Positions 1 through 35,972 of a stretch of DNA of 35,972 nucleotides are shown in pieces. Numbering within the stretch: the stretch's first letter is position 1; each line of letters begins with the position of its first letter. A program made the translations under genes and the position numbers. The notes under the pieces were generated by a model. The model did no database searches. It was not told where the DNA came from and saw nothing but the letters and a program-made list of their open reading frames with translations. Source of the DNA: a virus. The stretch lies in the IMG/VR virus record IMGVR_UViG_3300045988_035186; one strand, 5' to 3'.

Positions 1-45
1 GATCTGCGCATGTCTCGTGGGCTCGGAGATGTGTATAAGAGACAG
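1..45. other. Tn5/Nextera mosaic-end library adaptor (technical artefact, not genomic)
   Basis: 12..45 reads GTCTCGTGGGCTCGGAGATGTGTATAAGAGACAG (Nextera read-2 arm plus 19-bp ME). The exact reverse complement of 1..45 closes the window at 35928..35972. Confidence 0.95.
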
Positions 46-743
46 AAATAAAATCTGATGAATTTTATATTATAGAAATCGCAGGTTGTAAGGTCGTTTG
101 TGTCAAGCTCGTTTATAAGAATATAGTTTGCCGCAACGCCGAGCAAATATCCTGATTTTGTAACAATTGTATTTGAACCCACAAGAAAATCAATGGATAC
201 TCTTCTTCCGATTTGAGTGCGTATAAAACCGTTTAGATATTGCACACTTTCGGCTGTTACCTCATACGGATTTTTTATGTCGGTCAAAAGGCTTGCCGTC
301 GACATTGCAGTCTGATTGTTTTGCATATTTTGCATATTCTGTTCGTTTATCATTGCGGGGGTCGGCAATGTTTCTGGATTGTACGGCTGGGTTGAATCTA
401 TGTTCTGAATTTCACGAACCGCCAAATCATTTGCAACTTCGTTATTTTGACTTTCGGCAGGGATTGTCTGTGTAAGTTGATTTATCGACTGCCCCGACGC
501 AGGATTTCTTCTATTCAGTGCCTGTTGATCAGGACTGAAACTTTGATAATTCGGACTTGTGGGGCTAACCAATGTAGCCAGGTCAAGTATGGATGGAATT
601 TCGTAACCGTATTGCTGTATGGTATTTGGAATCTGGTTGTTTATACAATTATAATTATTGCAGGCTGAGGGATTGGTGTCGAGATTATACAGAGTATTTG
701 GGTTGAGCTGCTGCGCCTTTTTATTGTTGATGTAATTTACCAA
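46..743 (-). CDS. gerQ: GerQ-like spore coat protein, 3' partial (runs into the adaptor); not in the ORF track
   Basis: Hand translation from TTG at 743 (RBS GGAGTG 7 nt upstream, overlapping the stop of the upstream gene) is open for 232 codons to the adaptor. The N-terminal half is N/Q/P-rich. The C-terminus ...ESVQYLNGFIRTQIGRRVSIDFLVGSNTIVTKSGYLLGVAANYILINELDTNDLTTCDFYNIKFIRFY follows the pattern of the B. subtilis GerQ C-domain (ESYIENILRLNRGK..IYMTF....G.I...G.DHIIISDP..G...LL...YLDYITF). It forms an operon with a CwlJ-family gene. Confidence 0.55.
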
Positions 744-755
744 AACAAATCACTC

Positions 756-1199
756 CTATGTGTTTTTGTAAGCCTGTGTCGGAGAATAAAAACAATGTTT
801 ACCGATACGATTGTAAATCACGCCGATATTGGTAGGAAAATAGTTTGGACAGGTTGAGGAATAAGGATTAAAATAGAATAAAGAATTGCCGACCGAGCTG
901 TCAGTATTGCCTGCAAGTGCCCAATCTGCAATTTCGTAGTGTATATCTTCAGGTACAATATTATACACATTTTGCGAATTGTACTGACCCCCTACGGAAG
1001 TCTTTAAGCAGGTAAACTGATTTGGCTGTGTAATGATTGCCCGCACATCTCCACCGTTGCTTATCCGTGCAAATTCCCCGTAAGGAACAGTTGACCTGTT
1101 GATAATCACAGAGGCAACCGCACGCATACCTTCAATCCCCTCTCCTCCGCTTTCGCATTTTAACAACCGAGCAAACAATTCTCTTGTGTCAAAAGCCAT
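756..1199 (-). CDS. cwlJ: CwlJ/SleB-family cell wall hydrolase (Hydrolase_2 domain), spore cortex-lytic type
   Basis: ORF 756..1244; the likely start is the ATG at 1199 (RBS AAGGCGGGTGA), giving 147 aa. MAFDTRELFARLLKCESGGEGIEGMRAVASVIINR...ITQPNQF...ADWALAG...SLFYFNP matches the SleB/CwlJ catalytic-domain pattern, and the size matches CwlJ. Confidence 0.75.
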   Translation of the reverse strand: MAFDTRELFARLLKCESGGEGIEGMRAVASVIINRSTVPYGEFARISNGGDVRAIITQPNQFTCLKTSVGGQYNSQNVYNIVPEDIHYEIADWALAGNTDSSVGNSLFYFNPYSSTCPNYFPTNIGVIYNRIGKHCFYSPTQAYKNT

Positions 1200-1281
1200 A
1201 AAATCACCCGCCTTACGAAAAATAATTCGGTATTGCTTATTCATTTCATTTTATGATAAAATAATAATTTAGTTACAGGTA

Positions 1282-1310
1282 TTGACAATTTTTAATTGAG
1301 CCGTTATAAT
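1282..1310 (+). promoter_or_regulatory. Consensus sigma-70/sigA promoter of tRNA-Ser
   Basis: TTGACA (1282..1287), 17-nt spacer, TATAAT (1305..1310), about 24 nt upstream of the tRNA 5' end. Confidence 0.8.
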
Positions 1311-1333
1311 AGTTGAGTACGATAATTTAATAT

Positions 1334-1425
1334 GGAGATGTACCCAAGTGGCTGAAGGGTCTGGCTTCGAACACCAGTAGGTCGGTAACTCCGACGCGAG
1401 AGTTCAAATCTCTCCATCTCCGCCA
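1334..1425 (+). tRNA. tRNA-Ser (anticodon CGA), class II with long variable arm, encoded CCA
   Basis: Acceptor GGAGATG/CATCTCC; 3-bp D stem CCC/GGG with loop AAGTGGCTGAA; anticodon loop TTCGAAC (CGA; 31:39 is a C-A mismatch); variable arm GTCGG-TAACT-CCGAC; T arm GAGAG-TTCAAAT-CTCTC; discriminator G plus CCA. Confidence 0.9.
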
Positions 1426-1427
1426 AA

Positions 1428-1457
1428 AGCACTCGAGCAATCGGGTGCTTATTTTTT
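1428..1457 (+). terminator. Intrinsic terminator after tRNA-Ser
   Basis: AGCACTCG-AGCAAT-CGGGTGCT (8-bp stem with one G-U pair) followed by TATTTTTT. Confidence 0.8.
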
Positions 1458-1564
1458 GTGATAAACACTGAAAAATCGGCTAATTTGCTATGTTTTTCAA
1501 TCACTCAGCCTTTGCTTTTTGAGTGAATTTCGGTATCAAACAATATCAGCTAAAATCAATAAAG

Positions 1565-1588
1565 TTACACAGTAAATTACACAGTAAA
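1565..1588. repeat. Perfect 12-bp tandem direct repeat TTACACAGTAAA x2 at the prophage/host border
   Basis: 1565..1576 and 1577..1588 are identical. The repeat sits between the holin terminator and the tRNA. It is a candidate recombinase arm-type site. Confidence 0.6.
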
Positions 1589-1623
1589 AGCCCCTCAAAT
1601 ACCACTTTGGTATCCGAGGGGCT
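1585..1623 (-). terminator. Hairpin/terminator downstream of the holin (end of the late operon)
   Basis: AGCCCCTC...(inner stem ATACCA-CTT-TGGTAT)...GAGGGGCT. On the minus strand it is followed by only a short U run (TTTTAC). Confidence 0.5.
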
Positions 1624-1634
1624 AAACTTATGTA

Positions 1635-2090
1635 TTATTCTTTTTTATCGGTATCATAATCAGTCTTACTGTCAACCGAGTCTTTCAATCTGTGTACAAT
1701 TTTAACTAAAAACGGTGGAATCGGTGTTCCAAGCTCACTCAGATTTTCGAGAATACTTATAAGCTCATTGATAATAAGCCATACAGCCACAATCAATCCA
1801 AAGCAGTAGCTGCTGTAGTCAATTCCCACGCTTGTGAGTCCTGCGCAGATAAGATAATCAACAACACCGCCCACGCATACGAGAACGAGGTAGCTAACCT
1901 TCTTCAGTATTCCGATTAAACCTGTTTTACTTTTTAATTCACCGTTTCTGTACGCAGATGTCAATCCTGTAATATAATCAATAAGCATTACAGCGATGAG
2001 CACGAGAATTGGGATAAGTAAGATATTAAAATACGATATAAGTGCACCGATAGCTACTGAAACAGTAGCCTGAATAATATTGTCTTTCAT
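1635..2090 (-). CDS. Holin (phage_holin_4_1 / toxin-secretion-phage-lysis holin family)
   Basis: 151 aa with several TM helices and ...LIDYITG...GELKSKTG..GILKK...LENL.ELG.PIP motifs, then a charged C-tail. RBS GGAGGAA. Confidence 0.8.
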   Translation of the reverse strand: MKDNIIQATVSVAIGALISYFNILLIPILVLIAVMLIDYITGLTSAYRNGELKSKTGLIGILKKVSYLVLVCVGGVVDYLICAGLTSVGIDYSSYCFGLIVAVWLIINELISILENLSELGTPIPPFLVKIVHRLKDSVDSKTDYDTDKKE

Positions 2091-2093
2091 TTT

Positions 2094-2351
2094 TCATTCC
2101 TCCAATTTCTTACATTTATTTTCAAACTTTTTATAAGCGTCAAAATAAAGCTCGTTTTTATCACCGTTATAGGTAATTTCGTAGTACATACCATCCGGTA
2201 GAGAAGTACTTATCAAAGCTTTATAGTTTTGTAATGTTTTACAAGACCACACGACAAACACTTCAAAATCAGGAATTTCTTCCGATTTATCAAGATGAGC
2301 TAAAACATATTCTGAAACTTCAATTCTTGCCAAATCTAAAAAATTATTCAT
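2094..2351 (-). CDS. Small soluble protein between endolysin and holin (resembles the DUF6275-type phage family)
   Basis: 85 aa, no TM segment. VVWSCKTLQNYKALISTSLPDGMYYEITYNGDKNELYFDAYKK recalls a family seen in Firmicute prophage lysis regions. RBS GGAGGG. Confidence 0.4.
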   Translation of the reverse strand: MNNFLDLARIEVSEYVLAHLDKSEEIPDFEVFVVWSCKTLQNYKALISTSLPDGMYYEITYNGDKNELYFDAYKKFENKCKKLEE

Positions 2352-2364
2352 AGCTAACCCTCCA

Positions 2365-3387
2365 TTATGTCAAAGTAATCTGCAGACCGTCAATCTTTGT
2401 GCCGATAACGCCTGCGTAGCCGTCCTGCTCGCTGTTTTTTTCGGTGTTGTGCTGCCAATCCCAAAAGCCTGCACCCTGCTTACGCACTCTGTATGTAGCC
2501 TTGAAGTCGCTCACGCCGCTAAACTCGACCTGTACGGCATCAATGACTTTGCCTTTAATGCCTGCATAACCATTGTCGCTATCGCTGATGTCATAGCCGT
2601 TTACCCACGGCAGCCAGTCACCATTAAGCAAGTGCACACGATAGCGAGTTTTACCTTTTGATACTTTAAGAGCAATAGCTGAAATAGCTTGTTTCTTTCG
2701 TCCTGCTACATTTGACAAGCCCTTGACCTCGCTGTACCACTTGCCGTCTGCAAAGACTCTATATGTCAGCGTTGGCTTTTTAACCTTTGTTTCAGATTTG
2801 CCGAAGATGTTATCGTTGTAAATTACATTAGTATCAATATTTCCGCCATAGCCGTTGATTTTGCCTGTCGAGCTGTTCTGCCAAATATCACAGTTTAATT
2901 CATTTACGGAGTTATATTGTGCAAGCCAAATACTGTATTTTCTCTTCAATTCATCATAATCAAGACAGTTGTTAAACCAATTCAGATTAGCGTATATACC
3001 TGCTCTGTAGTTACTTTTCTTGATAGTTTCGCAGAAGCGTTCTGCAATCGCTGTAAGTTTTGTTTTGCCGAGTTTAACCATTGAATAATCTTCCAAATCA
3101 TAATAAATTGGCATATCGAAATATTTATTTTCAACACACTCAAGGCAGGCTTTTGCTTCTTTTTCTGCATCATCGACACTATCAGCATAACTGTACCAAT
3201 AGGCACCGATTTTAAGTCCAGCCTCTTTAGCATTACGGTAATGACTTTCAAACATTGTGTCTTTTTGCGATGTTTCTCTGCCATAGCCAGCTCTGATTAT
3301 GACCGCTTTTATGCCGTCATTTTTCATTTTGTTGAAGTCGATATTTTGCTGAAATTCCGAAATATCAACGCAAGTAATTTTTGACAT
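2365..3387 (-). CDS. Endolysin: N-terminal GH25 muramidase plus three C-terminal ChW-like (clostridial hydrophobic-W) wall-binding repeats
   Basis: N-terminus VDISEFQQNIDFNKMKNDGIKAVIIRAGYG...YWYSYA...DLE is GH25-like. C-terminal repeats: YRVFADGKWYSEV..., YRVHLLNGDWLPWVNGYD...GYAGIKGKVIDAVQVEF, YRVRKQGAGFWDWQHN...GYAGVIGTKIDGLQITL. Confidence 0.8.
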   Translation of the reverse strand: MSKITCVDISEFQQNIDFNKMKNDGIKAVIIRAGYGRETSQKDTMFESHYRNAKEAGLKIGAYWYSYADSVDDAEKEAKACLECVENKYFDMPIYYDLEDYSMVKLGKTKLTAIAERFCETIKKSNYRAGIYANLNWFNNCLDYDELKRKYSIWLAQYNSVNELNCDIWQNSSTGKINGYGGNIDTNVIYNDNIFGKSETKVKKPTLTYRVFADGKWYSEVKGLSNVAGRKKQAISAIALKVSKGKTRYRVHLLNGDWLPWVNGYDISDSDNGYAGIKGKVIDAVQVEFSGVSDFKATYRVRKQGAGFWDWQHNTEKNSEQDGYAGVIGTKIDGLQITLT

Positions 3388-3390
3388 ATA

Positions 3391-3603
3391 TTAAACCCCC
3401 CATACAGCCATAATAGCATTGTAGTATTCTTCAGAAAGCTGTTCTTTTAAAAGCAACTTATCTTCTTCGCGATTCATATAAGCGTTACGTACATTCTCGC
3501 CAATCTGTACGTCTTTTCCGTCGATAACAACAAACTTCTGTCTCAACACACTCACGCTGTCCTTGGTAAGCGCATCAAGCGTAATTTTATCTTTAAGTTC
3601 CAT
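3391..3603 (-). CDS. Hypothetical small protein (between tail fibre and endolysin)
   Basis: 70 aa, RBS AGGAGG, tightly packed in the operon. No motif recognised. Confidence 0.5.
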   Translation of the reverse strand: MELKDKITLDALTKDSVSVLRQKFVVIDGKDVQIGENVRNAYMNREEDKLLLKEQLSEEYYNAIMAVWGV

Positions 3604-3614
3604 AAACTTACCTC

Positions 3615-4406
3615 CTACTGTCTGATATATGTAATTGTAAGATTAATTTTCTCATCTTCAACAAATTTATCCATCGGTGAGCTGATGTAGAGCCACGAGC
3701 CATCAAGTCTTATATTCCTTAGCTTATTTGTAGTTGAGTACACAGCAAAGCACGACAACTTACTTTCAATTTTTGCTGGGAAAGGCAATCCTGACATCTG
3801 GATGTATGATTTATCGGCAATAAGTTTTGTAATATTTACCGATACTGTAACCACCTTACCGTTTTTCACATAATCAAATCTTCCCGCACAGCCCTCATAA
3901 CTTGGTTGCGCCGGAGATAATTCTCCTGTACCGCTCTCAATATTTGAGCTATTATATTTTGTTGCAATACTTTGATTGAGAGTATTAACGCTGTTATATA
4001 AGGTGCCACTTGTGATATAGTTAGGACTATTCTCTTTAGGCGCAGCATCAAATGGCTTTTTGTCAAGCTTAAGGTTTAACGATCTGTTTATATATGTTTT
4101 GTCGTAAGCATCGGTAATTCCGTAACCGGCAAGAGTATCCGCCTTATCCGCTTTAAGATTAATCTTCATTGTCACTGTTTCGTCAATGTCTGTTATTTCA
4201 TCTTCAAGCTCGGTTTTATCTGCCTTTGCAGATAAGGCTGTGTTAATCGCAATTATTCTCTCGCTTAGCGTGTTGATGTTGCCATCCGCAAGCGCTATGT
4301 CTATGCTGTTCTCGTATATGCCGTTTTCGATTTTGTTCAGGCTTTCTGCGCAAAGTGGTGTAGCTGTGCTCGGTGCGTCTTCCCAATTTGTTTTTGTGTA
4401 TGCCAT
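3615..4406 (-). CDS. Tail fibre / receptor-binding protein candidate
   Basis: 263 aa. The N-terminus MAYTKTNWEDAPSTATPLCAESLNKIENGI is the conserved phage fibre N-terminal motif, followed by a coiled-coil stretch and then a beta-rich C-terminus. It is the last structural gene. Confidence 0.6.
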   Translation of the reverse strand: MAYTKTNWEDAPSTATPLCAESLNKIENGIYENSIDIALADGNINTLSERIIAINTALSAKADKTELEDEITDIDETVTMKINLKADKADTLAGYGITDAYDKTYINRSLNLKLDKKPFDAAPKENSPNYITSGTLYNSVNTLNQSIATKYNSSNIESGTGELSPAQPSYEGCAGRFDYVKNGKVVTVSVNITKLIADKSYIQMSGLPFPAKIESKLSCFAVYSTTNKLRNIRLDGSWLYISSPMDKFVEDEKINLTITYIRQ

Positions 4407-4411
4407 AATAT

Positions 4412-5704
4412 TTATTCCCCCTTTGCCTCTATGCTGTCTGTCAGAGCTTTAATTCCGCTCAGTGTACGGCTCAACACATAGGCTTTTACTTTCTCTTTTT
4501 TAGGTTGTCCTGCGTTATCATAGACAAAATCACCGTTTGAATCAGTAACATAGCTTTCAATTTCTAATCCGTCACCAATCTGCACCCAAGGCCTGCCGTC
4601 AAGAGTAGCTGCAAGCGGTGTGTACGAACAGTTATAAAAGCGCTCGCCTGTTTTTCCACTTATAAGATTTTGCACATTGTGAACTAAAGCACCGCCTGTG
4701 CCGTCATCTTTTTGCCAACAAACTACATTTTTTGTAAAATCATATGTTACAACATCCTCACCCCACTGTGATTCTGCAACGGTAGTTTTAGCTTTTCTGT
4801 CGGTGAACGAGTAACCGTACGAAAAATTAAAACTGTTATAACCTGTACAATCGTATTCCTCTCCGTAAAGATTTTCGTAAAAATCATACGTTTCTGTATT
4901 TTTGCCAAGTTCAATATATCTGAATACACCTTTACCTTTATTCGGCACAACAGCACCGAATAAACCGAGCATTTCACAACAATTTTTTAGTATCTCGCCG
5001 TATGTAATCGTGTCTGAATTTTCAAGCCACGCCTGATTATATGTCGGAAAATCACGCACGGTAAGCCCTGACTGTTGGTTTATTACTTCGTCGAGAATTT
5101 CTTTGTTATCCTCGACCTGAATCATATGCTTTCCGTTGTAGTTAAGGCATAGCACAACCAATTCGCCGATTTTATAGCCGTTTGGATAAGTTTTCCATAA
5201 ATTAAACAGCTTATTTGTTGCGTCAATATCATATAACATAGAGAGTGCGTCATAAGCGACAATGTGTCGCTTATTGCGGTTATTCTTGTCAAGCTTGGCA
5301 CTGTCAATAATACCGCTAAACAAATAATATTCCTTTGCAGCTACGGTTTCTCCCGGCAAAAGTGATGTACCTAAAAACAGCTTTGCAGATGGCAGCAGCT
5401 TTTCTCCGCTCGGAAAACGCTGCGTTAATTTTACACTTATCCATTTACCGACAAGGTCTGTTGTAAAAATTCTGTCGTCTGAATTTACAAGGTCAATATC
5501 AAATTCAGAAGCAATACAACCGCCGAATTTTAATTTACTTTCGTCACAAATTGACTGTGTAAGGCTCATACTTTCACTCGCTATATTTTTCTCTGTTATA
5601 TCCGGATATTCACCGTCGGGAAATGAGATTGTCAGTATATTTTCAATCAGATTTTCAATAGTCTGCTTTTTGTGCAGACTTGAAACTTCAAGCAAATTAA
5701 CCAC
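4412..5704 (-). CDS. Tail tip / Tal-like baseplate protein (assigned by position)
   Basis: 430 aa, directly downstream of the Dit-position gene. The true start may be the TTG at 5695 (RBS AGAGGTG). Confidence 0.4.
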   Translation of the reverse strand: MVNLLEVSSLHKKQTIENLIENILTISFPDGEYPDITEKNIASESMSLTQSICDESKLKFGGCIASEFDIDLVNSDDRIFTTDLVGKWISVKLTQRFPSGEKLLPSAKLFLGTSLLPGETVAAKEYYLFSGIIDSAKLDKNNRNKRHIVAYDALSMLYDIDATNKLFNLWKTYPNGYKIGELVVLCLNYNGKHMIQVEDNKEILDEVINQQSGLTVRDFPTYNQAWLENSDTITYGEILKNCCEMLGLFGAVVPNKGKGVFRYIELGKNTETYDFYENLYGEEYDCTGYNSFNFSYGYSFTDRKAKTTVAESQWGEDVVTYDFTKNVVCWQKDDGTGGALVHNVQNLISGKTGERFYNCSYTPLAATLDGRPWVQIGDGLEIESYVTDSNGDFVYDNAGQPKKEKVKAYVLSRTLSGIKALTDSIEAKGE

Positions 5705-5707
5705 CTC

Positions 5708-6124
5708 TTAGTATTCAATGAATGTAAATGTTAAGGCGGAATATTTTATATTATCCGCAGTAATTATCTTTGGTGTGTATGTAATATCGGGCATATATGC
5801 GGTCATTGTACGATAAGCAAGGAGTTCATCGTCCCAATATTCAACATTGAGCTTGCGTTGCTGAGAATTTGACATAGCACCGTTTAAAACACTGCGAATA
5901 GTTCTCATTTCAGCAAGGGTAAGACCGTCCTTGGTATTGAATGTAATCTTAGTTTTGTTGTTCGGTGATGTTACTCGCCTTAAAAGGTTGTTGCTGTCAC
6001 GATAAGCTTTAATCTCCGTACGCTGTAAAGGTGTGGCTTGATAACTTTCTTTAGCTATGAGCTTATGTGGAAACTGCAAGCCGTTTTTCGGGAATTTAAT
6101 TAAATAGCCTTTAAATTCACTCAA
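5708..6124 (-). CDS. Distal tail protein-position gene (short, Dit-like by synteny only)
   Basis: 138 aa, TTG start with RBS AAGGAGGG, immediately after the tape measure. Confidence 0.35.
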   Translation of the reverse strand: MSEFKGYLIKFPKNGLQFPHKLIAKESYQATPLQRTEIKAYRDSNNLLRRVTSPNNKTKITFNTKDGLTLAEMRTIRSVLNGAMSNSQQRKLNVEYWDDELLAYRTMTAYMPDITYTPKIITADNIKYSALTFTFIEY

Positions 6125-6136
6125 TCTTATCCCTCC

Positions 6137-9100
6137 TTACGCAAAAGCGGACCTGCCTGTGCGTTTCTTGATTTTGTTGTTCTCATCAGCAACAGCCTCA
6201 AAAAGCACTCTGCCGTCAGGCATAGTCAAGGTAATGTGAATATCTCCGCTGTTGCCTGTTCCGCCGTACTCCGCAAGCACCTCAGCCATAGCCTGTTTCA
6301 TCGCTGATATTGGCGAAACAACTTCCGCTTCACGCTTATTATCGCCGAGAACTGCAAGAAATTCACCGTAATTTGCAGGTACATATGTGCCTGTAGCAAG
6401 TTTGGGGATGTGCACCTCATCAAGCTGCCCGGCGTGCCATTCCTGTCCGAATAGCTTGCCGATAGCGTTGGCAACCGTATCCACACCGCTTAGCATTCCG
6501 TTTAACGCTGAAATAAAGCCATTGATAAAATTTTCAAGTCCAGTTAAAACATTGTTAAGAGGCTTTTTGATGATGTTATACAAGGGTTCAAAAACATTTG
6601 AAAAGATTGTTTTTATAGGTTCTAAAGCCTTTCTTATATTCTTTAACATCATGGTAATGACACTCTGTACCTTTATACTTGTATCAGATAAACCATTGAC
6701 AAGACCTAAAACTGTATATTGTCCACGCTTATACATTTCTTTTGACGGAGAATGTATATCCATTGCACTGTCATATTCTCTTAATATAGTGTTTGCAAGT
6801 CCGTTACTGTTTTTTACAAGGGCTTCTTGATATTCCTGTGTACCCTCAACAAGTCCCATTACAGTGTTTTTTCCTGAGTCTTTGGCGGCTTCTTCAAGTT
6901 TGTTTAATGTTTTCCATTGCGAGTTTTGTACATCTTCAAGACTGATCATTCCAGCTTTGTATGTCATTAAAACTGCTACAGCATCGGAATAATCTCCTTT
7001 GAGAACTTTTTGAACATCAGACATATCATCTTGTGTCATTATTAGCTTGTTAAGCCCAGCTGTACATTCATTGTATGAATTTTTTAGTTTCATTAAAGAA
7101 TTTATTTCTTCGTATCCACCGTTGCCTAACACGGTTTCAATATTATTTTTTGCGTCAATTCTATCATCTGCTTTTAAAGAATTATTTTTATATCTCTCGT
7201 ACTGGTTAATAAGCCAACTGTAAGTTTTTCCACTCTGCTTTAATTTGTTTTCAATTTGAGTCTGCTTAGAATTAAGTTCTGAAAGCAATTCGCTTTGATT
7301 TTTTCTTGCTGAAATTATAGATTTAGAATTTTCGGTTTGTAATTCTGATAAAGCCGAACTGTTAGCTAATAATTGATATTGATCAATCGTATTATTGATT
7401 TCATCTTGTATCTCAGATAAATCACCTTTCAGCTCAACCTTACCCCCATCGCTTATTGTGACATAATTATCCCATGTATCGCTAAAGCCGCTAACATTAT
7501 CTTTAAAATATGTAACGATAGTTTGCAATTCTGACTGTTCTTCGGGAGTAAGTTCAGCTTTGCTGATTAAGGTTTCAAGTTTATCCTGATATTCATCAAT
7601 CAATGTATTATCAGCATAGAGCTGGTCAACCTTATCTAATGTATTTTTGATTGTGTCTGTAATTTTCTGCGTTGTATTTTCAAGTCTGTTTTTCACATCG
7701 TCTATTTCATCACAAAACTTTTTAGCCTCAGAATTGCTCCATTTTAGTTCATTGTAAATTTGAACCGCTGAAACAATACCCGTTATTGCGCTTGCTATAA
7801 TAAGCAGAGGGTTAGCCGAAATAACCGAACTGATGTTTTTAACTGCTGATGTGACTTCACTTATACCACTCGCAATAGTCTTACCTGTCTTGAATGCGAT
7901 AACTGCTGCGGCAACAGCGCCAATACCCGTTGCTACTGCTTTTAACATATCCGGACTTATCTTATTAACTATATCTGAAATTGTCTCAAGAGCCTCAGAA
8001 AACAAATTTAACAAATCCGGTACAGCTTTCTCAATCGTCCATTTTGCAAGCGGCAATAAAACATTCTTGTACGCTTGTTTTAGCTTATCTCCGCAAGCCT
8101 TGAGCAGATTTCTGAATCCCTCGGTCAAGCGTTCAACCGCCTGTGCAACGGGGTTAATGTCAAGGTCCTCAAGCCATTCGAGGCGGTCAGCTGACATTTC
8201 ATCAAGCAGCCCTGTTATATCTTCGACAATGCCTAATATGCTCTCCCAAATTTTTCTGCCTGTATCGTTTTTCTCCCAAGCGTCTTTAATTTTGGTTCTG
8301 AGAGTTTCAGTATAGTTATTGCAGTTGCGGATAATCTCAAGTATATTGCTCCAAATTTTCTCGCCCTTACCGTCATTCCACACATGCCTGAATGTATCGC
8401 CTACCGTATCCAAAAGCTCAACAAGGCTGTTCCACTTGTCGATAAATGACTGTACAACGCTGTCGCCTAACCCTGCTTTGTCCCAAGCATTTGTAAAAGC
8501 CTCTGCGATATCACCTACTGTGCTTACGAAAGTGTTAATTAAAGCGTTGATATTTCCAAGCACCTTTTCGCCTGTACCGTTATTCCACACTTTTGCCCAC
8601 GAATTTTTAATCGTTACGCAGGCGGTTTTTACCTTGTCAAGCGAATTTACAATATTGTCAATAGTCTTTCTTGTGTGCCTGTCGCTTTCAAGCATAGCTT
8701 GCTCAAGTGCATTTTGCATTGATTTGATTTCAGAGCTTGGCGCTTGCGTACTTGTGTCTGAGCTGTTGTCCGAGGTGTCGCTCATCACATTGAGTTCATC
8801 AAAGCCTGCAAGGTTTTTCTGTAAGTCCTCAGCTGCCTCCGATGTTTTTTCAATCTCAGATGTAGAACTGTCCGCTTGACTTGCAAGGTCTGACATATCG
8901 CTTACAGCTGAGCTTGTCGCATTGCTTGTTGCAGTAGAATAGCCGAACACCTGAGCTGTAAAGTCTTTAAACTTCTGTGCCGCAACGCTAAGTCTTGAAA
9001 TAAACTGATTAATGCAATTAAGCAGCGGAGTAAAAGCATTTATCAAGCCTTGACCGATTGTAGCCTTGATACTGTCAAACTGCAGCTGTAAAATTCTCGT

Positions 9101-10135
9101 TTGATTTGCCCAACTGTTTTGCGTTCGGGTAAAGTCACCTGTTGCATTATTGAGTTGGTCAAGCACAAAGTTATACCTAAGCGTTACCTTTTCAGCCTCG
9201 GTCATTTCCGATGTTGTCTTGCTCCAGCCGTTTGCCATTGCGTAATTGTCAAGTGCGTTCTGCGTCATTACAATGCCAAGGTCTTTGAGCGTTTCGGTTT
9301 CACCGCTGAAAACAGATTTCAGCTTTGTGTACGCCTCGTCTTGCGTTATGTTGTAAAATGACGCCACATCACCCGTAAGAGCCGTTAAGGCTGTTGACAT
9401 ATTAAATGCTTGCTGTTCCGTAAAGCCGAAAGCCTCTGCCATAGAGCCGAATGTACCGACATATTTTTTAGCCATAGTTTCGGATAAGCCGTAAGATTTT
9501 TGTGCTGACTTTGCCCAATCGTCCACACTTGCAGACATATGGCTGAAAGTAACATCAACTACATTCTGCACTTCTGCAAGGTCTGAGCCAAGCTCTATGC
9601 TTTCCTTGCTAAAACTTACAACCGCCGCCGTACCGAAAGCGGTAAGCAGCGTTCTGCCGATCATTTTCGCCTTGCTTTGCAGTCTGTCAACAGCCGTTCT
9701 GACTGTTTGTAATGATTGCTTAGCCTTTTTTGCACTCATAGAAACTGATTTCTTAACGCTTTCGCAAGTATCATTTGTGCTTTTGCCGACTGCCTCTGTG
9801 TTGCGATTAGCTGTGCTCTCAACCTTATCAACAACATTTTCGGCAGATTGCTCGACTGATTCTGATACCTTTTGCGCTGCCTGTGCGGTTTGCTTTGCCG
9901 AGTTTTGAGCCTGTTCAGCTTTTCCCTGTGTGGCAGTAATTTCACGCTTTGCTGAGTTTTCTGCCGCCTGAGACGATTTATCAGCCTGCCCTTTAGCAGT
10001 TTGTGCTGTCTGCCTTGCACCCGACTGTGCTTTCTTTTGAGCCGCCTCAATAGCTTTATTGATTCTTGCAATATCGCTGTTAAGACCGCTTGTGTCGATT
10101 TTTGTATTAAAAATCAAACTACCGTCAACCGCCAT
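6137..10135 (-). CDS. Tail tape measure protein
   Basis: 1332 aa. A/Q/K-rich coiled-coil N-terminus, TM-like segments, periodic W..G.G.K(I/V)W repeats (DNA about 8240..8610), and position after the chaperones. Confidence 0.9.
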   Translation of the reverse strand: MAVDGSLIFNTKIDTSGLNSDIARINKAIEAAQKKAQSGARQTAQTAKGQADKSSQAAENSAKREITATQGKAEQAQNSAKQTAQAAQKVSESVEQSAENVVDKVESTANRNTEAVGKSTNDTCESVKKSVSMSAKKAKQSLQTVRTAVDRLQSKAKMIGRTLLTAFGTAAVVSFSKESIELGSDLAEVQNVVDVTFSHMSASVDDWAKSAQKSYGLSETMAKKYVGTFGSMAEAFGFTEQQAFNMSTALTALTGDVASFYNITQDEAYTKLKSVFSGETETLKDLGIVMTQNALDNYAMANGWSKTTSEMTEAEKVTLRYNFVLDQLNNATGDFTRTQNSWANQTRILQLQFDSIKATIGQGLINAFTPLLNCINQFISRLSVAAQKFKDFTAQVFGYSTATSNATSSAVSDMSDLASQADSSTSEIEKTSEAAEDLQKNLAGFDELNVMSDTSDNSSDTSTQAPSSEIKSMQNALEQAMLESDRHTRKTIDNIVNSLDKVKTACVTIKNSWAKVWNNGTGEKVLGNINALINTFVSTVGDIAEAFTNAWDKAGLGDSVVQSFIDKWNSLVELLDTVGDTFRHVWNDGKGEKIWSNILEIIRNCNNYTETLRTKIKDAWEKNDTGRKIWESILGIVEDITGLLDEMSADRLEWLEDLDINPVAQAVERLTEGFRNLLKACGDKLKQAYKNVLLPLAKWTIEKAVPDLLNLFSEALETISDIVNKISPDMLKAVATGIGAVAAAVIAFKTGKTIASGISEVTSAVKNISSVISANPLLIIASAITGIVSAVQIYNELKWSNSEAKKFCDEIDDVKNRLENTTQKITDTIKNTLDKVDQLYADNTLIDEYQDKLETLISKAELTPEEQSELQTIVTYFKDNVSGFSDTWDNYVTISDGGKVELKGDLSEIQDEINNTIDQYQLLANSSALSELQTENSKSIISARKNQSELLSELNSKQTQIENKLKQSGKTYSWLINQYERYKNNSLKADDRIDAKNNIETVLGNGGYEEINSLMKLKNSYNECTAGLNKLIMTQDDMSDVQKVLKGDYSDAVAVLMTYKAGMISLEDVQNSQWKTLNKLEEAAKDSGKNTVMGLVEGTQEYQEALVKNSNGLANTILREYDSAMDIHSPSKEMYKRGQYTVLGLVNGLSDTSIKVQSVITMMLKNIRKALEPIKTIFSNVFEPLYNIIKKPLNNVLTGLENFINGFISALNGMLSGVDTVANAIGKLFGQEWHAGQLDEVHIPKLATGTYVPANYGEFLAVLGDNKREAEVVSPISAMKQAMAEVLAEYGGTGNSGDIHITLTMPDGRVLFEAVADENNKIKKRTGRSAFA

Positions 10136-10193
10136 GTAATCACACTCCTTTCTGTAAAATTAAGGGCGCAGCAAAATGCGGCCCCTTGTGGTA

Positions 10194-10224
10194 TAAAAAC
10201 AGCGCACACCCAAAGATGTACGCT
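10194..10224 (-). terminator. Intrinsic terminator downstream of the moron, upstream of the tape measure gene
   Basis: Minus strand AGCGTACA-TCTTTGGG-TGTGCGCT followed by GTTTTTATAC. Confidence 0.65.
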
Positions 10225-10243
10225 GTAAAATTTGAAAAATTTT

Positions 10244-10269
10244 AGCCACCCCGTTTGGAGTGGCTTTTT
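10244..10269 (+). terminator. Terminator-like hairpin whose T-tract is on the plus strand (possibly bidirectional)
   Basis: AGCCACCCC-GTTT-GGAGTGGCT followed by TTTTT on the plus strand. On the minus strand it is followed by AAAATTTTT. Confidence 0.5.
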
Positions 10270-10310
10270 AATTGAAGATAGATTAAAGGATTGCGACTGT
10301 CAGCTTATTT

Positions 10311-10766
10311 TTATGGTCGCCAATGACAGTTAGGACATTCTGCAATGTCATTATAGGAATTTATACAATGACATTGTGGGCATTCCCACTTATCATTACT
10401 AACAAACTTTGCTTGTCGGCTGTCGGTATGTTCCAAATGACAGTTAGAGCATTCGGTAGCCTCTGCTTTGTTCATACAATGACATTTAGGACATTCCCAA
10501 TCTGTTGTTTTGGCGATTACTGAGCTTTTACCTGCACCCAACTCTTCAAGATAAGCAAGTATTTTAGCAATACCGCCAAAAATCAGGCATAATAATACTG
10601 TTGATACCCAGCATACAAGCATTAAAGTAAAATTAAAACTGCGGGTTACGGTATCAGTTAGAAAATTTGTATGTACGCTTTGGAAAACTGCGCCTAAAGC
10701 TATTCCTCCGACTGCACCAAGTATCAATAGTACGACTGTTATACCTTTGTAAAATTTGCTGTTCAT
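10311..10766 (-). CDS. Moron: membrane protein with 2 TM helices and two RanBP2-type zinc fingers
   Basis: 151 aa. TM1 is GITVVLLILGAVGGIALGAVF and TM2 is FTLMLVCWVSTVLLCLIFGGIAKIL. WECPKCHCMNKAEATECSNCH fits W-x-C-x2-C-x3-N-x6-C-x2-C, and WECPQCHCINSYNDIAECPNCH fits the same pattern with x7. The gene has its own consensus promoter and RBS AAAGGAG. Confidence 0.7.
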   Translation of the reverse strand: MNSKFYKGITVVLLILGAVGGIALGAVFQSVHTNFLTDTVTRSFNFTLMLVCWVSTVLLCLIFGGIAKILAYLEELGAGKSSVIAKTTDWECPKCHCMNKAEATECSNCHLEHTDSRQAKFVSNDKWECPQCHCINSYNDIAECPNCHWRP

Positions 10767-10779
10767 AAAATCACTCCTT

Positions 10780-10832
10780 TGTTACATAATATAACAAAGT
10801 TTGTGTATTGTCAACAATAATTTTATGTAACA
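10780..10832. repeat. 10-bp perfect inverted repeat bracketing the moron promoter
   Basis: TGTTACATAA (10780..10789) and TTATGTAACA (10823..10832). An inner palindrome ACAAACTTTGT lies in the spacer. Confidence 0.7.
10786..10814 (-). promoter_or_regulatory. Consensus sigma-70 promoter of the moron
   Basis: Minus strand TTGACA (10814..10809), 17 nt, TATTAT (10791..10786). The leader to the start codon at 10766 is very short. Confidence 0.7.
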
Positions 10833-10833
10833 C

Positions 10834-11391
10834 CTATACAAGATTGTTTATAAAATCCTCTTCGGCGTCAAGTTCTGCTTGCTGTTCGGGAGAGAGCTTT
10901 TCCTTGATGTCAACAAGCTCTTTGTGCTCATTGTAAAAATCACGCTCCCATTTTTCAAGCTTTTTGCCCTTAGCACGCTTGCCTCTTATGTTCATTACCT
11001 GCGAGAGCAAGCCGTCGCCAACCTCGCTGAAATAGCCGAGAAAAGTCCACCAATGCACATAGCTTGCAATCCTTGTTTCAAAGCCTGCAACCTTGTTAAG
11101 TGCTGGGAAAATAATGCTTTCGTCATAGCTCCAATCAATAATTTTGACTGGAGCTTTTTTCGATTTCGGCACATCCCCGCCGTCAAGAAACCACAATGCC
11201 TTTTTGAGTGCCTCCTCAACATTCTTTGGAACTTCCTTGTATAAGCAATTCAAGCATACTGCCGCTTTTTCGCAGTAGGTTAGCTCTTTGTCGGCATAAG
11301 CCTCGAAAATCAAGAGAGCAATACGAAAATCGGAATTAATCTCGTACTGCTCTCCGTCTATTTCAAGGCTTGTAGGAAGTAATCCAATCAC
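10834..11391 (-). CDS. Phage Gp15-family protein (tail assembly chaperone-position gene 2)
   Basis: 185 aa. LPTSLEIDGEQYEINSDFRIALLIFEAY is typical of the Phage_Gp15 family. The GTG start overlaps the upstream stop (GTGA). Confidence 0.6.
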   Translation of the reverse strand: MIGLLPTSLEIDGEQYEINSDFRIALLIFEAYADKELTYCEKAAVCLNCLYKEVPKNVEEALKKALWFLDGGDVPKSKKAPVKIIDWSYDESIIFPALNKVAGFETRIASYVHWWTFLGYFSEVGDGLLSQVMNIRGKRAKGKKLEKWERDFYNEHKELVDIKEKLSPEQQAELDAEEDFINNLV

Positions 11392-11813
11392 TTTGCAAGC
11401 CTCTTTGCTTGATTGAGGTACTTCTCAATATGTTTGCTCTGCTGAGCGTGTGCGTTTTCAATGTCACTTACGATGACCGGCACAACGCAGTTGAGAAAGT
11501 TCTCAAAAATCATACTGCCATCATCACAGATTGAAAGGCAATTTACATCGCCAAACGCACCCTGACTTACACCTGCACCGAGAACATAGTCTATTTCTTT
11601 GCGGATTTCCTTGTCAACATCAAGAAAAATTTCAAAGGTTACATCCTCGGGTTTCATATTCTTGTACTTCTGCACAAGCGCTTCGGTGCGTTCTGTCAGC
11701 TTGTTAATTCGCTCAACGAGTGAGTAGTCTGTGGTGTTAATCTTGATTACCGTGCTTTCATCATTGTTGATTGCATATGTTTTTAAGGGTGTTTTAAAAT
11801 TCAAACTCTGCAT
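11388..11813 (-). CDS. Tail assembly chaperone-position protein
   Basis: 141 aa, acidic, directly downstream of the major tail protein. Confidence 0.5.
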   Translation of the reverse strand: MQSLNFKTPLKTYAINNDESTVIKINTTDYSLVERINKLTERTEALVQKYKNMKPEDVTFEIFLDVDKEIRKEIDYVLGAGVSQGAFGDVNCLSICDDGSMIFENFLNCVVPVIVSDIENAHAQQSKHIEKYLNQAKRLAK

Positions 11814-11824
11814 AGAATCACTCC

Positions 11825-12331
11825 TTATACAGTTTCGGTAAATGTCGGTACCTTATCTGAGATTGTCGCTGTACCCTGCTTTCTGTTGCCGTCAAATGTA
11901 ACATTAAACGGAATGTTTACACCGCCCTGCGCACCGCCGTATGACTGCGGCTTAACAATGCAGTCCTCAATCCAAGCATCATAAGGGCCTGTTTTCTTGT
12001 CAATGAGCACTTCAAGAATTTTGGTTTTGCAGTCATCACCGGTAAGGCGGTTCATTGCAATATCCTTGATTTTCGGGTAAATGCTGTCACCTGTATTTGC
12101 GTAATATGTACCTGCGTCAAGGGTAGGCTCGTAGCCATTGTCATTTACAGAGGTTTCATCAAGAATGTTCTTTACTGTGCTTGTGTCCGGACTAAGCTCG
12201 ACCGACATATCGTCAATGTCCTTGCCGATAAGATACCACTTTGGACTTTCGCCTGTGCCAAAGCTCGCGTCAATAAAATGTAAAAGGTAACTTCTTTTGA
12301 GTTTACCGATATCGGGTGTTGATACTGCCAT
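11825..12331 (-). CDS. Major tail protein
   Basis: 168 aa. The position, size and beta-rich sequence (WYLIGKDIDDMSVELSPDT...) resemble Firmicute siphovirus major tail proteins. Confidence 0.7.
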   Translation of the reverse strand: MAVSTPDIGKLKRSYLLHFIDASFGTGESPKWYLIGKDIDDMSVELSPDTSTVKNILDETSVNDNGYEPTLDAGTYYANTGDSIYPKIKDIAMNRLTGDDCKTKILEVLIDKKTGPYDAWIEDCIVKPQSYGGAQGGVNIPFNVTFDGNRKQGTATISDKVPTFTETV

Positions 12332-12346
12332 AATAATTCCTCACTT

Positions 12347-12775
12347 TCAATTTTCAATAGTGTATTGGGCGGTGATTTGCAATTGGTACTGCACACCGCC
12401 GTTGTTGTTTTCGTCAGGTATGCTGTAAAGCATTCCGTTTGAGCAAGTGAGTTTTTTAAGCTCACCGCATAAAACGTTGTCGCCGACTTCAACTTCTATG
12501 TCACCCTCTGCGTGCCGTTCAAGCCACATTTGCAGTTCAAGCAACATTCCACTGTTTACAAGTCGGTCATAATCGTTGAGCGACTGACAGGTAGCGTACA
12601 GGATAAAGGTGTGATTGCGTATTTGATTTCCTAAAATATCTTCGCTGACAAGCGTGTCACCTGTCGGAGAAAGTCCAAAATCCTGTACCTTATTTGTTGA
12701 ATAATCAATGTGCACAAGCTCGCCGATTTTCGGAAACTCCTGCACAACGGACCTTACAAGTTCGATTATATTCAT
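12347..12775 (-). CDS. Head-tail joining / tail completion protein ('minor capsid 3'-type position)
   Basis: 142 aa, ATGA overlap with the upstream gene, synteny between the major capsid and major tail genes. Confidence 0.45.
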   Translation of the reverse strand: MNIIELVRSVVQEFPKIGELVHIDYSTNKVQDFGLSPTGDTLVSEDILGNQIRNHTFILYATCQSLNDYDRLVNSGMLLELQMWLERHAEGDIEVEVGDNVLCGELKKLTCSNGMLYSIPDENNNGGVQYQLQITAQYTIEN

Positions 12776-13290
12776 TTTGCATTACTCCCAAGTCTTCTTG
12801 CCGCCGCTTGCAGAATATCTCCTTTGCGGTCGGCTTTCATTCGCTCAAACCACATTTTGCCCGCAAGCGGGTGCTTGTCCTTGCTGTACTGAATATCTCT
12901 GCCTGTCGGGTGTTTTTTCTTGCCTTTAGGACTTCGCCAACCGATTATAATGCCGTCACCGCTATAGCGTCCGAATACGATATGCTCCGTACCGTCTTTT
13001 TCTCGCACGATCGGATAGTTAGGACCATACACTTTGCCATAGTAAAGATACCTTGCATAAGGTGTAACCTGTTTGATTTCTCCACTGCCTATAACGGTAT
13101 GTATAGTTGCTGAATTTTCGAGTACGCCGATTTTAAAAGGTGTGTACGGCTTCATCAGCTTAATGCAATCCTCGTCAACCTCTTTTTGAGCAAGTAACAG
13201 GTTATTATTCAGATTGCCTGCAAAGTTCTTGCTCCACTTGAGAGAAAGAGTGCCGCTAACATCAGACGGCTGATTCACATTAAAAAGCAT
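12772..13290 (-). CDS. Head-tail joining protein ('minor capsid 2'-type)
   Basis: 172 aa. The C-terminus ...DIQYSKDKHPLAGKMWFERMKADRKGDIL is typical of this Firmicute phage family. Confidence 0.5.
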   Translation of the reverse strand: MLFNVNQPSDVSGTLSLKWSKNFAGNLNNNLLLAQKEVDEDCIKLMKPYTPFKIGVLENSATIHTVIGSGEIKQVTPYARYLYYGKVYGPNYPIVREKDGTEHIVFGRYSGDGIIIGWRSPKGKKKHPTGRDIQYSKDKHPLAGKMWFERMKADRKGDILQAAARRLGSNAK

Positions 13291-13294
13291 TTAA

Positions 13295-13720
13295 TCACCT
13301 CGCAGATACTTTGATGTGCTGTAAATCCGCAGGGCCGTAAAGCAAACGGTCAATACTCATTACTGTGTGAATTTCGTATTTGTCACGCAAGGTTTTTAGG
13401 CTCTCTGATACGCTCCTGTCGCTTGAATTATCAAAGATGAAATTACACTCACCTTTTACAATAATGTCTTGAGAGGGGGACAAAGGGGATATATCAGCGT
13501 TTGGAAACAGACCGTTGCTCGGAAATAAAAAATCATTCGGAGCAAGAACAAGCGCATTTAACGGAATGTATATAGCTATTCCGTCAGCGTTCTGCATTCC
13601 GCTTTTAAGTACGTTAGCGGCTTTGCACTCCTGCCAATGGCAATGCGGAATAATAAGCCTGTCAAACCCTTTGCCGTTAAATCTGTAAAGGGTCATCATA
13701 GTATCCGTAAACATAATCAA
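13295..13720 (-). CDS. Head closure / connector protein (by position)
   Basis: 141 aa; synteny only. Confidence 0.4.
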   Translation of the reverse strand: MIMFTDTMMTLYRFNGKGFDRLIIPHCHWQECKAANVLKSGMQNADGIAIYIPLNALVLAPNDFLFPSNGLFPNADISPLSPSQDIIVKGECNFIFDNSSDRSVSESLKTLRDKYEIHTVMSIDRLLYGPADLQHIKVSAR

Positions 13721-14085
13721 ACACCTCTGTACAAAAGGTCTGTGTCTGCAAGATACTTATATACTGCGGATTTAACACATCGTGTAAGTTGCTTTTTGCG
13801 AACCTCACAGCTTTCATACGAGCGTGACACATCTCCGACTTTTTCTGATGTTATGCCCTCACTGCCGCTCATATTATCGGCTTTATACATCAGCTCTGCG
13901 ACCTCACAGCAACAAAGTTTCACAGGCTCGATTATATCTTTTGTATCGTCAATATTTGAGCCTGTGTAAGCATTAATAATAAGCGTTGCATCTCTTGCGT
14001 AGTAGGCAAAAGCGGAGGTAATGACCGCTTTTCTGCCACATAGATATTCGGATTTATAATAGTTTTCGTCAGCGTAAACGGTCAA
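13717..14085 (-). CDS. Head-tail connector (gp6/gp15-like) protein
   Basis: ORF 13717..14160. The likely start is the TTG at 14085 (RBS AGAAGGTG, 6-nt spacer), just after the capsid gene stop, giving 122 aa. Confidence 0.45.
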   Translation of the reverse strand: MTVYADENYYKSEYLCGRKAVITSAFAYYARDATLIINAYTGSNIDDTKDIIEPVKLCCCEVAELMYKADNMSGSEGITSEKVGDVSRSYESCEVRKKQLTRCVKSAVYKYLADTDLLYRGV

Positions 14086-14098
14086 TATTAACACCTTC

Positions 14099-14977
14099 TT
14101 AAGCCTTAGCGGCAGCGTGGAGATAAATGCCCGCTGTCTTATTTTCGTAAACATCTGCAATGCCTACCATTCTGTAACCGAACTTGTAACCGTCCGAATC
14201 CTGATTCACAGCAGGTTCGATGACCTTGGTATCAAGGTGCTTTGTAAACTGAATAAGCGCAGGCTTATGAATAATCATAAAGTTGATGTTTGAGGCGGCA
14301 GTGGCTTTCTGATAGCCGCCCTTGGTCTTGCCGCTTGATGTGCCGTCAAGCTGTTCAATCGCTGTATAAAAGCGTGTCTGCGGCACTGTGATAATCTTAG
14401 CAAATCTGCTGAGAACCTCTCTTGACTTTGTTGTGTCCAAATCCTGCACAAGTCCGTAAAGAGTTGGTGTAATGTAAAGGTAACGCTGCTCGTACGGAAC
14501 TTCGTCCTCGTCCATCTGAGTAGTACCCTTGCGGAGTGCCTCGATTACTGCCGCACCTGTGGTAAGGTTTGCAGGTGTGGCAGAGGTAATACCTGCGTGA
14601 CTTGCGTATGCAGCAAAGCGAAATGCGTCAAGCTCCGGCACAACCTTGGTGCGGATAAATTCGCCCGAAAGTCTGCCGAACGCAACGCCTGCGGTTTCTA
14701 CATTGTCCATTGTATCAACAGTAAACATTCTGCCACGGTCGAAGTTACATTTAACCGTTTCGTTAGTAAGGGTAACATCGCCGCCAACATATCCGCTGTT
14801 ACGGGAATAATTTGCAAGTCCGTCCATTGAAATCATTGGAATAATAAGTTCATTGGAGTTTGCGCCCGCTGTCGCAAGGTCGGACGCACCGTCAAGTTCG
14901 CTTGTAAGTGAACTCTGCTTGTAAACCTCGTCAAGCAAAGTAGTGTAAGTTTTAAAAAGTGCAATAGAATTTGCCAT
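14099..14977 (-). CDS. Major capsid protein
   Basis: 292 aa, RBS GAGGTGA, follows the scaffold gene. MANSIALFKTYTTLLDEVYKQ...MFTVDTMDNVE... resembles SPP1-group capsid proteins. Confidence 0.8.
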   Translation of the reverse strand: MANSIALFKTYTTLLDEVYKQSSLTSELDGASDLATAGANSNELIIPMISMDGLANYSRNSGYVGGDVTLTNETVKCNFDRGRMFTVDTMDNVETAGVAFGRLSGEFIRTKVVPELDAFRFAAYASHAGITSATPANLTTGAAVIEALRKGTTQMDEDEVPYEQRYLYITPTLYGLVQDLDTTKSREVLSRFAKIITVPQTRFYTAIEQLDGTSSGKTKGGYQKATAASNINFMIIHKPALIQFTKHLDTKVIEPAVNQDSDGYKFGYRMVGIADVYENKTAGIYLHAAAKA

Positions 14978-14995
14978 AAATTTTCACCTCATTAA

Positions 14996-15556
14996 TTATT
15001 TTTCGTCTGTACTAAGTCCCATTGCCGCCCTCATACTTGCGAGCGGATTAGACTTAATGCCTGCATTTCCTGTATTTTTCACAGGATTTTGGAAAGGCTC
15101 GTCCGAGCCGAACATATAGCCGTTTTCGGATTTCACGCTTTCAAGAGCCTTAGTAATATCGTCTGCCTGATTTTTTGATGTTTTAAGACTGTCAAGGTCA
15201 AGCAGAGCCTTAACCGCCTTTGCGTTTCTCGCACCGCTCTTTGAAATAGCGCCGTCAAGTACAGAGTTAAACTCCATATCGGCAATTTTTGTCTGATACT
15301 CGGTTTCTTTGTCTTTAAGGTTTGTGTTGAGCTTTGCAATCTCGCCTTTAAGATTTTCGACATCTACGCCCTCAAACTCTTTAAGTGCTGTCTGTGCTGT
15401 TTCAAGCTGTGATTTGTAATTATCTCTTGCGGTTGTGATTTTTTCAACCTCTGCAACAGTCTTGTAATTTGCAAGCACCGCCTTGTCAAACTCTGCCTTT
15501 TTCTCATCGGGAATCGTAATACCGATTTCAGAGAGAAGTGTGTGTATGTTCTTCAT
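14996..15556 (-). CDS. Scaffolding protein (GP20-like)
   Basis: ORF 14996..15655. The likely start is the ATG at 15556 (MKNIHTLLSEIGITIPDEKKAEFDKAV...), giving 186 aa, helical and charged, upstream of the capsid gene. Confidence 0.7.
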   Translation of the reverse strand: MKNIHTLLSEIGITIPDEKKAEFDKAVLANYKTVAEVEKITTARDNYKSQLETAQTALKEFEGVDVENLKGEIAKLNTNLKDKETEYQTKIADMEFNSVLDGAISKSGARNAKAVKALLDLDSLKTSKNQADDITKALESVKSENGYMFGSDEPFQNPVKNTGNAGIKSNPLASMRAAMGLSTDEK

Positions 15557-15632
15557 AATATAAATCCTTTCTGCATAGCTTATATTCCGCTTTGCCTGCG
15601 GTAGAAATTCAGCCGTATAAACCAACGGCGGG

Positions 15633-15671
15633 GTAAAATAAAAGCACCTATGCAATCAAATGCAAGGGTGC
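15633..15671 (-). terminator. Intrinsic terminator directly after the 52-aa ORF
   Basis: Minus strand GCACCCTTGCA-TTTGAT-TGCATAGGTGC (imperfect stem) followed by TTTTATTTTAC. Confidence 0.55.
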
Positions 15672-15830
15672 TTAATCTGCTTTATTTTTGTTGTCTTCAA
15701 CCTCAATAACAAAACCTCTGTCAATAAGGCTTTTCGCTCGGTCTTTGGTACATTCAAAGACTTCATTGACAGGTCTGTTGATAAGACCGTTCATTTTATC
15801 GTTAAACGACACAACTACTTTTACTTTCAT
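15672..15830 (-). CDS. Small hypothetical protein (52 aa), below the ORF-track cutoff
   Basis: ATG at 15830 with RBS GAAAGGCGGTGA. MKVKVVVSFNDKMNGLINRPVNEVFECTKDRAKSLIDRGFVIEVEDNKNKAD. Bracketed by terminators. Confidence 0.5.
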   Translation of the reverse strand: MKVKVVVSFNDKMNGLINRPVNEVFECTKDRAKSLIDRGFVIEVEDNKNKAD

Positions 15831-15857
15831 TTTGTCACCGCCTTTCTGATTTTGGGT

Positions 15858-15892
15858 ATTAAAAAAGCACTCAATCTGATTGATTAAGTGCT
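15858..15892 (-). terminator. Strong intrinsic terminator (second of a tandem pair after MuF)
   Basis: Minus strand AGCACTTAAT-CAATCAG-ATTGAGTGCT (10 bp, one G-U pair) followed by TTTTTTAATA. Confidence 0.8.
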
Positions 15893-15912
15893 AATCTCTG
15901 TATTAAATTCAC

Positions 15913-15941
15913 GCATAACAAAACCGCCCACAAGGAGCGGT
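15913..15941 (-). terminator. Intrinsic terminator (first of the tandem pair after MuF)
   Basis: Minus strand ACCGCTC-CTTGT-GGGCGGT followed by TTTTGTTATG. The stem overlaps the stop codon of the acidic mini-ORF. Confidence 0.7.
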
Positions 15942-16087
15942 TAGTCTTCTTCCAAGTAGTCAAATTCACTCGACATTGAGCGTTCTTTTTCTTCGTCTGT
16001 TAATGTAGAAAGAAATTCTTCCATACATTTTATTTGCAATTCAATAGGTCCGTCGATAATTGCGTTTCTTGATTTATTTTCTTCCAC
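15941..16087 (-). CDS. Candidate acidic mini-ORF after the MuF C-terminal module (48 codons from GTG 16087, or 27 from ATG 16024)
   Basis: VEENKSRNAIIDGPIELQIKCMEEFLSTLTDEEKERSMSSEFDYLEED. It overlaps the MuF stop. Coding status is uncertain. Confidence 0.3.
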   Translation of the reverse strand: MEENKSRNAIIDGPIELQIKCMEEFLSTLTDEEKERSMSSEFDYLEED

Positions 16088-17912
16088 TCCAAATCACCCC
16101 AGCTTTTGATTTATTTAGCAAAGTTTTAACAAATCTATCTTTTTCCTCATCGGTTTCCTTAACCACTATCTTCTTATACAATCTATTACACTCAAGAGCA
16201 AATCTATTGTTGTCAAAATCATCGGTTTTAGTTAAATATTCAACTGTGCCGTTGTTTTTTACAATAGTAATTGTTCTAACATTTTTATTTGCAAATACAT
16301 CCAAATCGTTCATAGAATAACTACTGTTTCTCGGATGATTATGTAAAATAGTTAAATTTTTTCCTTTTGTCTCCAAGTATGTGCCAAAGTCAATTTTTTC
16401 ATCAGAACCTGTAAATGGTTTATAGTCAACCAATCCGTCGCGAAAAACAAATGCAACTTCTTTATTGTCATTTTGTTCTTTTGAAAATTTCAAAAGTTCC
16501 TTATGTTGTTTTTGAATTTCAACCCTTTGTTCTTCAGAATATCCGGCAATATCAACTTTCGGCACTCGCTCGATAGCTTTATCTGTTATTGGCGTAATAG
16601 GCTTTTTATTTTCCTCTTTTATTATACCACTACCGCCCGATTTTTCAACACCGAATTTACCTTTAAAGGTATGATTTTCTGTGTTTTTAATCGGCAAAGA
16701 AGTAGTTTTTATTCCGCCTATCGGTGAACTGGCTTTTTTAGGCTTTGTAATACCCTCAACGTTGCTGCCGCCAACCGTTACCCTGTCCCATTGTTGAGAA
16801 AGTCCGACGCTTTTTGAGAAGTTCACATATTCATCGGAAGTTTTTACATATCTTGCACGAGCGTTAATTATTGCTTGCTCGTCAGCCCCGCCTTCTTCAA
16901 GCAATTTTATTTTCTGCCTTTGTGCCCGCATTGTGGTTTCAAGTCTGCGCTGTCTTTGGGTTGCCTCGTACTTTGTGTATGTCTTGCCGTTGTATTCTAC
17001 AGGCTTGTTTTCCTCTGCGTTCATCTTGTCTAGCTGTTCATCTGTGTATGTGCGTGGAGTTATGCCGGGAGTGAAAGGCGAATATGAGTGATAGCAGTTT
17101 GCGCCGCAAAGTCCTGTTACCGTGCCAAGTCCGCACACGCTCTCGAGTTCTTCCTTACTGTACACTCTGCCTTGCCACACCTGATGGCTCGGCCTTGCTC
17201 CACTGTGCCACGATACCTCAAAGTAATTTGTGCCGAGTTTTTCGGCGTTTTCCTCATTGATTTTGCCCACAACCTGATTCAGTCCTGTTGACACCGCACG
17301 CCTTGCCGCAACGGTAACTCTATTGCTGTGACCGCTTGCATAGTCAACCGTACGCAATCCGCTGTTTGTCATTTCGGTTACGGTTTTTTCGAGTACGGTA
17401 TTATAATCACTCGCACCGCTTGCAATTTCCGTGACGGCTTTATCAAGTGTTTCTTGATAATAGTCTGCAACGGGAGTAAAGCCCAAACTGCCGTCAGGCT
17501 GTCGCTTTGCAAAGCCCATTGACTGTGTAATGTTTTTACATTCGTTTTGTGTCTGCTCTTGTACGGCCCTCACAAATTGCTGTAGTGGCTCGTTTTCTGA
17601 ATATGGTATAAACTCCTTGCCTTGTTCAATAAAAGCACTCTCCGCCTCGTTATATCCGCTTTCCGTTATATTTGTAAAGATGTTTTCAACTTCTTTATCG
17701 CTAAGGTTAAGTGTCCTTGCGACAATGTCTTTGATTCGCTTTTTGCTTGTACCTAAATCGTATAATCTGCTCATTTTATAGCCTGTTGACGGTATAATCT
17801 CCGCAGCTTCAAGTAACATTCTTACTATTTCCGTCATTATGCTCATTTGCAGGCTGTCAAAAATTTGCTCGAGTGCAATCGGGATTGCCTCTGTAACTTC
17901 GGGAGTAAACAT
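16074..17912 (-). CDS. Minor head protein, MuF/SPP1 gp7 family, with a C-terminal JAB/MPN (RadC-like) pattern module
   Basis: 612 aa. MuF signature EVSWHSGARPSHQVWQGRVYS...GLCGANCYHSY (aa about 230-280), a G/S/K-rich linker, then NKEVAFVF...LTILHNHPRNSSYSMNDLDVF (aa 483-540). Confidence 0.8.
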   Translation of the reverse strand: MFTPEVTEAIPIALEQIFDSLQMSIMTEIVRMLLEAAEIIPSTGYKMSRLYDLGTSKKRIKDIVARTLNLSDKEVENIFTNITESGYNEAESAFIEQGKEFIPYSENEPLQQFVRAVQEQTQNECKNITQSMGFAKRQPDGSLGFTPVADYYQETLDKAVTEIASGASDYNTVLEKTVTEMTNSGLRTVDYASGHSNRVTVAARRAVSTGLNQVVGKINEENAEKLGTNYFEVSWHSGARPSHQVWQGRVYSKEELESVCGLGTVTGLCGANCYHSYSPFTPGITPRTYTDEQLDKMNAEENKPVEYNGKTYTKYEATQRQRRLETTMRAQRQKIKLLEEGGADEQAIINARARYVKTSDEYVNFSKSVGLSQQWDRVTVGGSNVEGITKPKKASSPIGGIKTTSLPIKNTENHTFKGKFGVEKSGGSGIIKEENKKPITPITDKAIERVPKVDIAGYSEEQRVEIQKQHKELLKFSKEQNDNKEVAFVFRDGLVDYKPFTGSDEKIDFGTYLETKGKNLTILHNHPRNSSYSMNDLDVFANKNVRTITIVKNNGTVEYLTKTDDFDNNRFALECNRLYKKIVVKETDEEKDRFVKTLLNKSKAGVIWSGRK

Positions 17913-19237
17913 CAGTCAACAACCTCCGAGGACTGCGGCAGGTTCTTTTTTGCTGTCTTTTCGTCCTCTCCGTACCATTTCATACGATACTCATCAGGTC
18001 GCATAATTCCAAGACTCAAGTCCTGAATATCCTGTGTGCGTTCGGTCTGTTCATCTGTGAGAATACTGTCCTTAAAGTCACAAACGAATGTGTAACCGCT
18101 TGTTGTCAGCGAATTGTAAAAGGCGAGAGCATACACCAAATCGTCAAGACAATATTTAAGCTGTTTCTGAATTGCCGATACCGTGTTGTACTTTCGGTTC
18201 TTAGCCGATAATATCTCCGTAGCCGTCTTTGCGACAGTGTCGGGGTCGGATAGGTCACCATACGCAAGGCCGACCGAAAATTCAAGTCTGCGAAGATATG
18301 TATTTAGCCCGTCCGTAATATCAGATTGACGAATTGCAGGAGAAAAATCTTTGAACAATTCATTATCTCCGAGGTCAACATCTACAGCTTTGTAAAGTCT
18401 TTTGTTGAGTTTTTCAGTACCCTCTTTCTTGAAAGCTGCGGCATCAACATGTATTGCCCTTTCGCCGCTCTCAAACTCCCAATCAAGTCTGCCGAATTGT
18501 GTGTCTATTTTACGAATAAGATTTATGTCATTTGCGTAGACAGAAACACCGCAAGATGAGCCGTCAATCGTGTTTTTAATCGGTGTGCGAAAATAACCGA
18601 AAGCAGGGCGGAGCATTGCGGGGTATGTAACAGCATTCGGCAGGCTTGCCCACTCGTCAACTGCCGCAAGCGGAATTTCTCTTCCGAGTTGCCCCTCACT
18701 TGCAGACACATAAGCAGTGTTGGTAATTGTCAATCCCTTTTCGGTATCAAGGCTGTGATACTCAAGCCTTGTGTAATAGTTGTCGCCGATCTTCTTAAAT
18801 TCAGGAAAGATGACTTTTACAAGCCTATGCCTTGCGTCAAATTCAATCGGCACAAAGGCATTTGCGGAAATATACTGCACCTTGTCGCCGCCTAACGGTT
18901 TAATCACCATTGCGCCTGTTGCAAGGCCCGACTGCAATTCGGAGTTAAGGTCTTCCGTTGCGGTTTCAAAGATTTTCTGCAATTTGTCATTGCTTACGCT
19001 TGCGGTCATTTCGTTAAGCGTGATGTTTGCAAACTCTCTTGTAATCGCCTGCTCAAGCCTTAAACTTATAACGCTGTCGGAAAGCCAAAAAGCCTGCCCC
19101 GCAAAGCATTTCTGCCACATTTCAATGCTTTGCATCATATCATCTGTAATCGCAAGTTTAACGCCCAAAGCCTGTTTAATATCCTTTAGAGGGAACATTC
19201 TCTGCCACACTCCTTTCAAAAAATTTATGAATTGCAT
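17912..19237 (-). CDS. Portal protein (SPP1 gp6-like)
   Basis: 441 aa, located between TerL and MuF, with the typical size and order. Confidence 0.8.
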   Translation of the reverse strand: MQFINFLKGVWQRMFPLKDIKQALGVKLAITDDMMQSIEMWQKCFAGQAFWLSDSVISLRLEQAITREFANITLNEMTASVSNDKLQKIFETATEDLNSELQSGLATGAMVIKPLGGDKVQYISANAFVPIEFDARHRLVKVIFPEFKKIGDNYYTRLEYHSLDTEKGLTITNTAYVSASEGQLGREIPLAAVDEWASLPNAVTYPAMLRPAFGYFRTPIKNTIDGSSCGVSVYANDINLIRKIDTQFGRLDWEFESGERAIHVDAAAFKKEGTEKLNKRLYKAVDVDLGDNELFKDFSPAIRQSDITDGLNTYLRRLEFSVGLAYGDLSDPDTVAKTATEILSAKNRKYNTVSAIQKQLKYCLDDLVYALAFYNSLTTSGYTFVCDFKDSILTDEQTERTQDIQDLSLGIMRPDEYRMKWYGEDEKTAKKNLPQSSEVVD

Positions 19238-19238
19238 T

Positions 19239-20501
19239 TCACACCGCCCTTATAAATCTTTTTATATCCCGTTCAAATGTGTATTCAAAACTGTCGAGGC
19301 TGTCGATGTCGGTTGAACCGTCGTCAAGTCTTTCGTCAACAAGTTTTTTATCATTCCATACAGCCTCGCACAATGCCATTTTAAGCGTATCGCAGCCGTC
19401 AGTGTAAAAGAATCTGCCAGCGCCCATAAGTCGCAACAGGCATTGAATACGGTCCTGTACGGGGTATTTGCGTGCGGGTCTGACTATGGTATTCGGGAAA
19501 TGTTCTTCAAACGCTCGTTTAATGCCTCTGCCGAGCACGGTTTCGGCGTTATCCCAATACACAAAGTCAACAACACCGCACAAATCAAAAACAGACTGTG
19601 CAAAATTAATTGCCAGCCTGTCAATGTCGTTTCCGTCGTATTCACCGAAGTGTCGTTCGCTTTTCAACGCTATTAAATTATTGTAGCCTCTTGTCTTTGC
19701 CGTCGCCACAAATGCGTGGCCCGATTTATTGCCGCCAAAGTCAATGCCGATTGTCACTTCTTCAAGTTCCGACTTCAAAAACTGCCTGTACGGTAAATCC
19801 GTGTTGATTTTGTCGGTAATTTGACAGTAAAATTTTTTGGGATTATCGGCAAATCGGCGGTAAATAGCACCCTCGGCACGCACCCACTTGCCGAGAATAA
19901 GACGGTCATAGAAAATAGTGCCCTCATATTCATTGCAAAGGTTCTTCACAAACTCCTCGGATAAGAATTTATTATCGAAAATCGTGTATTCCTGCAAATA
20001 AATATCTGCGTCACTGTCAATGAATTTCTTGAGCCAATGAGTTGGGTGTTCAGGGTTTAAACTGCCGTCAAAGCACGAATAAGGCTTGTCAAGTCGGGAT
20101 TTAAGCATATTGAAAACATCTTCGTTCCACTTTGCAACCTCATCACCGTAAATATATTTTGCCGACGCACCCTGAATTTTAGCAACCTGACTGACCTTTT
20201 CCGCACCCAAACAATACACATCTTCACCGCACACTTTTGCAATGTTTCGGCTGTTAATCGTACCGACAACATCAGAGGTGTAACGCTCTCGCATAGGCTG
20301 CAGTACATTTCGCTCGATAGTTTCCTTTGACACTCCGATGATAAAGCACAAACCGTCTTTACCTATTCGCTCTCGAATACGCATAGGCACAATACAGGTG
20401 ACATCAACAAAACTTTTGCCCGAACGCACCGCACCGCTTTTAATGTTCCAGCGATGTGTTGCGTTTGCTATGTATTCCTTTTGCTTACTCGTGTACGGCA
20501 T
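19239..20501 (-). CDS. terL: Terminase large subunit (PBSX/Terminase_3-like)
   Basis: ORF 19239..20525. The best start is the ATG at 20501 (RBS AAAGGAG, 8-nt spacer). MPYTSKQKEYI...GAVRSGKSF (Walker A) plus a C-terminal nuclease-like half. Confidence 0.9.
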   Translation of the reverse strand: MPYTSKQKEYIANATHRWNIKSGAVRSGKSFVDVTCIVPMRIRERIGKDGLCFIIGVSKETIERNVLQPMRERYTSDVVGTINSRNIAKVCGEDVYCLGAEKVSQVAKIQGASAKYIYGDEVAKWNEDVFNMLKSRLDKPYSCFDGSLNPEHPTHWLKKFIDSDADIYLQEYTIFDNKFLSEEFVKNLCNEYEGTIFYDRLILGKWVRAEGAIYRRFADNPKKFYCQITDKINTDLPYRQFLKSELEEVTIGIDFGGNKSGHAFVATAKTRGYNNLIALKSERHFGEYDGNDIDRLAINFAQSVFDLCGVVDFVYWDNAETVLGRGIKRAFEEHFPNTIVRPARKYPVQDRIQCLLRLMGAGRFFYTDGCDTLKMALCEAVWNDKKLVDERLDDGSTDIDSLDSFEYTFERDIKRFIRAV

Positions 20502-20883
20502 TGTCTGTGCTCCTTTCTGCGTCATCTTTGATTTCTTTCAAAATGCTGTCGAGCTTGTCAAGTGCGGTCTTGTCGGTTTCCTCTTTTTGCTTATCCCGCC
20601 ACTTGTCGGGGCGGCGGTTTTTCAGCCAAAATATTTGTGCAGTAGTGTTGCCCTCAAGAGCAGAGGACAACAAAGCATTTTCAACTTCATAGTCCACAAC
20701 CTCTTTGCCTTTTTTTAGGGCAGCCAAAATAGCCGAATACTTATTTTTCCAATCTTTTAGCGTTGAGTATGAAACACCCATATTCTTAGCAATCTGCTCA
20801 TCGGTCAAGCCGTCCCTTGCCCAACCCTCAAGCAGTAATAAATTTTCTTCTTTAAGCCATTTTTCATACTTTCCTTTTGCCAC
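20485..20883 (-). CDS. terS: Terminase small subunit
   Basis: ORF 20485..20892. The likely start is the GTG at 20883 (RBS AGAGAGG). MAKGKYEKWLKEENLLLLEGWARDGLTDEQIAKNMGVSYSTLKDW has the typical HTH N-terminus. Confidence 0.85.
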   Translation of the reverse strand: MAKGKYEKWLKEENLLLLEGWARDGLTDEQIAKNMGVSYSTLKDWKNKYSAILAALKKGKEVVDYEVENALLSSALEGNTTAQIFWLKNRRPDKWRDKQKEETDKTALDKLDSILKEIKDDAERSTDNAVHE

Positions 20884-20908
20884 CGTCACCACCTCTCTTT
20901 ATGTAAAA

Positions 20909-20946
20909 TAAGCAAAAGAAAAGACAGCACATTTCTGTACTGTCTT
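20909..20946 (-). terminator. Intrinsic terminator immediately upstream of the terS RBS
   Basis: Minus strand AAGACAGTAC-AGAAAT-GTGCTGTCTT (10 bp, G-U on this strand only) followed by TTCTTTTGCTTATTTT. Confidence 0.7.
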
Positions 20947-21086
20947 TGATAGCCACCCGGATTTGCACCGGGGTCTTTCGTGAATCTTTGGCAACCAAAA
21001 TCTATTGAGGCCAAGTAGCTTTGCTAAATAACATGGAAATTGGTTTTAACTCAATGTTCAGCCAAAGCGAACGTTCTCCTGCTCTA

Positions 21087-21482
21087 CTATGACTTATCAA
21101 CTTTATTTTCCCATATTTCAATTACTTTGTCAACAATTTTCTGCTCTTTTTCACTCAATTTAAAAGTACCTTTTTCATTGTGAAAATAACCTTTATGTGT
21201 ATGGGGCTGAGTCCATTTACCGCTAATTCTATGCGGGTGATCAATATCAACCTGTTTATATCTTTTGTTATGCTTATCAAAATAAACTATTGATTTTGGT
21301 TTATCTTGATTACTTACTGTAACATAAACCCTGCCTTTTGTCATAGTCTCAAATGGCGGTGTTATATTGCCCTTGTTAATCTTGATAAATTTGATATTGC
21401 CTGATTGATACACTGTGTGATATTCCGTACCGTACTTCTTACCCTTATCACTTATGCCACTTGAAGAGCCTCGTCCGCCCAT
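21087..21482 (-). CDS. Hypothetical protein starting MGGRGSSSG (His-rich HPHR...HTHKGYFH segment)
   Basis: 131 aa. ...GNIKFIKINKGNITPPFETMTKGRVYVTV...VDIDHPHRISGKWTQPHTHKGYFHNEKG... The first 15 nt match the upstream gene at 14 of 15 positions. Confidence 0.6.
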   Translation of the reverse strand: MGGRGSSSGISDKGKKYGTEYHTVYQSGNIKFIKINKGNITPPFETMTKGRVYVTVSNQDKPKSIVYFDKHNKRYKQVDIDHPHRISGKWTQPHTHKGYFHNEKGTFKLSEKEQKIVDKVIEIWENKVDKS

Positions 21483-21503
21483 TATAACACCCTTTTGAAT
21501 TTA

Positions 21504-21920
21504 TTATGATTTAATTTTCTTGCCTGTTTTCCAGTCAATTCCTTGTTTTGCCAGTAATCGCCTTGCGGCTTGTGTCGATTGATTATCAGGGTGCCCGTGA
21601 GCAGTTGTTAATCTTCTTTCTGTAGGTGTCTTATCTCTAATCACACCCTTACTTACCAAAGATTTGTATTCCTTTCTTGCACTCGCACGCTTACTTGAAT
21701 AATCCGCATTAGCTTTCAAGACCTCTTTCTCAAACTTTTCCTGTCCGCGCTGTGTTTTCAAAGCTCTGTTACCTCTAAGATTATCAACCGTATAACCACT
21801 TGAAATATCGCCAACTCCTTTTAATTTAAGGAATTCATCCTCGGTAATAGCATTTGAAGGAATACCGACTGGGTTTTTGATCTTTGGGATTACTCTAAAA
21901 CTTCCGCCTCTTCCGCCCAT
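21504..21920 (-). CDS. Hypothetical basic protein starting MGGRGGS
   Basis: 138 aa, K/R-rich, RBS AGGAGG, ATGA-type overlap with DUF4417. Confidence 0.6.
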   Translation of the reverse strand: MGGRGGSFRVIPKIKNPVGIPSNAITEDEFLKLKGVGDISSGYTVDNLRGNRALKTQRGQEKFEKEVLKANADYSSKRASARKEYKSLVSKGVIRDKTPTERRLTTAHGHPDNQSTQAARRLLAKQGIDWKTGKKIKS

Positions 21921-22552
21921 TATTTTGACCTCCTAAATTTTTCCTGAAATGATTTGATGTTGATGATGTTTCCCTTACATTCTTCGGGGACCCTGCCGTA
22001 GAAGATAATTGTTTCAGGCTGTAAGCGTTCAATCATTTCTTTGTAGCCTTTCAAAAACAGTTCTTTGGCAATCTTGTTTTTCTGTGTGCCGACACTTGAC
22101 ACGGCAACAGTACCGCCAATAGGTTCGCCGTCAAAACACCATTCAAAACTCTTTTCATCACTCCAACAAATTGTAGGTATCACCTCAATACCGTAGAGCT
22201 GCAAATATGCACCTATCCAATGTTTGCGATAGTGATTATAAATTTGCAACGCTGTCGGATAATCAGTGTAAAGACTGAAATCAGGCGACAACACACAATT
22301 AAAATTTTGTAGCTTTTCAATGTACCTGTCGGGTGTATTCCACAACCTCTGAAACTGGTAATCGTCAAGGAAAAAATGTACTCCGCAATCACTTTGCTTA
22401 CTGCTTAAAATTTCGTTAAATCCGATGAATTTGTTTTCAGTAATTTTTGTAGGCTCGATAATCGGGGTGTCATATTCTCCTGCACCTTCAAAAATCGTCC
22501 TTGTACTGTTTTCGTAACCTGTACCGCATTTATCTTTATACATTAATTCCAC
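21920..22552 (-). CDS. DUF4417-like protein
   Basis: 210 aa. VHFFLDDYQFQRLWNTPDRY...VLSPDFSLYTDYP...QIYNHYRKHWIGAYLQ..GIEVIPTICW matches my recollection of the DUF4417 pattern. Confidence 0.6.
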   Translation of the reverse strand: MELMYKDKCGTGYENSTRTIFEGAGEYDTPIIEPTKITENKFIGFNEILSSKQSDCGVHFFLDDYQFQRLWNTPDRYIEKLQNFNCVLSPDFSLYTDYPTALQIYNHYRKHWIGAYLQLYGIEVIPTICWSDEKSFEWCFDGEPIGGTVAVSSVGTQKNKIAKELFLKGYKEMIERLQPETIIFYGRVPEECKGNIINIKSFQEKFRRSK

Positions 22553-22555
22553 CCC

Positions 22556-22587
22556 GCAAAAGCAAAACCGCCCTCAACGAGAGCGGT
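22556..22587 (-). terminator. Intrinsic terminator in the leader immediately upstream of the first late gene
   Basis: Minus strand ACCGCTCTC-GTT-GAGGGCGGT followed by TTTTGCTTTTG. It ends 4 nt before the DUF4417 start region. Confidence 0.75.
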
Positions 22588-22647
22588 CTGCCGTTATTTT
22601 GAAAAAGAACTACAAAATGTCTCTTATTATCGATTTCTTCATTTTAT

Positions 22648-22679
22648 ATTATATCACCCCTATTCGGGACATCGGGACA
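22648..22679 (-). promoter_or_regulatory. Candidate late promoter: tandem 8-mers plus an extended -10
   Basis: Minus strand TGTCCCGA TGTCCCGA (22679..22664), 7 nt, TGATATAAT (22656..22648). There is no canonical -35. Confidence 0.5.
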
Positions 22680-22682
22680 AAT

Positions 22683-23045
22683 TCACCAATGATGTCGATA
22701 ACACATTTTCTTTATGCTGTCGATTGTGTTATTACCGCCAACCTTAGTTAAAATCTTCGCCCAGCTGTATCGCAAGCTAAGGTGCATAAACAAACAGTTC
22801 TCCACAAAATCGTCACGGGAGAGGCTGTTGAGTGCTGCGTTTCGGCGGATTTCAAGGTTTTGTATCTCCCTCTGAATATCTGCAATCTGCACAACCGCAT
22901 TGCCTACCTTGTCCGAGGTCTGACCTGCACTCGGTAAATCCGACAGCTTAGGCGATGTATTGTCAGCCTCGGCGGCTATGCGTGCAATCTTAGCTTTTAA
23001 CCTCGTAATTTCTCGGTTTATGTCTTTGATTTCTTTTGCAGTCAA
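22683..23045 (-). CDS. Late-gene transcriptional regulator candidate (sigma region-4-like HTH; DUF1492/RinA/ArpU-like)
   Basis: 120 aa, TTG start (RBS GGAGGTG). Coiled-coil N-terminus, then ...CLFMHLSLRYSWAKILTKVGGNNTIDSIKKMCYR, a region-4-like HTH. It is the last gene before the late leader. Confidence 0.55.
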   Translation of the reverse strand: MTAKEIKDINREITRLKAKIARIAAEADNTSPKLSDLPSAGQTSDKVGNAVVQIADIQREIQNLEIRRNAALNSLSRDDFVENCLFMHLSLRYSWAKILTKVGGNNTIDSIKKMCYRHHW

Positions 23046-23221
23046 ATTATCACCTCCAAATCGTCAAAGTAGTCTGAAACAATCTGAAATGCTATCAACA
23101 TACCTTCACTTATGTAATAGTTTCTGTCCTTTCGACTTTTTCTGTCGTTAAGCCTGTCCAACTTGTCCTGTTCACTTTCTATGCGTTCGGATATTTCAGC
23201 TTTTAATTCGTCAAGTGTCAT
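23042..23221 (-). CDS. Small hypothetical protein (59 aa), below the ORF-track cutoff
   Basis: The ATG at 23221 overlaps the MazG stop (TAATG). MTLDELKAEISERIESEQDKLDRLNDRKSRKDRNYYISEGMLIAFQIVSDYFDDLEVII. The stop overlaps the next TTG start. Confidence 0.55.
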   Translation of the reverse strand: MTLDELKAEISERIESEQDKLDRLNDRKSRKDRNYYISEGMLIAFQIVSDYFDDLEVII

Positions 23222-23532
23222 TAATTTTCACCCTCCAGTCTTTTTTCAAGCCTCTCAATCTTTTTTCTGTTCCATTTATTCACTTCTTTATCACATTGAA
23301 ACATTATCTTGCATTGTTCAAGCATAATTTCAACATCTGCCATTTCTTCAAAAATATTATCAACAGATTTCAAATCATCTTCAAGTGATATTTTTTCTTT
23401 AGTATAATTTAATCTTATAAGGCTTTTACACAAAGCCTGCGACAATTCAGACAACTCTTCGATCGTCTTTATCATCTGATTTTCAACACCGTATGTATTG
23501 ATTGCTTTATACATAGTCTCTTTTGATGTCAT
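23221..23532 (-). CDS. MazG-like nucleotide pyrophosphohydrolase (small phage type)
   Basis: 103 aa. ...IEELSELSQALCK... and ...EEMADVEIMLEQ... are the paired EExxE/D helices of the MazG fold. Confidence 0.6.
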   Translation of the reverse strand: MTSKETMYKAINTYGVENQMIKTIEELSELSQALCKSLIRLNYTKEKISLEDDLKSVDNIFEEMADVEIMLEQCKIMFQCDKEVNKWNRKKIERLEKRLEGEN

Positions 23533-24026
23533 TCTTCTGCCTCACTTTCAGTACCATTTTTCATAAAAAGTAGCCAATGTGTTTTATTCAGTTTTCCACT
23601 TTTATGCCCCAAAAGTGGAGGTATCTGTGATAATTTAATTATCTCGTTAGTTTTAACATCCGTTTCATTCCATTTAAAAACCAAAATTCCATATGGTTTC
23701 AAAATTCTGAAACATTCCCTAAACCCTTGAGATAAATCATCTTTATATGTATGTGGGTTAAGTTTACCGTACTTTTTTGCCAACCAAGATTTATCCCCTA
23801 CTTTGATTAGATGCGGTGGGTCAAATACTACTAAATTAAACGTATCATCTTTAAAAGGGATATTCCTGAAATCGGCGACAACATCAGGTTTGACTTCAAA
23901 CGCTCTACCGTCACAAAGAGTAACTGATTTTTTTAATGTGGGACAATCTAAAAACACAATTACTAACAACCTTATCCCCACAAGTGCAGAAATATCGTAA
24001 CTTTGGTATTGACAAATTAGCGTCAT
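23529..24026 (-). CDS. SAM-dependent DNA methyltransferase-like protein with an unclear or degenerate N-terminus
   Basis: ...LCDGRAFEVKPDVVADFRNIPFKDDTFNLVVFDPPHLIK...ILKPYGILVFKW (DPPH motif IV). There is no clear motif I or RBS. The 5' 116 nt overlap ORF 23911..24138. Confidence 0.45.
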   Translation of the reverse strand: MTLICQYQSYDISALVGIRLLVIVFLDCPTLKKSVTLCDGRAFEVKPDVVADFRNIPFKDDTFNLVVFDPPHLIKVGDKSWLAKKYGKLNPHTYKDDLSQGFRECFRILKPYGILVFKWNETDVKTNEIIKLSQIPPLLGHKSGKLNKTHWLLFMKNGTESEAEE

Positions 24027-24138
24027 TTTCAAAGGCTTTTTCACCCGTTTTATGTAAAATGCCCTCAATCACCGTTCCGTCAAAAAGTACGATTTCAACA
24101 TATTTCCCTAAATGTCTTTCGAGTTCATATCTTGTCAT
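23911..24138 (-). CDS. Hypothetical protein (75 aa)
   Basis: Strong RBS AAGGAG 8 nt before the ATG. MTRYELERHLGKYVEIVLFDGTVIEGILHKT... Confidence 0.5.
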   Translation of the reverse strand: MTRYELERHLGKYVEIVLFDGTVIEGILHKTGEKAFENDANLSIPKLRYFCTCGDKVVSNCVFRLSHIKKISYSL

Positions 24139-24143
24139 AATTT

Positions 24144-24212
24144 TTACTCCTTTAAAGTTCTGACTTTTTCGCCATATCTGCGAGTTTGACCTCTGAATAA
24201 TATTTCTCTCAT
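24144..24212 (-). pseudogene. YopX-like N-terminal remnant (22 codons)
   Basis: RBS GGAGG, then MREILFRGQTRRYGEKVRTLKE and a stop. MREI.FRG... is the characteristic YopX-family N-terminus, but the rest of the domain is absent. Confidence 0.4.
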
Positions 24213-24222
24213 AATATCCTCC

Positions 24223-24498
24223 TTAAATTCTTCCAAGCCTTTCGAGTGCCGTATATTCTCCGTAGCTTAAGTGTGTGCCGTGCCGCTTATTATACAAATT
24301 GATTTTCTTGCATTTTTCTTCAAGTGTATCGGGTTTATTGTAATTGCGTGCGGCTGTTTTTCTTAATTTGCTGTTTTTGATAATTTCTCTGTGCTGTTGC
24401 TTTCGCATTTCAACACCGCACTCGGTGCAGTATTTTTGATTTGCACTTCTTTTTTCAAATGCTTGCATACATAATTCGCAGATTGCCTGCTGTTTCAT
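24223..24498 (-). CDS. Small Cys4 zinc-ribbon protein
   Basis: 91 aa with CELC...CTEC near the N-terminus and a basic middle section. Confidence 0.5.
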   Translation of the reverse strand: MKQQAICELCMQAFEKRSANQKYCTECGVEMRKQQHREIIKNSKLRKTAARNYNKPDTLEEKCKKINLYNKRHGTHLSYGEYTALERLGRI

Positions 24499-24911
24499 TG
24501 TTTCATCTCCCTTACCTTTTCGCTTATTCTTTTAACAAATCCGTTCTCATTTGTTAATAACTCTATCGTCTGCAACGCAAGGCTTAGCATTTCGTCTTTA
24601 GTTGCCGCCTGCTTGTACATCTTGCGAACGAGATCGGCGGATTTCTTTATATTGTCCTGTATTCTCGTACACAGTCTTAAATACTCCTCGCTCTCATCGT
24701 TGTACTGTCTGTACTCACTCTGCAATTCCTGTTGAAGCTTCAGGCAAGTAATCATATCCCAGCCTTTATGGCGATTGTTGTAGCCTACCTTTGCAAGCTT
24801 TGAAAAGTATTTGTATTCGGCAGGCGGATAGTCGGTATAATCAAGCTGACCGTCAATAGCTTTATCCTCAAGCCTTGCAAACTCTGTTTTGTCTTTAAAA
24901 TTTGGTTTCAT
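24495..24911 (-). CDS. Hypothetical protein
   Basis: 138 aa. Its GGAGG RBS can pair with an upstream CCTCC (24917..24930 hairpin). Confidence 0.5.
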   Translation of the reverse strand: MKPNFKDKTEFARLEDKAIDGQLDYTDYPPAEYKYFSKLAKVGYNNRHKGWDMITCLKLQQELQSEYRQYNDESEEYLRLCTRIQDNIKKSADLVRKMYKQAATKDEMLSLALQTIELLTNENGFVKRISEKVREMKQ

Positions 24912-25038
24912 ATATTCCTCCCTGCGGAGGCTTGTGGTGGGTTGAAGCCATTTTTAAATAACCCTTTATATATATAATATTTTTATTTTCTTATACGAAA
25001 GGTTATAAAACCCCTCAAACCCTCCTCAAGCCACCACA

Positions 25039-27354
25039 CTAATATTCAGAACGAATAGAAATACCGGTGAAATAATTGTAATTTCTTCCCTTTATCTTCT
25101 CAAATCGTTTGGCAAGTTCGGTGCTGAACTTGGTATTTGACATACAATATTCGTTGTTGCTGTCTGCCCACGATGCATAGGCGGCATACAGCATACTTGC
25201 CTGTACAGTGCCCTCAAGAGTACATTTATCCTCGATAAAAGCAGAAATAACATCCATTTCACGCCTGTACTCTCTCACGCTCTTTAATACAGCGGCGGGC
25301 ATTTGCAGGCCCTCTCTCTGCCACATCAGACAGCCGTCAATGCACCATTTAAAAATCCCTGCCATCTCCGCCTTTAGCTTATGCGTAAGGTTTTTATCTA
25401 CCTTGTCCTCGGGTATCTGCACATTGAACGGTATCATATGTATTCTTCGCCAAATGCCTGTGTCTGTGCCTCTGATAATAGGTTTATGGTTTGTCGCCAT
25501 CCATAATTTGAACTCGGGTTTAAACTCAAATTCCTCACTGTACAGCTTTCTTGCTGTTACCGTATCGTCACCTGTAAGCTGTTTTAAAAGTCCCTCATTC
25601 AGCCGCACACCCTCATTTGGCTCTACCGATGTAACAAGTCTTGCGCCCTTTAATCGTGCAATGTCGCTGTTTATGGCATTGCTCTGCGAGCTTTTCACCA
25701 TAATAGTTTCCGGCTGAATATTCGCCGCATAATCGCCGAAAACATCTCTTATTACATCAATAAAAGTACTCTTGCCGTTTCGACCTGTACCGTAAAGAAA
25801 AAATGCACATTGTTCCGCCGTTGAGCCTGTCAGACTGTAGCCTACCGCCTTTTGAATGTATCTGATTAAGTCCTTGTCGCCTGCAAAAATATCGTCAAGG
25901 AACGCAAGCCAACGAGGGCAGTCGGCAGCTTCGGCGCAATCGACCGAAGTAATCTTTGTAAAGTAATATTCGGGGTTATGTGCCTTTACATCGCCGTTTT
26001 TCAGATTAATAATTCCGCTTGGCGTGTTGAGTGCCATTTTGTATCTGTCCATTTGTATCGGCAAAATCGGAAGATGATGTTCAATTTCGTTGAGCATTGC
26101 TTTTTTTGACTTATTTGAACGGCTTGATTTCATATGCTTTTCAAATGCTTTCACCATATCTCCGCCGCTCTCTTCATCAGCCTGCAAGTAAAGCTTTGCC
26201 TCGGCTTTCATAGCCTCAACGCACTTATCTGCCATTCTTAAGATAACACCGAGATTGTCGACGCTCCACCTCATTGAATTATAAAAATACCATTTCTTTT
26301 CCGTATAGCAGTAGCGAACATTTTCGCCAAACAGGTCAACAAACCTTTCTGCGTTGCCCATATCGTCAAATGTATATGCACGCATTTTTTCTTCGTCAAC
26401 AGTCTGAATAACCTTGCCGTTGCCTATTGAAATCGAATAATCGTTTTGTTTTTTAGGGTTATAGGTCTGACTGCAGCCGGATATTGCTTTTTGCAGGGTG
26501 ATTACTCCGTATGTAGTGCCTGACTGCTTTCTGTCCCACTTGTCACGCATTAAACCCGATTGGCGGAAAATTGCGTCCATTTTTTCGGCATCGCAGCCGC
26601 ACCAAAAGGCAAGCATATTGCAAAATGCCATATCCGCCTCGCTCTGTGATGAGTAAGCCGAAAAGTCACCGCTGTACAGAGCCTTGAAAAGACTGCCGTT
26701 CTTAGCACTGCAGGCGGCTCTGACGATGTCATCAACGGAATTTAAATTGACCGTAATATTCTGCCTGTTCGGCTTAGGCTCTGCCGTCTTGCCGAGATAT
26801 TTGGAGTGCAACGGCTTAACACTCTCGGTACAATCGTTGATGTATCCGTATTCCGAGCAGTAGTTTCCTGTCACAACGAAAAATCTGCCGTTCTCGTACA
26901 TCTCAAAACCGCCCGAATCATTCTTTGCCTTTCTTCTGCCCTCGGGAAGAGTTCCCTTGCAGATTATATGAACGCCTGTTTTGCTCTGCGAAAATTCTGT
27001 GTAGCTCTGTAAAGTGTTCACGAACTCGCTGATTATGTTGTCAGCTCCGCCGTTTTGGTAGTCCTCAATATCGTTTGGCATATCGTCAAGGTCAACACCG
27101 AAAAACGGCGAATTTGAGAACATAAAGCCTATGCCCGAATACTTGCCCGACTGCCTGACAGCGGTTTCAAAATCCGACCAAGTGTCGGGATTGTTTGACT
27201 GGGCAAGTCCGCCCGTCTTTGGATTGACGGGCTTCTTAGAAATGCCGCTGTGCGACTTCGGATCAGGGTATGCCTGCCAACACACCCAATTTTTATAGTC
27301 TTTTAATTCCTGCGGAATTGCACTGTATTTATCGTTAAAATTTGTAAATCCCAT
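25039..27354 (-). CDS. Bifunctional primase-polymerase / D5-P4-family primase-helicase
   Basis: 771 aa. The N-terminus is Prim-Pol-like (NWVCWQ...KKPVNP...GIGFMF...GVDLD...GVHI). The C-terminus has Walker A GTGRNGKST, a Walker B region and a P4-family C-domain. Confidence 0.85.
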   Translation of the reverse strand: MGFTNFNDKYSAIPQELKDYKNWVCWQAYPDPKSHSGISKKPVNPKTGGLAQSNNPDTWSDFETAVRQSGKYSGIGFMFSNSPFFGVDLDDMPNDIEDYQNGGADNIISEFVNTLQSYTEFSQSKTGVHIICKGTLPEGRRKAKNDSGGFEMYENGRFFVVTGNYCSEYGYINDCTESVKPLHSKYLGKTAEPKPNRQNITVNLNSVDDIVRAACSAKNGSLFKALYSGDFSAYSSQSEADMAFCNMLAFWCGCDAEKMDAIFRQSGLMRDKWDRKQSGTTYGVITLQKAISGCSQTYNPKKQNDYSISIGNGKVIQTVDEEKMRAYTFDDMGNAERFVDLFGENVRYCYTEKKWYFYNSMRWSVDNLGVILRMADKCVEAMKAEAKLYLQADEESGGDMVKAFEKHMKSSRSNKSKKAMLNEIEHHLPILPIQMDRYKMALNTPSGIINLKNGDVKAHNPEYYFTKITSVDCAEAADCPRWLAFLDDIFAGDKDLIRYIQKAVGYSLTGSTAEQCAFFLYGTGRNGKSTFIDVIRDVFGDYAANIQPETIMVKSSQSNAINSDIARLKGARLVTSVEPNEGVRLNEGLLKQLTGDDTVTARKLYSEEFEFKPEFKLWMATNHKPIIRGTDTGIWRRIHMIPFNVQIPEDKVDKNLTHKLKAEMAGIFKWCIDGCLMWQREGLQMPAAVLKSVREYRREMDVISAFIEDKCTLEGTVQASMLYAAYASWADSNNEYCMSNTKFSTELAKRFEKIKGRNYNYFTGISIRSEY

Positions 27355-27454
27355 ATTTTATACCTCCTTATGGATTCTTATGGATTTCATATGTACCGAC
27401 TTAAAATTCAAAAGTTGCATAAATTAGTGCAATTTCCGTAAAAAATTTTCTGAA

Positions 27455-28015
27455 TTAAAACGGTAAATCATCATCAAGCGGCATATCCGTAAAGCCTTGA
27501 TTTGTCGGCTGTGCAGATGCATAGCTTTGCTGTGGCTGTGCATAGGTCTGCGCCGTTGAACTCTGCGACTGCTTAAAAGTATGCTTTACTGTCGGATACT
27601 TAGTCAGATTGAGCCAGCTTACTCGCTCCTGCATTTTGCCATTGTACTCTTCGTGCTTTATAGTCGCACGAATTGGCTTGTTGATAAGCTCACCACAGAA
27701 CTGCTCAAGGCTTTCGTACTCCTTGCCGTCGGGCAGTCCTGCTGCCTTGCCGAGAGCCATAATCTGACCGTAGCCGTATCCCTTGACCTGCAAGTCTGCC
27801 TCTGTCGGCTCTTTGCGTTTCCAAAGGGTATTAAAAATATATCCGTTTTTGTAACCCTGTTCAACATCGTTTCGGATTACCATTGAAATGTTTAAATTTT
27901 CTTTGCCGTTCTGAGTAACTCTTTCTTCGACTTTAGTAATGATACACTCATAATCACCTTCAGGCTTGATTGAGATGCCCTGTGTTGCTTCGTTCCAGTT
28001 TGATTTAAAACCCAT
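27455..28015 (-). CDS. DUF669-type ssDNA-binding protein with a canonical SSB C-terminal tip
   Basis: 186 aa. The Q/S/A-rich tail ends ...DMPLDDDLPF (compare bacterial SSB DDDIPF). Synteny with a Sak4-like ATPase. Confidence 0.65.
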   Translation of the reverse strand: MGFKSNWNEATQGISIKPEGDYECIITKVEERVTQNGKENLNISMVIRNDVEQGYKNGYIFNTLWKRKEPTEADLQVKGYGYGQIMALGKAAGLPDGKEYESLEQFCGELINKPIRATIKHEEYNGKMQERVSWLNLTKYPTVKHTFKQSQSSTAQTYAQPQQSYASAQPTNQGFTDMPLDDDLPF

Positions 28016-28017
28016 GA

Positions 28018-28332
28018 TTATTCCTCCAAAATCAATTTAATTGCTTCATCGGCACTTCTGCATATTCCTGCTACCGCACCGTTAAATTTCATCATCTGTA
28101 AAAAGTTATGCTGCTTTTCGGTTGCTCTGCCTTTTGCTGTTTTAACCTCAATGAATACCGCCTTGCCGTCTGATTTTCTGACACCGAATAAATCAGAAAA
28201 CCCCGGTGGTACACCTGTGCTGAAATATCGTCCATCCTTTGTGTAACCCTGTCCGACATTGATACGAAAAATATCGCAGTACGGTGCAATTGCAAGGCGG
28301 ATTTCATTCTGTATAGCGTGTTCTTCTGTCAA
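28018..28332 (-). CDS. VRR-NUC domain nuclease
   Basis: 104 aa. ...GFSDLFGV...AVFIEVKTAKGRATEKQHNFL... is the PD-(D/E)xK pattern of VRR-NUC. Confidence 0.75.
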   Translation of the reverse strand: MTEEHAIQNEIRLAIAPYCDIFRINVGQGYTKDGRYFSTGVPPGFSDLFGVRKSDGKAVFIEVKTAKGRATEKQHNFLQMMKFNGAVAGICRSADEAIKLILEE

Positions 28333-29675
28333 GCTATCAATCCTCTCTTTCGTGCTTGATAATACGCCCAGCCGGGCTTATAGCCGTGTGTTTTTGCGTA
28401 AACAAGTAAATCGTTGTAGCTGCCGCAATCAGATGGTGAACTGAAATCGAGCTTAAAGCCCTCAACCTTTATAAGCTCTGCGGCAGTATCAAAATCAACC
28501 TTTCGTTCTGCTGTCGGAAATTCATATCCGCATCGAGGGCATACGGCTTTCTGCCCCGGTGGTGGTGCAGAGAATGTAAAAAAGCACTCGGGGCATTGCT
28601 TGACCTTTGTTGCCTGCTCGTCCTCAAGCTTTTTAACACTCTTTTTCTCTCGTTTTTCAAGTGACCACACTCTGTCATCGTCAGGCATTCCGTGTCTTGC
28701 ATAGTTGCCCACATGGTCAATGATTACCGCCCTTTTGTTCGGTCTGTATCGCATACATCGCATTGACTGCTGAATGTAAAGCGTAAGGCTGTGAGTAGGT
28801 CGGAGCAGAATTGTACATTCGCAGTCGGGCACATCAAAGCCCTCTGAAATCAAATCCACATTGCAAAGAATTGTAATTTTTCCGCTGCGAAACTCGTTTA
28901 TAATCTGTTCTCTTTGAGCTTTCGGGGTACTTCCGTCAATATGCCTTGCGGATATACCCGCTTCGCAAAATGCCTGTGCGGTTGCCATACTGTGTTTGAC
29001 AGTTGAACAATAGCACACCGCTTTTTTGCCGTCTGCAAGCTGTCTGTAATACTTGATTACATCTCCGAAAACTGTATTTTTAGTCATTGCTTTTTCTATC
29101 TCGGAGGCGACATATTCGCCCATTTTGGTGTGCAGTCCTGTAAGGTCGGCAACACTCGGAGCATAGTAATCATACGGGGCAAGGCAGTTATGCTCAATGA
29201 GCCACTTGGTACTTACTCCTACAATCAGCTTATCGTTGACATCACCCAAGCCGTCACCGTTTAGACGAATAGGTGTTGCGGTGACGCCAACCCTCGGAAC
29301 ATCTGAAAAATATTCATAAATGCGTTTGTAGCTTTGTGCAAGGCTGTGATGATTTTCGTCCGTAATGATTAACGCAGGCTTAGGAAGTTTTTTAAGCCTG
29401 CGTGTAAAGGTTTGTACCATACCAATCTGACATAAATCCATAAGCACACCCCAGCGGACAAAGGTTCTGAATATTTGATCAACAAGTTCTCTCCTGTGAA
29501 CAACGAACAGTACCCGTTTACCGTTCCAAGTTGTTCGTCTTGCAATTTCTGCGACAATGCAGGACTTTCCGCCACCGCACCCAAGGACAATGCAAGGAGC
29601 TTTGTAACCCTCTCGCCAAGCCTGTCTTACCTGTTCAACAAGGTCATTCTGATACGGTCGAAGCTGCATTAGCAT
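28329..29675 (-). CDS. SF2 DEAD/DEAH-box helicase with a C-terminal zinc ribbon
   Basis: 448 aa. LRPYQ, GCGGGKS (motif I), DENHH (motif II), TATP (motif III), C-terminal CPEC...CPRC. Confidence 0.85.
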   Translation of the reverse strand: MLMQLRPYQNDLVEQVRQAWREGYKAPCIVLGCGGGKSCIVAEIARRTTWNGKRVLFVVHRRELVDQIFRTFVRWGVLMDLCQIGMVQTFTRRLKKLPKPALIITDENHHSLAQSYKRIYEYFSDVPRVGVTATPIRLNGDGLGDVNDKLIVGVSTKWLIEHNCLAPYDYYAPSVADLTGLHTKMGEYVASEIEKAMTKNTVFGDVIKYYRQLADGKKAVCYCSTVKHSMATAQAFCEAGISARHIDGSTPKAQREQIINEFRSGKITILCNVDLISEGFDVPDCECTILLRPTHSLTLYIQQSMRCMRYRPNKRAVIIDHVGNYARHGMPDDDRVWSLEKREKKSVKKLEDEQATKVKQCPECFFTFSAPPPGQKAVCPRCGYEFPTAERKVDFDTAAELIKVEGFKLDFSSPSDCGSYNDLLVYAKTHGYKPGWAYYQARKRGLIA

Positions 29676-30537
29676 TCACTTCCTGTTCTTTTCGATATCT
29701 GATTTGAGTGCACCCCATACAGAGTGCTGTGCCGTATCTTCCTGTTGACTTTTCGATAATCTGCTCAGCCGTCAACTTACCGCTTGCAACAATAACCTTA
29801 TTGCAGTCGGCACATCTCGGCAAATCCGCACCCTTTGAGAGCCATTCTCCCAACTGTTTTCCGAGTTCCGGAGTGACAACACCTGACCAATCATCAAGAA
29901 ATGTAGTATCTTTAGAAAGTGATGCACAATGTGAACGGTCAAGCTGAAAGCACATATCAAATTCGTATTCCGTATTATCACGCTGAACCGGTGCAAGTCC
30001 AATTTTTACAGGTACAGTTTTGCCCCTGTCATTTACCTCCATAGCATAAGCCATTTTTGCACGCATTGTAATAATTGTGTGACAGTCAACGGATAGGATT
30101 GTATTTACAAGATTATTCTGTATCTTACCTGCTTCGTCCCACGCTGTGTAATCATTTTTGCCACGCTGTTGAGCAATATGTGACTTTATATCAAGCACAC
30201 CACCCTCGTTATCCCAACAGTGAGAAAAGCTGTCAACAATCACTACACCGTCAGTACCTACAATTTCAGCAGCAGATTTAACATAATCTATGTACTTATC
30301 GGGAGAATAAGGCGGAGTCATTGATGCATATTTGAATGTACCTGTTTTAAGGTCTGTTCTGTCTGCATAAAAGCGACCTCTTTCATGTTCGGTGTCAATC
30401 AAAGCAACCTTTGTCCAATCACCGGTAATGCCATAAGCAAGATACAGACTTGATAAGGTTTTACCGCTGCCTGATGGACCCGTAATAGCTATCCTTGCCT
30501 TTGATTTTGCTCTTTTTACATCATCAAAATTAATCAT
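29644..30537 (-). CDS. AAA_24 / Sak4-like RecA-fold ATPase with a C-terminal Cys4 extension
   Basis: 297 aa. ARIAITGPSGSGKT (Walker A), VVIVDS (Walker B), C-terminal CADC...CMGC. Confidence 0.75.
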   Translation of the reverse strand: MINFDDVKRAKSKARIAITGPSGSGKTLSSLYLAYGITGDWTKVALIDTEHERGRFYADRTDLKTGTFKYASMTPPYSPDKYIDYVKSAAEIVGTDGVVIVDSFSHCWDNEGGVLDIKSHIAQQRGKNDYTAWDEAGKIQNNLVNTILSVDCHTIITMRAKMAYAMEVNDRGKTVPVKIGLAPVQRDNTEYEFDMCFQLDRSHCASLSKDTTFLDDWSGVVTPELGKQLGEWLSKGADLPRCADCNKVIVASGKLTAEQIIEKSTGRYGTALCMGCTQIRYRKEQEVNANAASTVSE

Positions 30538-30546
30538 TATATCACC

Positions 30547-31140
30547 TCACTTAACACTCAACGACTGTTTGCTTTCCATATGCACAAACGGGATAGCCTC
30601 GCCGTTTTTGCAGAGAGCCTTGACATCATTCTTTTTTACTTCGGGCATACTGTACTTTAAAAGGTGGGCAAGATTGTGTTCCTCCGCCCACTCAATGAAT
30701 GAAATTTCATCATCAACAATAAGGCTCGGTGCGTTGTTTCTGATTGATACAACTGCGTGCGGCATATCTACCTTGCTCCTGCCGATTGCTTTCATTGCAT
30801 TAAGAAGATATGCAGCGAGTTTTTCAACCTCTCGCTCTTTCTGCGACTGCCTCTTAGCGATTGCAGATTTCTCAAACTTGAGTATATTAGCCTCTGCTTT
30901 AAGCTGTTTGATGTAGACTGCAATGCTTTCTGCTTTCTCGTCAAATTCGCCCTCAATGCCCTCGAGTGTATCAAACCACGCTGTAAGCATTTTTTCTTTG
31001 TATGCCTCAACATCTTCGATAATGTCGCCGTTGCCGTCAATCGGCTGACCGTCTGCGTCAGTATCGGGTTCATATTCGTTTATGTCTTCAAATTGGCTGA
31101 ATAATTCAGCAAAGCTTTCAGTAAGCTCATAAAGCTTCAT
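30547..31140 (-). CDS. Siphovirus Gp157-family protein
   Basis: 197 aa. MKLYELTESFAELFSQFED..., a coiled-coil middle, and a conserved C-terminal half typical of Sipho_Gp157. Confidence 0.7.
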   Translation of the reverse strand: MKLYELTESFAELFSQFEDINEYEPDTDADGQPIDGNGDIIEDVEAYKEKMLTAWFDTLEGIEGEFDEKAESIAVYIKQLKAEANILKFEKSAIAKRQSQKEREVEKLAAYLLNAMKAIGRSKVDMPHAVVSIRNNAPSLIVDDEISFIEWAEEHNLAHLLKYSMPEVKKNDVKALCKNGEAIPFVHMESKQSLSVK

Positions 31141-31152
31141 TGTTGCTCCCCC

Positions 31153-32133
31153 TTAAAGATTTATGTTTTGTGTGGCAAGTGCTTCTATTAAATGTTCAAC
31201 CTTGCCCTTGAAAAATTCCTTGTCCTGTGACTGCTTGGCGAAATCGAGCATACGGATAAAGCTGTCATATGCAATCGAAAAATACGCCTTAAAGACATCC
31301 TTGTCATCTGATGTACCGTCGGCAGTCTGAACATTTTTCAGCCTTTCTTCATACTCCTCTTTCTGTCTGCGAAGAGCCTCTTGCTTTTCGTCCTCAAGCT
31401 GTTTCCTTACGATTTTTTCGTTCTCACGATATTCTGCTTCGAGTTCGTCATTGCGTTTGATGTTCTCACGCTCAAGTGCTCTGATGGTTTCGTTCAGTCT
31501 GCGCTCATTATCGCTCGGCTCTGCAACGGCAACCTCAATAGGGCGGCTTTCAAGCTCCTGAACTTTATTCGTCAGCTTGAAATTTTTGTTCTTTTCCTCT
31601 GCAAGCTGATTTTCAATATTGCGATAGCTTTCTTTTGAAGTGTCCGCCTGCTGCTTGTAATAGTCTGCGTCTTTCTTAGCGTTATTGAGCTGTCTGCAAT
31701 AGTCAATGCTCTTGTCGGTTGCCTCCTGTTTTTCAGCTTTAAGGCTGTCAATTTCTGCTTTTAACTGCTTAACCGTTGTGCTCTCAAGGTCGAGCTTTTC
31801 AGCAATTTCAGCCTGTTCGGGTTCGCTTATGGTAGCAAGGAGCATTAATTTTGATTTACTAAAATGTCCCAACGTTGGGACATTTTCTTTGCTTATTTTT
31901 TCTGCAATAGAAATATATCTATAAGCATTACTGCGTTTCATTCCTACTTCATTCTCGCAGTACTCCTCAAAATTCGTGTAGCCAAGCTCCTTATACAGCT
32001 TGTTGTCACGCATAGTCTTGAGTCCGTTGCACATATCCCATATGTTCTGTTGTGCAAGGTTTGCGCTGACAAGAATTTTCTGATGCAGTTCAATGGCCTG
32101 CTTATGCTGTTTGCTTACTGTTATTTCTGACAT
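31153..32133 (-). CDS. DNA-binding-like protein (DUF3102/ParB-like N-terminal fold?) with a long coiled coil
   Basis: 326 aa. ...NIWDMCNGLKTMRDNKLYKELGYTNFEEYCENEVGMKRSNAYRYISIAEK..., then about 200 aa of E/K-rich coiled coil. Confidence 0.35.
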   Translation of the reverse strand: MSEITVSKQHKQAIELHQKILVSANLAQQNIWDMCNGLKTMRDNKLYKELGYTNFEEYCENEVGMKRSNAYRYISIAEKISKENVPTLGHFSKSKLMLLATISEPEQAEIAEKLDLESTTVKQLKAEIDSLKAEKQEATDKSIDYCRQLNNAKKDADYYKQQADTSKESYRNIENQLAEEKNKNFKLTNKVQELESRPIEVAVAEPSDNERRLNETIRALERENIKRNDELEAEYRENEKIVRKQLEDEKQEALRRQKEEYEERLKNVQTADGTSDDKDVFKAYFSIAYDSFIRMLDFAKQSQDKEFFKGKVEHLIEALATQNINL

Positions 32134-33640
32134 TTTTTATATCCTCCAAAAATTCAGCGTATTGCTTTTCAAATTTCTTGATTTCATCCGGCTTTTTAAA
32201 TCCGCTGTCACGCTCATTTTTGTAACCGTGGCACTGCATTATTTCCAATGTTTCGGGATTTACTTCAATCGTAAAAAACGGGATTTTCGGTTTATCTTTA
32301 TGACGAATAAAAAGTATTATCGTGTCACCTCTTGCGTGCCGTCTTACATATCCGCCGACGCAATGCTGTAATATTCTTCCCTCTGCTATTATTTCTTCAC
32401 CGCTTTTTGGGGCAAGCATTATAAGGCTGTCTGTGCTCATCAGTAATGGGGTAAGTGTCTTTGCTATTTTTGCAATCTGCTTCGATTCTGTTTTGTCTGC
32501 ATAGAAAGCAACCTTTTCAAGCGTTCTGTCGTGAGCCTCTTCGAGATGAGCCGGCATTACTTCTTCTATACCTTCGGGAAGCTTTTTGCAGCTATCAAGA
32601 TAATCCCTCCACAGTATTACTCTCCGATCGTTTTTGCCATACTTCAAAATCTGTTTGTATGTAAGACTATTTTTGTGAAGTTCGTTTACAGCATTGATGC
32701 CGAGCTTTGACAGCTTGCTTATGAACTCATGTGCCATATGAATAGTCGGTTCTTCCTTTATTACGCTACGGTAAAGTTCAATTGTCCTTGAATCATAATC
32801 TGCGAAAAAGTGCATATCCTCCTTATGACATCCGAGCATTTTAAGAAGATTGGTTTCTTTCCAGTGAATTTTATTGAGCGAAAGTTTGCCGTTAATCAAA
32901 AGCTTTGCAACATTCTCAAAACCGCCTTTAATCAGATATTCTGCATTATTGTGCCTTACATATATGTTCAGCCATTTGAGAATCTCTTGGACCGTACATC
33001 TATTTAAAAGCTCATCCGCACACGAATATCTAAGATCCGTATCAGCTATTACATCAAGATTTAAAAGTACGGTTGAATCCCAGCCTGAATACAAGGTTTT
33101 TTCTGACGGACCCCAATACCACGCTAAGCCCTGTGAAGCAGAAGGAATAATTCCGTCTGTTTTCATCTGATAAAATGATTTGCCGTACCAGTTGTATGCA
33201 AATCTTTGCATTGCGTGTTGTTCATATACATACAGATATTCATTTGAAAAAAAATATTGCGGCATCATTTCGACAGGATTTTCGTTGTAAATATCTTCCG
33301 AAAATCTCTGATAAACCGTTACAAATCTGATGTACAGTCTGCCGTTTTGAGCAAAACAAAATCCAAACTTGCGACTTCTTCCAAGTTTCTTTCTGCCGTA
33401 ATGCAAAGCCTTTGCTTTGACGGTCTCACCACAATGGTTGCATATGTGAATTTGATTATGTGCAAGACTGAACGGCTCATTAAGATGCCAGCAACGACAG
33501 CTTGTACAAAAGCAATCACATCTGTCCCTGCCTTTATTTTCATAAAAGGCATACTGTGGGAAATACTGCACTATTTGCTCTTCGTTTTCAACTGTAATAT
33601 CAGGAATATTCTCGAGCAGATATTCGGGATTTTTAATCAT
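32102..33640 (-). CDS. PcfJ-like protein
   Basis: ORF 32102..33655. The likely start is the ATG at 33640 (RBS TAGGTG). Cys-rich zinc ribbon near the N-terminus, and C-terminal EGRILQHCVGGYVRRHARGDTIILFIRHKD, which I recognise as the PcfJ-domain core motif. Confidence 0.5.
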   Translation of the reverse strand: MIKNPEYLLENIPDITVENEEQIVQYFPQYAFYENKGRDRCDCFCTSCRCWHLNEPFSLAHNQIHICNHCGETVKAKALHYGRKKLGRSRKFGFCFAQNGRLYIRFVTVYQRFSEDIYNENPVEMMPQYFFSNEYLYVYEQHAMQRFAYNWYGKSFYQMKTDGIIPSASQGLAWYWGPSEKTLYSGWDSTVLLNLDVIADTDLRYSCADELLNRCTVQEILKWLNIYVRHNNAEYLIKGGFENVAKLLINGKLSLNKIHWKETNLLKMLGCHKEDMHFFADYDSRTIELYRSVIKEEPTIHMAHEFISKLSKLGINAVNELHKNSLTYKQILKYGKNDRRVILWRDYLDSCKKLPEGIEEVMPAHLEEAHDRTLEKVAFYADKTESKQIAKIAKTLTPLLMSTDSLIMLAPKSGEEIIAEGRILQHCVGGYVRRHARGDTIILFIRHKDKPKIPFFTIEVNPETLEIMQCHGYKNERDSGFKKPDEIKKFEKQYAEFLEDIKNVRNNSKQTA

Positions 33641-33648
33641 ACCGACAC

Positions 33649-34089
33649 CTACCAATCTATAAGATTGCCGAGGTCAAGAGTAACCGGATCCGTTTTCTGC
33701 TCTGCTACATCAGGCTCTTCAAGCTCATACTCGGACATATGTATCTGCATTGCGAAAGTAACCTTTGCTCCGGGGAAAATCTTACCGACAATCTGCTGAT
33801 ACACATCAAGGTCGGAAACTGCAGCGGGGAGCTTCTTTCCCACTTCGTCAATCAGGTTTTCAAGGTTTTCTGCAGCCGTAACGGCTCTTGCAAATTCCTC
33901 GTTCTGCTCTGAAAATTCGCAGAGCATTTTCTTTACCGGCTCAAGAATTGCTTTAGATTTACGGTCTTTAAGATTTTTTTCGTTGCACAACTTGATTTTT
34001 TTTGTTGCAGAGGATATAATTGAATTAGGCTTATTGTTCTTTGTGCTTGTGGCATTCGCGGTGTCACAGGCACTTTTTTTATTGCTCAT
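33649..34089 (-). CDS. PcfK-like protein (family that includes AcrIIA9-type Cas9 inhibitors) - tentative
   Basis: 146 aa, directly upstream of and overlapping the PcfJ-like gene (the pCF10 pcfJ/pcfK pairing). The helical core EEFARAV...SDLDVYQQIV and an acidic tail fit the family pattern only loosely. Confidence 0.35.
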   Translation of the reverse strand: MSNKKSACDTANATSTKNNKPNSIISSATKKIKLCNEKNLKDRKSKAILEPVKKMLCEFSEQNEEFARAVTAAENLENLIDEVGKKLPAAVSDLDVYQQIVGKIFPGAKVTFAMQIHMSEYELEEPDVAEQKTDPVTLDLGNLIDW

Positions 34090-34113
34090 TTCTTCACCTT
34101 CTCCCCGAAAACA

Positions 34114-34320
34114 TCATATGCATACATCATATGCATACATACTGTTAATGCGTTTTCTAAGCTTGATGTTCTCCTTGCGGTAGCCGTTGATTGCGTCATT
34201 CTTAATGCAAAGGTCAAGCCTTGCGTTCTCAAGCTCAATCCGTAGGTGCCTGACTAAGCTATGTAAGTGCTTGTTCTCATCCTTAAGACTGCGTTTTGTT
34301 TTAATGTGTCTGAGTGCCAT
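34114..34320 (-). CDS. Small basic coiled-coil protein
   Basis: 68 aa; no motif recognised. Confidence 0.45.
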   Translation of the reverse strand: MALRHIKTKRSLKDENKHLHSLVRHLRIELENARLDLCIKNDAINGYRKENIKLRKRINSMYAYDVCI

Positions 34321-34338
34321 TTGTTATGCCTCCTTTAA

Positions 34339-34539
34339 TCAACTCAAAATACTTGCAAGGACTGCCTTGCTGATTCCGCCGAGTTTCTTGTTATAGTCTT
34401 TTTGAAAGTGTCGCTTAACAGTAACGCAACTTTTTCCGAGATACTTTGCGATGTCCCGATACTGCAAAACTTCCTTATCCGGAAACGCAATGTCTAACCT
34501 GTCGAGGTTGTCTCGAAATAACGGCTTTTCTCTTGCCAT
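34339..34539 (-). CDS. Small HTH DNA-binding protein (excisionase/MerR-like fold?)
   Basis: ORF 34339..34635. The likely start is the ATG at 34539 (RBS AGGAGGG). ...LQYRDIAKYLGKSCVTVKRHF... is HTH-like. Confidence 0.5.
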   Translation of the reverse strand: MAREKPLFRDNLDRLDIAFPDKEVLQYRDIAKYLGKSCVTVKRHFQKDYNKKLGGISKAVLASILS

Positions 34540-34540
34540 G

Positions 34541-34741
34541 TCATTCCCTCCTGCTCTCCTCTGTAATTTTGTCTGATGCGATTTCAACCTTTTCCACATT
34601 GGCGCCGCTGAGTGCCAGCTTGAGCAGTACCACATCGCCTACTGTTCGGGTAATCTGATAGCTTGTAACATACGGGATTTCCTTGCCGTCTATCTCGAGC
34701 AGGAATTTATCCTTGGTGTCAATGAGTTGTAAACTTGCCAT
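34541..34741 (-). CDS. Hypothetical small protein
   Basis: 66 aa, RBS AGGAGG, second gene of the early operon. Confidence 0.5.
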   Translation of the reverse strand: MASLQLIDTKDKFLLEIDGKEIPYVTSYQITRTVGDVVLLKLALSGANVEKVEIASDKITEESRRE

Positions 34742-34779
34742 TTTGTTTCCTCCTTAAAATTAAACTCGATTACGAGTTG

Positions 34780-34980
34780 TTATTGAGTTCCAATAGTAAT
34801 CTGTACGCCTAACGCCTTAAACAACTTATCAGCGTTTTCAAGTGAAATGCTTTTTTCTCCTTTCTCCCAGTATTGGATAGCTCTTTTTGTAAAGCCTGCT
34901 TTTTTAGCGAGTTCGCTTTGCGAAATTCCTCTTTGTTTTCTGTTTTCTCTCAAAATTATACTAAATTCTTTAATGTGCAT
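34780..34980 (-). CDS. Cro-like XRE-family HTH regulator (first early gene)
   Basis: MHIKEFSIILRENRKQRGISQSELAKKAGFTKRAIQYWEKGEK is the canonical XRE HTH. The ORF track starts at GTG 34989, but that codon has no usable RBS spacing. Confidence 0.8.
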   Translation of the reverse strand: MHIKEFSIILRENRKQRGISQSELAKKAGFTKRAIQYWEKGEKSISLENADKLFKALGVQITIGTQ

Positions 34981-35008
34981 TGATTTCACGACCTTTTTAT
35001 GTTATACT
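34980..35008 (+). promoter_or_regulatory. Candidate promoter for the plus-strand gene
   Basis: TTGATT (34980..34985), 17 nt, TATACT (35003..35008). Confidence 0.55.
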
Positions 35009-35029
35009 ATATTTAGTGGTGAACCCCAA
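35001..35029 (-). promoter_or_regulatory. Candidate early (cro-side) promoter, overlapping the plus-strand promoter at the -10
   Basis: Minus strand TTGGGG (35029..35024), 17 nt, TATAAC (35006..35001). The imperfect palindrome TTAGTGGTGAACCCCAATTCACTAA lies at 35013..35037. Confidence 0.45.
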
Positions 35030-35066
35030 TTCACTAACCATATACAGAAAGCGAGGTGAAATTAAT

Positions 35067-35444
35067 ATGAATCATTCATCACTTAAGAAAAGCTTAATAA
35101 TAGCTATGTCTTGTATTCCGGAAGTCGAAGGTTTAGAAGAAAACAACTTGATATTAACAACTTCTGCCGGAATCATTTCAGGTAAGGTCCCGTCTGAGCA
35201 GGAAATAGACGATGAAAATTCTTTGTGCGGCGTTTTATATGAGATTTGCGATAATACTAAAGAAGAATACTTAAAAAATATTTCTTCTACAGATTCCGAA
35301 CCTGTAATTGTTGGTAATGATGGTTACATAATTTTAAAAGATGTAAAAATAAGATCAACATCGTCCGACACTATCACTCATATGAATTTTATGGTTGTAT
35401 TCTACGACCAAATCATCGGCGTTACTATTGGAAATATTAACTGA
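35067..35444 (+). CDS. Only plus-strand phage gene: 125-aa non-HTH protein in the repressor position, AT-rich
   Basis: ATG at 35067 with RBS GAGGTGA (the ORF-track start 34980 is upstream of the RBS). MNHSSLKKSLIIAMSCIPEVEGLEENNLILTTSAGIISGKVPSEQEIDDE...GNDGYIILKDVKIRS... No family recognised. Confidence 0.6.
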   Translation: MNHSSLKKSLIIAMSCIPEVEGLEENNLILTTSAGIISGKVPSEQEIDDENSLCGVLYEICDNTKEEYLKNISSTDSEPVIVGNDGYIILKDVKIRSTSSDTITHMNFMVVFYDQIIGVTIGNIN

Positions 35445-35458
35445 CGTTACTTTTGTTT

Positions 35459-35499
35459 GCTGACTTTGTACTTGCAATACAAGGTCAGCAATTTCTTTT
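35459..35499 (+). terminator. Intrinsic terminator of the plus-strand gene
   Basis: GCTGACTTTGTA-CTTGCAA-TACAAGGTCAGC followed by AATTTCTTTTG. Confidence 0.65.
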
Positions 35500-35568
35500 G
35501 ATGTACCTTTTACTGTTATTTCCACTATATCACTCCTTTCCTATGCTGTTCTCTGCTGTTTGGCAAAG

Positions 35569-35802
35569 TTAGTTTCTAATAGCTTCTACGAAACAAGAAG
35601 GATTGTTAGTTCTTCCTAATAAGTAATCGGTTGAACAATTAAAAATATCAGCTAAACTCAAAAGTATATTAATGGGAATATTACCTTTTGTTTGCCAATT
35701 ATAATAACTTTTACGTTCAATTTTTAACTTATTAGCAAGGTCTTCTTGTGTCATATTAGCTCTTGCTCTTTCGGCTTCAATATTTGGGTATAAAAACAGC
35801 AC
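35569..35802 (-). CDS. XRE-family HTH regulator (second, promoter-proximal; candidate immunity repressor)
   Basis: The ORF track starts at GTG 35811, inside the RBS. The better start is the GTG at 35802 (AGGAGG plus 8 nt). ...NIEAERARANMTQEDLANKLKIERKSYYNWQTKGNIPINILLSLADIFNCSTDYLLGRT. Confidence 0.8.
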   Translation of the reverse strand: MLFLYPNIEAERARANMTQEDLANKLKIERKSYYNWQTKGNIPINILLSLADIFNCSTDYLLGRTNNPSCFVEAIRN

Positions 35803-35832
35803 TAATCTCACCTCCTTTATCGTGTTAAACAG

Positions 35833-35885
35833 AAATACTCTTATTGCGTATCTGTAAGTTGATTATATACGCAATAAGAGTATTT
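35833..35885. repeat. 19-bp perfect inverted repeat (operator candidate) overlapping that promoter
   Basis: AAATACTCTTATTGCGTAT (35833..35851) and ATACGCAATAAGAGTATTT (35867..35885) with a 15-nt spacer. One arm fills the -35/-10 spacer and the other lies just downstream of the predicted transcription start. Confidence 0.85.
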
Positions 35886-35890
35886 GTCAA
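35862..35890 (-). promoter_or_regulatory. Perfect consensus sigma-70 promoter of the XRE gene
   Basis: Minus strand TTGACA (35890..35885), 17 nt, TATAAT (35867..35862). Confidence 0.8.
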
Positions 35891-35927
35891 TATCTTTTGC
35901 AAGTAAATTACGCACAAAGAATATTAT

Positions 35928-35972
35928 CTGTCTCTTATACACATCTCCGAGCCCACGAGACATGCGCAGATC
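35928..35972. other. Tn5/Nextera mosaic-end adaptor (reverse complement of 1..45)
   Basis: CTGTCTCTTATACACATCTCCGAGCCCACGAGAC followed by ATGCGCAGATC. Confidence 0.95.

Follow-up and report, generated by a model that had tools for sequence, protein, structure and literature searches.

Small phage proteins of the cytoplasmic membrane that block DNA entry independently of the late genes include T4 Imm, P22 SieA and lactococcal Sie2009, and in the Gram-positive siphophage TP-J34 of S. thermophilus the prophage-expressed lipoprotein Ltp targets entry that depends on the tape measure protein (TMP). The first moron was gene 15 of HK97; located between the genes for the tail chaperone and the tape measure, it codes for an exclusion protein of the inner membrane (PMC3594210). 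SNIPE is a membrane-anchored DUF4041-GIY-YIG nuclease, the cytoplasmic module of which can meet the TMP at DNA injection (PMC13190303). In this study, we analysed a moron carried by a viral DNA stretch of 35,972 nucleotides (the window) which, judged from its gene order, is positionally equivalent to HK97 gene 15.

The cassette and its cargo slot

The minus strand of the window, on which all features of the cassette lie, carries the gene order Gp15, a 151-aa ORF and the TMP. The ORF (10311..10766) encodes a 2-TM domain, a linker and two Cys4 zinc ribbons, and a ribosome-binding site AAAGGAG (RBS, 10774..10780) that is kept in relatives can be read 7 nt 5' of its ATG. The upstream neighbour (10834..11391) encodes a Phage_Gp15 family protein (PF06854, E 1.3e-25; phrog_706) at the position of the second tail-chaperone gene. 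The downstream neighbour (6137..10135) encodes a TMP of 1332 aa based on its size, its position and the DUF6711 distal tail gene that comes after it, and its homologues carry the tape measure annotation in Blautia phage Montmirail. The GC content differed modestly, being 38.2% in the ORF and 36.3% in the cassette as compared to 43.4% in Gp15 and 40.9% in both the TMP and the window. An earlier note on this DNA had read the cassette as a self-contained moron and listed an ORF, a promoter, a 10-bp repeat, terminators, TM helices and Cys4 fingers; all of these features are present, the 151-aa frame with its RBS on the minus strand included. The extra gene sits between genes that are otherwise adjacent and has its own terminators and, by sequence, its own promoter. 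This cassette is very probably composed of a promoter, one gene and tandem terminators, i.e., it is a moron in a cargo hot spot.

The self-contained reading is borne out by the relatives. The cassette is variably present among phages whose Gp15 is at least 96% identical, which may bear other cargo or none; promoter-like hexamers and terminator hairpins flank homologues down to 35% identity; and the entire promoter-ORF-terminator unit was found at another tail junction and in unrelated backbones. In a census of 80 related Gp15-to-TMP junctions, which were the best 80 of 410 matches and in which the cargo frequencies are biased to close relatives, the 2TM zinc-ribbon family occupied 27 junctions and three were empty, with 23-30 nt between the genes (L062, L063 and L069). 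This junction is 9-14 nt long in the deposited Dulem virus 35 and Blautia phage Montmirail, in agreement with the claim that it is normally tight. The alternative cargo comprised lipoproteins (C03), TM-anchored proteins (C02), a 243-aa Cys-rich protein (C05), a RelB-like gene and an XRE pair, and HicAB and RelB-like genes occupy the slot in some relatives. Most of the alternative families in the first slot are envelope proteins. In the window's lineage the same promoter precedes different cargos; similar terminators are found 3' of the cargo in every occupied junction, and the C03 loci keep a 33-codon stump of a C00-type gene. The comparison of related prophages proposed in the earlier note has thus been made and shows the cassette to be variable at the junction, and in view of the presence/absence census we rejected the idea of a tail-module gene conserved as such. 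By these alignments, the Gp15-TMP junction is a recombination-prone cargo slot with the promoter and the terminator hairpins as conserved borders. It represents a fixed cargo slot inside the essential tail operon of unrelated Gram-positive phages, at the position of the first-described moron, in which envelope-acting genes are exchanged between a shared promoter and shared terminators. If the function is confirmed, this slot could be mined for exclusion factors, including the lipoproteins, the TM-anchored proteins and the 243-aa Cys-rich protein.

The promoter sits on the correct strand in the 67-nt gap between Gp15 and the moron ORF. As had been proposed, a -35 hexamer TTGACA (10809..10814) and a -10 hexamer TATTAT (10786..10791) are separated by a 17-nt spacer and together match the promoter consensus at 11 of 12 positions; matches of at least 11/12 occur four times in the whole 36-kb window versus 1.4 expected. 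In the several lineages whose upstream regions were read, every occupied junction retains the -35 hexamer position, whereas the hexamer is missing from the empty ones. The -10 box is unchanged across the C00, C03 and C05 cargo loci of the window's lineage, which share an identical promoter and RBS, and homologues with 35-45% identity in other backbones have a TTGAC(A/T)-17-TATTAT/TAATAT promoter and the same two hairpins. This SigA-type promoter would drive the moron from the repressed prophage.

Both downstream hairpin terminators that had been noticed before were confirmed, and we found a third, additional one. T1 (10244..10265) has a 9-bp stem, GCCACTCC-loop-GGGGTGGC, and recurs 3' of the first-slot cargo in distant lineages. 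T2 (10199..10226) has a 12-bp stem, a UUUG tetraloop and a U-run, and shows one compensatory pair within the window's lineage and more across lineages. T3 (about 10162..10187) is a terminator-like hairpin followed by a U-rich tract just 5' of the TMP RBS, and it shows covariation, columns 47/60 pairing as CG in six sequences and as UA in six. T2 lies shortly 5' of the TMP start in every occupied junction with any cargo and in none of the empty junctions, and T3 comes after T2 in the window's lineage whatever the cargo. T1-T3 would insulate the silent late genes downstream. Conserved terminators inside a tail operon also raise the question of late-transcription read-through, which the three hairpins upstream of the essential TMP gene would need, and this counts against the best explanation put forward below. 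The search of 9900..11100 against Rfam gave no match. A long-range pairing in the fold between the 3' flank of the ORF (10285..10301) and the TMP RBS (10136..10152) was treated as chance because this flank is absent in L117 and behind other cargos.

The dN/dS of the gene versus relatives was 0.07-0.12 and was low in both halves of the protein. In L121-L128 the whole cassette unit is found 3' of the TMP, and a backbone whose chaperones and TMP are unrelated carries the ORF at 85-93% identity. The distant members P0013 and P0038 are again located at the chaperone-to-TMP junction, to which the family is tied in at least six backbones, and the distant member P0036 is not part of a tail module but adjoins genes for an integrase and a surface protein. 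The family is composed of at least 150 clusters at 50% identity. This comparative evidence identifies the moron as a real gene that is subject to purifying selection and passes from one phage backbone to another. Relatives are embedded in contigs of 164-261 kb, and positions 46..1579 of the window are 99.7% identical to chromosomal DNA without the phage; as judged from these flanks, the relatives and the window itself are integrated prophages. The prophage of the window comes from gut Clostridia (Ruminococcus/Clostridiales).

Membrane domain and zinc ribbons of the 151-aa protein

Neither the cassette nor the protein had a relative among 50,697 GenBank phage records searched at the DNA and protein level, and the PHROGs search of the 151-aa protein and the PADLOC-DB 2.0 search (E up to 1) gave no family. 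The Pfam search (E up to 1) found neither YebO or another exclusion family nor a holin family, and the TM domain had no match to a named Pfam family, PHROG or PADLOC entry. The 2-TM zinc-ribbon protein appears to be uncharacterised and, in the searches made, lacks similarity to known exclusion or defence proteins.

Hydropathy and the AlphaFold model (pLDDT 69.6) both recovered the two TM helices that had been claimed, as hydrophobic segments at about aa 9-27 and aa 46-70. TM helix 1 (about aa 8-28, 10683..10745) carries the glycine zipper G17xxxG21xxxG25, in which G17 is invariant and G25 nearly invariant in alignment A1, G17 also being nearly invariant in the broad family alignment A2. TM helix 2 (about aa 46-70, 10557..10631), modelled as a helix of residues 46-75, forms together with the juxtamembrane motif YLEELGAG (aa 72-79) the most conserved part of the family, with the invariant columns L59-I66 and Y72-G79; the C-terminal finger is the other conserved part of the protein. 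Two TM segments were found in 152 of 160 family members. The N-terminus is rich in K/R and the loop is acidic. It is plausible that the zinc ribbons of this membrane protein face the cytoplasm: the product would insert in the cytoplasmic membrane with both termini and one or two Cys4 ribbons inside, and a short beta-hairpin loop (about 16-20 aa) would be exposed on the outer side. The functional contact is probably made by the conserved TM2 and YLEELGAG, for self-association or for a membrane partner from the host or phage, and the variable ribbons are probably a protein-binding module.

Ribbon 1 (aa 90-109, 10440..10499) is RanBP2-like, W-x-C-x2-C-x3-N-x6-C-x2-C, and looks like an accessory duplicate. 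Ribbon 2 (aa 127-147, 10326..10388), WECPxCH..N.Y....EC.NCHW, is the conserved C-terminal finger and has x7 spacing; W127, E128, C129, P130, C132, C144, N146, C147, H148 and W149 are invariant. Ribbon 1 is absent in P0006-8 and P0010, and it is half-deleted (14 aa, in frame) in P0003, P0004 and the identical 137-aa protein of L001, i.e., by these alignments it is dispensable in relatives. Conservation of the Cys ligands, which the earlier note had expected, therefore holds for finger 2 but not for finger 1. The same note had taken both fingers for textbook RanBP2/NZF modules. Both Cys4 motifs do exist, but only finger 1 fits the PROSITE pattern W-x-C-x(2,4)-C-x3-N-x6-C-x2-C, and the proposed check with zf-RanBP (PF00641) came out negative: against a gathering cut-off of 27 bits the whole protein scored 20.2 bits and finger 1 alone 24.4 bits, and finger 2 had no match to the profile. 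Matches to PF00641 at E <0.01 were obtained in 12 of 46 relatives, and among 160 family members 39 have the RanBP2 form and 20 the x7 form. In the PDB, the sequences that matched finger 1 best came without exception from Nup153 or RanBP2 fingers (E 1.2e-4). Local superposition of the model on the fingers of Nup153, TAB2 and TRABID gave an rmsd of 0.6-0.9 A across 24-26 residues, with Foldseek E values all >0.6, and Foldseek of the whole model versus the PDB gave these local finger matches and none that was significant.

Ubiquitin-binding NZFs have a T-F dipeptide, and the RNA-binding ZRANB2 fingers have aromatic and Arg residues. The moron protein resembles the RanBP2/NZF proteins (Nup153, RanBP2, ZRANB2, TAB2) in the spacing of finger 1, but its fingers have neither the T-F dipeptide nor the aromatic/Arg residues, finger 2 has x7 spacing, and other family members bear CPxCG...CGCG ribbons. 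As counted from the sequence, the ribbon region is slightly acidic (about 8 K/R vs 10 D/E), so DNA binding by this region is unlikely. A link to the ubiquitin system through a JAB-pattern domain had also been suggested. The sole JAB-like motif, HNHPRNSSYSMND, is in the 612-aa minor capsid protein 2, which has no Pfam match for it; this link was rejected, the motif being short and without profile support and the fingers lacking the ubiquitin-contact residues of NZFs.

Candidate function and alternative readings

By analogy, the moron most likely protects the lysogen from other phages. We give about an even chance to the whole of our best explanation, in which a slot-borne moron would be expressed in the lysogen as a membrane superinfection-exclusion factor. 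Entry-blocking exclusion in particular is put forward more tentatively and again by analogy: like HK97 gp15, the protein would disturb the TMP-mediated entry of genomes from incoming siphophages. Many exclusion proteins of Gram-positive systems, such as Ltp and Sie2009, act outside the membrane. The soluble bulk of the moron protein would be cytoplasmic, which counts against the exclusion reading, as do the slightly acidic ribbon region and the lack of similarity to known exclusion or defence proteins in the searches made. We regard as doubtful the wider proposal of a new, widespread prophage-encoded family of entry-blocking or defence proteins in gut Clostridia, in which the glycine-zipper module would hold RanBP2-like ribbons at the cytoplasmic face and intercept the TMP or a co-delivered partner during injection, and in which an integron-like slot would swap envelope-acting cargo with the promoter and terminator hairpins as homology arms. 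For the abundant, poorly studied prophages of gut Clostridia, the moron provides a concrete candidate, amenable to testing, for a new family of superinfection-exclusion or defence proteins.

The glycine zipper of TM1 suits a pore-forming effector equally well, which counts against the best explanation. In such an abortive-infection system the ribbons would sense a phage component and the 2-TM glycine-zipper module would oligomerise to a membrane-permeabilising pore, so that the lysogen is killed or arrested. The near-invariant zipper glycines, a TM2 conserved far beyond the needs of a passive anchor, the variation of ribbon number and type across the wider family as for a sensor, and the HicAB and RelB-like genes in the same slot of some relatives are all consistent with it. 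It is nevertheless unlikely, since PADLOC gave no match, a constitutive single-gene pore of 151 aa would require tight autoinhibition, and the low dN/dS in both halves indicates no diversifying selection in the supposed sensor among close relatives.

We consider it similarly improbable that the protein is a lysogenic-conversion factor and not a defence factor, modulating a host transporter, sensor kinase or protease via TM2 and YLEELGAG with the ribbons as a cytoplasmic adaptor. The functions of morons are diverse (PMC3594210), TM2 and the juxtamembrane motif are invariant, and P0036 is found beside an integrase and a surface protein and not in a tail module; on the other hand, the family is strongly tied to the chaperone-to-TMP junction across backbones, and most of the alternative first-slot cargo consists of envelope proteins typical of exclusion factors.

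A further reading concerns the DNA around the promoter. The promoter-flanking repeat had been proposed to be a repressor operator, or an RNA hairpin in the late read-through transcript that silences moron translation, and we hold this to be quite improbable. The 10-bp inverted repeat, with the distal arm TGTTACATAA (10823..10832) directly after the Gp15 stop codon and the proximal arm TTATGTAACA (10780..10789), is indeed perfect in the window. Among 1000 dinucleotide shuffles of the 67-nt gap, 16 gave a perfect repeat of at least 10 bp, as did 12 of 200 for the 765-nt region, so the repeat is only mildly unusual. Among 44 close relatives the distal arm was perfect in five, had one mismatch in 22 and had two to five mismatches in 17; the right arm was fixed in the search pattern of this census, and it was also invariant in the unfiltered locus listing. 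Changes in its left arm are uncompensated; the repeat is therefore unlikely to be an operator, and the distal repeat was rejected in this role. A second, proximal palindrome, CTTTGTTA-TATTATG-TAACAAAG (10777..10799), is centred on the -10 box, takes in the right arm and overlaps the start of the RBS. It is retained in most relatives: in 72 locus records with a related promoter, some contigs being counted twice and two chance matches elsewhere being left out, it was perfect in 48, had one mismatch in 16 and had two mismatches in eight. This conservation is confounded with that of the promoter and RBS, the conserved bases being those of the -10 box and the RBS. In favour of a silencing hairpin, the fold of the 86-nt region is better than that of shuffled sequences (z -3.2; 2/200 shuffles equal); in it, the -10 box lies in a hairpin of 10 bp and the start codon is covered by an outer helix. 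Against this, the palindrome is not repeated elsewhere in the window, unlike operator sets, and other lineages have different or no equivalent repeats.

A lytic-cycle accessory gene, expressed via late read-through for holin/antiholin-like lysis timing or as a helper of TMP or tail assembly, is very improbable: the late operon is on the same strand, a small 2-TM protein with a cytoplasmic tail is reminiscent of class II holins and the position beside the TMP is persistent, but the gene is missing from relatives with nearly identical Gp15, it has no holin family match, and a promoter and three terminators of its own would be pointless in a late gene that is co-transcribed. We rejected the holin idea in view of a dedicated lysis module (within 1635..3387, profile matches), in which the phage encodes a PF05105 holin (1635..2090) and a GH25 endolysin.

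Comparison with known systems

The proposed exclusion factor differs from T4 Imm, P22 SieA and Sie2009, which are unrelated in sequence, are encoded in early or lysogeny regions and have no Cys4 ribbons. No Ltp family match was found for either the moron or C03, and Ltp is extracellular, whereas the soluble part of the moron is predicted to be cytoplasmic; on the other hand, the C03 lipoprotein cargos occupy the moron's slot in relatives. SNIPE is a large single-pass nuclease from a defence island, whereas the moron lacks any enzymatic domain and carries ribbons in a region that is not basic. As in SNIPE, a TM anchor would place a cytoplasmic module where the TMP delivers the phage DNA (PMC13190303). 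Between the moron protein and HK97 gp15 there is no detectable homology and no YebO match, HK97 gp15 has no zinc ribbons, and the moron, whose function is assigned by analogy, comes from a Gram-positive host of the Clostridia. The moron is nonetheless like the YebO-like gene 15 of HK97 in its position within the tail operon, its own promoter and terminator, its small product predicted for the cytoplasmic membrane, and its carriage by a prophage (PMC3594210).

Anatomy of the junction and its cargo

The genes around the cassette all lie on the minus strand, in the order major tail gene (11825..12331), a 141-aa gene at the chaperone position (11388..11813), a Phage_Gp15 family gene (10834..11391; PF06854, E 1.3e-25), the tape measure gene (6137..10135, 1332-aa product) and a DUF6711 distal tail gene, with an insert of 698 nt between the Gp15 gene and the tape measure gene. 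The insert carries, on the same strand, a -35 box TTGACA (10814..10809) and a -10 box TATTAT (10791..10786) separated by 17 nt, matching 11/12 consensus positions, the 151-aa ORF (10311..10766) with an AAAGGAG RBS, and the terminator hairpins T1 (10265..10244), T2 (10226..10199) and T3 (about 10187..10162, with a U-tract). Every particular of this anatomy in the earlier note, i.e., ORF, promoter, 10-bp inverted repeat, the terminators T1 and T2, TM helices and Cys4 fingers, was confirmed. The entire 36-kb window holds four promoter matches of at least 11/12, against 1.4 expected. Perfect 12/12 TTGACA-17-TATAAT promoters are located at 1282 (plus strand, in the host flank and pointing toward the prophage end) and at 35890 (minus strand, near the right end and upstream of early genes). 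The three tandem terminator-like hairpins (10162..10265) separate the moron ORF from the essential tape measure gene in the orientation of the late operon, whose transcripts would need to pass all three to reach that gene. A long-range helix around T1-T3 was also predicted, pairing the 3' flank of the ORF (10285..10301) with the tape measure RBS region (10136..10152); it is probably due to chance, as this flank is missing in L117 and in loci with other cargo.

Eighty viral contigs encoding Gp15 relatives, the best 80 of 410 hits, were collected, and with the related contig L001 and the window added, 80 junctions were resolved, in which the gap from Gp15 to tape measure gene ranged from 23-30 nt up to 2564 nt. 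The three loci with gaps of 23-30 nt have neither promoter nor hairpins, and the junctions of the deposited Blautia phage Montmirail and Dulem virus 35 are tight too, so this junction is indeed normally tight, as had been claimed. The first slot after Gp15 is taken by the 2TM zinc-ribbon family in 27/80 loci (including a 106-aa one-finger variant), N-terminally anchored proteins in 17/80, lipoproteins in 16/80, a 243-aa Cys-rich protein in 12/80, a RelB-like gene in 3/80 and an XRE pair in 2/80, and an optional second block encodes ORF6N or Bro/KilAC antirepressor-like genes. T1 and T2 follow every cargo type in every lineage with an occupied junction and show compensatory changes; T3, which follows T2 in the window's lineage, also covaries. 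In that lineage three different cargos stand behind one identical promoter and RBS. Cargo replacement is directly evidenced by six lipoprotein loci (L014, L015, L020, L026, L032 and L037, about 6626..6730), which retain behind the shared promoter a remnant of 33 codons from the 5' end of a 2TM-family gene of the 106-aa variant type.

The ORF6N-domain protein of the second block (e.g., L001 9305..9877) gave a match to PDC-S05, a candidate defence family in PADLOC (E 8.7e-11). Toxin-antitoxin-type genes occur at this junction as HicA/HicB on the opposite strand in L010-L012 (about 8436..9050 in L010) and as the RelB-like 90-aa gene in L055-L057 (about 6635). The cassette promoter is tandemly duplicated in L111 (about 5460..6030), and the gene driven by its second copy is another zinc-ribbon gene, of 134 aa (MENQNTVQTQETTKFCKHCGG...). 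Compared with the window, the 2TM gene of L111 is nearly identical in its N-terminal half (dS 0.018) and diverged in its C-terminal half (dS 1.4), which indicates intragenic recombination.

A new family of 2TM zinc-ribbon proteins

Hydropathy and an AlphaFold model (pLDDT 69.6) gave the 151-aa protein a helix at aa 3-27 with a GxxxGxxxG zipper, a short beta-hairpin (aa 30-43), a second helix (aa 46-75), a disordered linker and two small zinc-knuckle modules. Across 152 family members, the N-terminus is rich in K/R and the loop between the helices is acidic; the positive-inside rule would then put both termini in the cytoplasm, and the Cys4 ribbons hence in a reducing compartment. A word-indexed search gave only ten relatives, in whose alignment two parts are invariant: TM2 together with YLEELGAG, and the finger at the C-terminus, WECPxCH..N.Y....EC.NCHW. 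Finger 1 is absent from four of the ten and half-removed in two. In the homologues P0003 and P0004 and in L001 (8001..8414), its first CxxC knuckle is lost to an in-frame deletion of 14 aa that lies between the WEC and TEC repeats, so finger 1 is dispensable in these relatives. A profile search over 1.84 billion representatives (E up to 0.001) returned at least 150 clusters; those listed have the 2TM module in common, and their ribbons number from one to three and differ in type. These proteins are a new, uncharacterised family. Codon comparison with relatives gave dN/dS of 0.07-0.12 in both halves of the gene. It is real and under constraint.

The fingers had been described as textbook RanBP2, which goes too far. 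Finger 1 matches the RanBP2 pattern of PROSITE, and in a sequence search of the PDB its top matches were without exception fingers of Nup153 or RanBP2 (E 1.2e-4). Against PF00641 it scores 20.2 bits as part of the whole protein and 24.4 bits in isolation, both below the 27-bit gathering cut-off. The conserved finger 2 has x7 spacing and gave no match in the PF00641 search. Foldseek global matches were non-significant, and local superpositions on NZF and RanBP2 fingers were tight. "RanBP2-like zinc ribbon" is therefore a fair label for finger 1, one that stops short of membership of the RanBP2 family. The known contact residues for ubiquitin, Ran or RNA are not evident in these fingers. The suggested ubiquitin link through a JAB domain is unsupported: its source is probably HNHPRNSSYSMND, a single short motif without Pfam or profile support. 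It lies at aa 524-536 of the 612-aa minor capsid protein 2 (16074..17912, minus strand), whose approximately 250 C-terminal residues are unannotated, and is a JAMM-like HxH...S..D motif.

Mobility, prophage state and the promoter repeat

Homologues 35-45% identical occupy the same junction in other backbones and have the same hairpins, together with TTGAC(A/T)-17-TATTAT/TAATAT promoters of their own, and an ORF 85-93% identical lies behind a different promoter in a backbone whose chaperones and tape measure are unrelated. The whole promoter-ORF-T1-T2 cassette (66-67% aa identity) is found after the tape measure gene and before the next tail gene in L121-L128 (about 4900..5650), which belong to another phage lineage, and one distant family member adjoins an integrase. 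From this distribution the promoter-ORF-terminator unit is a mobile cassette, for which the tail-chaperone/tape-measure junction is the preferred, not the sole, site. Contigs carrying relatives span 164-261 kb, and the relatives have MAGs of Ruminococcus and Clostridiales as hosts. Positions 46..1579 of the window share 99.7% identity with chromosomal DNA which occurs without phage in 254-439 kb scaffolds, adjoining thiamine-biosynthesis and ribosomal S6/S18 genes; the window is thus an integrated prophage with host flank on the left, and the SleB-like Hydrolase_2 gene (756..1244) belongs to that flank. Prophage and host DNA meet near 1579/1580, just past the holin gene; the integrase end of the prophage falls beyond the window.

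In the window the arms of the 10-bp inverted repeat, TGTTACATAA/TTATGTAACA, pair perfectly. Shuffling produced a repeat of this length in 1.6% of cases for the 67-nt gap and in 6% for the 765-nt region. Among 44 same-promoter loci the distal arm (10823..10832) is perfect in five, has one mismatch in 22 and two to five in 17. The right arm (10780..10789), fixed by the search pattern in this census, is also constant in unfiltered upstream sequences, so the changes in the distal arm are uncompensated; in other lineages the repeat is a different one or is missing. A tighter palindrome, CTTTGTTA-N7-TAACAAAG, spans the -10 box and is better kept, which proves nothing because it overlaps bases needed for the -10 box and RBS. 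The region folds better as RNA than its shuffles (z -3.2), and only in transcripts that read through would this fold mask the start codon. Attractive as an idea, such a hairpin lacks covariation support, and the palindrome has no further copies in the window of the kind expected of an operator set. The proposal that the repeat acts as operator or read-through hairpin is thus not upheld.

Proposed function

The earlier reading as a self-contained moron holds: judged by comparative evidence, the cassette is a genuine one, i.e., an accessory, independently bounded gene for a constrained membrane protein, exchanged horizontally between phages and carried here in a prophage. The SigA-type promoter would express it constitutively in the lysogen, T1-T3 would insulate the silent late genes, and the protein may act against superinfecting siphophages by blocking the step at which their genome enters across the membrane. 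Such a role is suggested by the envelope nature of most alternative first-slot cargo families and by a precedent: cytoplasmic modules tethered to the membrane can encounter the tape measure protein at injection (PMC13190303). An abortive-infection pore is a rival, to which the glycine zipper in TM1 and the very conserved TM2 would be suited, and a modulator of host physiology is another. A lytic-cycle accessory gene is the least probable rival, since near-identical relatives do without the gene and the phage encodes a holin and an endolysin of its own. The block to genome entry is favoured further by an exact positional analogy: the moron occupies the place held in HK97 by gene 15, the first moron, which encodes an inner-membrane exclusion protein (PMC3594210).

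Follow-up and report, generated by a model that had tools for sequence, protein, structure and literature searches.

A phage MuF2 head protein with an exchangeable, JAB/MPN-like C-terminal domain and a small acidic partner: a predicted toxin/effector-immunity cassette

Is the C-terminal region of a 612-residue phage head protein a structural extension of that protein or a separate domain with a function of its own, and what is the small acidic gene that overlaps its end? The question arises from the virus record IMGVR_UViG_3300045988_035186, of which the whole 35,972-nucleotide stretch was analyzed (the window). An earlier note on this DNA, made from the letters alone, had framed the gene as a MuF carrier with a C-terminal toxin/effector cassette, and the tail polymorphism and orphan arrays described below agree with that framing. 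We conclude that the gene probably encodes a MuF-type polymorphic toxin/effector with an exchangeable JAB-fold C-terminal domain. A swappable domain of this predicted fold, carried on a tether and accompanied by a constant acidic partner, points to a new cassette of the MuF polymorphic toxin type, and we propose it as a predicted toxin/effector-immunity family, new and widespread, within the MuF polymorphic toxins. The features of the locus are collected in Table 1.

Table 1. Features of the MuF gene, its C-terminal module and the adjoining partner gene (positions in the window)
Feature	Position	Strand	Basis
MuF2 / Phage_min_cap2 domain, putative head-internal carrier, aa 3-365	16818..17906	-	Pfam PF06152, E=1.5e-101
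Predicted disordered G/S/K/P-rich tether, aa 385-435	16608..16760	-	AlphaFold, pLDDT <50 at aa 385-388 and 391-435
SGIIKE junction motif, aa 428-433, start of variable C-terminal domain	16614..16631	-	positional motif count
Predicted JAB/MPN-fold C-terminal module, aa 435-612	16077..16610	-	AlphaFold, Foldseek, hhalign
N481-x-x-x-E485 (NxxxE)	16458..16472	-	N47 and E51 (module numbering) conserved in 121/121
H524-N-H526-P-R-N-S-S-Y-S533-M-N-D536, putative metal-site motif	16305..16343	-	conservation and model
Module stop codon	16074-16076	-	
Shine-Dalgarno-like GGGGTGA before the mini-ORF GTG, inside the end of the module gene	16094..16100	-	sequence reading
48-codon acidic partner gene, candidate inhibitor/immunity protein	15941..16087	-	net charge -10, pI 4.1
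Two tandem intrinsic-terminator-like hairpins, 15942-15922 and 15892-15866	15866..15942	-	terminator scan
Exchangeable cassette: distal linker, module, mini-ORF, terminators	15848..16730	-	DNA homology breakpoints

The gene occupies positions 16074..17912 of the minus strand. Its product contains both EVSWHSGARPSHQVWQGRVYS and GLCGANCYHSY, the two signatures by which the earlier note had recognized a MuF/SPP1-gp7-type protein. The Pfam family of the MuF part is PF06152 (Phage_min_cap2), not PF04233 itself, and PF06152 is the MuF2 family of the MuF polymorphic toxins (Jamet 2017, PMC5576092). In PHROGs, the protein matches phrog_581, a minor head protein. The gene belongs to the head-morphogenesis block: upstream, the portal ORF (17912..19237) directly adjoins it and a terminase ORF is also found, and the scaffold gene lies on its other side. 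No integrase or recombinase was detected within the window, and no genes for a Ubl partner or for E1/E2 were found near the module, whose neighborhood is one of head morphogenesis.

The disordered tether and the pTM of 0.44 in the full-length AlphaFold model suggest two independent domains. The G/S/K/P-rich linker that had been noted after the MuF part is predicted to be disordered over about 50 residues, and the SGIIKE motif lies near its end. An SGII-type motif occurs at this junction in 86 of 196 family members, compared with 3.3% of control windows. It also precedes the PBECR2, MPTase4 and sister-JAB tails of related proteins and the tails of an orphan array (L111), and the DUF6883 tail shows a relaxed form only, KGDIIR.

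The module beyond the tether is distinct, as the earlier note had claimed, but its size was underestimated at about 160 residues: the globular part comprises about 178 and includes an N-terminal helical part. The proposed JAMM-type pattern of E485, H524, H526, S533 and D536 is present in full and conserved in 120 or 121 of 121 homologues. In module numbering (add 434 for the residue number in the 612-residue protein), N47, E51, N91, H92, S99 and D102 are found in all 121 and H90 in 120, at a mean column identity of 27%. Judged from these sequences, the conservation of the predicted E/HxH/S/D site is far beyond chance. The invariant N481 adds an element (NxxxE) to the pattern first described. 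The observation that the spacer is one residue short also held: H-x-H and S are always separated by 6 residues in the module family, against 7 in 111 of 111 RadC sequences, and the family departs from the canonical JAMM spacing H-x-H-x(7)-S-x-x-D. The module of the window is mildly basic (pI 9.1); other modules are acidic, with pI values down to 5.2.

AlphaFold modeled the module alone with a pLDDT of 95.5 and a pTM of 0.90. In this model the HxH motif ends strand 86-92, S99 is found just before helix 100-106 and D102 within it, as in JAMM enzymes. E51 is placed just before strand 52-56 and is aligned with the RadC Glu by hhalign. The earlier note had proposed Foldseek and AlphaFold as a check, and the top PDB matches of the model are all JAMM/MPN proteins: PfJAMM1 (5ld9 and 5lda, probability 1.00 and 0.99) and RadC (2qlc, 0.85), followed by weaker matches to AF2198 and Rpn11 (0.2-0.4). 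The fold similarity is moderate only, with a best E of 5.8e-3 and TM values of 0.40/0.53. Local hhalign against a shallow RadC profile (Neff 3.4) gave a probability of 82% (E=1.1e-5, 71 columns); E, HNH, S and D are in register, and one gap of one residue falls in the spacer. In global mode the same comparison gave 3%, and the module profile aligned with the single YicR sequence at 8%, over the HNHP segment only. The models place the module in the JAB/MPN fold class, and it is likely a divergent member of the JAB/MPN+ (JAMM, deaminase-like fold) superfamily, closest to the RadC and Tox-JAB clades by motif and profile.

Pfam, NCBIfam and PADLOC gave no match for either the module or the mini-ORF. 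Pfam RadC (PF04002) left the module of the window unmatched at E≤10. In a permissive Pfam scan of the 121 members, RadC appeared below threshold in 2 (best E=0.07), no JAB model was significant, and Toxin-JAB1 was not among the 25 families listed. The defence-system JAB models of PADLOC did not match the module at E≤1, and PHROGs returned weak matches of unknown function only. PDB sequence searches with the module, and with the profile built from 121 sequences, returned nothing above noise (Colicin D, E=0.78; a flagellar protein, 0.26), and of the PDB comparisons the fold search alone was informative. A tail-component protein is among the BFVD matches of the module.

The strongly acidic 48-codon ORF described by the earlier note does exist. 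It starts with GTG and overlaps the module stop by 14 nt. Its Shine-Dalgarno-like site has counterparts in nearly all homologous loci, where GGAGG-, GGAGT- or GGGGT-like sites are found 8-12 nt 5' of the mini-ORF start. The mini-ORF is present in 128 of 135 module loci, and its HMM gave exactly one match per locus in 173 loci, always adjoining the module. The same HMM had no match in loci with other tails, and no immunity-only orphan mini-ORF was found in the sampled flanks. The partners are cytoplasmic-type, acidic and 28-60 residues long across loci, and share the motif h-[LIV]-D-G-[ST]-x-E-E, in which the Asp is at least 90% conserved. Their mean net charge is -6.9 (-10 in the window copy), several 34-aa-type partners have only -1 to -3, and module and partner charges show no correlation. 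The mini-ORF is retained down to about 35% module identity, and the identities of module and partner co-vary (rho 0.43). No promoter independent of the late operon was found for it, the sole sigma-70-like match lying inside the ORF. The mini-ORF is a conserved, strictly co-occurring and translationally coupled partner, as had been supposed, which fits an inhibitor or immunity role.

The module was also said to be more AT-rich than the MuF part, and its GC content is indeed 0.313, the MuF core having 0.451 and the window as a whole 0.409; it falls in the lowest 1.3% of same-size windows. We mapped the limits of the cassette by blastn against variants whose MuF cores are 88-100% identical. With three such variants, homology ends at 16731 (L142), 16615 (L171) and 16639 (L177) and starts again at 15847, 15895 and 15847, respectively. 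The two tandem terminators reported after the mini-ORF were recovered by a terminator scan (3 observed versus 0.5 expected).

MuF cores that are 88-100% identical to that of the window carry a PBECR2 tail with DUF6275 downstream, a DUF6883 tail with a 63-aa ORF, or a sister JAB tail with a 64-aa ORF. At least four different tails occur on such cores, and a fifth, Tox-MPTase4 with a 92-aa ORF, on a core of 63% identity; each alternative tail has a different small downstream ORF. Cores of 50% identity have no C-terminal extension. The flanks of the swapped-tail phages share 84-96% DNA identity, with homologous portal, scaffold and capsid genes. The module itself is found on carriers of PF04233 (30 proteins), PF06152 (18), VG15 (6) and portal-fusion type (2). 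The comparison of MuF homologues that the earlier note had put forward as a swap test shows a conserved core, a boundary and an exchanged C-terminal region. The module is a discrete, horizontally exchanged domain and not a universal MuF extension.

At E≤1e-3, the module family comprises 1245 cluster representatives, the majority from the phages and prophages of Ruminococcus, Oscillospiraceae and Lachnospiraceae of the gut and rumen. Homologous cassettes are also found on bacterial genome contigs and prophage remnants; among 50,697 deposited phage genomes, tblastn found no match. The first homologue search returned proteins of at most 311 aa only, owing to search and fragment bias; a mostly standalone module was rejected, as viral contigs and an exhaustive search show many MuF fusions of 560-630 aa. 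Orphans do occur: of 36 short module ORFs, about 25 lack an upstream MuF and retain both the intact motif and the partner. Of two orphan contexts inspected in detail, one adjoins replication genes and the other is a decayed prophage remnant. At the L111 locus, three cassettes form an orphan array in which MuF-tail handles recur; its two flanking tails have no Pfam assignment.

These features resemble those of the MuF polymorphic toxins (PMC5576092; for the MuF phage-capsid-like system, PMC3482391), with the MuF N-domain right after the portal gene, a conserved carrier with a variable C-terminal domain, a small ORF directly downstream, known toxin domains among the alternative tails (PBECR2, Tox-MPTase4) and Bacillota hosts. 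The differences lie in the partner, which is unusually small (28-60 aa) and encoded by an overlapping gene, and in the lack of a detectable integrase in this window, the MuF toxins being those of temperate phages. The toxin domains listed by PMC5576092 in its text and in the searched portion of its supplement do not include the present one. No MuF-JAB fusion is found there either, in line with the remark of the earlier note that it knew of no characterized one. Orphan cassettes and the three-cassette orphan array are not mentioned in PMC5576092.

With respect to the JAB domains, the module shares with RadC (PF04002; PDB 2qlc; E. coli YicR and YeeS) the H-N-H-P core, the upstream Glu, the downstream S-x-x-D and the predicted fold class (Foldseek probability 0.85). 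RadC JABs are also found in mobile-element effector proteins, and their occurrence in polyvalent proteins delivered by phages or plasmids was previously predicted (Iyer et al. 2017, PMC5512222). Unlike RadC, the module has a spacer of 6 rather than 7, no match to the Pfam RadC HMM and no HhH N-domain; it has the invariant Asn of NxxxE, a conserved N-terminal helical extension, two C-terminal helices and a dedicated acidic partner. The previously predicted toxin domains Tox-JAB-1 (Toxin-JAB1) and Tox-JAB-2 (DUF4329) likewise place a JAB fold at the C-terminal toxin position and are followed by a partner of their own, and the NxxxE, HxH, S, D signature of the module is the one published for Tox-JAB-1 (PMC3482391). 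Tox-JAB-1 is known only from Bacteroidetes, on RHS carriers and with the lipoprotein Imm65, and Tox-JAB-2 pairs with Imm-NTF2 (PMC3482391). In contrast, the module has a MuF carrier in Bacillota phages, a 28-60 aa acidic partner and no Pfam match to either family, a comparison drawn from the published signature and the Pfam HMMs only. The JAMM/MPN+ isopeptidases (PfJAMM1, AfJAMM, Rpn11, CSN5, CBASS Cap3, Bil DUBs) provide the best structural matches, and in the model E/HxH/S/D fall on equivalent secondary-structure elements. The module differs from the classical members by its sequence (15-19% identity, TM 0.40/0.53 for the best match), its spacer, one residue shorter, and the lack of a Ubl partner or E1/E2 nearby.

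Several other readings of the locus were weighed. The missing curated family match and the non-canonical spacer would suit a chance motif in a structural extension, with no enzyme and with a mini-ORF that is not a gene. This reading is effectively refuted by the invariance of the motif in 121 homologues at 27% mean column identity, by the high-confidence JAB-like fold model and by the linked mini-ORF, which is kept to about 35% module identity with its Shine-Dalgarno site and conserved motif; we give it next to no credence. It is also very unlikely that the domain is a morphogenetic or self-processing peptidase (acting on MuF, scaffold or capsid, or in self-release) with the mini-protein as assembly cofactor. 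The gene does have the portal and scaffold genes as neighbors, a separate prohead protease is not apparent, JAB domains are known in phage tail-assembly proteins and one tail-component protein appears among the BFVD matches. However, 88-100% identical MuF cores carry unrelated tails (PBECR2, DUF6883) and the 50% relatives have no extension, indicating that the module is dispensable for assembly. Intact module and partner pairs, moreover, persist without MuF upstream, and the module is found on four different carrier families.

Two further readings concern the substrate. The JAB-fold domain could be a metal-dependent nuclease or nucleotide-processing toxin, with the acidic partner as a nucleic-acid mimic inhibitor, which we consider unlikely. 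The profile similarity to RadC and the identical Tox-JAB-1 signature argue for it, both families being predicted nucleases (PMC3482391, PMC5512222). BECR-type RNases (PBECR2) and DUF6883 are among the alternative tails of the slot, and the strongly acidic partner (mean -6.9, window -10) is matched with a module that is mildly basic in the window (pI 9.1). Yet some modules are acidic (pI down to 5.2), module and partner charges are uncorrelated, and several 34-aa-type partners have a net charge of only -1 to -3. To our knowledge, nuclease activity has yet to be demonstrated for any JAB fold; a 2025 review gives the activity of RadC as unknown and lists only metalloproteases as its structural neighbors. 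Alternatively, as the earlier note had suggested, an injected JAB isopeptidase could strip the ubiquitin-like or cGAS-type conjugates of host Bil-type or CBASS Cap2-type systems in the newly infected cell, with the mini-protein as a pseudosubstrate. In its favor, the closest structures are those of JAMM proteases specific for Ubl (PfJAMM1 with and without SAMP2, Rpn11), co-delivery with the DNA would place the enzyme in the cell before the defence acts (the MuF/polyvalent-protein logic, PMC5512222), and the h-h-D-G segment of the partner is loosely like a Ubl C-terminal tail. In detail, a 34-50-residue pseudosubstrate would hold its conserved h-h-Asp-Gly segment in the Ubl-tail groove and metal site until delivery, a proposal to which we assign a low probability. 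The isopeptidase reading as a whole appears improbable: PADLOC defence-system JAB models and Pfam JAB models do not match, and near-identical phages have predicted toxins of nuclease and metallopeptidase type in the same slot. The presence of a dedicated putative inhibitor gene and of chromosomal orphan cassettes suits a toxin better than a benign deconjugase, and toxin and RadC JABs have been argued to be without the Ubl-tail groove (PMC3482391, PMC5512222). If true, the module would be the first injected enzyme to counter ubiquitin-like defences and to come with its own safety catch.

For the polymorphic toxin/effector that we favor, the following mechanism can be outlined. The MuF2 N-terminal domain would serve as a head-internal, portal-associated carrier with which the protein may be packaged and injected, and the tether of about 50 residues ending in SGIIKE would present the exchangeable enzyme domain. 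H524, H526 and D536 are predicted to bind the catalytic metal, probably Zn2+. E485, the presumed general base, may act with N481 and S533 in water activation and transition-state stabilization. As a hydrolase, possibly a peptidase, the domain would cleave a cytoplasmic target in the recipient cell, be it a peptide or isopeptide or a nucleic acid or nucleotide, and is predicted to be toxic. The overlapping, coupled ORF would be produced in equal amounts with the enzyme. Its product, as an immunity protein or antitoxin, most likely keeps the enzyme of a producer cell or lysogen inactive by binding to it, and the conserved Asp-Gly segment of the partner may occupy the active-site groove. The partner might just as well serve as an activator, chaperone or substrate. 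Module, partner and terminators would move as a single cassette via recombination at the linker.

We know of no demonstrated activity for any toxin-type or RadC-type JAB domain, and the question of whether these domains are peptidases or nucleases has stood since 2012 or earlier. With its small size, high-confidence model, complete and invariant predicted metal site and partner of 34-50 residues, the module offers a tractable system for this question. Should the partner prove to be an inhibitor, few known immunity proteins would be smaller. With 1,245 cluster representatives this is a large family, absent from Pfam, NCBIfam, PADLOC and the 50,697 deposited phage genomes searched. Finally, the orphans, the three-cassette array and the SGII motif indicate that MuF toxins diversify as CDI, Rhs and MafB toxins do, by exchange of cassettes through handles, a route not described in PMC5576092.

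The features described in the earlier note, namely the ORF, its AT-rich module, a 48-codon ORF and two hairpins, were all found in the window. Residues 3-365 of the 612-aa protein match PF06152 (Phage_min_cap2; Pfam, E=1.5e-101), the 'MuF2' member of the MuF superfamily (Jamet et al. 2017, PMC5576092), and the scaffold and major capsid genes lie downstream. In the full-length AlphaFold model (pTM 0.44), a folded MuF domain is joined by a tether, with pLDDT below 50 at aa 385-388 and 391-435, to an independent module at pLDDT 90-97. We refer to aa 435-612 as the module and number its residues separately (module position plus 434 gives the full protein).

The window corresponds to roughly one siphovirus genome of ~36 kb. 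Its recognised genes, for primase, helicase, SSB, Gam, methyltransferase, terminase, portal, MuF-JAB, scaffold, capsid, tape measure and lysis, lie almost all on the minus strand. MuF toxins have been reported almost solely from temperate phages. No integrase or recombinase was detected in this apparently complete genome, so the temperate status of the window phage is unproven. The window also encodes a PcfJ-like protein (32102..33655), an AAA_24 protein and, adjoining the terminase gene, a small HTH protein (regions for the last two: 29644-30537 and 20485-20892).

Features of the MuF-JAB locus and of relatives' loci used for comparison
Feature	Position	Strand	Remarks
Terminase ORF	19239..20525		upstream of MuF-JAB gene
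Portal ORF	17912..19237		directly upstream of MuF-JAB gene
MuF-JAB ORF	16074..17912	-	612 aa
SGIIKE junction motif	16614-16631		aa 428-433, ahead of variable C-terminal domain
48-codon mini-ORF	15941..16087	-	net charge -10, pI 4.1
Two terminator-like hairpins	15942-15922, 15892-15866		after mini-ORF; scan found 3 vs 0.5 expected
52-aa ORF, phrog_2616	15672-15830	-	function unknown; MKVKVVVSFNDKMNG...; between cassette and scaffold gene
Sister JAB-like tail	L171:~4800-5348 (also L174, L182, L183)		core 88-89% identical; 64-aa ORF, then YjcQ gene
Three-cassette orphan array	L111:98-3388 (IMGVR_UViG_3300010163_002189)		ORFs 98-1039, 1337-2266, 2442-3146

The module was modelled with high confidence (AlphaFold2, 121-sequence alignment; mean pLDDT 95.5, pTM 0.90). 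E51 lies directly ahead of strand 52-56, strand 86-92 ends in H-N-H, and helix 100-106 carries D102, with S99 just before it, the same placement of these residues on the secondary structure as in JAMM enzymes. The best PDB matches found by Foldseek were all JAB/MPN proteins, led by P. furiosus JAMM1 (5ld9 and 5lda, prob 1.00 and 0.99, E=5.8e-3, TM 0.40/0.53) and including RadC (2qlc, prob 0.85) and, more weakly, AF2198 (1oi0/1r5x) and Rpn11 (prob 0.2-0.4); these moderate scores establish the fold class, not close kinship. In a viral structure library, the module resembled the C-terminal parts of many 520-633-aa 'minor capsid proteins' at only 16-22% identity, and it matched standalone proteins as well.

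A local profile-profile comparison of 227 module sequences with 95 RadC sequences, gathered from an E. coli YicR search, aligned 71 columns (hhalign, 82% probability, E=1.1e-5), pairing E51, H90/H92, S99 and D102 with the RadC E, HNH, S and D across a single 1-residue gap in the spacer. Neither Pfam (E<=10) nor PADLOC returned a match for the window module, and NCBIfam returned no relevant one; a permissive Pfam scan of 121 members gave only sub-threshold matches to Prok-JAB (5 members, best E=0.036) and RadC (2 members, best E=0.07). The invariant residues of the module equal the published signature of Tox-JAB-1 (NxxxE, HxH, S, D; PMC3482391). Tox-JAB-1 is found on RHS carriers in Bacteroidetes with the immunity protein Imm65, all different from those seen here, and its HMM does not match the module. 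On these grounds we class the module as a new JAB-superfamily family whose nearest clades are RadC and Tox-JAB.

A homologue search with aa 435-612 found 194 relatives. In the 121-sequence alignment, where mean column identity is 27%, N47, E51, N91, H92, S99 and D102 are conserved in 121/121 sequences and H90 in 120, conservation that at the sequence level indicates strong selection on the motif. The H-x-H to S-x-x-D spacer measures 6 residues across the family vs 7 in 111/111 RadC sequences, and what the earlier note had seen as a spacer one residue short is thus a fixed trait. In two loci (L010 and L029), the catalytic Asp is replaced by Asn (HNHPRNSGFSTSN, HNHPRNSSYSFNN) with the mini-ORF still adjoining the module; such modules may have lost activity, or the substitution may be tolerated. 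Searched exhaustively with the profile, 1.84 billion cluster representatives yielded 1,245 matches at E<=1e-3 (621 at E<=1e-10), and in the best 150 of the 1,245 the module sits at, or a few residues from, the C-terminus. The homologue search with aa 435-612, which was word-indexed, retrieved only matches of up to 311 aa, many beginning within the MuF tail. Full-length fusions of 560-630 aa are abundant among viral contigs and exhaustive-search matches, and the short matches are a mixture of true orphans, that is, modules without MuF upstream, and contig-edge or internal-start fragments.

The module is a discrete, mobile domain. N-terminal carriers in 67 long members include PF04233 (30), PF06152 (18), VG15 (PF25310; 6) and portal fusions (2). 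It is also C-terminal in far larger proteins (P0161, 1136 aa; P0190, 835 aa; and others in alignment A3), among them portal fusions, VG15-domain proteins, one that adds a PBECR3 nuclease domain and one that contains an intein-splicing domain, architectures that resemble polyvalent proteins.

Exchange of the tail on a conserved MuF core, which the earlier note had proposed as a check, was borne out by a set of 57 viral loci with relatives of core aa 1-380. Cores 88-100% identical to that of the window carry the window-type JAB, a second JAB variant (63-69% identical), a PBECR2 nuclease domain (E=3.3e-18) ahead of a DUF6275 gene, a DUF6883 domain with an overlapping 63-aa ORF after it, or a sister JAB-like tail (THNHPNGTVFSPED) that likewise has a spacer of 6 residues (hhalign against the module, 77%), with an overlapping but unrelated ORF after it. 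In L142, a PBECR2 tail follows a core 100% identical to that of the window. At 63% core identity a Tox-MPTase4-like tail with a 92-aa ORF is found, and at 50% the extension is wholly absent. Two linker types pair freely with either JAB variant.

Aligned with its variants, the window loses DNA homology within the linker, at 16731, 16615 or 16639, and regains it past the terminators at 15847-15895. These breakpoints define the exchangeable unit, or cassette, as the distal linker, module, mini-ORF and terminators. The 52-aa phrog_2616 ORF is retained in every C-terminal variant examined (L142, L171, L177, L189) and thus belongs to the constant head module, outside the cassette. Recombination also occurs inside the domain, as indicated by the homologue P0003, whose module joins an N-terminal half matching the P0004 type exactly with a C-terminal half matching the window type exactly (alignment A1). 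GC content, 0.45-0.53 across the MuF part, drops to 0.27-0.31 at 16100-16500; the module DNA (16077..16610) has a GC of 0.313 vs 0.409 for the whole window, placing it among the lowest 1.3% of windows of that size, and of all 534-nt windows the one beginning at 16001 is the lowest. Exchange of the cassette as a recombined unit accounts for this step.

The junction itself is marked by SGII(K/E/Q), present before nearly all tail types (window, L142, L171, L189, L111), with only a relaxed form, KGDIIR, before the DUF6883 tail (L177). The motif occurs in 86/196 family members vs 3.3% of control windows. In CDI and Rhs toxins, VENN-type demarcation motifs are similar to it; SGII(K/E/Q) could serve as a handle for recombination or mark where the protein is processed.

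The mini-ORF is a genuine and obligate partner of the module. An ORF of 28-70 aa, with its start sought from ~45 nt before to 15 nt after the module stop codon, is present in 128/135 module-bearing loci; most start 8-23 nt upstream of the stop, and a GGAGG-, GGAGT- or GGGGT-like Shine-Dalgarno sequence lies 8-12 nt before the start. The partners share an N-terminal motif, hydrophobic-[LIV]-D-G-[ST]-x-E-E, in which the Asp is the sole position conserved at >=90%, followed by at least three tail types. Partners are acidic, with a mean net charge of -6.9, and modules mildly basic, with a mean pI of 8.45 (9.1 for that of the window). Identity among modules varies together with identity among partners (Spearman 0.43, n=2,628 pairs). 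A partner HMM gave exactly one match per locus in 173 loci, always adjoining the module, and zero matches in loci with other tails.

Thirty-six loci have a short module ORF of only 120-320 aa; about 25 of them have no recognisable MuF upstream, and the remainder retain the MuF tail alone. Two orphans, P0004, which adjoins replication genes in a chromosomal context, and P0055, in a decayed prophage remnant flanked by DUF188 and YjcQ/scaffold genes, both keep the motif intact, together with a partner ORF. In the array at L111, all three ORFs open with one shared MuF-tail handle (NCYHDFHPFIPGISERTY...SGIIK) and diverge into a HEYYGH metallopeptidase-like domain, the JAB module (middle) and a His-rich domain; a small ORF of its own comes after each of the three, and Pfam matches neither flanking domain. 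Orphan cassettes in polymorphic toxin loci are classically organised in this way. Orphans and recombination are not mentioned by Jamet et al. 2017 (PMC5576092). Cassettes related to that of the window also occur on contigs of bacterial genomes, with named hosts mostly Ruminococcus, Oscillospiraceae, Lachnospiraceae and other Clostridia. Outside gut and rumen Clostridia, full-length MuF-JAB with a mini-ORF was seen in a Paenibacillus oceani isolate (L048) and a MAG labelled Rhodospirillales (L037), the latter alphaproteobacterial label possibly a binning error.

The best-supported reading, which we regard as probable, is that MuF-JAB and its mini-ORF form a MuF polymorphic toxin/effector. Through its MuF domain the protein would come to lie in the capsid, its tethered JAB-fold hydrolase would enter the cell together with the phage DNA, and the co-translated acidic mini-protein would silence the hydrolase in the producing or lysogenic cell. 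We infer metal binding, catalysis, toxicity, inhibition, packaging and injection from the logic of polymorphic toxins, MuF and polyvalent proteins (PMC3482391, PMC5576092, PMC5512222). A role of the module as a morphogenetic protease is contradicted by its free exchange or absence in otherwise near-identical head-gene sets. Action against Bil/CBASS defences, as proposed in the earlier note, seems improbable, no finding of the present analysis speaking in its favour. The structural neighbours of the module are Ubl isopeptidases; nuclease activity has been argued for JABs of the RadC and toxin types, and RadC activity is still given as unknown in a 2025 review. Because the partner is acidic and nuclease-type tails occupy the same slot, we lean slightly towards a nucleic acid or nucleotide as the target.

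Systems of this kind, in which an immunity gene lies downstream of a MuF polymorphic toxin, are already known, and JAB-fold toxin domains were predicted earlier; specialists will find no surprise here. New are a large JAB family with a 6-residue spacer that is absent from curated libraries, a very small acidic partner family, and orphan arrays and a junction motif in MuF toxins. The module provides a clean, abundant model for studying the role of toxin-type and RadC-type JAB domains.
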